Part shown: piece after piece, positions 1 through 64,000 of the stretch | Layout: every line of letters starts with the position of its first letter | Position numbering within the stretch: position 1 is the stretch's first letter | NCBI RefSeq assembly: GCF_001194135.2 | Contig: NC_068997.1 | Span: forward strand, 31,966,472-32,030,471 | DNA from: Octopus bimaculoides | Lineage: Eukaryota | DNA: 64,000 nucleotides | Direction: 5' to 3' | The notes under the pieces: generated by a model | What the model was told of the DNA's origin: nothing | Database searches by the model: none | Seen by the model: only the letters and a program-made list of their open reading frames with translations | Translations under genes and position numbers: made by a program

Positions 1-390
1 GTGCACCTTGGTGCAGTCCTATCAAATTGTTCAGCTCCTGTCAACCCATGCCTGCATGGAAGACAGACATTAAACGATGATGATATATGTGTGTGTGTGT
101 GTGTGTGTGTGTATTGCTTAGGCATTGCAAGATAAATAACCTGATGTGTACAGCTCAATATACATATGTTTCAGAACAAAGTGTTACATGAGTATAAAGA
201 AGTAATTTGGAAAAGAGCTGACACACAAAAGATGACGGTTATGTTATGAACTTCATAACATAACCATCATCTTTCCTGTATCCTATCTTTTTCTTTATAA
301 GTATATATGTATATATATATTTAAAGAAGTTTGCTTTAGAATCATATGGCTAAGGGTTCAATCCCACTGCATGGATGCTGTTGATAAAAA

Positions 391-422
<32 letters not shown>

Positions 423-774
423 TCCCCCTCATCTTCATATGTATATGCTGATCATAAACAAAAGCTTTCAACATCTGTACAGACAGCATTGTTTTCTTTG
501 CAGCCATCCCATAAAAGTCATGTCCAAACTGTTCGTTGCTTGACAGACTGGAGGAATTATTACCTTGTTAGGAAACAAGCAAGGGTTTGTGCCAGAAGGG
601 GCATACAGCCAGGCAAAATTCTGGCACAAAGAATTCATATCCGATGATACCTGTAAGCATGTAAAAGCAGACATCACAATGACAATGATAAGTCAGGTGT
701 ATATGCTATTGTCACCATTTTTAATGTCCAGTTTTCCAAATTTGCATGAGTCTGACAGAATTCATTAAAACAGA

Positions 775-1125
775 TTTTTCATTAGCCAGATGCCGTTCCT
801 GTCACTAACCTTTGCTGCTTCCAAGCAAAGTAATATTTCCCCATTGTTGAACATGTTTTTACAGAAGACTGGAAATGAAGGACATTATTTGTCTGACAGT
901 GATCGCTCATCTATAACCACAATGTGATATCAAGATATGGAAATACAATCACACATACATGTATATGATGGGCTTTTTTCAGTTCCTGTCTACGATCAGA
1001 TCCATTCACAAGGCAGCAAAGAGCGATAGAAAAAAGAACACTTGCGTAAAGACTACTAAAGTGGGACTGAACCCATAACCATACAGTTAGGAAACGAACT
1101 TCTTAACCACAAAGCCATGTTTGTG
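775..1125. mobile_element. Interspersed repeat (related copies at 24490-24710 and 38780-38950) followed by a reversed family A head
   Basis: Shared CCAGATG..CTTCCTGTCAC..AAGGTAATATTTCC block across three loci. Confidence 0.55.
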
Positions 1126-1991
1126 CTTATATAAAATATATAAACAATATAGAGAGAGAAGAGGGAGAGATATATATGTATAAATAATAACATATTCACA
1201 TTCACATACACTTAGATTTTCTCATGACATATTCAGCCATGAGAAAGAGATCAAAGTGTCTAATTCAATCACTGAAATTAAACTTCAGAATGTTGAGGCA
1301 ACAACATTGGCCCTGTCAGCAGTCAAAGAGAGGGTGGGGTCTCTACATGAATACAAAACAACTGAGTGAGATGTGTGCGTGTGTGTGTGTTGCTAAGGAA
1401 GGACCTAAATGAATTCATGTATCTAGATCAGATGTGAGAGTTGTTTATGAAAATTGAATATGTGAATGTGTGTGTGCTTGTATTTGCATAGAAATCATAT
1501 GAACTGTTTGTTTGTTTGTTTTCCTTCTTTCTTTTCTATTGTGAAGATAAACAAGGTTATGTAACACTTTTGATCCATAGTGTGTCATTGTATAAGTTTA
1601 ACAGACACAGCTAATGCATACAAGTCATGCTAGCAGTATGAAGCGGTGATCTTTTCTTTAAGAAAACAACTCTAAATTGAACTTCCCACTCCACTCTCCC
1701 CCCTTTCCCCAAGTATTCTCTACACTGGCAAGAAGTATTTTATGAAATCAGCTTGCAAAGTCAAGCTATCCAAGGTGTAGTACCAGCTACAACTTAAGTA
1801 AAAGAGTGTATACGGAGCCAACAGGTCAAAACAGATCTGCCAATTTCTGTAAGCAGTCATTCATCAATTTAATGTGCTTTCATATAAAGGTGGCATGCAC
1901 CAACATTTACTTGACCTAAAACTGAACAGAAGGTACAATGTTATTGCAGTCATTAGCTTTAGGAACAATACGTGTGTGTGTGTGTGTGTGT

Positions 1992-2275
1992 TGTGAAGGC
2001 ACATGGCCTAGTGGTTAAGGTGTTGCACTCATGATTGCAAGATTGTGGGTTTGATTCCCAGACTAGGCAGTGCATCATGTCTTTGAGCAAAAACACTTCA
2101 TTGCACTTTGCTCTGCAATCACTTTGACATCTGATGTGAGTTGCATGCATGTGCATCCATACAAGCAATGTAGATTTGATGGAGGGAGGGAGGGAGTAAT
2201 GTACAGCACATATAATTTAATCACCAGAAACAAATTATCTCTGTGGTTGTTCAGTAAGAAATTGCAGCAGAACCT
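1992..2275 (+). mobile_element. SINE family C
   Basis: TGTGAAGGCACATGGCCTAGTGGTTAAGG...GGTTTGATTCCCAGAC. Confidence 0.75.
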
Positions 2276-2441
2276 TTATCTGTTTTCTAACAGAAGAATC
2301 CATACTATATATGTTTATATCTATCTATCTATCTATATATATATATATAATAATAAAAATAATAATTTTTAAAAATGACAACAAAAGAATGAGACTTAGA
2401 TATTAGGTAAATAAAGTATATTTACATATATATACATTGTA

Positions 2442-2608
2442 TAGGACAATCAGTAAGTTGTCATGATAATACTCAGAGTTTCAAATGCCAGAGCTAAGAA
2501 CTACGATGCATTCTCTATTGTCATAATAGCCAATGAGAATGCATCATAGCTCTTAGCTCTGGCGTTTGAAACTCTGAGTACTATTATGACAACTTACTGA
2601 TTGTCCTA
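2442..2608. repeat. Near-perfect 167-bp inverted repeat (74-bp arms)
   Basis: 2442-2515 is the reverse complement of 2535-2608 except for 5 transitions. Confidence 0.95.
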
Positions 2609-2621
2609 AACTATACATATA

Positions 2622-2673
<52 letters not shown>

Positions 2674-3357
2674 TCACTTAGTCATAGCAATAATAATACT
2701 TGGTGGTGATTCACAAGCATGCAATTATGAATGCATTGCATCTTATAGCAGAAACAGTTGTAAGCTAATGAAGTTTGTAACATAAATTTCTTTTTCTTTT
2801 GTCATTTTAATTTCCTACATATATATATTAGCACAGGATACATCAGAGCAAGATGTGGGTCCTTCAATAAGCTGAATCTTGTCAAACCATCCAACCCATG
2901 CCAGCATGATAAGCAACATGATATAATGATGAATAATGATGGTGGTATGCGCAAAAACACATACAAACACACACACGCACACAAAATGTATACAGTCGTT
3001 CAATTGGCTGAACTACCAGGATCACTGAATGCATGCATAGTGGTTGAGTATTTCCACAGACAGATGTATCCTTAACATAATTCTCAAATGGAGTTGGTAA
3101 AACAGTGTGTGACAAGGCTAGACCTTTGAACTACAGAACTACAATACATCCAAACGGTTTGTATACCACTGTTACTACAGTCTAACCAATTTCAGTCAAA
3201 TGATATGGGCCAACCCAAGGCTACAGGAAATAACACCTGCCCAAGATGACACACAGAAAATGAACTATATATATATGCATGTATATAGGTGTGCGTATAT
3301 ACACACACACAAATACAATATGTTAAAACACAGCCTCAATAATGTATTCATCTAACC

Positions 3358-3707
3358 TAGGGGTTCTAAACCATTTTTTATCTATGGACCCCTATGATTA
3401 CTATTTTATTTTGGTGAACCCCCATAGCTATTTGATATTTAAAAACTAGTTTTATAGAAACGTCTTTCAAAATTCTTATTTTGTTCTTCACACATTCACT
3501 TGCGTAAGCTGAACTATGTAAAACATTTGAGAAAGAAACCCAGCTGTTTCTTGCAATATATACCAATACACACATCTAAAGCAAAATTGTTTTAAGGACC
3601 CTTAAAATACTGTTGTGAATCTCCAATTTACTATTTTGTGGCATGGACCAAAAAAAATCTTATATGGATCCTCAGGAGCCAATGAGAACCCCGATTGAAA
3701 ACTACCC
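3358..3707. mobile_element. hAT (Charlie-like) MITE, 350 bp, perfect 8-bp TSD
   Basis: Ends are TAGGGGTTCTAAACC and GATTGAAAACTACCC. ATCTAACC is duplicated at 3350-3357 and 3708-3715. Same family as 47937-48282. Confidence 0.8.
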
Positions 3708-3807
3708 ATCTAACCCATGCTAGCATGGGAAGATGGGCATAGAACAAACAAGCAAATACACACACTATATATTATGTATATACATATGTATATGTGTGTG
3801 TGTGTTT

Positions 3808-3853
<46 letters not shown>

Positions 3854-3946
3854 TCACACACACATTCATATCTACATGCAACTAATATTCTACGAGGTGT
3901 GGTGGTATGTGTGAGTGGGAGTTTAACATCAAATTTAAGCACTTAC

Positions 3947-4146
3947 CTATCACGCATGATGTTAGGGGGCTGGGGTAAGTATTTGTTATCTTTCAGGGCA
4001 GTGATGAGACTTTGGGGCCACGCTGAGTACGCTGACACTGGAGCCATTGTTGGTTGTGCTGAATGGTGCGGGGACCATGGTGAAACTTGACTGGTTGGGC
4101 TCTCTTCGCTCTTCACACGTTTGCTATGTAACCAGTCATCAGAACT
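3947..4146 (-). CDS. SKI: Downstream internal coding exon of the same Ski/Sno gene (200 nt, phase 0-2)
   Basis: Strong acceptor (ttaatctgttttctgtctttcag|AGT) and consensus donor (GAT AG|gtaagt). Translation SSDDWLHSKRVKSEESPTSQVSPWSPHHSAQPTMAPVSAYSAWPQSLITALKDNKYLPQPPNIMRD(R) resembles human SKI ...SAFRPWSP...LPALIRDS. Its start phase fits the phase-0 end of the 30619-30912 exon. Confidence 0.85.
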
Positions 4147-6106
4147 CTGAAAGACAGAAAACAGATTAAGGTCATTAAGGTTCCTGATCAAGAGTAAAAG
4201 GCGTACTTATGGTGTGTGGAGGGATGATGCCTATTGAGAAGAGGATGCTGTGATGATGATGGTGTTGGTGATGGTTGTAGTAGTGGTGGTGGTAGCAGCA
4301 GTGGTTATGATGTAGTGATTTTTGATGACAGTGTCAGCGGCAATGGTAGTGATGGTTCTGATGATGAAAAAGAGGATGACAGGACTGTGGTGGTGTTAGT
4401 TGTATTGGGGGTGGTGGTGGTGATAATGATAATTATGATGACATTGACAATATTAAATGTATCAATAGATATAATTAAGCTCAGGTATTTATTTAAATAA
4501 ATAGTATATAATGAGGCAATCAAGTATTAGCAGAATCAGTAGAGCTCTACACAAAATACACTGCAGTATTTATGTCCCTTAACATTCTATGTTTGAAAAA
4601 CCTATCTCATTTGACTTAATCATTCATCCTTCCTGTGGCCAATAAAAGACTGTGATCAATATGATCGACTATAGCTTGTCCCCTCCCTAAACTATGTGAC
4701 CTCATGCCTATATAAGTAATCAATAATTTTTATATCAAGTATAAACACCAATGATCTTTCCAAGTTCAACACAATGTCAGAATTACCATGAAATGGAGCT
4801 TACTCAATGAAATCAACCACAAGAACTGAACTGTACGAACAAGAGACAAGAGCCAACTGCAGAATGTAAAGAGAATGCAACTAGATACCACAAAATTTCT
4901 TGTCCAGCAATTAACTGATTCCGCCATACACCATTCTCCCGCTGATCATTCTTACGTGAGTAACATTTAGATCTTCCACAAAAAACAGTTTGCCCCTTCC
5001 TCCTTTCATACTTTAACCTCTCATCTCCTCACATGACCCACCTGGGTTTTGAAATTTCGCAAGCTGCATGGCAACATTACTAGTGCTAGCACCCAAAAAA
5101 ATTTTTTTAAAAGCATCCAGCACATGCTGTATAGTGGTCAGTGTTAGGAAGGGCATCCAGCCATAGAAACCATACCAAAGCAGATATTTGAGCACAATGT
5201 GGTCCTTAGGCTCATCGATTCCAGTCAAACCATTCGACCCATGCCAGTATGGAACACAGACATTAAATGATGTCATTGGACAAACATATTTCAGATGAAA
5301 ATATGAAAACTGCTACATACATAAAAAATTCAAACAGGTCAATAACAAAAGAGAAGGTTAGCAGCAGGATGACAGATTACAGCCTTGTCCCAAAGGAAGC
5401 AGTGGACACAGTTGACAGTTTGATGCTATCAACTATTTCTTGTAAGCTTCACAATTTTTTTTAAAAACCCAGCTAACTGCATTTCCATGTCTAAGTTCTG
5501 TTGTATGTTGGCCACATTTAAAACCATTCTTTTCTCTGCATCACCTGTCACACATACAGTACTAAATAACTTACTCAATCTTTTCTCACCACACTGGCAG
5601 CTCTCTACAGATCTCCTTTAATCATGTTATTTCTCTTTGATTTCTCTACTTTCAAAGTAAACTCAATAAAATTATCCCAAACTAAAGGGCTCTGGTACAG
5701 CTATGGACACTGCCTTCTTGTCACATAAAATAAACAATCCAAGACTATCTATCTACAGATGCTTTATATGCACATCAACAACTAGAGCCTTTTACTGCCC
5801 ATATCAAGAAAGGCATTGAAACAGGATTATAAATTTGTAGAGATGAATGACTGTCCCTCCTGGTGGGTTTGCTGTCAAATTCAGACACCGTACTTTCCAA
5901 CATACAAGACAAATTTCTCAGACAAAAATTTACAACCAAAACAAGCAGGTAATCTTAAACACCAAGATGACTTTTGAGGACTAAAAATTCCATGTGAAAT
6001 GCAGTAGTATTTGGAAAGATAGACATGTTTGAATGTTTACACTAAGTACAATGTCAACTTGTATACCAGAAAATATGGTTCACAGGTATCACTTTCTCAG
6101 AATGTA

Positions 6107-6168
6107 CAAGGTGTTAATAATTCATTTAAACTGTTTTAAATTTACAATAATTTAGCACCACACACACA

Positions 6169-6254
<86 letters not shown>

Positions 6255-6374
6255 ATACAGGAAATATGTACATTTGAAGTGAAGATTCACATTTTGTGAA
6301 TTACAAATAAGAAAATGTAATTAAAACAAACTCATTAAACTTTTAAATCCCTCTGTGACTTTTGGGCCACCTTG
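6107..6374. mobile_element. Possible Tc1-type MITE carrying a long (GT)n
   Basis: TA|CAAGGTG...CACCTTG|TA. The right end GTGACTTTTGGGCCACCTTG resembles that of 56724-56884. Confidence 0.45.
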
Positions 6375-8019
6375 TATATTAAAACAGGAACTTTTGAGTA
6401 TGCAGGTATTTTGGATACCTCACAGAATGATGACCATTATGTGTTGCTCTTTCGCAAGGCATAACACCCATTCAGCTACCCTGCCATGGATATGGTGAAG
6501 TCATGGGACTGCAGCATGGCAGCTTGTGAAGGGGTAGTGGAAGAGTTCAACTGGGCAGAGAAATGTGAAAAGATTGACTGTCAGGAGACACCAAGCCCTA
6601 TAACTGCAATTCATCCATAGGGGTGGCGTCCATGGTTTAATCACCTAATGAAAGATTCACTATGACTCGAGTTTCCAATTCAAATTCATAAAAATGGAAT
6701 TGGTTGGTGACAGAGGGTCATGGGAATTTGCAAAAGCAGCATGACCAAAGAAGAAGTCCAGAACTTTAATTCTTCTTCCTTTCCATCATCTTACACTCAA
6801 TCACTCAATGCAGCTGGTAGGTTATAAATATCAGGTCACTTATAGATATTTGGTTGGCCGTAGACATTCAGTCATTTACAGATACATACCAGTGTATCTG
6901 ACTGCCCAATGGTAAGTATCAATAGTACAAATCAATAAACAACGGTATCAGCAACAGACATGATTCGGAGCTTTGTCTTTACTAAGTCACTAATGCTAAT
7001 AAAACAACTTAACTATTGCTTTTCAAGCTGATGGTGTACCAGAGTAATTCTTACTGGTAGTACATTCTCTGAAATATGCTAGTTTCCTAAACCTATGTAT
7101 GTACATATTTTACATCTACCAAGTGATTCTCTCATCACTAGTTTGGCAATTATCATGAAGCTTAGGCCTTGTTGAGGAGTTCTAATAACACTGAAACATA
7201 TCAGGAGTTGTCTACTGTACTTGCTAGAATAATTTACATAATATTAGCCATTGACTAATGTTGTCTTCCCTAATGACAATTATTTCTAATTATAAGTACT
7301 AGAAGACATTGCCTAAGGTACAGATCAGTGGGATTGAACCTGAAGTCATGTAACTGTAAAACAAATTTCTTAAACACACAACCACAACTGTTCACATAAT
7401 CATTACTATCACAACTACTAAAAATGCCACCACAACCATTGCCGGTAGCACCACTACCACTATTACTACTACTATTATTGCTGGCGGTAGAGAAAAGGAA
7501 ATAGTGCCAGACAGAAAAATGCCTTACAGGTATTTAGTCTAGGTATAAATTCCTACAAGACCATCTGTACCTGTCATCAATCCATCCATCCTTGTACTTG
7601 GGGTGGAGTCAATCAACTATATTCCTTGATTAAGAATGTCTGGCCTTCTGCCAATGTCAGAAACTGCTGCTGCTGCTGCCAGCAATACCTGATTTAGGCA
7701 TGAGCCAAGCAAGCTTCTGCTAGGGGCCACAAGATCTACAGGGGTTTCAAAATAATTAAAACCCATATATGTTTCCTATCTTTTTTTTTTGTGAGATTTT
7801 CAGGTGTATTTTTTTTTTAAATGGCCTCCAAGCTTTATATAGCTTAGGGTCTCACCAAGTTAATTCTGGCACTGACTGTAAACACCACCACCACCTCTAT
7901 TACTACTGCTGCTGTTGCTAATACTACTAATACTACAAGAACAACAATCGTTACTATTGTGACTAATAATATTACTACTATTGCCACCACAACTAAAACT
8001 TAGTTTCACAGCTAAGATT

Positions 8020-8272
8020 ATCCATGCTACTACTACTACTACTACTACTGCTACTACTACTACTACTACTACTACCGAATCACTATTTCTACAGTTGAAT
8101 GTGCACTGCTACAACAACCAATCACCAGTGTCAACAGTATACATACATATACATACATACACACAGGCACATTATTTCCACTAACCTAGCAGTATAATAG
8201 AACATCATAAGAACTACCAACGTTGCTACTGCTACTGCTACTGCAGCTACTACTCTCCCTCTGCATCTCTTG

Positions 8273-8317
<45 letters not shown>

Positions 8318-8815
8318 NNNNNNNNNNNNNNNNNNNNNNNNNNNNNNNNNNNNNNNNNNNNNNNNNNNNNNNNNNNNNNNNNNNNNNNNNNNNNNNNNNN
8401 NNNNNNNNNNNNNNNNNNNNNNNNNNNNNNNNNNNNNNNNNNNNNNNNNNNNNNNNNNNNNNNNNNNNNNNNNNNNNNNNNNNNNNNNNNNNNNNNNNNN
8501 NNNNNNNNNNNNNNNNNNNNNNNNNNNNNNNNNNNNNNNNNNNNNNNNNNNNNNNNNNNNNNNNNNNNNNNNNNNNNNNNNNNNNNNNNNNNNNNNNNNN
8601 NNNNNNNNNNNNNNNNNNNNNNNNNNNNNNNNNNNNNNNNNNNNNNNNNNNATATATATATATATATATATATAGTAATACAACCACCCGAGACTAGAAG
8701 CGCTACTACTCTACACTATGAGAGTTACCCTAACCCCCACAATCAACACTGACTATTATTACTAGTGTCCCCATGGCTACACGCACACGTGTGTGTGTGT
8801 GTGTGTATGTATATA

Positions 8816-8859
<44 letters not shown>

Positions 8860-8886
8860 CACACACATATAAATGTATATACGTGT

Positions 8887-8943
<57 letters not shown>

Positions 8944-9090
8944 ATGGTGGTGGTAGGAGATATAGCTGTAATAGTCTGGGTAGTGTGGAGTAATAGTACT
9001 TACGGTCATGGGTTAGTTGTATTAGTAGATATGCATACCTCTCTCTCTCTCTCTCTGCATATGTATGTGTGTGTGTGTGTGTGTGTGTAG
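8020..9090. repeat. Microsatellite cluster: (ACT)n, (TA)n, (TG)n, (TAG)n, (CT)n
   Basis: Directly visible, with a gap at 8318-8651. Confidence 0.95.
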
Positions 9091-9701
9091 GAGAGCGAGG
9101 CAGAGAATCACCAGTACAATGACCTCACTCTCACCACCACCACCACCAGAGTCAGAACTTACTACTGTCTCGCACACACATACATATACACACATACACA
9201 CACAGTCCATGAACTGGGTTACCAGCTACAATACCATAGTATTTTTAGTAAACAAGTAGCTTTACAGCAGCAGCACCACCACTAGCAGCAATAGCAATTT
9301 GTATTTATACACTCACATACATCTGTACGTACACACACACACACCTAAGACGTACATCTAATACAACATCAATGCCTAACACATAGGCAGACACACACAT
9401 ACACGTAACATTTCCAACCATGTCATAACTTTTGAATCTTACAGTTCTAGCAGTGTGGCACGGAAGACGAGTTATCATAGCAAGAGAAATTGATAGAGGT
9501 GGGGGAGGGGAAGAAGTGATAAGTAGTCATAAGAGGAGGAAGAAATGGGTTGGCGAAGGAGGGAACGTGAGACTTAAATATAATCGATAAATTTTCACTT
9601 GGTCCCTCATTTTCGCATACTCGCAGCTGTACTCACTACACTCATCTGGAAACACCCAATCACACAAAAGTTCTGTTTTAATACCTCTGTGTATGTGTGC
9701 G

Positions 9702-9768
<67 letters not shown>

Positions 9769-10751
9769 NNNNNNNNNNNNNNNNNNNNNNNNNNNNNNNN
9801 NNNNNNNNNNNNNNNNNNNNNNNNNNNNNNNNNNNNNNNNNNNNNNNNNNNNNNNNNNNNNNNNNNNNNNNNNNNNNNNNNNNNNNNNNNNNNNNNNNNN
9901 NNNNNNNNNNNNNNNNNNNNNNNNNNNNNNNNNNNNNNNNNNNNNNNNNNNNNNNNNNNNNNNNNNNNNNNNNNNNNNNNNNNNNNNNNNNNNNNNNNNN
10001 NNNNNNNNNNNNNNNNNNNNNNNNNNNNNNNNNNNNNNNNNNNNNNNNNNNNNNNNNNNNNNNNNNNNNNNNNNNNNNNNNNNNNNNNNNNNNNNNNNNN
10101 NNNNNNNNNNNNNNNNNNNNNNNNNNNNNNNNNNNNNNNNNNNNNNNNNNNNNNNNNNNNNNNNNNNNNNNNNNNNNNNNNNNNNNNNNNNNNNNNNNNN
10201 NNNNNNNNNNNNNNNNNNNNNNNNNNNNNNNNNNNNNNNNNNNNNNNNNNNNNNNNNNNNNNNNNNNNNNNNNNNNNNNNNNNNNNNNNNNNNNNNNNNN
10301 NNNNNNNNNNNNNNNNNNNNNNNNNNNNNNNNNNNNNNNNNNNNNNNNNNNNNNNNNNNNNNNNNNNNNNNNNNNNNNNNNNNNNNNNNNNNNNNNNNNN
10401 NNNNNNNNNNNNNNNNNNNNNNNNNNNNNNNNNNNNNNNNNNNNNNNNNNNNNNNNNNNNNNNNNNNNNNNNNNNNNNNNNNNNNNNNNNNNNNNNNNNN
10501 NNNNNNNNNNNNNNNNNNNNNNNNNNNNNNNNNNNNNNNNNNNNNNNNNNNNNNNNNNNNNNNNNNNNNNNNNNNNNNNNNNNNNNNNNNNNNNNNNNNN
10601 NNNNNNNNNNNNNNNNNNNNNNNNNNNNNNNNNNNNNNNNNNNNNNNNNNNNNNNNNNNNNNNNNNNNNNNNNNNNNNNNNNNNNNNNNNNNNNNNNNNN
10701 NNNNNNNNNNNNNNNNNNATATACATACATAAATATATGCATTATATATAT

Positions 10752-11405
10752 TCTTAACACTAGCTGCATTGCCAAACTGATGGAATCCTGTGTTAGAGAA
10801 ACTCTCTGGAACTTTGGGAATTCTCACAGCTTTATCTGGCCATTGCAATTTGGATTTATCCCTTACTCCAGTCTGGAGCCCCTATCTTGCTCAGGACATT
10901 GACCTCCTGGAAACTGTTCAGAGATGTGCAACCAAGCAAACACCCTCCATCAGGCATCTACCATACTCTGAACACCTTGCTTCCCTGGGCAGAGATACAT
11001 TGAAGCTACAACATCTAGCAACTGGCTTGCTAAACACCCACAAAATTATTAGCCATTGTGCCAACATCTACCTTGAGAACCTTTCTGAGCTCTATGTTAG
11101 AAAACAGCACAGCTCCCATGATTTTGCAAACATTTATTGACACTTTGACTTTCTGAAGCATGGAACAGCCTACCTGCATCAGTTTTTAGCTGCCGAGATA
11201 TTGCATCCTTTAAAACCTCCATGCTTCCTGAAATTCACCAACACTACACCCGATATCCTCACCTCCATACGCATGCACACATGTATATCATGACTCATGC
11301 ACTGCTCATTTTCCTGACTCTTGTACATAATTCTATGTAGTCTACATGCACCTTTGATAAGTTGTAGAGTCTGACGAATGGGACATGAAACTCTGAGTAA
11401 CAGTT
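10752..11405 (+). mobile_element. CR1/L2-type LINE 3' fragment with internal deletion
   Basis: TSCIAKLMESCVRE...LQFGFIP is joined directly to PVWSPYLAQDIDLLETVQRCATKQTPSIRHLPYSEHLASLG. These are pre-RT and post-RT motifs of CR1-like ORF2. Confidence 0.8.
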
Positions 11406-11443
11406 TGTGTGATATCTTTGCAGCTTTATTAATAAAGTCTATG

Positions 11444-11489
<46 letters not shown>

Positions 11490-11493
<4 letters not shown>

Positions 11494-11900
11494 GGCGTGG
11501 CTGTGTGATAAGAAGGCGGTGAGCTGGCAGAAACGTTAGCACGCCGGGCGAAATGCTTAGCGGTATTTCGTCTGCAGTTACGTTCTGAGTTCAAATTCCG
11601 CCATGGTCGACTTTGCCTTTCATCCTTTCGGGGTCGATAAATAAAGTACCAGTTATGCACTGGGGTCGATGTAATCGACTTAATCTCTTCGTTTGTCCCC
11701 TCTATGTTTAGCCCATTGTGGGTAATGAAGAAATAAGAAGCTTGCTTCCCAGTCACATGGTTCCAGGTTCAGTCCCACAGCATGACACCTTGGACAAGTG
11801 TCCTCTACTATAAGCCTGGGCCAATCAAAGCCTTGTCAGTAGATTCAATAGGCGGAAACTGAGACGTATTGTGTGTGTCTGTGTCTTCTTGCTTTAATGT
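11490..11900 (+). mobile_element. SINE family A head interrupted by a family B SINE
   Basis: The head breaks after GTGATAAGAAG and resumes at CTTGCTTCCC (11741). Confidence 0.75.
11516..11732 (+). mobile_element. tRNA-derived SINE family B, young, with TSD
   Basis: GGCAGAAACGTTAGCACGCCGGGCGAAATG...GAGTTCAAATTCCGCC, flanked by ATAAGAAG at 11508-11515 and 11733-11740. Confidence 0.85.
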
Positions 11901-12343
11901 CGTGACAGATGTAAACAAGTATTCCTGTTATACAAGTAGTTGGTATACATCTTCATTGAAAACACATTGTGTACCTACATTGTCAGCACAACACCATCAC
12001 AACTGCTATTTATGCCCATTGCCCATACACCAATTACATCTCTCTAGCTAGCACATCTGTCACTTTGATCTTGCAATTGTCTGCATTGAAATTAGTAGCA
12101 ATACATTATTAGTAGTGGTATTGGTAATGGTAATTAGGCAGTGGTGCTGGGAAAGAGAATTACAAGTTCAACTGTACGAACACCAATTTGATATAGTAGA
12201 TTTTCTATCATTAAATTTCTTAAACTCTGCTTACTAGCACCTGAGAACTTTGCTAGAAGAAACAACCAAAAAGGTATCAATGGAAAAATTATTATGCATG
12301 AGCATAATATTTTACTCTTCAATAAGGAATCTACTTGATTTAA

Positions 12344-12538
12344 CTCTTTAACATTTAAACCAGCTATATCAAGCCCAAATATTCTACCTGTTATATGTTC
12401 AAAATAGCCAGATCTGTCCTTTCACACCTACTCTACAATGCCATTATAAAAAAATAAATAATCACATCGTTGAAACCTCAAAGTTATGAGATAATACATT
12501 AATTAATTTAAAACAATGTGAATCTGGACACTAAAGGG
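12344..12538. mobile_element. TTAA-flanked MITE, same family as 46296-46496, opposite orientation
   Basis: TTAA|CTCTTTAACATTTAAACC...CTAAAGGG|TT. Shares interior blocks with 22498-22655. Confidence 0.55.
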
Positions 12539-12728
12539 TTTTAAAAAATCAGATCCTACAGGTTCCTTGGTTACGGTGTTGCATTCACTACTGCAAGACT
12601 ATGGTTTCATTTCTTGGACCAGGTGGTATGTTTTGTTCCTGAATGAAACACTTTAGTTCATGTTGCTCAAGTGAATCTAACGGTTTTTAGATTTTTAAAT
12701 GACTTATAAACACTTTCTACGCTGCAAT

Positions 12729-12780
<52 letters not shown>

Positions 12781-13960
12781 CATCATCGTTAAGATTTATT
12801 GTCCGGTTGCTATGCTGGCATGAGTTGGAAGGTTTGACAGGAACTGGTAAGGTCAGGGGCAACACCAGGTCATAGTCTGTTTTGAACTGGTCTCTACAAC
12901 TGGATGCCCTTCCTAATGCCAGTCACTCCACAGAGTGTGCTGGGTGCTTTTTTACATGGCACCAGCACTCACATCAATGCTTTTTACCTGGCACCTTCAT
13001 TATAGGATCTCAACTCTGTTGTGGGTTTTGTTGAGTACAGCAATAGGCCACATGTCTCAGTTCTCTGTCATAAATGTATATGTATATGTGCTTGTATATT
13101 TGTTTGTTTTTTTCCCCCTCTTAGCTTTAGAACAGAAGTGGTAAGCAACAAGATATATGGCTTATCATAAGGCAAGCTACACAGCTAAAAACGCCCAAGG
13201 TCATTTTTTTTGTTGGTGTGCCAGCTTGCCCATGACTGCTTTTAAAACTTGTTCCTAAGGTAGATATCAAGAACAGTACACTACTACTTGCCTATTTTCA
13301 CTGTTCTGTTTATAGATTCAATTTGCATAATACATGTTAGATGGTCTTTTTCTTAACCAGAAACCCACCTGTTCGAGATTACTGTTTAAACAGTTACTTA
13401 GCAACCTAAGAAGTTGTATCTTATGGTTATGGATCAAATGTGAATTTTTGAGTACTGGATATACTCTAAGTTTTGAAGTGGCTTCTCATAAATGTTCTTT
13501 TTCTCATTAATTCTTAATGAAATATTCACACACAAATATTTATACATATGCATGTAGCCACATAGAAAAAACCCCCACAAAAACACACACATGAATAATC
13601 TCATATAGAAAATAACATCCAATGGTCCTGTACTTATTCTCTCACTACAACCAGTCTCTCTGACCAAATCTTCTAAACCCTAACTGTAGCCTAACTTCAC
13701 CCCTTTCTTACTCTCTTCTGTACTACTAACTGTACTCCCTAGACATCATCTTCTATAGAGCCTCTAATTTTATTAGCCACCCCCACACACACACACACAC
13801 ACACCATCCCTTTCATCTATACCAAGCCCTTAAACTGATAAAAACAACTGACTTGGGAACCAGAGACCCTTCCACACCTTCACCAGTATGACAGGTGGCA
13901 ATATACATAAATATATATAAATATATATATATAAGGGAGCGTACAGTGCTTGAGTACCAA

Positions 13961-13998
<38 letters not shown>

Positions 13999-14672
13999 TT
14001 AGTTATATTGGTAACAAAATATACATATTTACAACTCATACCCATTGACCATCCCACCCTGGATATTGTTCTCATTTCTTCTCACACATCCAGCTCACCT
14101 CAACCTCTATAAGTGTTTCTTTACACAACACTAATTTATATCATTTGGTGAATTTTAATGACGCCAGCCACAACTTCCTGAGCAACAATAAGCAACTGCA
14201 AGCATGGGCCAATGAGGAAGTTTGTATGTGGTCACTGCATCTGCTAGAAATAGCAGCAATCTTTAAAAAACAGGTAGGACATATTGAATGATGTAGCCCA
14301 AGATAAACTGTGATTGAAATGTCATCAGCCATAGGACTGCATGATGAGAGCTAACCTGGGGTTAAACAGCAAAGGACATTGCTATACAAGTCTATGATAC
14401 AAAAAACTCTCTGTGTGGTCAATTGTCTTGCTAAAAATAGCAATAAAATATCCTTAAAATCTGCTGTCTTAAAAAAAAAAAAAAAAAAAAAACAGAAAAG
14501 ACATAGTAGATAGTGTAGTCCAAGATTATTCATTAAATACAAGATGGTCATGGCTGGTATGCCTTTGATCATAAGTTTGCTCAGCCAAGATTAACCTAGA
14601 AAGAATAAATTCTCAACTACCAAGAATTACCTCCTTTAGAATCACTTCAAAAATCTCCACAACTGCAGACTC

Positions 14673-15006
14673 AAGTATGGCTGTCCAGTAAGATGTTTGC
14701 TTCCTAACTACATGGTTCTGAGTTTAGTCCCACTGCATGGCACCTTCAGCATGTATCTTCTACTATAGCCCACAAAATCCTTGCAAGTAAATTTGGTAAA
14801 CAGAAAGTGAAAGGAGCCCATTGTGTGTGTGTGTGTGTGTGTTAGTTTGTTTATGTCCTTGTAACTTAGCAGTTCAGCCAAAGACAACGAACAAATAAAA
14901 ACTAGGCTTTAGAAAAATGAGTCCTGGGATTGGTTCATTCAACTAAAAATTCTTCAAGTCAGTGCTCCAGTATGGTCGCAGTCTAATGAATGAAATCAGT
15001 AAAAGA
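14673..15006 (+). mobile_element. SINE family A, internally shortened
   Basis: Family A head, (TG)n and tail. Confidence 0.75.
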
Positions 15007-17083
15007 TAAAACTGCACTTCGACCACCACCACCACTGCACAACTACCTACACATATACTAAAATGTAAAACCAGTGCCAAACAATGCGATATGTTCTGAT
15101 ATAGCAATGCTGGCAGTTGTTTAAGTCCAGTTGGAAGCCTGCCATGCTTCACCACTACTACACCTTACTTTTTCCCACACCGCATTCTTTTATAAAGCCA
15201 TACCCCATTGCCTTAACTGAATATTGCTCCACCCTACTCTTCCAGCTCTGTCCGAACTACTTCATACAATCATATCACTCTACTTCACCACACACATTAC
15301 TCAGTAACCCACTATTATACACTACAACGTCCTAACCACACAAGCATAAAACCATGACACACCACACCGTTGTATAACAGTACACAATCAAACTGACACC
15401 TTACACTGGGGCAGGACACTTTCTTAAACCCCCCACATGGCTGCATTACATCACTCTGGCTTACATTTCACTAAACCTCTAAACAACACAACCTATTCTA
15501 CTCAAGACGACCATTCACTGCAGCACAAAATACTGTGGTGTATATATAATCTTAGACTGTGGTATGTATATAGAGAGGTACACAACGAAGTGTTTGCGTG
15601 TGTGTGTGTGTGTGTGTATACACACTTTAAGTTCGTTTATGGGAAATGTTTTGAAAATGCATATAAAAGCTCCCTATTTTTTTTATGTCAGCTATAGCCT
15701 GATGGCAAATGATGATACCAGTTTTTTGGGGTTGTACTGAGTTGTGCCGATATAATGTAGGACTAACCACTAAAACCCACTAAAATTTCAGGCCCTGTGC
15801 CTATAATAAAAAGATGTGTGTGTGTGTGTTATTTATATATTTATATATAATAGTAGAGTTCCATTATAGATAGAATCAACAAAAAAGTACTCCAACCAGG
15901 GTAAGATAAATATATATATATATGTATATGTATATACATACACATAAGGCTATGTGATTAACATATGTATTGGTAAAAGGTTATAGTGTATATAGAGTAA
16001 TAGTAGATGTGATATGTATATAGTAATAAATCCTGTGTATAGTATAAGAGAGAGAGAGTGAGTGAAAGAGAGAGAGAAATAGAGAGAGCATGGTATCGTA
16101 TATATTTATAGAGATGTGATATACAGTTTACCAGAAATGGAAGAGGAATGGATAATTGCCATATATAAATAGTATTTAGTTTCATTCATATAAAATTCCT
16201 GGTTCAAATCTCTGCAACATGTTACTTTTTATTTCCTTATCATCCTTTCTGTGGGGTTTTGATTAAAAAAAAATATTAGTAACATACTAATTAATTACAC
16301 TGTTTCCTCTGCAAAAGTTTGCATGGCCCCAGGTTACTACTACTACTACTACAGGGGTGGTAGTGTAAGTGACTAGTAAGTAAATATATTTAAATCTGAA
16401 TATCAGTTCCTTACATGTGAGTATGCTATGTGAGTTGAGATTCACACTCTACATAACATGCATGCATGCACACACGGCTATGAAGCTTTATAAGAGACTG
16501 AGGGGTTTCTGCTATTGCACAAGAATGTAAACATATATTTGTATATTTCGAAGACAGAGCTCCAGTATGGCCAGCATTATGATGGCTGAAACGAAAACAG
16601 AACAACAGATGCAAACACAAGCACATATACATACACACACGTCAATACACATACATTTAGATACCAAAAACTGAGATATACAAACAAGCCTATCTCCTGG
16701 CCTATCTCAAAGGGCAGTAACTCCAAATAACTTAGGCCATAATGTAAAATGATTATACACACAAACATGCATGCAAACATACATACATGCATGCATGCAC
16801 CCACATATATACATACATAAACGCACATTTATTTATATTTATTTATATATATATATTTCTAAGAAGCCACTTCTAAGTGCAGTATACAATGGAAAATACT
16901 AGAAGTGGAAGAAATGAAAACCATACAAAAGTGGTTGTCAAAACTATAATTCATGCACTGCAGAAAAAAGATTAATATTGAAATACGCAAGGGAATCAGA
17001 TGTTCACCATAATTCATAATTGAAATAAAAACTCAGAAAATGCAGTCATAAATAAAATAAAATATGTCCTGAAATCTTTGCTT

Positions 17084-17149
17084 GGGAATCACACCTTGGA
17101 ATACTGGGAATCAAACCTTGGAATACTGGGAATCAAACCTTGGAACCAG
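17084..17149. repeat. 22-bp tandem repeat x3
   Basis: GGGAATCAAACCTTGGAATACT repeated three times. Confidence 0.9.
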
Positions 17150-17322
17150 TACAACAACAGATTCGAGAATATCAACTGCACTTAAACCTCTATCTTCTGG
17201 TTTTACTAGTTAACATTTGTTCTCCACTTTTCACTCCCTACACCTTGCACTCCAGATTATAGATACTCTATAATCTATACCACTAGCCACCCTTATATCT
17301 ATCTATCTGTCTGTCTGTCTGT

Positions 17323-17497
17323 TGTGAAGGTGCATGACCTAGTGGTTAGGATGTTGCACTCACAATTAGGAGATTGTGGTTTTGATTCCCAGACCAGCTG
17401 TGCATTGAGTTCTTGAGCAAAACACTTCATTTCATGTTGCTCTGTCCACTCACCTGTAAATGGGTAACCTTGTGACAGATTGGCATTCAAGGGTGAC
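17323..17497 (+). mobile_element. SINE family C
   Basis: Head colinear with 1992-2275. Confidence 0.75.
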
Positions 17498-18414
17498 ATG
17501 GTGACTCAGGAAAATAGTTTCAATTGAGATCTTACAAGCCACATTTTGTATTCAGTGATCAAAAGGATGAATAGTACAATCTGTACTGTGAATCCTGATT
17601 GGTTGGGGTTGGTTATTCAACTACATCATAAGTTGATCGATGATCTGCCTGACTGCCTGTCTATCTCTCACTCTCTCTATCAATCTATTTATATTTTTAT
17701 ATGTTCATCTACCAAGCTGTCTATCCATCTATCTAACTTTCCTCATGTCCCTTCTGTTTCCTTTTTTCTTATTACGTTTTTTCTCTTCTTTTTTCTCATT
17801 CTTCTTTTCTTTCCGTCTTCCATTCTAATTCCCTAACTAGTCACAATTCCTATCAAAAGAAGGGAGATAAACCCTTAGGTAAAAATCTAGGTTATTCCCC
17901 TACCCTTCCCCTTTGATCTCTATTTCACCATCATACCCAGATTACTCTAATCTTTATAATAATAATTTCTGCTTTTATCTACACTGAAAGAAGACTCTCT
18001 CATGAGATATAGGACAGCCTGCTCTACATAATTATCTTACTATGACATACCACACAAAGCAGTTTGTATCCTAATAGTTGACTGTATTACATGATTAAAC
18101 TCTACCAAACCAGTATTGAGTACTCAAGTCTTATGTTACAAATGCATATTTTTTTTGTTTTTGCAATTTTGTGTGTGTGTGTGGATATATTTCAAAGTTT
18201 GTTAGCTGTTTCATATAGAGGATGCAAAGCTGTTTCTACAATCATTACTGCTTTGGTTGTAGTATTGGAGACACCTTAGCTCCATGGCTAAGGATGTCTG
18301 CAATGCTATAAATGTGTCTGTGCGTATATATGTATGTATATGTGTAGAGATACATATAAATGTGTATGTGCATATGTAATAAATATGGGTGTGTGCATAG
18401 ATATGTATATATAT

Positions 18415-18478
<64 letters not shown>

Positions 18479-19324
18479 GCATATATAGATTAGTATTTAT
18501 ACAAATTCACACAAGCAGATGAGGGAATATACATTCACAAGTATGTTACACAATTTCACTCCAACAACATCGCATTCCGCCATCACCCCACCGAAACCAT
18601 CATGCTAGGGTAGCAGACATAACAATTCCATTCTTGGTGAGAGGGATAAAGCGTATCATAGTGGTGTGGTGTTGTGGGGGGGGGGGTTGAGTGGGGGTTG
18701 GTGTTTTCCTGCGCCACCACCATCTCACGTACCTCTTTTATATATCTCTCTGCATTCCTGGAGCCAGGTGGCTAGGGGGGGGGGTGAAGGCGAGGGTGAA
18801 GGTGGGGGTATGAAAACTCGCAAATACGCAACGTTAACATAGCAGCTGTGTACGCACACACAAAGCTGTTTCAGTTAATGCAGCAACACATACACATATG
18901 CTTACACATACACACACACTTGCGTACATGCATGCATGTATGTGTGTATTTATATACAATTATATACACACACACACAGATACATAAAATTGTTTAGGCT
19001 TTTACAAGCATACACATACATACACATGCATATACTGACATCTACACCCATAAAGATGAAACCACATACAGTGTATGTGTGCACATGAACATGTATATGT
19101 AAATGTTTGTATGCATGTGTGTGTGTGTATGCACACACACATTCTTTCTTTACTTGTTTCGCATGCATACATACAATTACACACGCAATACCAGCAAGCA
19201 TACATATAGAAACTGTACATCAATCATCTTGTAGTGAGTAGCATACTTGCAAGTATGTACTGGTATATAACACACACACACACACACACCACATTGATTG
19301 ACATGTATGCTAATGTGTGTGTGC

Positions 19325-19368
<44 letters not shown>

Positions 19369-20569
19369 GCACACGTACACATTCACAGACACGTGTACAC
19401 GCAAATACAAATGAGCCGAGGGACCATACATATGGTCAATCAACCTGTCAGAAACAGCAGCGAAATTTCCCTCAAATCCATACCCTACCCTCTTATATAA
19501 GAACAAGACACGTTATAGGATAACATCGGCCTTCCTGCATATCCTTAAAAATGACTGGATGGTTCCAGCTGGAATGTCTTGGATCATAGGCTTGCTTAAT
19601 CAATTCCAAACTAGGACTGAACAACACTCGTACATGCGCGTATGCACACACACACACACACACACATGTATGTGCATATGTACATGCACACAAAAACTTC
19701 CATACAGTAAATACCACAGAAACGCATCAGTCCATACGTTTCCAATAACATGCTCTCTCCTCTCTTACTCACTCTCTCTCATTTTCATTTATTCTTATCT
19801 TCCCTTTTTTTTACCCTCTCTCATTGACACTAGTGTTTCTTACTCTCCCTCTTTTCCTTTTATACTTTATATCATCCTTTCAGTGTATCTTCACTATACT
19901 ATTTTGTATTACCTCTCTCTCTCTCTCTCTCCCCACCCCTCAGCTAATTCTTTCTGTTTCTTATTACTTCTTACCTCCTTTCTCTCCTCTCATCCTTACT
20001 CCCTCCCTACATATATTCTCAAAAACTGCTAAGCGCTGTGGCTGTTATACATGCTTACAACTGTGATCACAATGATGATGATGTTGGCGGTAGGAGGAGT
20101 GGGGGGGTGATGATGATGATGATGAAAGCGTAGGAGGGAGTAGAGAGGAGTAACAGCACTAGAAAGAGAGAGAAAGAGTAAGAGAGGGAGTAGTGATGTA
20201 TAACCTAGATACTGGCCAATAGACACATGTACACATGTTTGTTGCAGTATTGCCGCCAATATTAAAACACTACCACAAACAACAACAACAACAACACCTC
20301 CTTCGACAAAGCTTCCACCACCTCCAGCTACAACAACACAAGCAAAATGCACCACCATTTCACCACTGCCATCACCACCGCCACAACTCAACAATATCAC
20401 TGACAATACATAATATAACCCACTCCCTACCTCCGCCTCCTTGTCAGCTTTACCACCACCACCACACTATTATAACTTCTACTTCTACTACTACTACTAC
20501 TACTGCTGATGATGATGCAACTATTACTACTACTCCTACCACCACTATTACAGCAAGCCATGGAAGGAG

Positions 20570-20810
20570 CCTCTGCAGAGTACTTCAACCTGCTAGAAAT
20601 AGCAGCCAAATCTTCAAAATACACCCTATCATCTTAAGAAAGAAAAGCACATTGGATAATGTAGTCCTAGATACACTGTGACCAACGTCACAAGCCTATG
20701 ATCAAAGTCATTCTCTACCACCACCATCAGCAACTTGTGTTGATTGTGGGGGAGGAGAAGTCTTTGAACATAGGTCTGCTCAATCAGGGCTGACTTGGGC
20801 CCCCCTAGTC
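20570..20810 (+). mobile_element. Retroposon tail family D (further copies near 14420-14600, 19440-19625, 45985-46225; reversed near 61790-61850)
   Basis: Recurrent CTGCTAGAAATAGCAGCCAAATC...GGTCTGCTCAATCAGGGCTGAC with a (CAA)n-like end. Confidence 0.6.
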
Positions 20811-21579
20811 GACAACAACTACCACCACTATTCAGTTCAAATGTATATCAATAAAATACTAGTTTGTTGTTGTTGTTGTTGTATGCAGAGTAACCCACCC
20901 TCACTCTGCTCTGTAATGGCACCATGTTAGCAGATCCAACAAAGCATTCATCTATTTAATTAACATCTACATCATTATGTGTACATGTTCCTGTTGGTAT
21001 GTGCGTATGTGTTATTGTAAATGCATGTGTACTTAAGATTAAAACGTCATAGACATCAACTGTAAAAGTGAGTCAATGTGTGCGTTTGTGTGTGTGTGTG
21101 TATTAGATATATACATATTAGATCTATGTGTATGTGGGTGTTAGATATATACATTTTTTCATATACATATATGCTGGAGAGAGACAGATAGATCTGATCA
21201 AATGATCAAAAGAATCCACAATCAATTAAAAGAGTTCAATGTTAAGAACTGAGACATTTATTCAATGTATTTCTTTACAAACTGGCCATGTTTCAACTAT
21301 CAAAATCATTAGAGGTGGCGGGGATGGTGATAAGCTACTGGCAAGTTTCACTTTCTACTTGGTCCAATGAAACAACTTAATTTAAAAAGTGCCATTAATT
21401 TTCATCAAGGAAGTAAGTACATCAGAAAATCCCAGCCTTTTCCCAATCACATCTTAACCATTGTGTTGTATGAGAGCAAAGAATCCAGATTAATTTTATA
21501 ACAAAATAAAATAACTGTTTTGCTTTTTTCTTTTTTAACAAAAGTGACTGTTCTTTTTTAATTTTTTTTTATTGATTTC

Positions 21580-21727
21580 TATATGGCTGTGTGGTTAAGA
21601 ACTTTGCTTCCCGACTGCATAATTTTGGGTTCAGTCCCACTGCATGAAACCTTGAGCAAATGTTTTCCACTTAGCCATCTGCCTCTTAGCTGACTTGTGA
21701 GTGGATTTGGTAGATGGAAACTGAGGG
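21580..21727 (+). mobile_element. SINE family A head
   Basis: GGCTGTGTGGTTAAGAAC...GGTTCAGTCCCACTGCATG...GGATTTGGTAGATGGAAACTG. Confidence 0.75.
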
Positions 21728-22008
21728 AAGTTTATTGCTTGTGAGTGTGTGTGCATGTGTGCACACATTTGGATTTTCCATGTTTTGAGATGGTACAATA
21801 GTCGTAAATGAGGTAAATGAACATTACTATCATACAGTGTCATTTCTTTTCAGTCTTCCAGGGAAATATGATGAACCTGAAGAAAATATTACCTAGTTGG
21901 GAGACAGATAAAGGTTGATGACAGGAAGGGCATCCAGACCTGCCTCAATGAATTCTGTTTGACCCATTTAAGCATGGAAAAGTGGATGTTAAAAAGCTGA
22001 TGTTCATG

Positions 22009-22044
<36 letters not shown>

Positions 22045-22497
22045 TATATGTAGGTCATATTTTTTTTAATTTCTGAATCCTTTTCACAAAGGAGTTAATT
22101 TCTAAGAACCAAAGCTCCATCATTGAGTTTAGATTACAATAACAGCAAAATAATTATGTTTAATATTAGAAAAGTGTTTCTAGCTAGATTTTCCTTAGTC
22201 CACAAGCAAATTAAATTTCAATTTCAATATATGTTACAAGATCCCTTTCTTCAATCAAAACCCCAGTTTCTCCAAACTGTTAATGATTCACTATTTTCAG
22301 AATAGGTATATTGTAGCATGTCAAAAGAGGCAACTAAAACTGACCACAGGACACTAAAAAAGAACTGTCCAATCCATGTCCACACATAATAGCAAACAAC
22401 AGAGGTCTCTACTCTTGAGGGTTGACTGGTTTTGTACCACCTCATCTATCTTTCCTCTTCTTGTCATCTATACCCCAAGTTTCAAAGGAACCATTAA

Positions 22498-22655
22498 CTC
22501 TTCAGCATTTTAACTGATCTAAACATTCTACCTGCTTTATATGCAAACCAGCCACATCATTGAAATCTCAAAGCTATAAGATAATGTCTGATTAATTCAA
22601 AACAATGTGAATAAATGAGCAATACATTTACCAGAGTAATCTGAATGCTAAAGGG
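22498..22655. mobile_element. TTAA-flanked MITE, same family as 46296-46496, opposite orientation
   Basis: TTAA|CTCTTCAGCATT...GAATGCTAAAGGG|TTAA. Interior is the reverse complement of 46296-46496. Confidence 0.6.
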
Positions 22656-23397
22656 TTAAAAGCTTTCCTTCTCGGAGCATCAGCTCTCTGAAAACTTCCC
22701 ATCCTGCTCATATTTGCTTTATTGTTATCATCAATTTGTAAAGCAATAAAAAAAATTATGATTTTAATTTAACTAGAATTTCTAACTTCAATTCCACTCA
22801 GTTGTTCTTCCTTATCCCAGAAAACACTTTCATACTTTGGTCCACAAAAATTCCTTACTTTCTTCTAAAACTGTGGCAGCATTCATTCCTATTGTACATC
22901 TACCAAACCAGATATCATTTTATATGTATACAATGCTACTGTAGCTATAAGCATTGTATATCATATTCCTGGAGGTAGCCTGAAGCTTGATAAAATAGTT
23001 ACATTAGCTTGCAGAAAATGATGAACATCTGCTGAAAATATCCAAAGTGATGTGGTGCAACAGAATTGTCTTATTATACTATAGAGGCCTGGTAGCATTC
23101 CTACCATTTTTATTTACCAGGTATTTTACTAGTTATCACCATTTAGCACTTCTATGCAGAAAGTAAGATGTAATCTATCTGTCACAGGTTGAGCACAGGC
23201 TATTCACCTTGTCTGTGTAGCTTTTAATCATATCATATATTCACATATATACACGCATGCACACACAACACAGACATAAATGTACACACACACACACAGA
23301 TATACATATACAAAACTGCTAGAATGGAGCAAGATATTTTTTAGAGCTGTACACTCTCACTCAACTGACTCTTAACTCAGCTCACTCTCTCATTCTT

Positions 23398-23903
23398 GTA
23401 TCATCATCATCATTTAACGGCTGCTTTCCATGCTAGCATGGGTTGGATGGCTTGACTGAGGACTGGCAATCTGATCTGGCAAGGTTTCTACAGCTGGATA
23501 CCCTTCCTAATGCCAACCACTCCAAGGGTGTATTGGGTGCTTTTTACATGCCACTGGGACGAGGGCCAGTCAGGCGGTACTAGCCTGGACCATGCTTGAA
23601 TGGAGCTTTTTATATGCCAAAAGCACAAGAGACAGTCAGGCAGCACTGGCAATGACCACACTTGAATGGTGATTTTTTACGTACCATCAGCACAGGACCA
23701 ATCAGTCAGCACTGGCATTGACCACGCTCAAATGGTGCTCTTTACATGCCACAGCATGGGTGCCAGTCAGGTGGTACAGGCATCAGCCACGACAATGACT
23801 TCACTTGACTCTACAGGTCTTTGCAAGCACAGTTTATTGCCCAATGATTGAAGGGTACTCTTAAATGGGTTAGTTATGCTACACTGGCATAGGTCTAGGC
23901 CAG
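23398..23903. mobile_element. (CAT)n-tailed retroposon family E with an internal ~66-bp tandem array
   Basis: CATCATCATTTAAC...CCATGCTAGCATGGGTTGGA...GGATACCCTTCCTAATGCCAACC. Same orientation at 12779-13010, 37705-37885 and 48651-48755; opposite at 1-82, 5035-5275, 21862-22010, 30215-30440 and 32900-32985. Confidence 0.7.
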
Positions 23904-24035
23904 TATATATTTATACCTAATAAGATAAAGTCAAAAATTAGGGATTACCAAAACATCTGAAGGGATATCCAGATCTGATATTAACATCAAACCTGGTGTG
24001 TGTCCAGGCCTTAAAACATCATGCCAGATGATACA

Positions 24036-24262
24036 CGCTGGCAGAAACGGTAGCACGCTGGGCGAAATGCTTAGCAGTATTTCGTCTGCTGTTACGTTGT
24101 GTGTTCAAATTCCGCCAAGGTCGACTTTGCCTTTCCTCCTTACTGGATCAATAAATTAAGTACCAGTTACGCACTGGAGTCGATGTAATTAACTTAATGC
24201 CTTTGTCAGTCCTTGTTTGTCCCCTCTATGTTTAGCCCCTTGTGAGCAATAAAGAAATTACC
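24036..24262 (+). mobile_element. SINE family B
   Basis: Colinear with 11516-11732. Confidence 0.85.
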
Positions 24263-24845
24263 CCAGCATGACAGTATGTTTGCTATCTGCATCAACTGAA
24301 CCATTAACCTGCTGCTACCAACTTTGAAGTTGTGAAGATGTAGATTTACTTATCTATTCTATGCTTTGTTGGAATAAAATGGACAACCATCTGCCCATAA
24401 TCATCTGCTCTTTTGCCAAGTCTTGCTTTTCATTCAGCAGTGTCCAAAATCACCTTTCCTCACCAAGCAAGCTTTGCAAGTATAATACATATATCATTAT
24501 TTTAACATATACTTGGGTCAGGCAGAGTTTTCTACAGCCAGATGTTCTTTCTGTCACCAACCCTGACCTGTTTCCAGACAAGGTAATATTTCCTGTGACC
24601 AGGCATGTCTTTGAGGCAATGTCTGGCCACAGAAACAAACAACACTGCTTGTATGATGGTGATGCTCATTTACAACCACCACATGATGTCAAGACAAGGA
24701 TGCACACGACAAGACGCACATTGTACATACATGCATGCATGTATGTGTATATATGTATGTATGTATATACACGTGTGTGTGTGTGTTAAGATGGGTTTTT
24801 TTTGTCATGGGTATAAAATCTAATTTTTCAGTGTATGTATGTTAT

Positions 24846-25183
24846 CTTTTACTTGTGTCAGTCATTAAATTGTGGCAATACTGAGACACTACCTTGAAAA
24901 TTTTAGTTACTTTTTTTATTCGAGCCAGAACTTATTCTATCAGTTTCTTATGCTGAACCGCTAAGTTACAGAGATGTAAACACACCAGCACCGGTTGTCA
25001 AGCAGTGGTGAGACACACACACATGACAGGCTTCTTTCAGTTTCCAGTTACCAAATCCAATCACAAAGCTTTCGTCAGCCCAAAGCTAAAGTAAAAGACA
25101 CTTGCCCAAGATGCCATGCAGTAGGACTCAACTGGAAACCAAATGGCTAGGAAGTGAGCTTCACAAATATTCAGCCACACTTG
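24846..25183 (-). mobile_element. SINE family A
   Basis: Reverse complement of family A. Confidence 0.75.
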
Positions 25184-25986
25184 TCTTATATTTTATCATC
25201 CCATGAAATCCTTTCCGTAGATTCCTTATTCATATGATAAGTTCCACACACACACACATGGGTGCATGCACACTCTTAGTCGGTACCCTTTCTTTTGAAC
25301 GGCAGAAACAATAAAAGACCAAACTAACCACTTTTAGTATATATATATATATATATATGCTTTTTTACCAGTCATATACTGGGGAAAATTCTAGTGACTA
25401 TATTCCTCCTATTTGACTATACATACATACACATGTATATCGTTTAATCGTTTAACGTCCACTTTCCATGCTAGCATGGGTTGGACTATATATGTATGTA
25501 TATATGTTGTGTATATATATATGTATAAAACAAGTTAAAAATAAATTATATATATNNNNNNNNNNATGGGTTGGACTATATATGTATGTATATATGTTGT
25601 GTATATATATATGTATGGAAGGGATCCTGTCCACCATAAGAAATCATCATCACCAACATCATTATCTCTGGTACATTACTATTCGTACATTATTCACATA
25701 TTGACACAAACTCACATCCCTTATATAACTCACATATGCAGTGAACTTGTACCCACATACATGATTACACACACACACATGCTTCCCTGTTTTTTTCCTT
25801 GCTATTACTCCACCACCACCACCACTACCACACTGTTTACCTCTGTCACTCTGCCTAACCCCTGACCTAGTGACCTTTATTAGACTCATGCCACAGTAAG
25901 AGGATGTTTACCTGATGGTAATGTCAATCCTATACACAGTGTCATGTTATAGTGTGTACACACTGCAAATGATGTATACATACACA

Positions 25987-26020
<34 letters not shown>

Positions 26021-26184
26021 ATGTGTGTACGTGTGTGTGTGTTTTCAAGTGTATATGTGTTTCTGCATATGTTGTCTATATAATGTGTATATAATTGTAT
26101 ACATGTGTATAATATTAATTTATAATGCTTCAATAAACAGTGTATGTATTTGTCTTGCTTATATTGTTTTACTGGTGCACGCGT

Positions 26185-26238
<54 letters not shown>

Positions 26239-26727
26239 CACTAAGCTGTAAATGGTAGTAGAAGAAATATACTTCTATGTATATACATGTATGTATGAGG
26301 TGGGTGTCTATATACATATATATGGGAGGGATCTTGAATGTTGAAGACACATGTGTTAGTGTAGGTAAGTCCTATATTAATAGTGGCTCCACCTCTGTGC
26401 AATTAAGACTTGCAAGTGCCACCTACATAGTAATTAATAGTCAGCGAGTTGAATTTAGTTAAAATAAGAAGTGAGAGGTGGACAGAAGTAGGAGCAATGA
26501 TAATTGCAAAGATGACAGTGTTGGTTGTTGTTGTTTAACCCAAGGCCTTCTCAGATTGATCACACTTCTGATCAGAACATTTTTAGCCATGACTATCTGA
26601 CATGTATAACAAGAAGCTACACAATCCAATAACGCCTTCATTTAAAATGAGAGGGGTACAGGTTTTGAGGGAGATTTGGCAGCTATTTCTGACAGGTCAA
26701 ATTACCACATAAATATTCTCACACTAG

Positions 26728-27073
26728 TTACCTCCGTTGAGGTATTGTTTTCAGTCTCTTTTGTTTGTCCATGGATAAGATATCTCAAGAACCACTGGAT
26801 GGATTCGGATGAAACTTCCAGAGATGTTTGGCCTCGTGACTGACACAAACTGATTAGATTTTGGGATCGATCTGGTACCAGACAAAGATTCTGGATTATT
26901 TTTCCTGTTTTTTTTTTACTTAATTTTTGAGAGCAGTTGGGTTCATTCTCGTTTGTGAAAGCAGTCGAGTTTATTTAAGATATTCACATTTTAAAAATCA
27001 TCTCTGGCTAAATTGTTGAGAGGACGTTGGTGTTGCCTTGGCAGAAGTTTGCACTCTCTGAGTGCTTGTGTTT
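26728..27073 (+). mobile_element. Helentron-type non-autonomous element (HINE/DINE-1-like)
   Basis: 5' TTACCTCCG..., GATGGATTCGGATGAAACTT core, 3' sub-terminal CCTTGGCAGAAG and terminal hairpin GCACTCTCTGAGTGC (27051-27065). Confidence 0.7.
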
Positions 27074-28158
27074 GTAATGCATTAGAGTGGTATTGGTGAT
27101 GGCACTGGTTGTGAATGCAGTGATGATGGTACATGGTATTAATGTGCTAAGTGGCAATTGTGGTGGTGGTGATAATGACTGTGTGTGTGTGTGTGTGTGT
27201 GTGTGTGCATGTGTGTGCGCGTATGCATGCAGAAATGTAACTGGAATAGTTTTTACAAGTGACAAACTATATTAACAAGACATTTCTAAAGAGACTGTAT
27301 GCATGTGAGAGAGAGACCAAGAGAAAGACAGAGAAAGACAGAACAATGATGGCACCAGCAGGCCTTGTACATGGCTAATGAAAGCCAGCCAGGGGTATTA
27401 CAAAGATTTTAGAGATTATTACATCAGTGTATTATTGGTAATGTTGGCAGCACAGATGTCTTTACCATTATGCTCACAAGGTGATGCCTGTATGTGTGTG
27501 AGTGGGTGTGTGCATATGNNNNNNNNNNNNNNNNNNNNNNNNNNNNNNNNNNNNNNNNNNNNNNNNNNNNNNNNNNNNNNNNNNNNNNNNNNNNNNNNNN
27601 NNNNNNNNNNNNNNNNNNATACATATATATACATATATATATACATATATATAAATCTATAGATATTAATATAAATCTATATACATATATAAATATATAT
27701 ACACAAACACAATAAATACATATGTATATGAGATTTGTGTGCATCGTGGGTTTTCTTTGTATTCTCTTTTGCCAGTAAACAGTAATATGATAAAGGAATC
27801 CAGTTCAAACTCTACTTTAGGTGTACAAAGTCAGTCGATATATGTTCATGCATATGTGTTCATTACTTACTGTGGAGAGCAGGGGCGGGTTGGAGGGGGC
27901 AACGTTATATAACAAACAACAATATCACTTTTCATACATTTATTTTACTTTCAAGGGGCCTATATGCAACTGGCAGTATAGTATTATTAACACGTTATAA
28001 ATACGCACACATGAACATGCGCTCCCTCTCTTTCTCCTCTCACTCACTCACTCAAACACGTGTAGTAATAGCTAATAGCTCAACATGCTGCAATTTCCCT
28101 TAATATTAAGAAAGCAAGCTTGTATATTGCAAGGAAGAGATTAAAAAAAAAAACCATG

Positions 28159-28190
<32 letters not shown>

Positions 28191-28620
28191 TTAGGTTGTA
28201 ATCTTTTGACTACCCAACAAGAAAGCCATATTTGAAATATAGGTACATATTTGATATTAGTTTTCCAATATCTCTGCTGTAGAAGAGATGATTTAAAATT
28301 CTATAAAGCAAAGATTTGTATAACAAAAGAAAGACCCTACCTGCCCCACTGCCCGATCTGCTTAAGTTTGATGAATACGTTTATACATTAACTATATATG
28401 TATATAGCTCTACACACAACCATACTATGGGTGCATGTGTGCACATAAATATATAGTATCAGTATGTGTACATATATACATGTGCATCTCACTTTCTCTC
28501 TCTGGACGTTAAACGATGATGATGATGATGATGATGTGTGTGTGTATATATATATTATATATATATTATATATATGTGTGTGTGTATTTGGATATATGTA
28601 AATATATACGATGACAATGA

Positions 28621-28664
<44 letters not shown>

Positions 28665-29665
28665 ATATATTGTTGTGTCTGAAGAGAGTCATTCTCTTTT
28701 AGTGCCTTATTATTTAACACATGCTTCAACACACTAACTCACATAAANNNNNNNNNNNNNNNNNNNNNNNNNNNNNNNNNNNNNNNNNNNNNNNNNNNNN
28801 NNNNNNNNNNNNNNNNNNNNNNNNNNNNNNNNNNNNNNNNNNNNNNNNNNNNNNNNNNNNNNNNNNNNNNNNNNNNNNNNNNNNNNNNNNNNNNNNNNNN
28901 NNNNNNNNNNNNNNNNNNNNNNNNNNNNNNNNNNNNNNNNNNNNNNNNNNNNNNNNNNNNNNNNNNNNNNNNNNNNNNNNNNNNNNNNNNNNNNNNNNNN
29001 NNNNNNNNNNNNNNNNNNNNNNNNNNNNNNNNNNNNNNNNNNNNNNNNNNNNNNNNNNNNNNNNNNNNNNNNNNNNNNNNNNNNNNNNNNNNNNNNNNNN
29101 NNNNNNNNNNNNNNNNNNNNNNNNNNNNNNNNNNNNNNNNNNNNNNNNNNNNNNNNNNNNNNNNNNNNNNNNNNNNNNNNNNNNNNNNNNNNNNNNNNNN
29201 NNNNNNNNNNNNNNNNNNNNNNNNNNNNNNNNNNNNNNNNNNNNNNNNNNNNNNNNNNNNNNNNNNNNNNNNNNNNNNNNNNNNNNNNNNNNNNNNNNNN
29301 NNNNNNNNNNNNNNNNNNNNNNNNNNNNNNNNNNNNNNNNNNNNNNNNNNNNNNNNNNNNNNNNNNNNNNNNNNNNNNNNNNNNNNNNNNNNNNNNNNNN
29401 NNNNNNNNNNNNNNNNNNNNNNNNNNNNNNNNNNNNNNNNNNNNNNNNNNNNNNNNNNNNNNNNNNNNNNNNNNNNNNNNNNNNNNNNNNNNNNNNNNNN
29501 NNNNNNNNNNNNNNNNNNNNNNNNNNNNNNNNNNNNNNNNNNNNNNNNNNNNNNNNNNNNNNNNNNNNNNNNNNNNNNNNNNNNNNNNNNNNNNNNNNNN
29601 NNNNNNNNNNNNNNNNNNNNNNNNNNNNNNNNNNNNNNNNNNNNNNNNNNNNNNNNNNNNNNNNN

Positions 29666-29700
<35 letters not shown>

Positions 29701-29840
29701 CATTGCTTTACTGCTAGTCATTGCATTGTGCCCCTGTTGATGTATCTAAACTCAGCTCATGTCAGTCAGGTGAAATTAAAAACAAAAGCAATTAGCATTC
29801 TACACACTTTATTTGCAATGTTTGGCATTAAAAAAAATTC

Positions 29841-29998
29841 ATAGGTATGGCTGTGTGGTAAGACACTTGCTTCCCAACCACATGGTTCATTGTTTAGTTC
29901 CATTGCATAGCACCTTGGGCAAATTACTATTAAGGCCTCAGGCTGACCAAAGCCTTGTGAGTAGATTTTATCGATAGAAACTGCAAGAAGCTCATGGT
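29841..29998 (+). mobile_element. SINE family A head
   Basis: GGCTGTGTGGTAAGACACTTGCTTCCCAACCACATGG...ACCAAAGCCTTGTGAG. Confidence 0.8.
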
Positions 29999-30214
29999 AT
30001 GTGTGTTTATGGCCTTGTAATGCGACTATAGTCAAAGCACTTGAATATCACAGGCTTTGTTTATTAAACTATTGATGGGTACTGCAGAGAGAAGAGGAGA
30101 AAAAGAGAAAGAGGCAGACACATAGTCTGACCATCTGTAAATAGCTACAGTACTTCATACTACAAATAGGTGTACCTTGAACAATCACATTCTATATAGC
30201 TGCAATTAGGTACT

Positions 30215-30440
30215 GATGCTAGTGCCATGTAAAAAGCACTGGTGATGGTGCTACGCAAAGAAGCATCTGTAAAGTAGTTGGCATTAGGAATGGCATCCAG
30301 CTGTAGAAGCCATGTCAAAACAGACTATGGACTCTGGTGTGGCTCCTGGCCTTGCCAGTTCCGGTCAAGCCATCTAACTCATGCCAGCATGGAAAATGGA
30401 TGTTAGATGATGATGATGATGGTGATGATGATGATGATGA
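30215..30440. mobile_element. Family E retroposon end, about 180 nt downstream of the Smad4-binding exon donor
   Basis: GGCATTAGGAATGGCATCCAGC...CCATGCCAGCATGGAAAATGGATGTTAGATGATGATG. Confidence 0.7.
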
Positions 30441-30618
30441 TGAAAGAAATATTACAAGTAAAACTAGGGATACAGCTCTACATAGGTTCTATGGATTGAA
30501 GCAATGTGCAAATGTCCAAACCTACAGAATCCCTCAGAGCCATGTGATATGGTAAGGAAAAAAAACATCATTACTAGACTAGAATAAATAAATGTCAATG
30601 AGACAAGCAAATACTTAC

Positions 30619-30912
30619 CTGTTTTCGTTTTGTCTTACATCCATCAAACTTGTTCTTTATCTGATCAATGATGTCTTGGCATTTTTCTAGATTTTCTTGA
30701 TCTTTGGCAAGCATCAAATAGTTCCGCCAATGCGCAGAATCAAACCCCCAATGGCATATACGGTTCTCCATTGGGGTGTGTGAGTGACAAACAAATTGTT
30801 GTGGGTTAAAAAGTGCGTGGCATTCAGTGCAATAGATGCACTCAGCGTCCGGTGTATGATAGCGATCTGGTTGGATAATTCCTTTGCATTTGCCAAAACA
30901 TTCGTGATAGAC
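30619..30912 (-). CDS. SKI: Internal coding exon of a Ski/Sno-family co-repressor: SAND-like c-SKI Smad4-binding domain (98 aa, phase 0-0)
   Basis: Manual minus-strand translation: VYHECFGKCKGIIQPDRYHTPDAECIYCTECHALFNPQQFVCHSHTPMENRICHWGFDSAHWRNYLMLAKDQENLEKCQDIIDQIKNKFDGCKTKRKQ. It matches human SKI VYHECFGKCKG...CIQCLDC...KFVVHSH..ENRTCHWGFDSANWRAY as recalled. The C-x2-C/H-x-H zinc ligands and the CHWGFDS Trp are kept. HECFGKCKG is Ski/Sno-type, not SKOR-type (HECAWGCRG). Boundaries are tag|GTC and CAG|gtaagt; 294 nt; an in-frame TAG sits immediately upstream. Confidence 0.96.
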
Positions 30913-30914
30913 CT

Positions 30915-30918
30915 ATTT

Positions 30919-30955
<37 letters not shown>

Positions 30956-31336
30956 CAATGTTTGTATGCATAAATAAATATAGTGTATGTTTGGAAACAA
31001 GTTGAAGCAAATTCAATTAAGTTCAGCATCAGTTCAAGTTGGTAGTCAATTGGTTGGTTGGTTGTCCAAATGGATTGAAGAAGAATCCAGTTTCAAGAGG
31101 TGATGAGACACACCGAAGTGATGAAAAAGAAAAGAAAAAAAACAAAAACACAATGTTATTAATATGGAATTAACAGAATGATTTGTATATGTGATGGTGG
31201 ATAGAAGTGAAAGCAAAGAAAGGATATGATGAGATGGAGATGAAAAAGAGGAAAAGTGAAAAAAATGTGAAAGAAAGAAATGCAGATGAGGGAAGAGAAA
31301 GCAATATGAGTGAAATGAAATGATAACACATTAAAA
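30915..31336 (-). promoter_or_regulatory. 422-nt AG-exclusion zone with distant polypyrimidine tract and candidate distant branch point
   Basis: No CT on the plus strand (AG on the sense strand) between 30914 and 31337. Sense pyrimidine tract at about 31120-31325, ttttaat branch-like motif at about 31330-31336, A34 at 30922-30955. Confidence 0.7.
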
Positions 31337-31689
31337 CTTACATAAACTCCAGAACACCTAGTTCTAGCTAAAGCTACAGCATAATGCAAATAAATACAAA
31401 CATAAAAGGATAAACGTGTGAAATCCAAGTAAAGACTCAACACATTAACACACATACAACAAGCACTTTAACACAAACAACATACAGAAACAGTGACTAA
31501 TGTACAAACACATATAAACATAAACCCAATGTGAACAGACACAACAATGACAAAAATACACGCAAAAACAATTATCATATTTACCAGTATTGAAATGTAA
31601 CGGAGAACTAGTTATCTAGTTGTTGGTTAGAGTTATTATATTTATAACTGAGATGTTTGAGAAAAGACACCAACACTAATACATCCTTT

Positions 31690-31975
31690 ATCATTTACAC
31701 CACTAATACCCTCTGGAGAGGTACCAACATCACTACATTGTACCTGAACCATATTTACACCTCCCAAATTTATAACATGTAAACAGGTATGTAAATATCA
31801 CCACGTCCTCTTTTAGCCATGCTTCCACCACCCACATTACTAATCACCTTTGGACTGGGATAAATATCACTACATCATCTCGTTTGATTCATATCACTAA
31901 CTTTTGGATAGGTATGAACATCTAGTTTTGACCATATGTACACCACTCACATGTTTTGGACAGGTATGAACATGA
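31690..31975. repeat. Degenerate minisatellite, about 5 units of 50-70 bp
   Basis: Recurring TTTGGA(C/T)AGGTATGAACATCACTACAT...ACCATAT(T/G)TACACCACT. Confidence 0.65.
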
Positions 31976-33560
31976 AGTCCCTACCAAGAATCACTTCACT
32001 AAGAATCTCCAGAAAAGCAAAAACATCACCACAACACGTCAAAGCACAACCTAAATACGTCTAAGACTGAATCTGTATAAAAGATATAACAAAGAAGCCT
32101 GCATGTGGCAACTCAAACAGGTAAAATTACCTGAAAAATCTTATGTTCATCCTAATGACTTAAAAATAGACTAAGACTAGCTACCATAGACTGCTAGAGT
32201 ATAAATGCGTAAGTCTTTTTTTGTTTTTTGTTTTTTTTATTTTTTATCATATCAAAAGCTAAGTCTATTCAAAGTTTCACCTCAGGCTGGGTTGTTTACA
32301 ATGTGGGATAGAATAAATTTTTGGCAGTTTATACAAAGGTATGTTGACCTTGGAAGGATGTGTGTCAGTGGAGTGACGCTTTTGAAAACTAATTTTAAAA
32401 TGTAGAGATTGTAATGGAAAGATATTGTTATGGTGTTGGGAAGTATGAATGGGTTGGGATAATCCTTACCTCTATTCATTGTCACATTATCAACCAAATT
32501 AATTGAAATTATTAGAAGAATAGTTAAATTATTACAGATCACTTTTGTACTGGTTCACATACAAGGACTTCATTGATAGTCTTAAAAAGAAGTTAAAGAC
32601 ATTGTTCATGAATTAGTCTCACAAGTTTTTCCTATTATAGCCCTGGACTGACCAATGTCTTATGAGTGAATTTTTTTTAGACAAAAACTTGAAAGAAGCC
32701 CATCGCACGCACATGCATTCGTGTGTGTATGTGTGTGGGTATGTGTGCACTACTATCTCTTTGCCTTGATTTCATACGGCAGATGAAAATGAATATTACT
32801 GTTATGCAAGCAATATTATTTATTTCTAATCTTCTATGAAAATATGTCTGGTCAGGAAGAATAATAAATTACTTGGAAACAGATGAAGGTTGGTGACAGC
32901 AAAGACATCTGGTAGTAGAAAACTGGCCTTCAGATTCTATCCATCCCATGCACTCATGGAAAAGTGGATGTTAAATGGTGACATAACACACACACATGCA
33001 AATAGATACATATACTTGAAGTCTTACATCATAGATACACATTTATACATACACACTTTACTAGTTTGTTTAAAAATTAACACCAACTCAAATGCACACA
33101 CACACCAACATACACATATCTATATGCATACACACACGCATACATATAGAATGCTATGATATGTTCAATTAATCCTATAAATACTTCTATACCGATTTCT
33201 CACTGGAGTGGTACATAGAGTGACAAAAGGTGCTTATGGAGTGATGTGAGGGTATATGGAGTGTTGTGTGGTTATGTGAAGTGCACAGTTGTGAGCAATG
33301 GTATGTCACATGCAAAAGTATAGAGTGGTGGAGTACTTGTCAGTGTGTGAGATGGTGTAGTTGTGTTGGGCCGTGTGCAATAGAGTGGTACTGACAGATC
33401 AGAGTTATTGGTCAGAGCAGAACACTCTATTACCACCATCAACACCACACGTACCCACACTGACTTCAATGCCACTTCCAGTGATACCTGAAGTTGAAGG
33501 TACAAGGCCTTCTCATCCATCATTCACACTTGCTCCATATAAAAATTAAGACTTTTTACC

Positions 33561-33884
33561 TTTTATTCGTTTCAGTCATTAGATTGTGGTCATACTGGGG
33601 CACCGCCTTGAGCAGATTTAGTTGAATTAATCAACCCCAGGACTAATTTTCTTCTTAAGCTTGGGACTTATTCTATCATCTCTTTTGCTAAACTACTAAA
33701 TTACAGGGACATAAACACACACACGATGAGTTTTTTTCAATTTCCGTCAACCAAATCCGCTCACAAGGGTTTGGTCAGCCTGAAGGCTATAATAGAAGTC
33801 ACTTGCCCAAAGTGCCATGCAGTGGGAGTGAACCCAGAACCATGTGGTTGAGAAGCAAGCTTCTTACCATATAGCTATGCCTGT
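33561..33884 (-). mobile_element. SINE family A
   Basis: Reverse complement of the family A head and tail. Confidence 0.8.
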
Positions 33885-35804
33885 ACCTGTGCCTATATTC
33901 ACACAGCCACTCTTGTGCCTATGTATATATATATATATTTTTTATTAATGTTTCAGATGACCTCTACAGGAATGTGTGCATATGTGAAAACTGTGTTATT
34001 AACGGTCCATATGTTAGGAGTAGGACCAGGGTTTCTATCCAGTAACATATGGTAGAGGGTAATGGGGTCCAGAGTCTCCCTCTCTCTCTCCCTTGCACTT
34101 AGCAAGTGTATCTTCACCTGTGTTCTACAGTAAGAGTTACTGTCAATTACTGCTAGAAGTTGAAGGTAATTAGACCATCTTATACAACAATCCTCATCAT
34201 TATAGTTATCATCACCACCACCATTATTATTATTATTATTATTACTACTATTATTATTATTATTATGATTATTATTATTATTATTAATATTATAGTTGTC
34301 ATCATCATCATTATTGTCCAAGAAGAGCATTACCTGTGTTAATCTCACCAATCTCAGAAGGTTGCAAAAGACATGGACACAACCTCTTCCACTCCCCAAC
34401 CAAACCAATAAATATGTTTTTAATTATCATCATCATTGTTTTCATCATCCTTATCAACATATACTACAGCCTGGCAATCATTAATACACTACACCAGATG
34501 ACCGAACAATTTCTTCTCCACACTCCACTCAATGTTTCACCTTCATCCTTAATGTAAAATGACAAATGGTTGGCAGGCTTGATGCCATATGATATAATCA
34601 GTGCATGTGTGTGTGTGTTCTGATCTGATGCACCAGCTCGTCATCCCTCCAAGCTACAAAAGTAGCTCACTACTAAAGCTGATTGACATCTACCATGTCA
34701 CATTTAGAGATCTACTGTCAGCAGACCATATACAACTCTGTCATAAGCAGTAGCTTCTCCACTCTCACAATTATCTAATACACTACTGCCTTGCAGGGTC
34801 TTCACAATAAAAACTAGCTGAGATTCTACTACACCAATGAAGAAGAACCAAATCAATGCAGATATCTTACTTCACCATTCCTTATTGTATTTCAACAGAC
34901 AAACCAAATATTCTAGGTATTTCACCTCTAAGATTGCCTTGTATTCAAATTAAAAACCTTCCAAATAATTTTTAAACATTTTTGTTGTCACATTCTATAT
35001 ATACAACAAATTAATTAATTTGATATTACTAAATCCCTTATCATGATTATTTTCAAAAGTAATTGAATTACATATGCAGTATATTTCATTAGATTATATA
35101 TCTATGAATGAGTTAAACTCTGCAATCTGAGTTATACACTGCCAATCAACACTGACCTTTGACATTCTCTACTACAATTTTAACATTCTTTACAATGTCT
35201 TTCTCTCACTCTTTCTATTTCTCTCTCTCTCTCTCTCTCTCTCTNNNNNNNNNNNNNNNNNNNNNNNNNNNNNNNNNNNNNNNNNNNNNNNNNNNNNNNN
35301 NNNNNNNNNNNNNNNNNNNNNNNNNNNNNNNNNNNNNNNNNNNNNNNNNNNNNNNNNNNNNNNNNNNNNNNNNNNNNNNNNNNNNNNNNNNNNNNNNNNN
35401 NNNNNNNNNNNNNNNNNNNNNNNNNNNNNNNNNNNNNNNNNNNNNNNNNNNNNNNNNNNNNNNNNNNNNNNNNNNNNNNNNNNNNNNNNNNNNNNNNNNN
35501 NNNNNNNNNNNNNNNNNNNNNNNNNNNNNNNNNNNNNNNNNNNNNNNNNNNNNNNNTTTTTTTTTTTTTTTTTTTTTTTTCCCCAGGCAGAACATATCAA
35601 GTTCTACATTATCCAGTTGTTTTGAAGGTTTCTTTTAACCTTTAAATGGTTGGTTATGAATTTAGAGGAGGACTGCTATATCTAACATAGTGTCTCCCTT
35701 GTCCACTTTGGTTATTCTTCCTGTCATGTAGGATGTAAATCTATAAATGTCTTCCAAGCCCTAAGGGTTCTTTAGGAGTCAAATGCTTAGTTCATGACAT
35801 TAAG

Positions 35805-36142
35805 CAGGTTTCTCAAAATGGTTTCCAAGGAACTCCAAGGCACCACATAAATACTCTGGTGTTTCACAATATTAGGTGACTTTTTACTAAAAATTTTGAA
35901 AAATCTCATTTAAAAAATTGCTGTTTACTATTTTCAAAATGTTAAATTATATTTCTCTCTTTGAAACATTGTTTCTTTTATTTTTTATTTCATATCATAT
36001 TAAAATTAAGGTGCCAGGAGTTGTCCATAAAATGAAGATACAGGTTTTATGATTTTTGGAAAATCATATGGTGGCGGGGNNNNNNNNNNNNNNNNNNNNN
36101 GGGGGGGGGGGGTCTTCATCAAAATAAGTTTGGGAACAGCTG
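35805..36142. mobile_element. Probable hAT-type MITE (contains a small gap)
   Basis: Ends CAGGTTTCTCAAA and TTTGGGAACAGCTG resemble hAT TIRs. No TSD is recognisable. Confidence 0.45.
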
Positions 36143-37981
36143 CCCCAGAGGCTACCCTTAGTGTATGTCAGGTACAATTACCAGAAGATCTGGTAGTTAC
36201 ACCACTCAGCTGGGTGGGGTTAACAATACTGCCTAAATGCATAATAAAAGGTCAATGAAGAATTTGAACTCAAGCTTTGCTTGTGAGAATGGATGGTTCA
36301 ATATCATATATCATAGATTATTGAGTATTGTTTCTACCAAACATACATACAAAGAGGGGGGAGAGAAAAGTTCTGCTAGCACATACACACACAGACACAC
36401 ATACACAGACACACACAAAGAGGAAGTAGGGAGACTAAATGGAGGTTGAGAAAGAAATTCTATAAAAGAGAAGGCAGATAAATTGGTGGCAACAGAAGTC
36501 CCCAGTGAATACAGAGCAATAAAATAAAATAGCAAACTGAAGTAGGTATTAGAGTTGATATGGTCAATTAAAAACCCTTGAAAGTGGTACCCTGTTGCCA
36601 GCACAGTCCAATCAATGAGTAAAACCAATAAAAGAGTATAAGAGAAACAAAAGTTTATTATATACACACTCACACATGCAGTTCCATTTCATGTATGCAG
36701 TTAGTTTGGTGGATCCCATTACTCAGCAAAAGATGCAATTCATCAAACATATTTTTACACAGTTTCCATCTCAATTTCACTCGCATAGCTTGGGGCAACC
36801 CAAAATCATGATAGAATAGAAGACATTTTTCCAAGACGCTACAAAGTGGAATCAAATCTAAGCAAACATCCAACCCATTTGGCTAAACCCTTTTTTTTTT
36901 AATGTGTTTTTTTTTAAGACTTTGCATGAGCTTATTCCTCACACTGGAGACACTTGCAGCAGAACAGGCTCTACAAAAGGCACTCAAGAGCTACATGATG
37001 GTTAAACCAGACAACAAAGCCAAGGATAGCTACATTCTAGCAAAAAAAAAAACTCAACACAATTCCCATCTACCAAATTTCATAAGGATTGATAAGCTGA
37101 CCTCAAAACCATTGTAGAAGACACTTTCCAAAGGTACCAAAACCTAATACTATGAAGTGTAGTCTGAGGGAAATTTAACTGCTTTTTCTAGCAAATCAAG
37201 TAACTACCTAGAGTGGAAATTTCCAAACCGTGTGTCACAAGTATAAAGTGAAATCTGATGAATTTTCACAAATATTTTGGTTATAATTTGAGATCTGATT
37301 ATGCAAAGTATAATGATATGTGACTGGTGATACATGGCACCTTATTTAATTGTGTTTGTTGATTTTGTGTCGCTAATAAAACTTAATTTTCAGTGAAAAT
37401 TTTTTTTAAAAGGGGTCAAACCCTGGAAAGCTGTGACATAGTGGATCCTTTTTTGGATTCAGTAGTATTTATTGACATGAGAATTTTTGGGTAAATGTTA
37501 AGAAGTACATTAGATCACAGCTGGAAACAATTGGGTTTCACAGATGGGGTGGCACAGACATGTTTATTGATCTCATCACCAAAACATAATGAGAAAATAA
37601 TAATCAAGTGAGAGAACTCCCTCCCCCAATATTGGTGGCACACTCATGTTTTACAGTTGAGTGACTGGTTAACAGAATTGTAAAAGCACCTGTTCATTCG
37701 ACATAACATCATCATTTAACATCCGTGGTTTGACTGGAGCTAGTAAGGTCAGGGGCTGCACCAGGCTCCATTTGTCTGTTCTGGAATGGTTTTTATGGCT
37801 GGATGCACTTACTAATGCGAACTACTCTGCAGAGTGTACTAGGTGCTTTTTATGTGGCACCAGCATTGGTATCAATTCTACTCTGGCAGACAGGCCTTCT
37901 AGAATACAGCAAAGCACCAGATATTTCGGTCCTTTGTCGTCTCCTTCATGGCGGCGGTGGTGGTGGTCGTCGTGGTGGTAA

Positions 37982-38023
<42 letters not shown>

Positions 38024-38225
38024 CAGCAGCAGCAGTAGTAGTGTGCTCTAAAATATTTTCTTCATAAAAATGTTAAATGTGTGTGTATTTAGTGTGCATT
38101 ATTCATAAATAGTTAATTATATGTTATGTTATGATATATATATATATATATATATGAAATATGCATTATATATTGTATGCATATATCATATACATATCAT
38201 GTGTGTGTGTGTGTGTGTAGGTGTA

Positions 38226-38616
38226 TTTTACTTGTTTCAGTCATTAGACTGTGGCCATGCTGGAGCACCACCTTGAATCATGTTTAGTCAAATGGACTGA
38301 AATCAGTACTTATTTTTTTCAAAACCTTGTACTCATTTTATTGGTGTCTTTTTTCTGAACCACTAAATTACAGGGACATAAACACACCAACACCAGTCGT
38401 CAAACTGTGATGCTGAACAAAAGTAGAAACAAAGACACACACACACACACACACACACACACGGGCTCCTTTTCAATTTGTCTACAGATCTACTCACAAT
38501 GTTTTGGTTAGCCTGAAGTTATAGTTGAAGATACTTGCCTAAGGGGCCATACAGTGGGACTGAACCTAAAACCATGAGGTTAGGAAGCAAATCTCTTATA
38601 ACACAGTCACACCTGC
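38226..38616 (-). mobile_element. SINE family A
   Basis: Reverse complement of 53641-54034. Confidence 0.8.
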
Positions 38617-39022
38617 ACCCATGTTTGTGTGAGTGTGTGAGAGGAGAAAATGGATTATATATCACATGTATATAAAATGAATATATATATATATATATAT
38701 ATATATCATAATTATCATCATCCACTTTTGCATGCTCACACAGGCTGGGGTGAATTTACTGAGGCACACACACACACACACATGCCTCCATCGCCAACCC
38801 AAATTTGTTTCAAATAAGCTAATATTTCCCCCCCTGGCCAGATTATGTTTTCACAGAAGAATGGAAACAAAAGACACCACTTCTATGATGGCAATGAATG
38901 CCTACAACAATCATACTGTCAAAACAAGAACAGGACACCAACAATAATACACTGACTTCTTTCAGTTTCTGTCTACCAAATCCACTCACTTAGCATGGCT
39001 TTGGTTGGCCATACATATATAT

Positions 39023-39075
<53 letters not shown>

Positions 39076-39362
39076 ACATTTATGTTTTACATATATCTAT
39101 GCTTGACCATTAAATCCACATTTTTTTTTATTCGCTCTCTGTTTATTTTCTCTTATCCGTTTCTGTTGAAGAACATAGGCTTGAAACATAACAGACTTTC
39201 TTGCGTTCTTGAGCATCAAACTAACACACCTGCTTGTTGTTCATACACCTGTCTTCGTCTTTTGTTTTTCTGCAAATTTCAACCATACCTATATATGCGC
39301 GTGTGTGTGTGTNNNNNNNNNNCTTTTGTTTTTCTGCAAATTTCAACCATACCTATATATGC

Positions 39363-39418
<56 letters not shown>

Positions 39419-39430
39419 CCGAAGTGTACG

Positions 39431-39790
39431 TACGGCGCTATATGTTTTATATATAAAAAATACAAAATGGGACAGGAACGCAAAACATCCAGACAATTAG
39501 GTGATACAAGAAAGGCACAACAAAACATCCAGATAGACCATACAAAAAACAAGGATGGGTCATTCGGAGTTTTCTTTCCTCAGTTGAGACATACAGATGA
39601 AAGGCAAATAAGAAAATGGAGAGGATATTTTATATCCTCTTCATTTTCTTATTTACATTATAAATCCTGGATAAATTTCCAATTTACCCTCATCAATATC
39701 TTGTATTCAACTGCAATATTGCCAGGCAATAGTAACCACTATAAATAAGTACACATCCAGTATTATATTGGCTATATAATATCCCTGAGA
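39431..39790. repeat. Interspersed repeat, possibly a Penelope-like element terminus
   Basis: Non-simple sequence with an internal repeat CAAAACATCCAGA x2, recognised as a recurrent octopus repeat. Class assignment is tentative. Confidence 0.35.
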
Positions 39791-39809
39791 TGGTTTCTTA
39801 CCCTCTAAC

Positions 39810-40850
39810 TCATACAGACATATATACATATATACACATATATACATATACACAAATATACACATACATATACATACACATATATACATACACATATATA
39901 CATACACATATATATACATACATATATACATATACATACACACATATATACATACATATATATACATATATATACACATATACATATATACATATATATA
40001 CATACAAATACATATATACATATATATACATACAAATATATACATATATATACATACACATACATATACATATATATATACACATACATATACATATATA
40101 TATACACATACACATACATATATATATATATACACATACATATACATATATATATATATATACACATACATATACATATATATATATACACATACATATA
40201 CATATATATATATATATACACANNNNNNNNNNNNNNNNNNNNNNNNNNNNNNNNNNNNNNNNNNNNNNNNNNNNNNNNNNNNNNNNNNNNNNNNNNNNNN
40301 NNNNNNNNNNNNNNNNNNNNNNNNNNNNNNNNNNNNNNNNNNNNNNNNNNNNNNNNNNNNNNNNNNNNNNNNNNNNNNNNNNNNNNNNNNNNNNNNNNNN
40401 NNNNNNNNNNNNNNNNNNNNNNNNNNNNNNNNNNNNNNNNNNNNNNNNNNNNNNNNNNNNNNNNNNNNNNNNNNNNNNNNNNNNNNNNNNNNNNNNNNNN
40501 NNNNNNNNNNNNNNNNNNNNNNNNNNNNNNNNNNNNNNNNNNNNNNNNNNNNNNNNNNNNNNNNNNNNNNNNNNNNNNNNNNNNNNNNNNNNNNATACAT
40601 ATATATACATATATATACATACATATATATGCATACAAATATATACATATATATATATATACATACATATATACACATACATATATATATACATATATAC
40701 ACATATACATACATATATATACATACATATACACAAACACATACATAAACATACATATATATACATACATATATATTCATACATATATACGCATACATAT
40801 ATATATTCACACATACACATTCATACATATACATACATAACGATATATTA
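39810..40850. repeat. Long compound (TA/CA) low-complexity satellite with an internal gap
   Basis: TATACA/TACA/TA units throughout. It explains the YI/HI/YT ORFs. Confidence 0.95.
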
Positions 40851-40906
40851 CTAGGCTTTGCTTCAACTTATTTTCCCCATCTATAAAACCAAACCCGCGT
40901 TGTGTT

Positions 40907-40948
<42 letters not shown>

Positions 40949-41137
40949 GTCTTTTGATTCATTTAATGTACGTATATTAAATTTGTATTTGTGTGTTAAG
41001 CAGGCTCCAGCCAAGTTGGCTCGAACTAAGAAAAGAGAAGAGAGTGTATGTGTGTATGGTTGTGAATGGATTCGTGAATGTAATATCTATATGCGTGTAA
41101 TTGTACACATACAATACACACAATTACACGCACATAC

Positions 41138-41173
<36 letters not shown>

Positions 41174-41739
41174 TTGCTGTGTCTCTGAAGAATGTATTTA
41201 TTGTAAGTATATCTACAAATCGTACATGTGTATGTATATGCTATGGTTATGTTAAGAGAGACCAAATTTAAAACTGTTCATGTGTAGAAAGTAAAAAGGA
41301 AAAGTAAGGAAGATAAGGAGAAAGTGAGTGAATGCTTCTGTGAGAGGGAGGGGGATAAGGGAGTAAAGAGAAAGGGAGGGGAAAGCCGGCAGCAGTAGCA
41401 GTAATGGCGTCAAAGGTGTTGGGTGAGCTAGATTCTTACCATAACTTCCTGCAAGCTGTCTAGACTATACTATGCTACTTATATAGACACATGAAAAATA
41501 CGGTGTAAGTGCTGAGCATAGTGGTGGCGGCAGTGAAGATGGTGGTGGCGGTTATGTAGGGGTGGTGGTAGTCTTCTTTCGTATAACGGACAGACCAGGA
41601 CACTTACATAGACAGCACTTAACAGATGACCCACATAATAAATGTGTATGTGCATATATATACACACACACACACAAACATATATACATACATACACATA
41701 TGTATACACACATAAATACATAACTTGTATGTATGTATG

Positions 41740-41778
<39 letters not shown>

Positions 41779-42203
41779 NNNNNNNNNNNNNNNNNNNNNN
41801 NNNNNNNNNNNNNNNNNNNNNNNNNNNNNNNNNNNNNNNNNNNNNNNNNNNNNNNNNNNNNNNNNNNNNNNNNNNNNNNNNNNNNNNNNNNNNNNNNNNN
41901 NNNNNNNNNNNNNNNNNNNNNNNNNNNNNNNNNNNNNNNNNNNNNNNNNNNNNNNNNNNNNNNNNNNNNNNNNNNNNNNNNNNNNNNNNNNNNNNNNNNN
42001 NNNNNNNNNNNNNNNNNNNNNNNNNNNNNNNNNNNNNNNNNNNNNNNNNNNNNNNNNNNNNNNNNNNNNNNNNNNNNNNNNNNNNNNNNNNNNNNNNNNN
42101 NNNNNNNNNNNNNNNNNNNNNNNNNNNNNNNNNNNNNNNNNNNNNNNNNNNNNNNNNNNNNNNNNNNNNNNNNNNNNNNNNNNNNNNNNNNNNNNNNNNN
42201 NNN

Positions 42204-42258
<55 letters not shown>

Positions 42259-42446
42259 GAGAGAGAGAGATACATATCCACACACATACAAATACATTTA
42301 TATACATACATATATAGAGGGGAACAAAAGTAGGTATACAGTAAGTATCACATCAATGCTATACTTAATTCATTAAAATTATTAGCACATTAAACTAGTT
42401 AGCCTCATTTTTGCTATTTAATCATAATAATAAATATATAACTATA

Positions 42447-42665
42447 CAGTAATACCTCGACTATCGTGTTACGTTCCAAACCCCACGCGATAAGCGAAAA
42501 TCAGCGAAGTAGAAACAGTACTGTACTGTATATATTTTAAAAATTATTTTTATAATCTGTAAATATTTATTTCATTATAAATGCAAAACAACACTACGGA
42601 GGAATCGACGTAAGCTTAAATAATAAACGGCGATATGTGAATCGCGATATAGCCAGGGATTACTG
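42447..42665. mobile_element. pogo/Tigger-type MITE, young
   Basis: TIRs CAGTAATACCTCGACTATCGTG and CGCGATATAGCCAGGGATTACTG with TA on both sides. Many intact CpGs. Confidence 0.85.
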
Positions 42666-42780
42666 TAATAATACTTTTATCGTAACTTTTAATTTTTTAA
42701 TAAAATGAGTGTTTTCTTTTTTCGTAACTGTATACCTTTTTCACCAAACTGTGTATATATATATATATACATATACTGAA

Positions 42781-42834
<54 letters not shown>

Positions 42835-43109
42835 GACAAAGGAACATATATATACATATACTGAATGACAAAGGAACAAGAATCAATTTCAGTGGCTTCA
42901 AGCTGTTTCTACTATAAGAAGGAGTACAATCAGAGCTGAGTGCACTATTTTTAATGGCTCTCAGGAGACTGACTATAAGATATAGCACAAGCACTCAGCT
43001 CTGAGCACACTGCATCTTACAGCAGAAACAGCTGTTAGCTAATTATGATGATAATGTAATTCCTGTCAACTTGTCATTCAATTTACACACGTGTACATGC
43101 ACACAGATG

Positions 43110-43191
<82 letters not shown>

Positions 43192-43579
43192 AACATATAT
43201 ATTTCAAGCTGAAAATCTACCTCTAAATAAGCATTCTATTATTTTGATCTGCAAGTGGAACAGTGAAAGTATTCAATACTTTCCTGAAATCAAACATAAT
43301 TTTATACAGTCAGTCATCTCTAAATTCCAATGATGGGGGGCGGTTGTCCCTTAGTCAGAAGTCAGCACCTCCTTCGTGAATGAATTCAGTTTAACACACA
43401 CACACACACAACAGAACAATAATAGGTCAAAGTAGTAGGAATCACTAAATTGACTAAAGGCTCAAAAGTGGTGCCCCAGCATGGTCGCAGTCAAATGAAC
43501 CAAACCAATAAAAGAATAAAAGCGTAAAAGAGCTGTGTATAGGTGCAGACAATGGTCAATGCCTCAAGTGAAACCCTGC

Positions 43580-43633
<54 letters not shown>

Positions 43634-43694
43634 ATGGTGGCTTCTGTACAGTTTTTGTATGTATATATTGCATGCATTGGTGTCTAAAAGCACA

Positions 43695-43860
43695 TAAACT
43701 GGTTTTAAATTTTGGCACAAGGCCACCGATTTTGAGCGCTGGTACTTATTTTATCAACCCTGAAAGGATGAAAGGCAAAGTTATCCCCAGCGGAATTTGA
43801 ACTCAGAATGTAAGGACAGATGAAATGCCCAGCATGCTAAAGAATCTGCCAGCTTGCAGC
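43695..43860 (-). mobile_element. SINE family B variant
   Basis: Reverse complement of the B head and core (TACTTATTTTATCAACCCTGAAAGGATGAAAGGCAAAG...GGAATTTGAACTCAGAA). Confidence 0.7.
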
Positions 43861-43936
43861 CTTTATGATTCTATATATTGATATAAACTGGTGTGGCAGT
43901 TTGCATGCCTTTCTTTCAATAATGTATAAGTAAGAG

Positions 43937-44267
43937 GGTAAAAACCCCCTTTGGTCATGAATGACCGTAGGACTGCATCTAGGAAGTTTCCCTCCTGAGG
44001 CACAAGTCTGGGTAAGGTTGTTTATGGAAGACCAGCAGTCACCCATGCATACCAGTCACCTCTCTCCATGCTACCAAAGGAAAAGTCTGATACAGTTTGG
44101 CACCAGTGATGTCACAACTCATTTCTACAGCTGAGTGAACTGGAGCAACATGAAATAAAGTGTCTTGCTCAAGAACACAACACGCAGCCTGGTCTGGGAA
44201 TCAAACTCACTACTTGATGGTTGTGAGTAAGTCTGATGCTCTAACCACTGAGCCATGTGCCTTCACA
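43937..44267 (-). mobile_element. tRNA-derived SINE family C, near full length
   Basis: Minus-strand head TGTGAAGGCACATGGCTCAGTGGTTAGAGC (A box)...GAGTTTGATTCCC (B box). Confidence 0.8.
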
Positions 44268-44567
44268 ATGTATAAGTATCAGACTGAAATATGTAATGGG
44301 CTCTACACATATAAAACCTAAAATGGCTAAGTGTCCCATATAATGGCTAACTGAGATTATTTGGGCAATTAGTTGGTTAAGAAATTTCACCTATGAATGC
44401 TTAAAAAATCTAAGATTTTATAAAAGTTTATTTGTATCTGTTTATAAACAATAAACTGAGTATCAACAACAAACAACAAATATATGAGACTCAAACCTGT
44501 ACACATACAAATACATTGTTTATATTCATTCTCCATTATAGTGTCACATTCTCTCCTTATATACACA

Positions 44568-44608
<41 letters not shown>

Positions 44609-44859
44609 CAATGGTTAAGCATTGTGAGACTAATAACCTGGTGTAGAACTCTATATATATGCTTCTGAATGAAGCATACATATGAGCCATAAGTACAGAG
44701 CCATAATAAGAAAATGAAAGGACAAAGGAATAAGCAATTATCTTATCCACTTCATTGGCTTACAGCTAAGATGTTTCAACTACGAGTCCACAGTAACTTA
44801 TAGAAAGAGCTGTAAGTTAATGAAGTTCATAAGATAATTCTTTTGTCATCTCATTTTCT

Positions 44860-44951
<92 letters not shown>

Positions 44952-45289
44952 CATAGAAGATAACTAGACAGTTCTTTTCACACTGATGTCCTCATATACA
45001 AACATACACACTCAATCACCAACACAGTCACACTCCATTATATACATAGAAATGTTCACATACAGATCTACATACAAAAAATACACATACACATGTATGC
45101 ATGCACACACACACACAAACACACACACGCACGCACACACACAAATACATACATAGAAACTTATGCATATGATCTACAAACATATTATACAAATAAGGTG
45201 ATGCACACATGTAGCTAGCTAAAAATATACACATGCAGATACATGTATACATATATTTAAATGTGCATATACACATATGGACATACAAA

Positions 45290-45335
<46 letters not shown>
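44860..45335. repeat. (CA)n and CA/TA-rich microsatellite block
   Basis: Directly visible. Confidence 0.95.
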
Positions 45336-45338
<3 letters not shown>

Positions 45339-45662
45339 TGCTTAAGCACCAAAACCTACCCAGAGTAAAGCTTACATATGCACATGCAGGCATCAATGAA
45401 CACAAACAAGAAATATAATATGAGCAAATGTCTAAAGGGACAAATTTTGAGAAAAATCCAATAATTCTCATTTTTTATTTAATTTCAGTCAAAGACACAT
45501 CTTCAGGTTGTCATGCATCCGTCTCTAAGGAATGCACAGCAACTGCAATCAATAATGTAATGGCAGCTGTTATTTGGCAGCAGGTGGCAACCACACTGCA
45601 GTGAAATTCACTGCAAGATAGCTAAACTACTAATGCAGTAGTTCCAAACTCGAACTTTTCAA

Positions 45663-45730
<68 letters not shown>

Positions 45731-46295
45731 ACCAATTTCCTCAATGATTCACTTGCTTTTTTTCTTCTTTTTTGCTGTCCCCTTTTTAAATTTGTTTTTG
45801 TTGTTTTCAAGGGACAAAATAGCAATCTGGATACCTCTATCAATATCATCACCTCATCTAAGACTCTAAAGGAGTTTTCTTTCTCCTAATTCACCATAGC
45901 AGTTAAATCTCCCTGATTTGGGTACCAAAATAAAATCATAATTTGCACAGTAAACCAGCATGAGACAAGATGATGACTCAAGCTCTACGTGGTCTCTTGA
46001 CCTGCTAAAATGAACACTTAAAAATCTTCCTCAATTCACAATCTAATGTCTTGGAGGGTACATGAGATGATGTAGTACTAGGTATATTAGCTGGATAAAT
46101 AAAGAAAGATTGCTCATGACTGGAATACCTTTGATTACAGATACTCTAAAAAAGACAGGATGGTCTAGAGTGCAACACCTTTGCTTATAGGTCTGCTCAA
46201 TCAATTCTGACTGGAATTAAAAGAACAACTGATGCAGGATATTACAGTAAAAAGCAGCAGGAGCATTATATAATTAGCAAGCATGCAATTTATAA

Positions 46296-46496
46296 CCCTT
46301 TAGCATTCAGATTACTCTGTCAAATATGATTATTTATTTACATTGTTTTGAATTAATCGTGCATTATCTTGTGGCCTCAAAATTTTAATGATACGATTTT
46401 TATTTTAGAATGACATTGTAGGGTAGGTGTGAGAGACCAGATCTGGACATAGAGTCGATATTTGGACCTGATATGGCCGGTTTAAATGTTAAAGGG
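46296..46496. mobile_element. TTAA-flanked CCC...GGG MITE (piggyBac-type ends)
   Basis: ATAA|CCCTTTAGCATT...AATGTTAAAGGG|TTAA. Related copies at 12344-12538 and 22498-22655. Confidence 0.6.
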
Positions 46497-47936
46497 TTAA
46501 TTAGCTGATGTGATGCTTTTCTACATATACACTTGATATTCTCAGTATGACAGCCTCATCTTCAACAAACTCCATAGAGGAAGGTGAGAGGCCACATATG
46601 CTAGTAAAGAATCTGCAACATGCTTTTGTGAACCTATTCAACAGAGTTGCCAAATTCCTCTCAACAAATTCTCCAAAGTATTGCAAAAACTATGAACAAC
46701 CATCATTTAAGATGTAAACAACACACACACTAGTGTATTTCAGTTTTAGACTAAGATACATCATGTCCCTCTATATTATAAGAGACAAAAGAAACGGTGA
46801 CAGAAAGGCCATCCAGTTGTACAATACTGCTTCAAAAAAAAGCTATCCAAGTCACACCAGCATAGAAAAGCAGATGCAAAATGATGTCGATAATAATATA
46901 TAGTACATCCCACAACTGAGATAGGATGAGGGTTAATTATAACACTGATCAGATTTGTAAAGTCAAACCAGAACATTCTCTCTACCCCACTGTATTTTGA
47001 TAATTTAAATTCCAAGGTTTGTTCCCCTACCTTTTTGATAAGAATATAGTAATTTAAATAACTTGCTCTTTTAAAATTTCTTGATTCAAATTTAAATTAT
47101 AATCAATTTCCCATACAGCAGGCATCTCTGTGTATTTTACCTCAGTAATTCATGAAACCTATTCCATCTCTAGTCATTCTAAAATCTTGCATTGGTGGTT
47201 AAACTATACTTTGCTTACACAGTCTCTCATAAGATCAAAACAATTTCAAAGTTGTTACTGTGCTGCTAAAAAACAAACTTCACTCTTCCTTGCATGCTAT
47301 TTTAATTTCAGAGTTGTTTCCCCTGCAGTTCTTGACTAGAATTAGTCAGTTACATTTGTTTATTGTTTGTTCATTTTTTTACTCATCACTTAGACTAAAT
47401 ACATGAAGTACCTGACTATTAACGCCAACATAGACGCTGAATTAGTTTCTTCAAAATATTTTATCTGGAGATGAAGACTATGAAACTGGTTACAATAGTT
47501 TATCTAAATTATATTTATACACTTTGTATGTCATTCGTCTGTATTCTACAGTCCAGACACATGAACTGCAATGACTCAATCTAGCAATAAATAAATTATC
47601 ATCAGAAGGCCAGCACAATATTCAGCACTTTACTCGGCTTACGTATATATAGTAGATATCATGATCTAGTGCTGAGTTGAGATGATCTTTCTTCTGAAGT
47701 CAATAGGACAAATCACTGTTGAGATATACATCTGATTAGGAAGAAGAGTCTTATCACATACATTAGTGTGAGATGAATGAATACGGAATTATTTATCTCA
47801 TTCATATATATTGTAATATTTGAGGGAAACTAAACCAAAATCTTCAACAATACAGATGGGGATAGGGTCAGGGTCACTTCTTGTTTTTCCAGAAAGGAGA
47901 AAATAAGTACCAGCTATATATTGAGATGCTTTAAAC

Positions 47937-48282
47937 CAATGATTCTTAACCAGGGTCCAAACGGCCCCTGAGGGTCCACATAAGATTTGTGGGGAAACAC
48001 AACAAAATAGTAAATTGGGGATCCACAATAGTATTTTAAGGGCCCCTGAAAAAATTTTGCTTTAGATGTATGTATTGTTATGTATTGCAAGAAAAAGCTA
48101 GGTTTCTTTCTCTAACATTTTACATAAATTCAACCTACACAAGTTAAGGTGTGAAAAACAAAATAGGAATTTTGAAAGAAGTTTCTATAAACTAGTTTAT
48201 AAACATCGAATGGCAATGGGGGTCCACCAGAATAAAATAGTAATCAAGGAATTTATAGATAAAAAATGGCTGAGAACCCCTT
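47937..48282. mobile_element. hAT MITE, same family as 3358-3707, opposite orientation
   Basis: Reverse-complement similarity along its whole length to 3358-3707. TIRs CAATGATTCTTAACC and GGCTGAGAACCCCTT. 8-bp flanks CTTTAAAC and TTTTAAAC (7/8 match). Confidence 0.8.
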
Positions 48283-49044
48283 TTTTAAACAAACCTCTTT
48301 CTCCTTAACAAAATTTGGTCTTATACTGCAATAGCTATAGAAGAGAACAAAACAGTACTGTGTTTTGTACTCAATGTGGCCTCTACAGCCACCATTTTTT
48401 TTGTCAGCCTTACAATGAACATGACAATTTTGTATGTACAATGATGTAAAAGAAAATAGACAGGTCAACATGGTGACTATAATCTGAGAAAAGGATAACA
48501 AAGTTGAATATTTTTCTTATGAGACACTACTTATAGTCATATAATATTTAGTTTATTGGTCATTATTTGTAGCCACTAATAAAACTGGTAGTCATATAAC
48601 AGACAGGACATTCGTTTAAGTGAACACAAGATAAACCACAGGATCCAATGATGATGATGTTGTCGTTTGCCATCCTCATACATCTGTTTTCTATGCTGGC
48701 CAGTGTAGACAGTTTGAGAGGAACTGCTAAGTCAGAAGACTGCACTAGGCTCTGATGTCTATCGTAAAAATGAACACATTGGGTGATGTAGTCTATGTCC
48801 GGGAAAGAGACAGCATAACGAGAGCAGGAATGTCTTTGATCAGGAGTGCCAGCTTATCTGTCTATCTGTCTATTTATATATCTATCACTGCATATAAGTA
48901 TGTGTATCTACATAGTTTTTTTGTTTTTTTAATATCTATATAAGCAAAACAGTCTACGTATCAAACTATCTAAATACCAAGTAAACAAACTAGCAATCTA
49001 CCAATCTATTATGATGCTAGCTAAGTGTTTGTGAATGAATGTAC

Positions 49045-49077
<33 letters not shown>

Positions 49078-49085
49078 CTTATATA

Positions 49086-49481
49086 TTTGTTTCAGTCATT
49101 TGACTGCAACCATGCTGGAGCACCACCTTAAAGGATTTTAGTTGAAGGAATCAACCCCACAATTTATTCTTTGTAAGTCTGGTACTTATTCTACCAGTCA
49201 CTTTTGCCGAATTGCTAAGTTACAGGGGCGAAAGCACACCAGCATCGGTTGTCAAGCAAAGGCGGGGGGGGGGCAAACACAGGCACACACACACATGAAC
49301 ACACACATGAACACACACACACAATGGACTTCTTTCAGTTTCTGTCTACCAAATCCACTCACAAGGGTTTGGCCAGCCTGAGGCTACAGTAGAAGACACT
49401 TGCCCAAGATGCCATGCAGTAGGGCTGAACCCAGAACCATGTGGTTGGGAAGCAAACTTCTTACCAGACAGCCATGCCTGT
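49086..49481 (-). mobile_element. SINE family A
   Basis: Reverse complement of 53641-54034. Confidence 0.85.
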
Positions 49482-49499
49482 ATACATACATATATATAT

Positions 49500-49690
49500 A
49501 GTTGACATTTATAGAAAAACAAAAGATAAAGACAGGTGTAGGAACAACAAGCAAGTGTATTAGTTTGATTCTTGGGAAAAATGAAAAAGTCTTTTACGTT
49601 TGGAACCTGTGCTTTTCAACAGAAAGGAATAAGAAAAAATAAACAAGAGAGTGAAAACAACTTGTAGTCGTCAGCGGTCCAACATGGTAA
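49500..49690. repeat. Interspersed repeat, possibly a Penelope-like element terminus
   Basis: GTCTTTTACGTTTGGAACCTGTGCTTTTCAACAGAAAG motif typical of these fragments. Tentative. Confidence 0.35.
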
Positions 49691-49696
49691 AATATA

Positions 49697-49751
<55 letters not shown>

Positions 49752-50121
49752 GTGTAACATCTGTGTAACATACAGTTACACAGATGTAACATACATCATG
49801 CAAATAGATTAAGCAATGATAAAAACAGCTTCTTTAGTGTGCAGCCTTGTTTATAAATACTGACCATATATCAACTATCATATTCCCTATATTAACATTT
49901 AGTTACAAAAACAACTACACCCATATCCACTATGTTAAAGCTGAAAGGAAAGGAACTGATATATAAAATAGTCTAAGCCAAACCATATTTTACAATTAAA
50001 ACTTACACAGTTTAGCATAAATGTCACTGGACACAATGAAAAGCATGTATGTGTTCATTCATATACATTTGTTTGTTACACATATAATATAATATAATAT
50101 AATATAAAATAATATAATATG

Positions 50122-50325
50122 AGCTGACAGAACTCGTAGTGCATTGGTTAAAATGCTTACTAACATTCCTAGAAGCTCATTATATTCTCAGTTCAAATTC
50201 CAAAGTTGGACATTGCTTTCCATCCTTTCAGGGTTGATAAAGTAAGAACTAGTTGAGTACAGGAGATCAATGTAATCAACAATACCACTCTAAAATTGCT
50301 GGCCTTGTGCCAAAACTTGAAACTA
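50122..50325 (+). mobile_element. SINE family B variant, old
   Basis: GAGCTGACAGAA...AGTTCAAATTCC...TTTCATCCTTTCAGGGTTGATAAA. Confidence 0.65.
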
Positions 50326-50389
50326 TATAACTTATATAATCATCCTATAGTTATGATTTACATCAACATAATAAATACATATAACACAA

Positions 50390-50830
50390 TAAATACACCA
50401 AGACAAGGAACATATCAATATATTATTTAGAATAGGACTAAGAAACGCATGAGGTAAAAATATACGTGAAAAAGATAAATAAAAAGTGATACATCAATTA
50501 AAAAGCATATTAGAATTAAGATTAAAAATGTTGAATTAAGCAGTGAGAAATTTTAATGATGGATTTAAAAATCAGAGAAATAATAAGGATAAATTTGTTT
50601 TAAGAGTTCTAAAGAAATGTTTATAGAGGGTTATATAGCATCATATATAAGATGTATTTCAACGGGTGTTTCTGGAGTCCATTTGTCTACAAGGTATGAA
50701 TCCTGCTCAGAGAGACATCAAAGGAGAGAAGCCAGTGGAGGATAAAATAATTACAAAGAGTGTCTACAAGAACTTAATACTCAGATTTTTTATTTAATGT
50801 AAGTCTTGAAATAAAATTAAAAACATCTCA
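50390..50830 (-). pseudogene. Possible highly degraded retroelement RT fragment
   Basis: Broken minus-strand peptide ...HLIYDAI*PSINISLELLKQIYP loosely resembles a Penelope RT motif. Confidence 0.25.
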
Positions 50831-52841
50831 TATTTTATATATATNNNNNNNNNNNNNNNNNNNNNNNNNNNNNNNNNNNNNNNNNNNNNNNNNNNNNNNN
50901 NNNNNNNNNNNNNNNNNNNNNNNNNNNNNNNNNNNNNNNNNNNNNNNNNNNNNNNNNNNNNNNNNNNNNNNNNNNATATATAATAGTGCAGCTTACTTCA
51001 GAATATTACATTTTACTTTAAATATGATCAGACTAGTTCCAGTTAAAAAACAAAATGTACTTGTTGAACTAACTTGTTGAAAATTTTTTTCTGTAAGTGC
51101 ATGAAAGAGCGAATGTGGTGGTAAAAGCAAATTTGGAACTTGCTTTTAGTTAGTATGTCAGATTTAAATATAGTGTTATTATTCAGATGCACTGTAGTAC
51201 AAAAATTGTAATAGTTTCAAAAGGCAATTACTATTATTATGAAAATTACTTGGAGCAACATTATTTGCAAGTAGAGGGAGACAGACAATAGTAATTATAC
51301 AATGTCTTTTTGAAATGAAATTTCACTGAGCTTATAAATACATATATATATATATATATATATTCATGTGTGTGTAAGTTAAGACTAATTTTATTAAACA
51401 TTTTTTCTTATTACCTTATATGTTTTTATGTTTAATTTGGAACAATACTATTCTGAAGTTCAAAATGTTTCAAGGCGTCCTCAGCATCACCTTCTGAATG
51501 AAATGATGATAGAGAAACCAAGGAACAATGAAACTAATGCTTGATCTAAAATTGACTACTTTCATAGGATATTTTGTGTGAGCTCTTTCCATGCATCAAC
51601 ATTTTGTTTGTATCATCTTTACTTAGTTTTTATTACATGTTCTGTGTGTAATGTAGAGATGGTTCTTTGTTGAAAATGCATAGTCAACTAATGAACAAAG
51701 TGTAACAGTTTGAGTCTTTAAGTTTGCAACTTACACATTTACATTGAAATTTGTATATTACATTGGTTTCTAAAACATGTTCTATGGCTTACAGGCTTGT
51801 CATTTTACATTTATGAGAAAGCTTTTCATTCTGGTGCTTTTATAATATATTCTGAATTTGTGGTTAATTTTAATTACTTTGTGGTTAATTTTAATACATA
51901 TGTTCTAATTATGAGATTTTTAACGACAAATTCATACATTCTATAAATAGGATGCATTAGATTTATTTAGTATTGTGTATGTGTGGTTATACAGGGTACT
52001 GTATATGTTATGGGAATTTATTCTGGCCAGTATGTTATTAGGAAAATACAAATCAAATCTGAGCACACAGATATAGTACAGGTGAAATAAACTTTATAAG
52101 TAACCAGAAAGTTAACAGTTAAACAATGCTAAGCCTAGCAATGATGATTTTATCAGTTAGAACATCATTCCTAGGATTCCTAGTTGGCTCTTGCAAAACA
52201 CAATATGCTACTATCATCATAGTATTCTGATGAGCCTGAGAATATGTTGGAATGCTGGAGGACTTAGAAATGTTAGGACTTCCAAACTAAACATTAAACA
52301 ACTGATAAGAAAATATGAAAAATCCTCTGTAAAAACAGATTCAAACGCGAATATATTTCTGGTGTATGTATATGAATATATATATATATATATATTCATA
52401 CACATACACCAGGAATATATATATATATATATATATATGATGATGATCTTATTGTATACATTGCTCGAAGGCATGCAACAACAGTTGTCAACATGTCAAA
52501 ACCAGGAATTAAACCAGTCACATAAAACTTTCATTTAATGTGCTTTGAACGTGTACAAACATACACACACACACATAAGCATACATAAATACATACATGA
52601 ATATACACATACACATGTGTAATATATATATATGACATATATAAAATATATATACATACATACACACATACACATATATAATTTTATCTACACATATTTG
52701 TATGCAAATGTATGTGTGTAGATGAGATGTGTGTGCATAAATATGTATATTTAAGTAATGTAATTTGCATGATAGAGAATGAGAGAGTACGTACATCTAG
52801 ATGTGAGTAATACGTACATACATACATACATACATATATAC

Positions 52842-52899
<58 letters not shown>

Positions 52900-53358
52900 T
52901 ATACAGCCTTAACTAGTGAGAGAATGACATTATGCCTTATACTATGTGTGTATATGCATGGGAGTAGTAGTAGTAGCAGTAGGAAAAGCAACAGCAGTAT
53001 TAATGTATTTCTCTGCGTTCCAACTTCTAGGTATGTACCTTTAGTATGGGGGAATTGTGAAATATGATACTGCAAATTTTCTTATTATATTTGGCATATT
53101 TTATTTGCTATTCTTTATTTTACCCTTCTTCTCTTTTATCCTGCGTTTTATTTTACCCAAAGGCACTGAGCATGAACTCCTAAAATTTTCTCTTTTCACT
53201 TGTTAGAGAAAAATCATTGGAAAATGGATTTTGAAAATAAAATTGATAATATTTAAGAATAATGGTCTATTGATTTATTCATTTTTCTTTCATCTATTAC
53301 TGTCTGTCTTCCATGATGTCTGTTCATGAGTCTCCTTGTATGTTTATGTTTCCCTCTT

Positions 53359-53411
<53 letters not shown>

Positions 53412-53640
53412 NNNNNNNNNNNNNNNNNNNNNNNNNNNNNNNNNNNNNNNNNNNNNNNNNNNNNNNNNNNNNNNNNNNNNNNNNNNNNNNNNNNNNNNNN
53501 NNNNNNNNNNNNNNNNNNNNNNNNNNNNNNNNNNNNNNNNNNNNNNNNNNNNNNNNNNNNNNNNNNNNNNNNNNNNNNNNNNNNNNNNNNNNNNNNNNNN
53601 NNNNNNNNNNNNNNNNNNNNNNNNNNNNNNNNNTACAGGC

Positions 53641-54034
53641 ACAGGAGTGGCTGTGTGGTAAGAAGCTTGCTTTCCAACCACATGGTTCCAGGTTCAGTCC
53701 CATTCCATGGCACCTTGGGCAAGTGTCTTCCACTTATAGCCTTGGGCCAACCAAAGCCTTGTGAGTGGATTTGGTAGGCGGAAACTGAAAGAAGCACATC
53801 ATGTGTGTGTGTGTGTGTGTGTGTGTATTTGTTGTTTGTGTCTGTGTTCGTCTCTCCACTATCACTTGACAACCGACATTAGTGTGTTTTACATCCCTGT
53901 CACTTAGCAGTTCGGCAAAAAGAGACCAATAGCATAAGTACTAGGCTTACAAAGAATAAGTCTTGTGGTTGATTTGTTTGACTAAAGGTGGTGCCCCAGC
54001 ATGGCCACAGTCAAATGACTGAAATAAGTAAAAG
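53641..54034 (+). mobile_element. tRNA-derived SINE family A, near full length
   Basis: A-box-like TGGCTGTGTGG, B-box-like GGTTCAGTCCC, internal (TG)n, tail ...GCATGGCCACAGTCAAATGACTGAAATAAGTAAAAG. At least ten copies occur in the window. Confidence 0.85.
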
Positions 54035-55288
54035 AATATATAAATGTAAAGAGAGAGAGAGAATGATATGAATAGGCACAGGCATGACTGTATGGTTAAG
54101 ACGTTCACTTTACAACCACGTGGCTTCAGGTTCAATCCCAGTATGCAGCAGATCTACTATACCCCCAATCCACCTAATGAACTGTGAGTCATTGCTGACT
54201 AATATTCTTTTAATTTTGTACTAGTTTCTATCACTGCAGTCATGCTGGAGCAACATTTTATAAAGGGTTTGATTCATCAAATCAATACCAGCCCTTAATG
54301 ACTCATACTAATTCTATCGGTCTCATATTGCTGACAGCTATGTCACAGAGGCATAAACAAACCAACACCACATACACATATGTATTATGCATGTGCATGT
54401 GTGTGTATGATGCAAACAGTGGAAAGAGGCCATTAAAATGATTTTATTTATATATATATATATAGGTTATGAGCGACTAATTAAACCCAGAGGTTTCAAG
54501 TAATGCCGAGTAAGTGCTATGGATAGACCACGGTTAAGCTCCAGGTTCGGTGGTTATGCGGATAAGGGGCCCAACGTAGGTCATTTATCTCATTACGAAA
54601 AGTACATATATANNNNNNNNNNNNNNNNNNNNNNNNNNNNNNNNNNNNNNNNNNNNNNNNNNNNNNNNNNNNNNNNNNNNNNNNNNNNNNNNNNNNNNNN
54701 NNNNNNNNNNNNNNNNNNNNNNNNNNNNNNNNNNNNNNNNNNNNNNNNNNNNNNNNNNNNNNNNNNNNNNNNNNNNNNNNNNNNNNNNNNNNNNNNNNNN
54801 NNNNNNNNNNNNNNNNNNNNNNNNNNNNNNNNNNNNNNNNNNNNNNNNNNNNNNNNNNNNNNNNNNNTATATATATAAATTAGAAATGAAAACTAAAATA
54901 ATAAATTGAACAATTGAATAATTTAATCATTCAATTTTATTATTTTATACAAACAAATGACACATCTAGATAAGTACAGCTGTTTCTACATCATTAAAAA
55001 TAACAGGTTTTTCAAGATTAATAAAATACCATTTTAAATACCAACTGTTACTCAGTTTCAGTTGATTGTTCATCAGTTACATAAATACACACACACACAT
55101 ATATATATTAGACACACACTGTTTCTAGGTATTTCCTATGTTACCAAACTCAATGATAAGGCATTGGGACTGAATCAGAATCCAAATGGTTGAGAAGCAA
55201 ACATCTTAACATAGCTTTGTCTAGTCTTATACACACAGCCATATAAATGCTTGTGGTTAAGGAGTTTACTCCACATGCATGCAGCTTC

Positions 55289-55334
55289 TGCTTCAGTCCC
55301 CAAATGCTTCAGTCCCCAAATGCTTCAGTCCCAA
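55289..55334. repeat. 16-bp tandem repeat x3 inside a SINE head remnant
   Basis: TGCTTCAGTCCCCAAA repeated three times. Confidence 0.9.
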
Positions 55335-56723
55335 GGGAGACATACTTTAAATACCAGACCTGAACAAAATACAGGGGTCAAGCTGATCAACTAAACCCCT
55401 CACAGAGTTGCTCAAGGATGGCTTCAATCCAATGATTGAAATATGTAAAATTATGAGAATATATATGAATGATCTAACGAGTTGCATTTGCCAAAGTGCA
55501 GAGTTCTCAATATTTTACAATCATAAAGCTTTGGCAATCTGTTGTTAGAGTTAATACTCCAATAGTTCAAATATCTGTCATCTTAGTGCTTGTACAGCCT
55601 CAAGTGATGTGTTTTGAGTAAAAAACATGTCATCTTTATTTCTGCTTGGTGTATTCTGGGCTTTCTGAGAAAAAGTTTTGCTTTTCTCTTTGCTTTTAAC
55701 TCTCTTAAATTTATGGTCAAAGGGAAATAACTGATAAACTAAAGGCATCATGTCCCTTAATAATTGATTCCAACTGAAATAATCAGAAGATAACACCTGC
55801 ACATGGTTCAGTTACAAAAGAAATTTCTATTTTAATAAAAAGCAAAGAAAAATATTAAAGAAAGGTAGGGAAGGAAGGAGAGAAAGAGAAAACATAAAAG
55901 GAAAATGTGAAGCAATTTTCAGAATTCAGTATCCATGCATTCACTACTGACACCTGTTTCATTCAGAATGTATTCAAGTTACATAATAAGAACTTATCAA
56001 GGTGCATATAGTTGTCAAATATCTCATACTTGTCATCTATATATCTTTGGCTGGTGTGAAGTTTTTTAACTTTAGTTTTTTTTTCCCTTCCCCAGTGCAA
56101 AAGCAGCATCTTTTCCTGTCATCTACATAAGGCCTGGATCTTTGCAACTTTTTTCTTTCAAAACCAGGTGTTGCAAGTTACATTTCAGTTATAATTGTCT
56201 CTGACAAAAAAAGGTTTGATTGTAAATTCACTTCTATGTCCCTTTTGTTATAACACAATAATAGCACATCAGGATGTTGCCAAGGTTGGATCAGTTGATT
56301 TAAGCTCTGCTTCATAAACGATGACTTATGTATTGCAGGATTTATTCAACTAACATCTTACACAAGAAACCTGTGTTAGTTGATGTGACATAATTATGGC
56401 AAATAATTTGCTTCATATTAGTGCTGCAGTTAAAACTGTCCATAAGGTTTTGTTTTGTTGAGCAATTTTCTATTTGCATGGTTGGTGGAGAAGTGTTCAC
56501 CTATTAAATTTAGGAAGATTTTTTTTCCCTTTTACTTAAGGTTTACTGAGAAATGGGGTGCAATATTTAACTTCCACTTTAAATATATACATGTCCTTTC
56601 TTTTTGCTTAAACACCTACCTCTGTATATGTGTGCATGCCTTTCCCACAGCTTTTTCCTCTTCTATACTTTCTTCTTTCTCTCCATAAGTAGTTCGATAA
56701 AATCTATAAGGCACGCACGTGCA

Positions 56724-56884
56724 CAGAGTGGGCAAAAAGTCATGCACCAAAACATTTGACATTTTATTTATATTATGCTGTTATAATTATTATTAATTTT
56801 GTTCAATTTTAGAAAACTTGAAGCATGTCTGACAATTCTGGAAGGTATCGAATAATCTTGGAGCGTGACTTTTGATCCACCCTG
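56724..56884. mobile_element. Tc1/mariner-type MITE
   Basis: About 22-bp imperfect TIRs: CAGAGTGGGCAAAAAGTCATGC versus the reverse complement of GCGTGACTTTTGATCCACCCTG. Confidence 0.65.
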
Positions 56885-57031
56885 TGTGCGCGTGCGCGCA
56901 CATTGTTATGCATCATATTATGCATACATGTATGTAAATTATATTCAAATATGTGAACAGGTATATGCCTAATTCTTTCTATAAAATTTATGTATTGTGT
57001 GACTAAACTGAATTTTGTTTGGAGAACTGAA

Positions 57032-57083
<52 letters not shown>

Positions 57084-58461
57084 CGTGAGTGTGTGTGAGA
57101 TTTGTATATAAAATGTATTTCTCTAAAGTCCTGAGGACTATTTAAGTATCAATTCTTATCTGCGGTTTCATGGTTTTAAGTAGAAGATGAGAGATAAATT
57201 TCCTGCGTAAGGACAGTTGACCTATCTAAGATATTTTACTAACCGTAAGAGGCTCATGAGTGCTGATTTAACACATAAGAAAATCTCAACGTAGTTTGAA
57301 CCCCAAATGTATCGATTTGAATATTTCGCTTAATTATAAAACCACTGTAAGAAAAAGATAGTTGTTTAGGTATGGAATAACCCAACTTTTCTTAAACACC
57401 ATATTGAGATTTATATGCGCGCGCATCATGATCATCATGTAATATATAGATATATACGAACTGTAATGCTATCTGGGTGTCACTGTGTTTCAGAGCTTTC
57501 AACAATCACTTACCTTTCACCCAGGCCGTCGAGCCAGGTTTACGTAGTGCATCCAGGTTACGTTTAATAAATAACGTAACCAAAAGATATGGAGGAAAAA
57601 AATTGTTAGGGGCAATAGATATTAGTTTGCCTTAGTAACATACCAGGCATTAACTAAATAATATAATACACTTTGCCCAGTCAACCGTATCGTACTGACT
57701 CTATAAACTCATTGAGAACACAAAAGAAAAAGTATAAAACTTTTTAATTTGAACACAAATAAAACTATGACGGAGAGAAAGGAAAATAACTAGAAGAAAG
57801 GTGAAAAGAGGATAAAACGGTTGATGATTGAAAGGGAAAGAGATAGAAAGTAGCCATGATCGCACAGGTTAGCAGGAAAGAAATGACATAAGAAATGAGA
57901 AAGTGATTCAATAAAGATGATATATATATAGAGAGAGAGAGAATAAGAGACAGCAAGAGGAGGAAGAGAGAGAGAGAGAGAGAATAAGAGACAGCAAGAG
58001 GAGGAAGAGAGAGAATAGCAGAAGAATATAATCTAAGAAAGAAGACGTTATCAGAAACAGATAGCGAAATAGAAAAAAAAATGAAATAGAGGTAGTGAGT
58101 GTACGGTTTTATTGACGTTTCAATTTGATGTAACTGCTGTCTGGTCTGCTTAAACTCGACCAGCCTAATGCATTCAGTACAATACGTAATGGCGATGTCG
58201 GTGTGTCGGTGAAGAGAGTGAGGATGAGAGAGGTAGTCAGACAAGAGGGAGAAAATAGAGAAAGAACGAAGACATAGTGCTGCCATGAGATATCAAGGTC
58301 GTCGCACCCACCGTTGCCAATATGGTTGAAATCGCTATGGCCACCATTTTTCTCATATGACGGCTGCCGACATTACCTTACATGTAGGTTTTACATAAAG
58401 CTTACATTTTAGATAACTTTATATAAATACTTTAACTATTAGTGTGTGTGTGTGTGTGCTA

Positions 58462-58640
58462 TATTGGTTTCAAATTTTGGCAAACAGCCAGCAATTGCGG
58501 AGGAGGAATATACATCGACTCCAGTGCTTAACTCGTACTTATTTTATCGACACCGGCAACATTTGAACTCAAAACGCAAAGTCGGAAGAAACACCGCAAC
58601 ATTTTGCCCAGTGTGTTAACGATTTTCCAGCTCGCCGCTT
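58462..58640 (-). mobile_element. SINE family B variant with CpGs retained
   Basis: Reverse complement of the B head and core with an internal deletion. Confidence 0.65.
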
Positions 58641-59364
58641 TGTGTATGTATGTGTGTGTGTTAACCACATAAACGTGTATGCTTATTTATACAGGAATTT
58701 TTCCTGATGAATGGCAGTTTCGTTCGATTCTCAATTATAAAGACCAAGATTCAATCACGCTGCTCGGCTTCTTCGGCATAGTTTACTAAAGGAATTAATG
58801 TATACTTATAAATGCAAAAAATGTAGGCGATAACTGGGCCGTCGGATGCATAGTAAATGGAAGTGAACATCAAACAAATACATTATGGTTACAAGGATTT
58901 GAGGAATACAAGCTACTTAACCACTACTTCAATGAGTTGATTGAACAAATGAAAAAAATACGGTTGGAATTTCTCATCGATATGTGTGCATGGATGTTAC
59001 ACATGCCTACATGTCCAGTATAATGGAAATGTTGCCCTCTTACAATCTTGGTCGTAATCTGGAGTTCTGTAATGTGAAACTCGTGTTACATGGAAGCCGA
59101 AGAGAAAATGCGTTTCGTGCTACTGAACCATGTTATGGCAACATCATTAACTGAACGCTTTTATATTACTTAGGAAAAAGGGACAATACATGTGACCTAC
59201 ACATTCCTTCTGCAGGCAATGAGACTGATGCCGTCATTGTTCTTGCACACACATATAATACCGTATCCAATGCCAAGTTCACACCAATAAGGAAGAAAAC
59301 CTATATCAAGACCTCAAAACTACGTATCCTTCGCGAGATAGACGATGAGGGCAGAGAGAAGGGA

Positions 59365-59491
<127 letters not shown>

Positions 59492-60524
59492 TAGCGCTTA
59501 TATAATTGGGAAGAAAAACGACAAACAATAACAATCCTCATAATCTGCCAAGTATTATCGTTTTGTTTTTTGTTTTTTTCATAAAGCTTATGAAGGCCTA
59601 GTATGTCGTATTTAACTGGTGCAAACTTCATTGCGGCATAGCAAAAAGCAGTAGAGGAAGTGAGAGGAGTGGGGTGAGAAGTGATGAGAGACGCGAGAAT
59701 GAGTTAAAAGATAGCAAATAGTGAGACAGGCAAAGGAAGAACAGGAATAAAACATAGACGCAGAGACTTACTTTATTAACGAGAGAAAAGTTTAAAAAAA
59801 AAAAAAGAAGCACCAAGAGAGAAAAGGAGGCTCAAGTATAAAAGCAAGAGAGAAAAGAAGTTAAGTAAAGATTTTTAAACCAGGAAAAAGATATAAGGGA
59901 AAAAAATCAGTAGATGAGGGAGGAGAGGCGGTGGTAATAAAGAAAGAGTAAAGTGTTTGAGAAGGACAAATTTTGCGTTGAGGAATAAAATTTAGAGGTA
60001 AAAAAAGAAAAACTTACACATTTATTACAAACTCATAAACGTACATACACAAAGTGATAGGTGTATCTGTGTATGTATGGAATTAGATAATTCTAATACA
60101 AAGGTCTACTTTTAAGCTATCCCCTCATTAGTTATCATACAAATTATTCTTTAAATATTCATTTTTTTTTTTAAGCATATTTCGTTAAAGAGGCGAAATA
60201 ATACCGGCACCTATCCGTAACTGCCTCTTTCCCGGTTAACGAAGGTAAGAATTTCCTCCTAAACACAAAATATTAATGTCATAGAAAATCAAATCTGAAT
60301 ATCTTGAAATTATCTGCTCTTGACCTTGAGAGTCGATATATAATAATTAACGCTAGTATTAAGTCTTTTCTCTAGATAAGAAGCAAACATTTTTGCGTAC
60401 GTCACTCATTATATGACTGGCAACCTGAATAATATGTATGCACATGCATACTAATTTCAGACCATTAAAGTACATCTAATAATTTGCATACCTGCTAAAA
60501 AAGATTATATCCATGTACGTGTAG

Positions 60525-60561
<37 letters not shown>

Positions 60562-60796
60562 TGTATGTAAATGTCGAACGATGAGAACTGGTGCTCAGCA
60601 CCGCATTGGTGGATAAAATTTCTTTGTGCCTTAAGGCTACCATTAGTTTCATGTTAAGAAAAAATCTTAATGTCTTAATTTTCAAGCCGATCACGAAATG
60701 GAGACGAACACCATTCCTCGATGTGACTGGCTAGAAAAATTAAGATATTTTCTTAACATGAAACCAGTGGTATCCTAAGTACACATACATACATAC

Positions 60797-60831
<35 letters not shown>

Positions 60832-61961
60832 TATATAAATACACACACATTTTGTATGAGATAAAGGCTAAGATAATTTAATAATCAAGAATGTATGCTG
60901 TATATTTGTATGCCTGAGTTGCTCATGTGCATGACACTAATAACTCTTCAGTTATTTCTCTTCGCACATTTTTGTTTAATGTATGTAAATTATCAACGCC
61001 ATACATGTATTACACCCTTTTTGGATATGTCTATTTTTCTTCGCTGCTGGAGGTAGGTTACAATAATAATCGTACGGATGACGCCTATTGAGGCAAAAAC
61101 ATGTGTCCACAACTGTCCTATTCCTTAATGGCAGGTCAACTTCGGAGAATTCATGAGATTATCACTATCTCCCATATGGAGCTGTTCTCAGTTGCCATTT
61201 GCTAATTGTGACATCCTCTAGAAGAGGGGATAATTTTAAGAAATCAAGAATTTATGCAGTATGGAATTTGATATATACGCATGCATTAGTCTACGCTTAT
61301 AAATAAATACATATAACATATCATGTGCAAACACACACACACACACACACACACAAATACCTACTAATGTTGACACACCATCTTAAATGTAGCGTTCTGA
61401 CAATGATATAGGAGTTTTAGTAACTGTAAGGCGATATATGATGAAATACATGAGACGAGGCGAGTAAATGAGAGATGAAAGTTCGAGAATCAATGATGTA
61501 AAGTTTTCCTGCTTCGCCTGGAGTATGTACAGTTCTTGTTTAGCAAGTAGCAAGGTCGAGTCATCATCCGTCTTTTTGTTTACGAGACATTACATTCTGT
61601 CTCATTTTAGTATACAGGCACAGTGTATCTAGCATTACATTAGCCAATGTGTGTGGGTTTGGGGGGGGGGGGTTATTAATATGAGTTTGAGTTTAACTTG
61701 AGAAAAATAGCTGATATTGCTTGTAAGTTTGAAATATTTGCCCATAGCAAACTTTTTTTCTTTTCGATGGTTGTTGCTTAGTTCCAACTAAGCGTTGCTC
61801 GAACAGCCCTATGATGGAAGACATTCCAACTATGGCCATCCGATAGTACCGCATTTCGGAATGTGTGACCTCTTTCCTCAAGACAATTATGTGAGATTTG
61901 AGTATGAAGTGGTTGCATTTTCCAGTTTATTGAACGACCATGTAAAAGTTCTCCCGTGTGC

Positions 61962-61998
<37 letters not shown>

Positions 61999-62699
61999 CG
62001 CGCACGCGATTCTTTGTTTCCGAGAAGAAACTCAAATATACGCAATAAGTCATTATTATTATTATTATTATTATTATAAAAACACAAACAAGACCCTTAG
62101 TACCAATACAATGAGACCATAGCCAAGGCGAATGTCTTCCTTGACCGGAAGTTGGTCGGATGTACGAAATTGTTATCGCCTCACATATTAAATTTATCCG
62201 GAAATTATATATAATGGCTTTATACATATTGAAAAGTAACAGGAATTTTACTGCAGTGGATAATTTCAAAGAATTCTTTAGCTTAATGGAAATATTTCAA
62301 CTCTGATGTAGAGAAGGCCGTGTATCGCTCAACTGACTGAAGTTACCAGAATTATAAAAATATAACAAAGAATAGCGCCATACAAATTGCAAATAAATAT
62401 TACTTCAACTTAATGAAAATATAGATAAAGAATGTTCAAATATTTATAAGAAAACCGATACTGTATGTATCTTTCGTTGTCCGATGCCGGTGTGACTGGA
62501 AGGATGGGGGAAAAGATGTCAAAATAAAACAGAGAAATCTTTATACACGTACATACATAATATCTATATGTATATATTACTCAGATAGAAAGCATTTCTT
62601 TCCGTTTTTTACCTTCAACCAACAATTTCTTAAAGCATTAATACATATTATACTTATTTTACTTGGTCTTAACCATTTGAAATGCATTACCAAATTTAA

Positions 62700-63955
62700 T
62701 GTACAGCCAGTTCTCGAATTACCACGTTTTGGATATGCTTCTAAGTAAGAATCTTTCCACGACTCTGTGTCGTAGCCAATTTTCGAAATAGCCCATGCTT
62801 CACTTGGGTATAAGAAAACAGATAGGACAGTGCTGTTAAAGAGAGAGTGACATGCAAGGTCTTACCCGGCTGTGATTGAAGTAGATCGATCATCGAGCCA
62901 AACGCCTCCTACTCTGCTCTTACGCTACGTCAAGAATCCAGCATTTATCCCACGGGCCGCATGATTTTATTTTCATACGATTTTGAACCCTACTACTTTA
63001 CTCAGTGCCCAGTTCTGCAGCTGATTTGAGATTTCTGCAATGAGTACAACGACATTTGCAATGATCGAGATGTGTTAATATTTCACCGCTGATGTTGATG
63101 CCACTTTTCCAATAAATGCCTTTGGTGACCCTATTACGAGATATGAAGTGATGAGCTTTGAAGAGGCAGTATCTCTTTGATAGCATTCACCGTGTGCAAC
63201 ACTTACAGGTGATGAATGCAGGACTATATCGATAATACATCTCGAGTTGCGTCCCTGGGAGGTTTGCTGTATTGGTGGCTCGACTCCTTGAACCTTCAGC
63301 GCTGCATTCATTTCGAAAACGACGTCAACAGACAACTTATACTCTTTCTCTCATTCTAGAAGCTGTGTTAGAGTGAATATATAGTCTATCGTTCTCTTGT
63401 ACTTCAGAGAACCTACTTGTTCTCTCGGTTGTCGGTCGTCGAGATGTTTTGATAGTCTGCTGGTCCTTGTAACCAGCTTGTAAGGCAAGAGCCATCATGG
63501 GATAACAGTTTTTCAAATCTTCCCTATCAACCTTACTATTAAGCAAAAATAGTATTCGTCTCTTTCCACATCGAGGTTATTTTTTCCTCCTTAACATTTC
63601 CGTTGTTATACCATCTTTTCCCGGGGATTTATCGCTCTTCGTCAGCATTAAAGTGTTCTCTGTTTCAGTGACCAGAATGGGTTGCACTTCCTTCAATACT
63701 TGTGACGATGGAGAATCGAACATCGCTGTAGATTTAAAAAGATTGGTGTAAAAGATCTCACGGGCATCTGTTATCTTTCTTTTGTCCGTCCCTGTGGGCC
63801 CATCTATGTTCTTGAGTGTCATTATCTCCGATTTATATAAAGCCGTCATTCTTCTGCATCTCTTTCAGCTTTTCTCTCTCTTCTACTGCGGCTCACAGCA
63901 GCTTCTTCAATCTACATTTCTCGAAGTTTCTCTCCAAATGTTGCCTTGCAGAGAA
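62700..63955 (-). pseudogene. Degraded RTE-clade LINE reverse transcriptase fragment
   Basis: Frameshifted minus-strand peptides KSDKSPGKDGITTEML, DREDLKN, IDYIFTLTQLLE, QRDTASSKL, GINISGEILTHL and LFNSTVLSVFLYPSEAWA follow the RTE ORF2 motif order. Confidence 0.85.
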
Positions 63956-63965
63956 CGGAATATCA

Positions 63966-64000
<35 letters not shown>

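What the first reader, a model, noticed from the sequence alone, without database searches (positions are those of the whole stretch)
30913..31338. Smad4-binding exon acceptor has an A34 tract instead of a pyrimidine tract, inside a 422-nt AG-free zone
Seen: the sense strand reads ...cattg(A)34tcaaaatag|GTC, so the last ~45 nt before the AG are almost all purine. There is no AG for 422 nt upstream (next at 31338/31337), while AGs are frequent just beyond. A ~200-nt pyrimidine tract lies at 31120-31325 behind a ttttaat motif. Established: long AG-exclusion zones mark distant branch points, where the first downstream AG is found by scanning, and they are enriched at alternatively spliced exons (e.g. 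tropomyosin, alpha-actinin). Inference: this exon uses a branch point ~400 nt upstream and is likely regulated. In a cephalopod, A-to-I editing of AA to AI within the zone could also create a competing acceptor. I know of no such arrangement for a Ski gene.
Basis: partly seen in the sequence, partly recalled or inferred. Interest (0 to 1): 0.8.

Follow-up and report, generated by a model that had tools for sequence, protein, structure and literature searches.

The report
Octopus Ski exon, far-upstream branch site
The exon of an octopus Ski gene that encodes the Smad4-binding domain is spliced at an AG preceded by 34 adenines and 422 AG-free bases, which most likely marks a branch point hundreds of bases upstream: a rare but already known kind of splice-site layout.

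Summary
On the minus strand, A34 (30955-30922) sits 10 nt before tAG|GTC (AG at 30914-30913). The next upstream AG is at 31338-31337, leaving 422 AG-free nt. This is the longest of 6741 N-free AG-to-AG gaps in the window; the next longest is 243. About 7 AGs are expected from local composition (P<=1e-3).

mRNA contigs from 11 RNA runs of organism A match exactly 30619-30914, then continue into ...VDPPSPSSFK|VYHEC; two RNA runs of a close relative (organism B) stop at the same coordinates. So this acceptor is the one used. The exon is 30912-30619: 294 nt, c-SKI Smad4-binding domain, Pfam E=4e-35.

Organism B reads A12-TTTCAAAATAG at this acceptor. No pyrimidine tract is hidden there, and the A-run length is not conserved.

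A distant branch point is the best-supported reading but is not mapped. My top candidate is UAUUAAU at -247 with the U-rich tract 31151-31122. UUUUAAU at -419 remains possible. A proximal branch point at -59/-63 needs a P~0.002 coincidence.

"Regulated exon" is not supported: no skipping contig in four runs. The editing idea was not tested. One run carries a precise exon-end-to-exon-start junction, probably a circRNA, and inverted repeats flank the exon.

Verdict: a new member of a known kind (distant-branch-point exons); moderate interest.

The parts
30619..30912 (-). Exon of 294 nt (98 codons, phase 0/0) encoding the c-SKI Smad4-binding domain, VYHECFGKCKG...KTKRKQ
   Evidence: Pfam PF08782 E=4e-35. 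PDB 1MR1 Ski chain E=1.9e-32. mRNA contigs of 11 organism-A RNA runs and 2 organism-B RNA runs match exactly 30619-30914.
30913..30914 (-). Acceptor AG (tAG|GTC); it is part of the in-frame stop TAG
   Evidence: mRNA contigs diverge from the genome here. The loose end reads ...CAGCTTCA+AG|GTC = ..SSFK|VYHEC. Only the 2-nt AG is ambiguous, and the canonical reading puts the junction after 30913.
30915..30921 (-). tcaaaat, the 7 nt between the A tract and the AG; with the AG it gives 5 purines at -10..-3
   Evidence: identical in organism B
30922..30955 (-). A34 homopolymer occupying positions -43 to -10, where a pyrimidine tract normally lies
   Evidence: Organism B has A12+TT here, 20 nt shorter.
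30915..31336 (-). AG-free zone of 422 nt
30956..31120 (-). Mixed-composition middle of the zone. It carries most of the statistical signal (5.8 AG expected, 0 seen) and holds the branch-site-like motifs AATTGAC (-134), AACTGAT (-117), ACTTAAT (-105) and TATTTAT (-63/-59).
31122..31151 (-). Strongest U-rich tract of the zone (uguguuuuuguuuuuuuucuuuucuuuuuc); candidate functional polypyrimidine tract
   Evidence: In the minimum-free-energy fold it pairs with A34, but the fold is no better than shuffles.
31158..31175 (-). Branch-site candidates TGTTAAT (A at 31170, -258) and TATTAAT (A at 31159, -247); the latter can pair with U2 at 6 of 6 positions
   Evidence: No listed difference in organism B, although differences in 31111-31168 were masked by junk depth.
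31190..31325 (-). C/U-rich tract with many yUnAy motifs (TTCAT, CTCAT, TTCAC) and 7 UCUU / 8 UUCU motifs
   Evidence: The organism-B insertions here are almost all sense-strand pyrimidines.
31330..31336 (-). TTTTAAT branch-site candidate (A at 31331, -419) at the 5' edge of the zone; TTTTAAC in organism B
31337..31338 (-). First AG upstream, the boundary of the zone; conserved in organism B
30613..30618 (-). Consensus donor CAG|GTAAGT of the exon
   Evidence: mRNA contigs end at 30619
4146..4146 (-). First base of the next exon. Its acceptor is canonical (ccttaatgaccttaatctgttttctgtctttcAG, AG-free zone 37 nt). The downstream intron is 26.5 kb.
33700..33882 (.). Interspersed repeat copy in the upstream intron, inverted relative to the copy at 29843-30021
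29843..30021 (.). Interspersed repeat copy in the downstream intron, 0.6 kb from the exon, inverted relative to 33700-33882 (78% identity over 183 nt)

Best explanation
This is a distant-branch-point 3' splice site. Inferred: U2AF and U2 snRNP assemble on a branch site and pyrimidine tract 190-420 nt upstream of the exon. The best candidate is UAUUAAU with its branch A at 31159 (-247), followed by the U-rich tract 31151-31122. The alternatives are UGUUAAU (-258) and UUUUAAU (-419) with the long C/U tract. Inferred: after the first catalytic step, the spliceosome uses the first AG downstream, which is tAG at 30914-30913. That is why the whole interval must stay free of AG, and why a sequence as unlike a pyrimidine tract as A34 is tolerated next to the AG. 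The A run acts as a slippage-prone spacer that cannot create an AG unless an A mutates to G. The consensus donor CAG|GTAAGT probably helps exon definition. Shown: the acceptor is used; no proximal pyrimidine tract exists in two organisms; AG depletion is significant; A-run length changes (34 versus 12) do not change the junction.
For: Acceptor use is seen in 11 organism-A and 2 organism-B RNA runs. AG-free 422 nt: the largest of 6741 gaps, with about 7.2 AG expected. If the branch point were at -59/-63, the AG-free stretch upstream of it would be chance, with P=0.002. For -105..-134 that P is 0.006-0.02; for -192..-258 it is 0.14-0.33. The conventional window of -18 to -44 is pure A. The next acceptor of the same gene is fully canonical, so this organism uses ordinary signals. 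Organism B keeps the layout (A12TTTCAAAATAG), and no listed difference creates an AG in 31050-31336 or 30915-30987. Three changes at candidate branch sites keep the yUnAy form, and two move it toward the consensus (TTTTAAT>TTTTAAC, CTCAT>CTGAT); the third is TTCAT>TTAAT. Human precedents have AG-free zones of the same size and verified distant branch points: PTB exon 11 (381) and nPTB (438) (PMC1431707). Purine-rich 3' splice sites go with more distant branch points (PMC6339879).
Against: No branch point was mapped. All RNA evidence is from assembled contigs, which cannot show lariats. The zone is G-poor and low in complexity, so part of the AG absence is compositional. The comparison with organism B has little power: about 9-12% of random substitutions would create an AG, and 0 of about 15 did (P~0.3). 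In addition, 62 nt (30988-31049) are not covered by any organism-B contig. In organism B the weak motif UAUUUAU lies at -39/-43, a conventional distance. The exon shows no alternative splicing, unlike most known distant-branch-point exons.
Confidence: 0.62

Rival explanations
1. The branch point is proximal or moderately distant. The weak motif UAUUUAU just upstream of the A run (A at 30975/30971; -63/-59 here, -43/-39 in organism B) is used. The 3' splice site works without a pyrimidine tract, through U2AF35-AG contact and strong exon definition from the consensus donor. The long AG-free zone would then be a by-product of low-complexity sequence.
For: The motif fits yUnAy. In organism B the shorter run puts it at a conventional distance. 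G content in the zone is only 6.6%. The donor is a perfect CAG|GTAAGT.
Against: It requires an AG-free 360 nt upstream by chance, P~0.002. Only about 9 of the 37 nt between this motif and the AG in organism B are pyrimidines. The motif pairs poorly with U2, with a U at the position before the branch A. About 3 differences fall in the 27 nt next to the run in organism B, so the segment is no better conserved than its surroundings.
Confidence: 0.13
2. The branch point lies at mid distance, in the cluster AATTGAC / AACTGAT / ACTTAAT (-134, -117, -105), followed by the modest pyrimidine stretch uuugcuucaacuuguuucc (31010-30993).
For: Three R-containing yUnAy motifs lie within 30 nt, with a short pyrimidine stretch downstream.
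Against: It still needs P=0.006-0.02 for the AG-free sequence upstream. The pyrimidine stretch is weak. The segment 30988-31049 holding these motifs is the one part for which no organism-B contig aligned at 80% or more, so it may not be conserved.
Confidence: 0.12
3. The arrangement is a regulatory switch. PTB-like proteins on the C/U tract, pairing of A34 with the U tract, or ADAR editing of AA to AI in the A run would control inclusion of the exon or choice of acceptor.
For: There are 7 UCUU and 8 UUCU motifs in the tract. The minimum-free-energy fold pairs A34 with 31150-31122. Known distant-branch-point exons are mostly regulated (PMC1431707).
Against: No skipping contig in four runs. The linear junction is identical in 11 runs and no alternative acceptor contig was seen. 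The fold is weaker than shuffles, z=+1.4. An RNA contig over 30934-31700 shows no differences from the DNA. Editing very rarely alters splice sites in octopus (PMC9699675). Contigs drop rare isoforms, so low-level events are not excluded.
Confidence: 0.1

Closest known systems
Distant-branch-point exons with extended AG exclusion zones (Gooding et al. 2006, PMC1431707): alpha-tropomyosin exon 3, alpha-actinin, PTB exon 11 (zone 381, branch point -351), nPTB (zone 438, predicted -389), GABBR1 exon 23
   Same: A used acceptor lies behind a zone of several hundred AG-free nt. There is no credible branch site or pyrimidine tract in the last 40 nt. Branch-site motifs and a long pyrimidine tract sit in the upstream part of the zone. 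The zone size (422) is within the known top range.
   Different: The organism is a cephalopod and the gene is Ski. The spacer next to the AG is a 34-nt adenine homopolymer that varies in length between close relatives. No alternative splicing of the exon is seen. The branch point is not mapped.
Purine-rich 3' splice sites / REPA elements between the pyrimidine tract and the 3' AG (Nguyen and Xie 2019, PMC6339879)
   Same: The pyrimidine tract is separated from the AG by a purine-rich element. The site has 5 or more purines at -10..-3. [quoted passage not shown]
   Different: The described regulatory class is defined by G tracts bound by hnRNP H/F. Here there is no GGG, only A, and the separation (about 208 nt from the U tract to the AG) is far larger than the tens of nt typical there.
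Single-exon circular RNAs formed by back-splicing between long introns that carry inverted repeats
   Same: A precise exon-end-to-exon-start junction at the canonical sites in one run. The flanking introns are more than 33 kb and 26.5 kb. Inverted repeat copies lie 2.8 kb upstream and 0.6 kb downstream.
   Different: Seen in 1 of 11 runs only. Circularity is not shown (no RNase R or read-pair evidence). The 4-nt AGGT microhomology leaves a small chance of template switching.
Vertebrate SKI / SKIL Smad4-binding (SAND-like) domain, PDB 1MR1 and 5C4V
   Same: 51% identity to my recalled human SKI sequence over the domain. 1MR1 aligns over 90 residues, and the Pfam model is matched over almost its full length.
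   Different: From my own knowledge, not checked here: in human SKI this domain is encoded within the large first exon together with the Dachshund-homology domain. Here it is a separate 294-nt exon between very long introns.

Membership tests
Distant-branch-point exon (AG-exclusion-zone class, Gooding 2006) | AG exclusion zone of 100-150 nt or more immediately upstream of the acceptor | tested here: met
   422 nt, the largest of 6741 gaps in the window
Distant-branch-point exon (AG-exclusion-zone class, Gooding 2006) | The AG at the 3' end of the zone is the acceptor actually used | tested here: met
   mRNA contigs of 11 organism-A and 2 organism-B RNA runs
Distant-branch-point exon (AG-exclusion-zone class, Gooding 2006) | AG absence exceeds what base composition gives | tested here: met
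   7.2-8.5 AG expected; P(0) at most 1e-4 by block shuffles, about 7e-4 by the local Poisson model
Distant-branch-point exon (AG-exclusion-zone class, Gooding 2006) | No good branch site or pyrimidine tract at the conventional position, and a good pair in the upstream part of the zone | tested here: met
   Positions -43..-10 are A34. TATTAAT (-247) lies before U tract 31151-31122, and TTTTAAT (-419) before the C/U tract.
Distant-branch-point exon (AG-exclusion-zone class, Gooding 2006) | Branch adenosine mapped far upstream (lariat evidence or mutagenesis) | not testable with these tools
   Only assembled contigs were laid.
Distant-branch-point exon (AG-exclusion-zone class, Gooding 2006) | Zone conserved in orthologous introns | tested here: inconclusive
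   Organism B has no AG created in 31050-31336 or 30915-30987. However, 62 nt are uncovered, some differences are masked, and power is low (P~0.3).
Distant-branch-point exon (AG-exclusion-zone class, Gooding 2006) | Exon alternatively spliced (typical of the class, not strictly defining) | tested here: not met
   Only one upstream partner for the downstream exon in four runs. Contigs can miss minor isoforms.
Purine-rich 3' splice site / REPA (Nguyen and Xie 2019) | 5 or more purines between -10 and -3 | tested here: met
   a t c a a a a t at -10..-3 gives 5 purines
Purine-rich 3' splice site / REPA (Nguyen and Xie 2019) | G tract (GGG) between the pyrimidine tract and the AG (REPAG subclass) | tested here: not met
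   No G at all in the last 41 nt
c-SKI Smad4-binding domain | Match to Pfam PF08782 above the gathering score, and to solved Ski/SnoN domains | tested here: met
   120.3 bits against a cutoff of 25; 1MR1 E=1.9e-32 and 5C4V E=2.5e-23
Ski/Sno family gene | Dachshund-homology (Ski_Sno) domain upstream in the same transcript | tested here: inconclusive
   No such exon in the window.
Back-spliced single-exon circRNA | Junction joining the exon's donor to its own acceptor | tested here: met
   58-nt contig in X16 at depth 16.7. The exon body depth of 32.1 is close to the sum of linear 13 and back-splice 16.7. Absent in 10 other runs.
Back-spliced single-exon circRNA | Circular topology (RNase R resistance, divergent read pairs) | not testable with these tools
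   contigs only
Retroposon poly(A) tail as origin of the A tract | Target-site duplication and other copies of the upstream sequence | tested here: not met
   No direct repeat of 9 nt or more of the post-tract sequence within 7 kb upstream. The zone is not repeated in the window. Organism B has A12TTT.

The most novel reading that the evidence does not exclude
The variable-length A tract and far-upstream branch site would make linear use of this acceptor slow. Together with the flanking inverted repeats, that would divert the 294-nt frame-preserving exon into a circular RNA, which reached half or more of exon-containing molecules in one sample. Such a circle has no stop codon and two in-frame AUGs, so it could in principle encode concatenated Smad4-binding domains or lower functional Ski mRNA. 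A-tract length (34 versus 12 in the relative) would tune this. ADAR editing of the A run into AI acceptors would be a further layer.
Probability: 0.06. Interest if true: 0.7.

Novelty: new member of a known kind. Interest (0 to 1): 0.38.

Why it matters
If the branch point is indeed 200-400 nt upstream, this would be, as far as my limited literature searches show, the first distant-branch-point exon described in a cephalopod, with a zone as long as the longest human cases. The two related octopuses offer a natural experiment: a 20-nt change in the spacer next to the AG leaves the junction untouched. That is what the first-AG-after-the-branch-point rule predicts. In practice it also shows that gene predictors fail here. 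The public model of this gene is a 127-aa fragment with an unsupported first exon and read-through into the downstream intron. Any A-to-G change in the 34-nt run would create a competing acceptor. The finding does not change how splicing is understood.

Tried and rejected
1. Read laying on 19.7 kb failed seven times (include the repeats).

2. I searched the window for the Dachshund-homology exon and for the 32-nt end of the upstream exon. Both are absent, so the upstream intron is longer than 33 kb.

3. The first exon of the UniRef model P0001 (33520-33455) is contradicted by the mRNA contigs. A look-up of P0001 in the assemblies found nothing.

4. Retroposon-tail origin of A34: no target-site duplication and no other copy.

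5. A structure bringing the branch point close to the AG: A34 pairs with the U tract in the minimum-free-energy fold, but z=+1.4 and 92 of 100 shuffles fold at least as well.

6. Exon skipping: none seen.

7. The idea that RNA coverage of the zone reflects oligo-dT capture at A34: control intron stretches are also held by RNA runs, so it is ordinary pre-mRNA.

8. The protein search returned only five relatives and no other cephalopod, so no orthologous introns beyond organism B could be fetched.

9. The exact A-run length could not be confirmed, because contigs built from 31-nt words cannot cross it.

Full report
**What is there.** The gene lies on the minus strand. The sense strand reads ...cattg(A)34tcaaaatAG|GTCTATCACGAATGT....
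- The A run is 30955-30922 and is the longest homopolymer in the window.
- The acceptor AG is 30914-30913. It is part of an in-frame TAG, so the reading frame cannot extend upstream.
- The exon runs 30912-30619 (294 nt, 98 codons, phase 0 at both ends) and ends in a consensus donor, CAG|GTAAGT. This corrects my first coordinates by 2 nt.
- Its translation matches Pfam c-SKI_SMAD_bind over nearly the whole model (E=4e-35, 120 bits against a cutoff of 25). It also matches the Ski chain of PDB 1MR1 (E=1.9e-32).
- It is 100% identical to a UniRef protein of Octopus bimaculoides.

**The AG-free zone.**
- The next AG upstream is at 31338-31337, so 31336-30915 (422 nt) contains no AG.
- Among 6741 AG-to-AG gaps on both strands that do not span N runs, this 424-nt spacing is the largest. 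The next is 243 and the median is 10.
- AG density is 5.5 per 100 nt in the kilobase upstream, 4.4 in the exon and 6.2 in the downstream intron.
- The zone is G-poor (6.6%), so part of the effect is compositional. Even so, shuffles that keep composition in 20-100-nt blocks give 7.3-8.5 AGs and almost never zero. A local-composition Poisson model gives 7.2 expected.
- The signal is uneven. The pyrimidine-rich part 31336-31121 (77% C+T) would lack AG by chance about one time in five. The mixed 165 nt 31120-30956 expect 5.8 AGs and have none, while holding 8 GA.
- All 28 Gs of the zone follow T, G or C, never A.

**Is the acceptor used?** Yes.
- Logan contigs from 11 RNA runs of organism A match the genome exactly from 30619 to 30914 and then diverge. 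The runs are X19, X20, X16, X11, X15, X17, X18, X12, X26, X36 and X38, from at least six studies.
- The upstream loose end reads, in sense...CAGTTGACCCCCCATCACCCAGCAGCTTCA followed by AG|GTC. That is ...VDPPSPSSFK|VYHEC, and it reproduces the FK-VYHEC motif of the relatives P0002-P0004.
- Only the two letters AG are shared between the upstream exon end and the intron end. The canonical reading places the junction at tAG|G.
- Two RNA runs of a second organism (coded B) have contigs with the same ends and an identical exon.
- That upstream exon end is not in the window, and no Dachshund-homology exon is either. The upstream intron therefore exceeds 33 kb.
- The downstream partner begins at 4146, giving a downstream intron of 26.5 kb.
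- That next acceptor is textbook: two CTTAAT motifs at -29 and -20, the tract ctgttttctgtctttcAG, and an AG-free zone of 37 nt. So the organism uses ordinary signals, and the Smad4-exon acceptor really is an exception.

**Is the A tract an artefact?**
- DNA contigs from three organism-A samples (X1, X27, X31) run from the exon 21-22 T into the tract and stop. An RNA contig enters it by 22 from the other side. None crosses it. This fits a run longer than the assembler's 31-nt word, but it does not confirm the number 34.
- The DNA run X10 of organism B gives a 550-nt contig that does cross. Its sense strand reads cattg(A)12TTTCAAAATAG|GTC, 20 nt shorter.
- So no pyrimidine tract is hidden here in either organism, and the A-run length is evolutionarily labile while the junction stays the same.

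**Where is the branch point?** It was not mapped; what follows is inference.
- The conventional window (-18 to -44) is pure A, which cannot pair with U2 or bind U2AF65 (established knowledge).
- yUnAy motifs occur throughout the zone. I weighed each by how improbable the AG-free sequence upstream of it would be if unconstrained:

| Candidate position | P that the AG-free stretch upstream is chance |
|---|---|
| -59/-63 | 0.002 |
| -105 to -134 | 0.006-0.02 |
| -192 to -258 | 0.14-0.33 |
| -419 | 1 |

- The zone therefore argues for a branch point upstream of about -190, but it hardly separates -247 from -419.
- On motif quality, UAUUAAU (branch A at 31159, -247) can pair with the U2 branch-recognition sequence at all six positions, two of them G-U. 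Nine nt later it is followed by the strongest U tract of the region, uguguuuuuguuuuuuuucuuuucuuuuuc (31151-31122). UGUUAAU at -258 is a neighbour.
- I put about 0.6 on a branch point between -190 and -420, about 0.12 on the -105..-134 cluster and about 0.13 on -59/-63.

**Comparison with organism B.**
- A 689-nt contig covers 31050-31420 with 17 substitutions and 27 inserted letters.
- Applying the 15 substitutions and 13 inserted letters that the tool listed leaves the boundary AG at 31338-31337 in place and creates no AG in 31050-31336.
- The inserted letters are nearly all sense-strand pyrimidines.
- Three changes fall in candidate branch sites. Two move them toward the consensus: TTTTAAT to TTTTAAC and CTCAT to CTGAT. 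The third, TTCAT to TTAAT, keeps the yUnAy form.
- The power of this test is low. Only 9-12% of random substitutions would create an AG, so zero of about 15 has P~0.3.
- Differences in 31111-31168 were masked by junk depth, and no organism-B contig aligned to 30988-31049. I call conservation of the zone consistent but not shown.

**Regulation.**
- In four runs the downstream exon has only this exon as upstream partner, and all 11 runs share one linear junction. The data give no sign of exon skipping or an alternative acceptor, though contigs drop rare forms.
- The predicted pairing of A34 with the U tract is no better than shuffles (z=+1.4).
- The RNA contig over 30934-31700 shows no differences from the DNA.
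- A survey in Octopus vulgaris reported that A-to-I editing very rarely alters splice sites (PMC9699675).
- The editing idea therefore stays untested speculation.

**Comparison with what is known.**
- Gooding et al. (PMC1431707) defined this class in humans. They found 165 exons with zones of 150 nt or more, including PTB exon 11 (zone 381, branch point -351) and nPTB (zone 438, predicted -389). They showed that AGs inserted in such zones disrupt splicing.
- Nguyen and Xie (PMC6339879) described purine-rich 3' splice sites, in which elements separate the pyrimidine tract from the AG, and linked them to more distant branch points. The present site meets their purine criterion but has no G tract.
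- The octopus site therefore works like, and by the sequence criteria belongs to, the distant-branch-point class. The one defining feature still missing is the mapped branch point.
- What is unusual is the adenine homopolymer next to the AG, its length change between relatives, and the apparently constitutive use of the exon.

**Seen in passing.**
- Run X16 alone holds a 58-nt contig that joins the exon's last 30 nt directly to its first 28 nt, at the canonical sites.
- Depths add up: the exon body at 32.1 is close to the upstream linear junction at 13 plus this junction at 16.7. That suggests half or more of exon-containing molecules in that sample carry it.
- A back-spliced circular RNA is the likeliest reading. 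The shared AGGT at both sites leaves a small chance of template switching.
- The exon is flanked by inverted copies of a roughly 180-nt interspersed repeat (33700-33882 and 29843-30021; 78% identity), the usual setting for back-splicing.
- Because 294 is a multiple of three, and the exon has no stop but two in-frame ATGs, such a circle would have an endless reading frame.

**Verdict.** A distant branch point is the best explanation (confidence about 0.6), but its position near -400 is not established. Regulation and editing are unsupported. It is a new member of a known kind, of moderate interest.

Noticed in passing
window 30619-30912 (junction 30619 joined to 30912), run X16: A 58-nt RNA contig joins the exon's end directly to its own start at the canonical splice sites. 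Depth is 16.7 against 13 and 8.8 for the linear junctions and 32.1 for the exon body. This is probably a single-exon circular RNA. It is absent from 10 other RNA runs. The circle would have no stop codon and two in-frame ATGs.
   Followed up: partly
window 33700-33882 and 29843-30021: Inverted copies (78% identity over 183 nt) of an interspersed repeat flank the exon, 2.8 kb upstream and 0.6 kb downstream. The same family has further copies near 14680-15010, 21583-21761, 25013-25162, 38226-38614, 49279-49479 and 53640-53823.
   Followed up: partly
window 33455-33520 and 30595-30618: The public 127-aa protein model (P0001, UniRef, Octopus bimaculoides) starts with an exon MDEKALYLQLQVSLEVALKSVW that no mRNA contig supports. 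It ends by reading into the intron (VSICLSH*). The real transcript continues upstream with ...VDPPSPSSFK, encoded outside the window, and downstream at 4146.
   Followed up: yes
window 30922-30955 compared with organism B (run X10): The adenine run is 34 in this genome but 12 (followed by TT) in a closely related organism whose intron is about 93-95% identical. DNA contigs of three samples of the same species all stop 21-22 bases into the run, which might reflect length heterogeneity or sequencing drop-off.
   Followed up: partly
window 30988-31049: No contig of organism B aligned here at 80% or more, and its contigs end on both sides (about 30987 and 31050). This suggests an indel, a repeat boundary or strong divergence, exactly where the mid-zone branch-site-like motifs lie.
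   Followed up: no
window 30406-30445 and 3815-3870: The downstream intron has a (CAT)n-type microsatellite that attracts very high junk depth from RNA contigs. A (TA)n/(CA)n microsatellite follows the next exon.
   Followed up: no
window 31697-32034: Four degenerate copies (64-74% identity) of a 42-nt unit, spaced 53-137 nt apart, lie in the upstream intron just beyond the AG-free zone.
   Followed up: no
window 14471-14492 and 35557-35580: There are two more long A/T homopolymers. On the pre-mRNA they would be U22 in the downstream intron and A24 (next to an assembly gap) in the upstream intron. U22 could in principle pair with A34 across the exon.
   Followed up: no
window, 13 N runs (e.g. 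8318-8651, 9769-10718, 28748-29665, 40223-40594, 41779-42203): There are 4060 N in 13 gaps, so this is a draft assembly. All AG-free gaps longer than the finding's span such N runs.
   Followed up: yes
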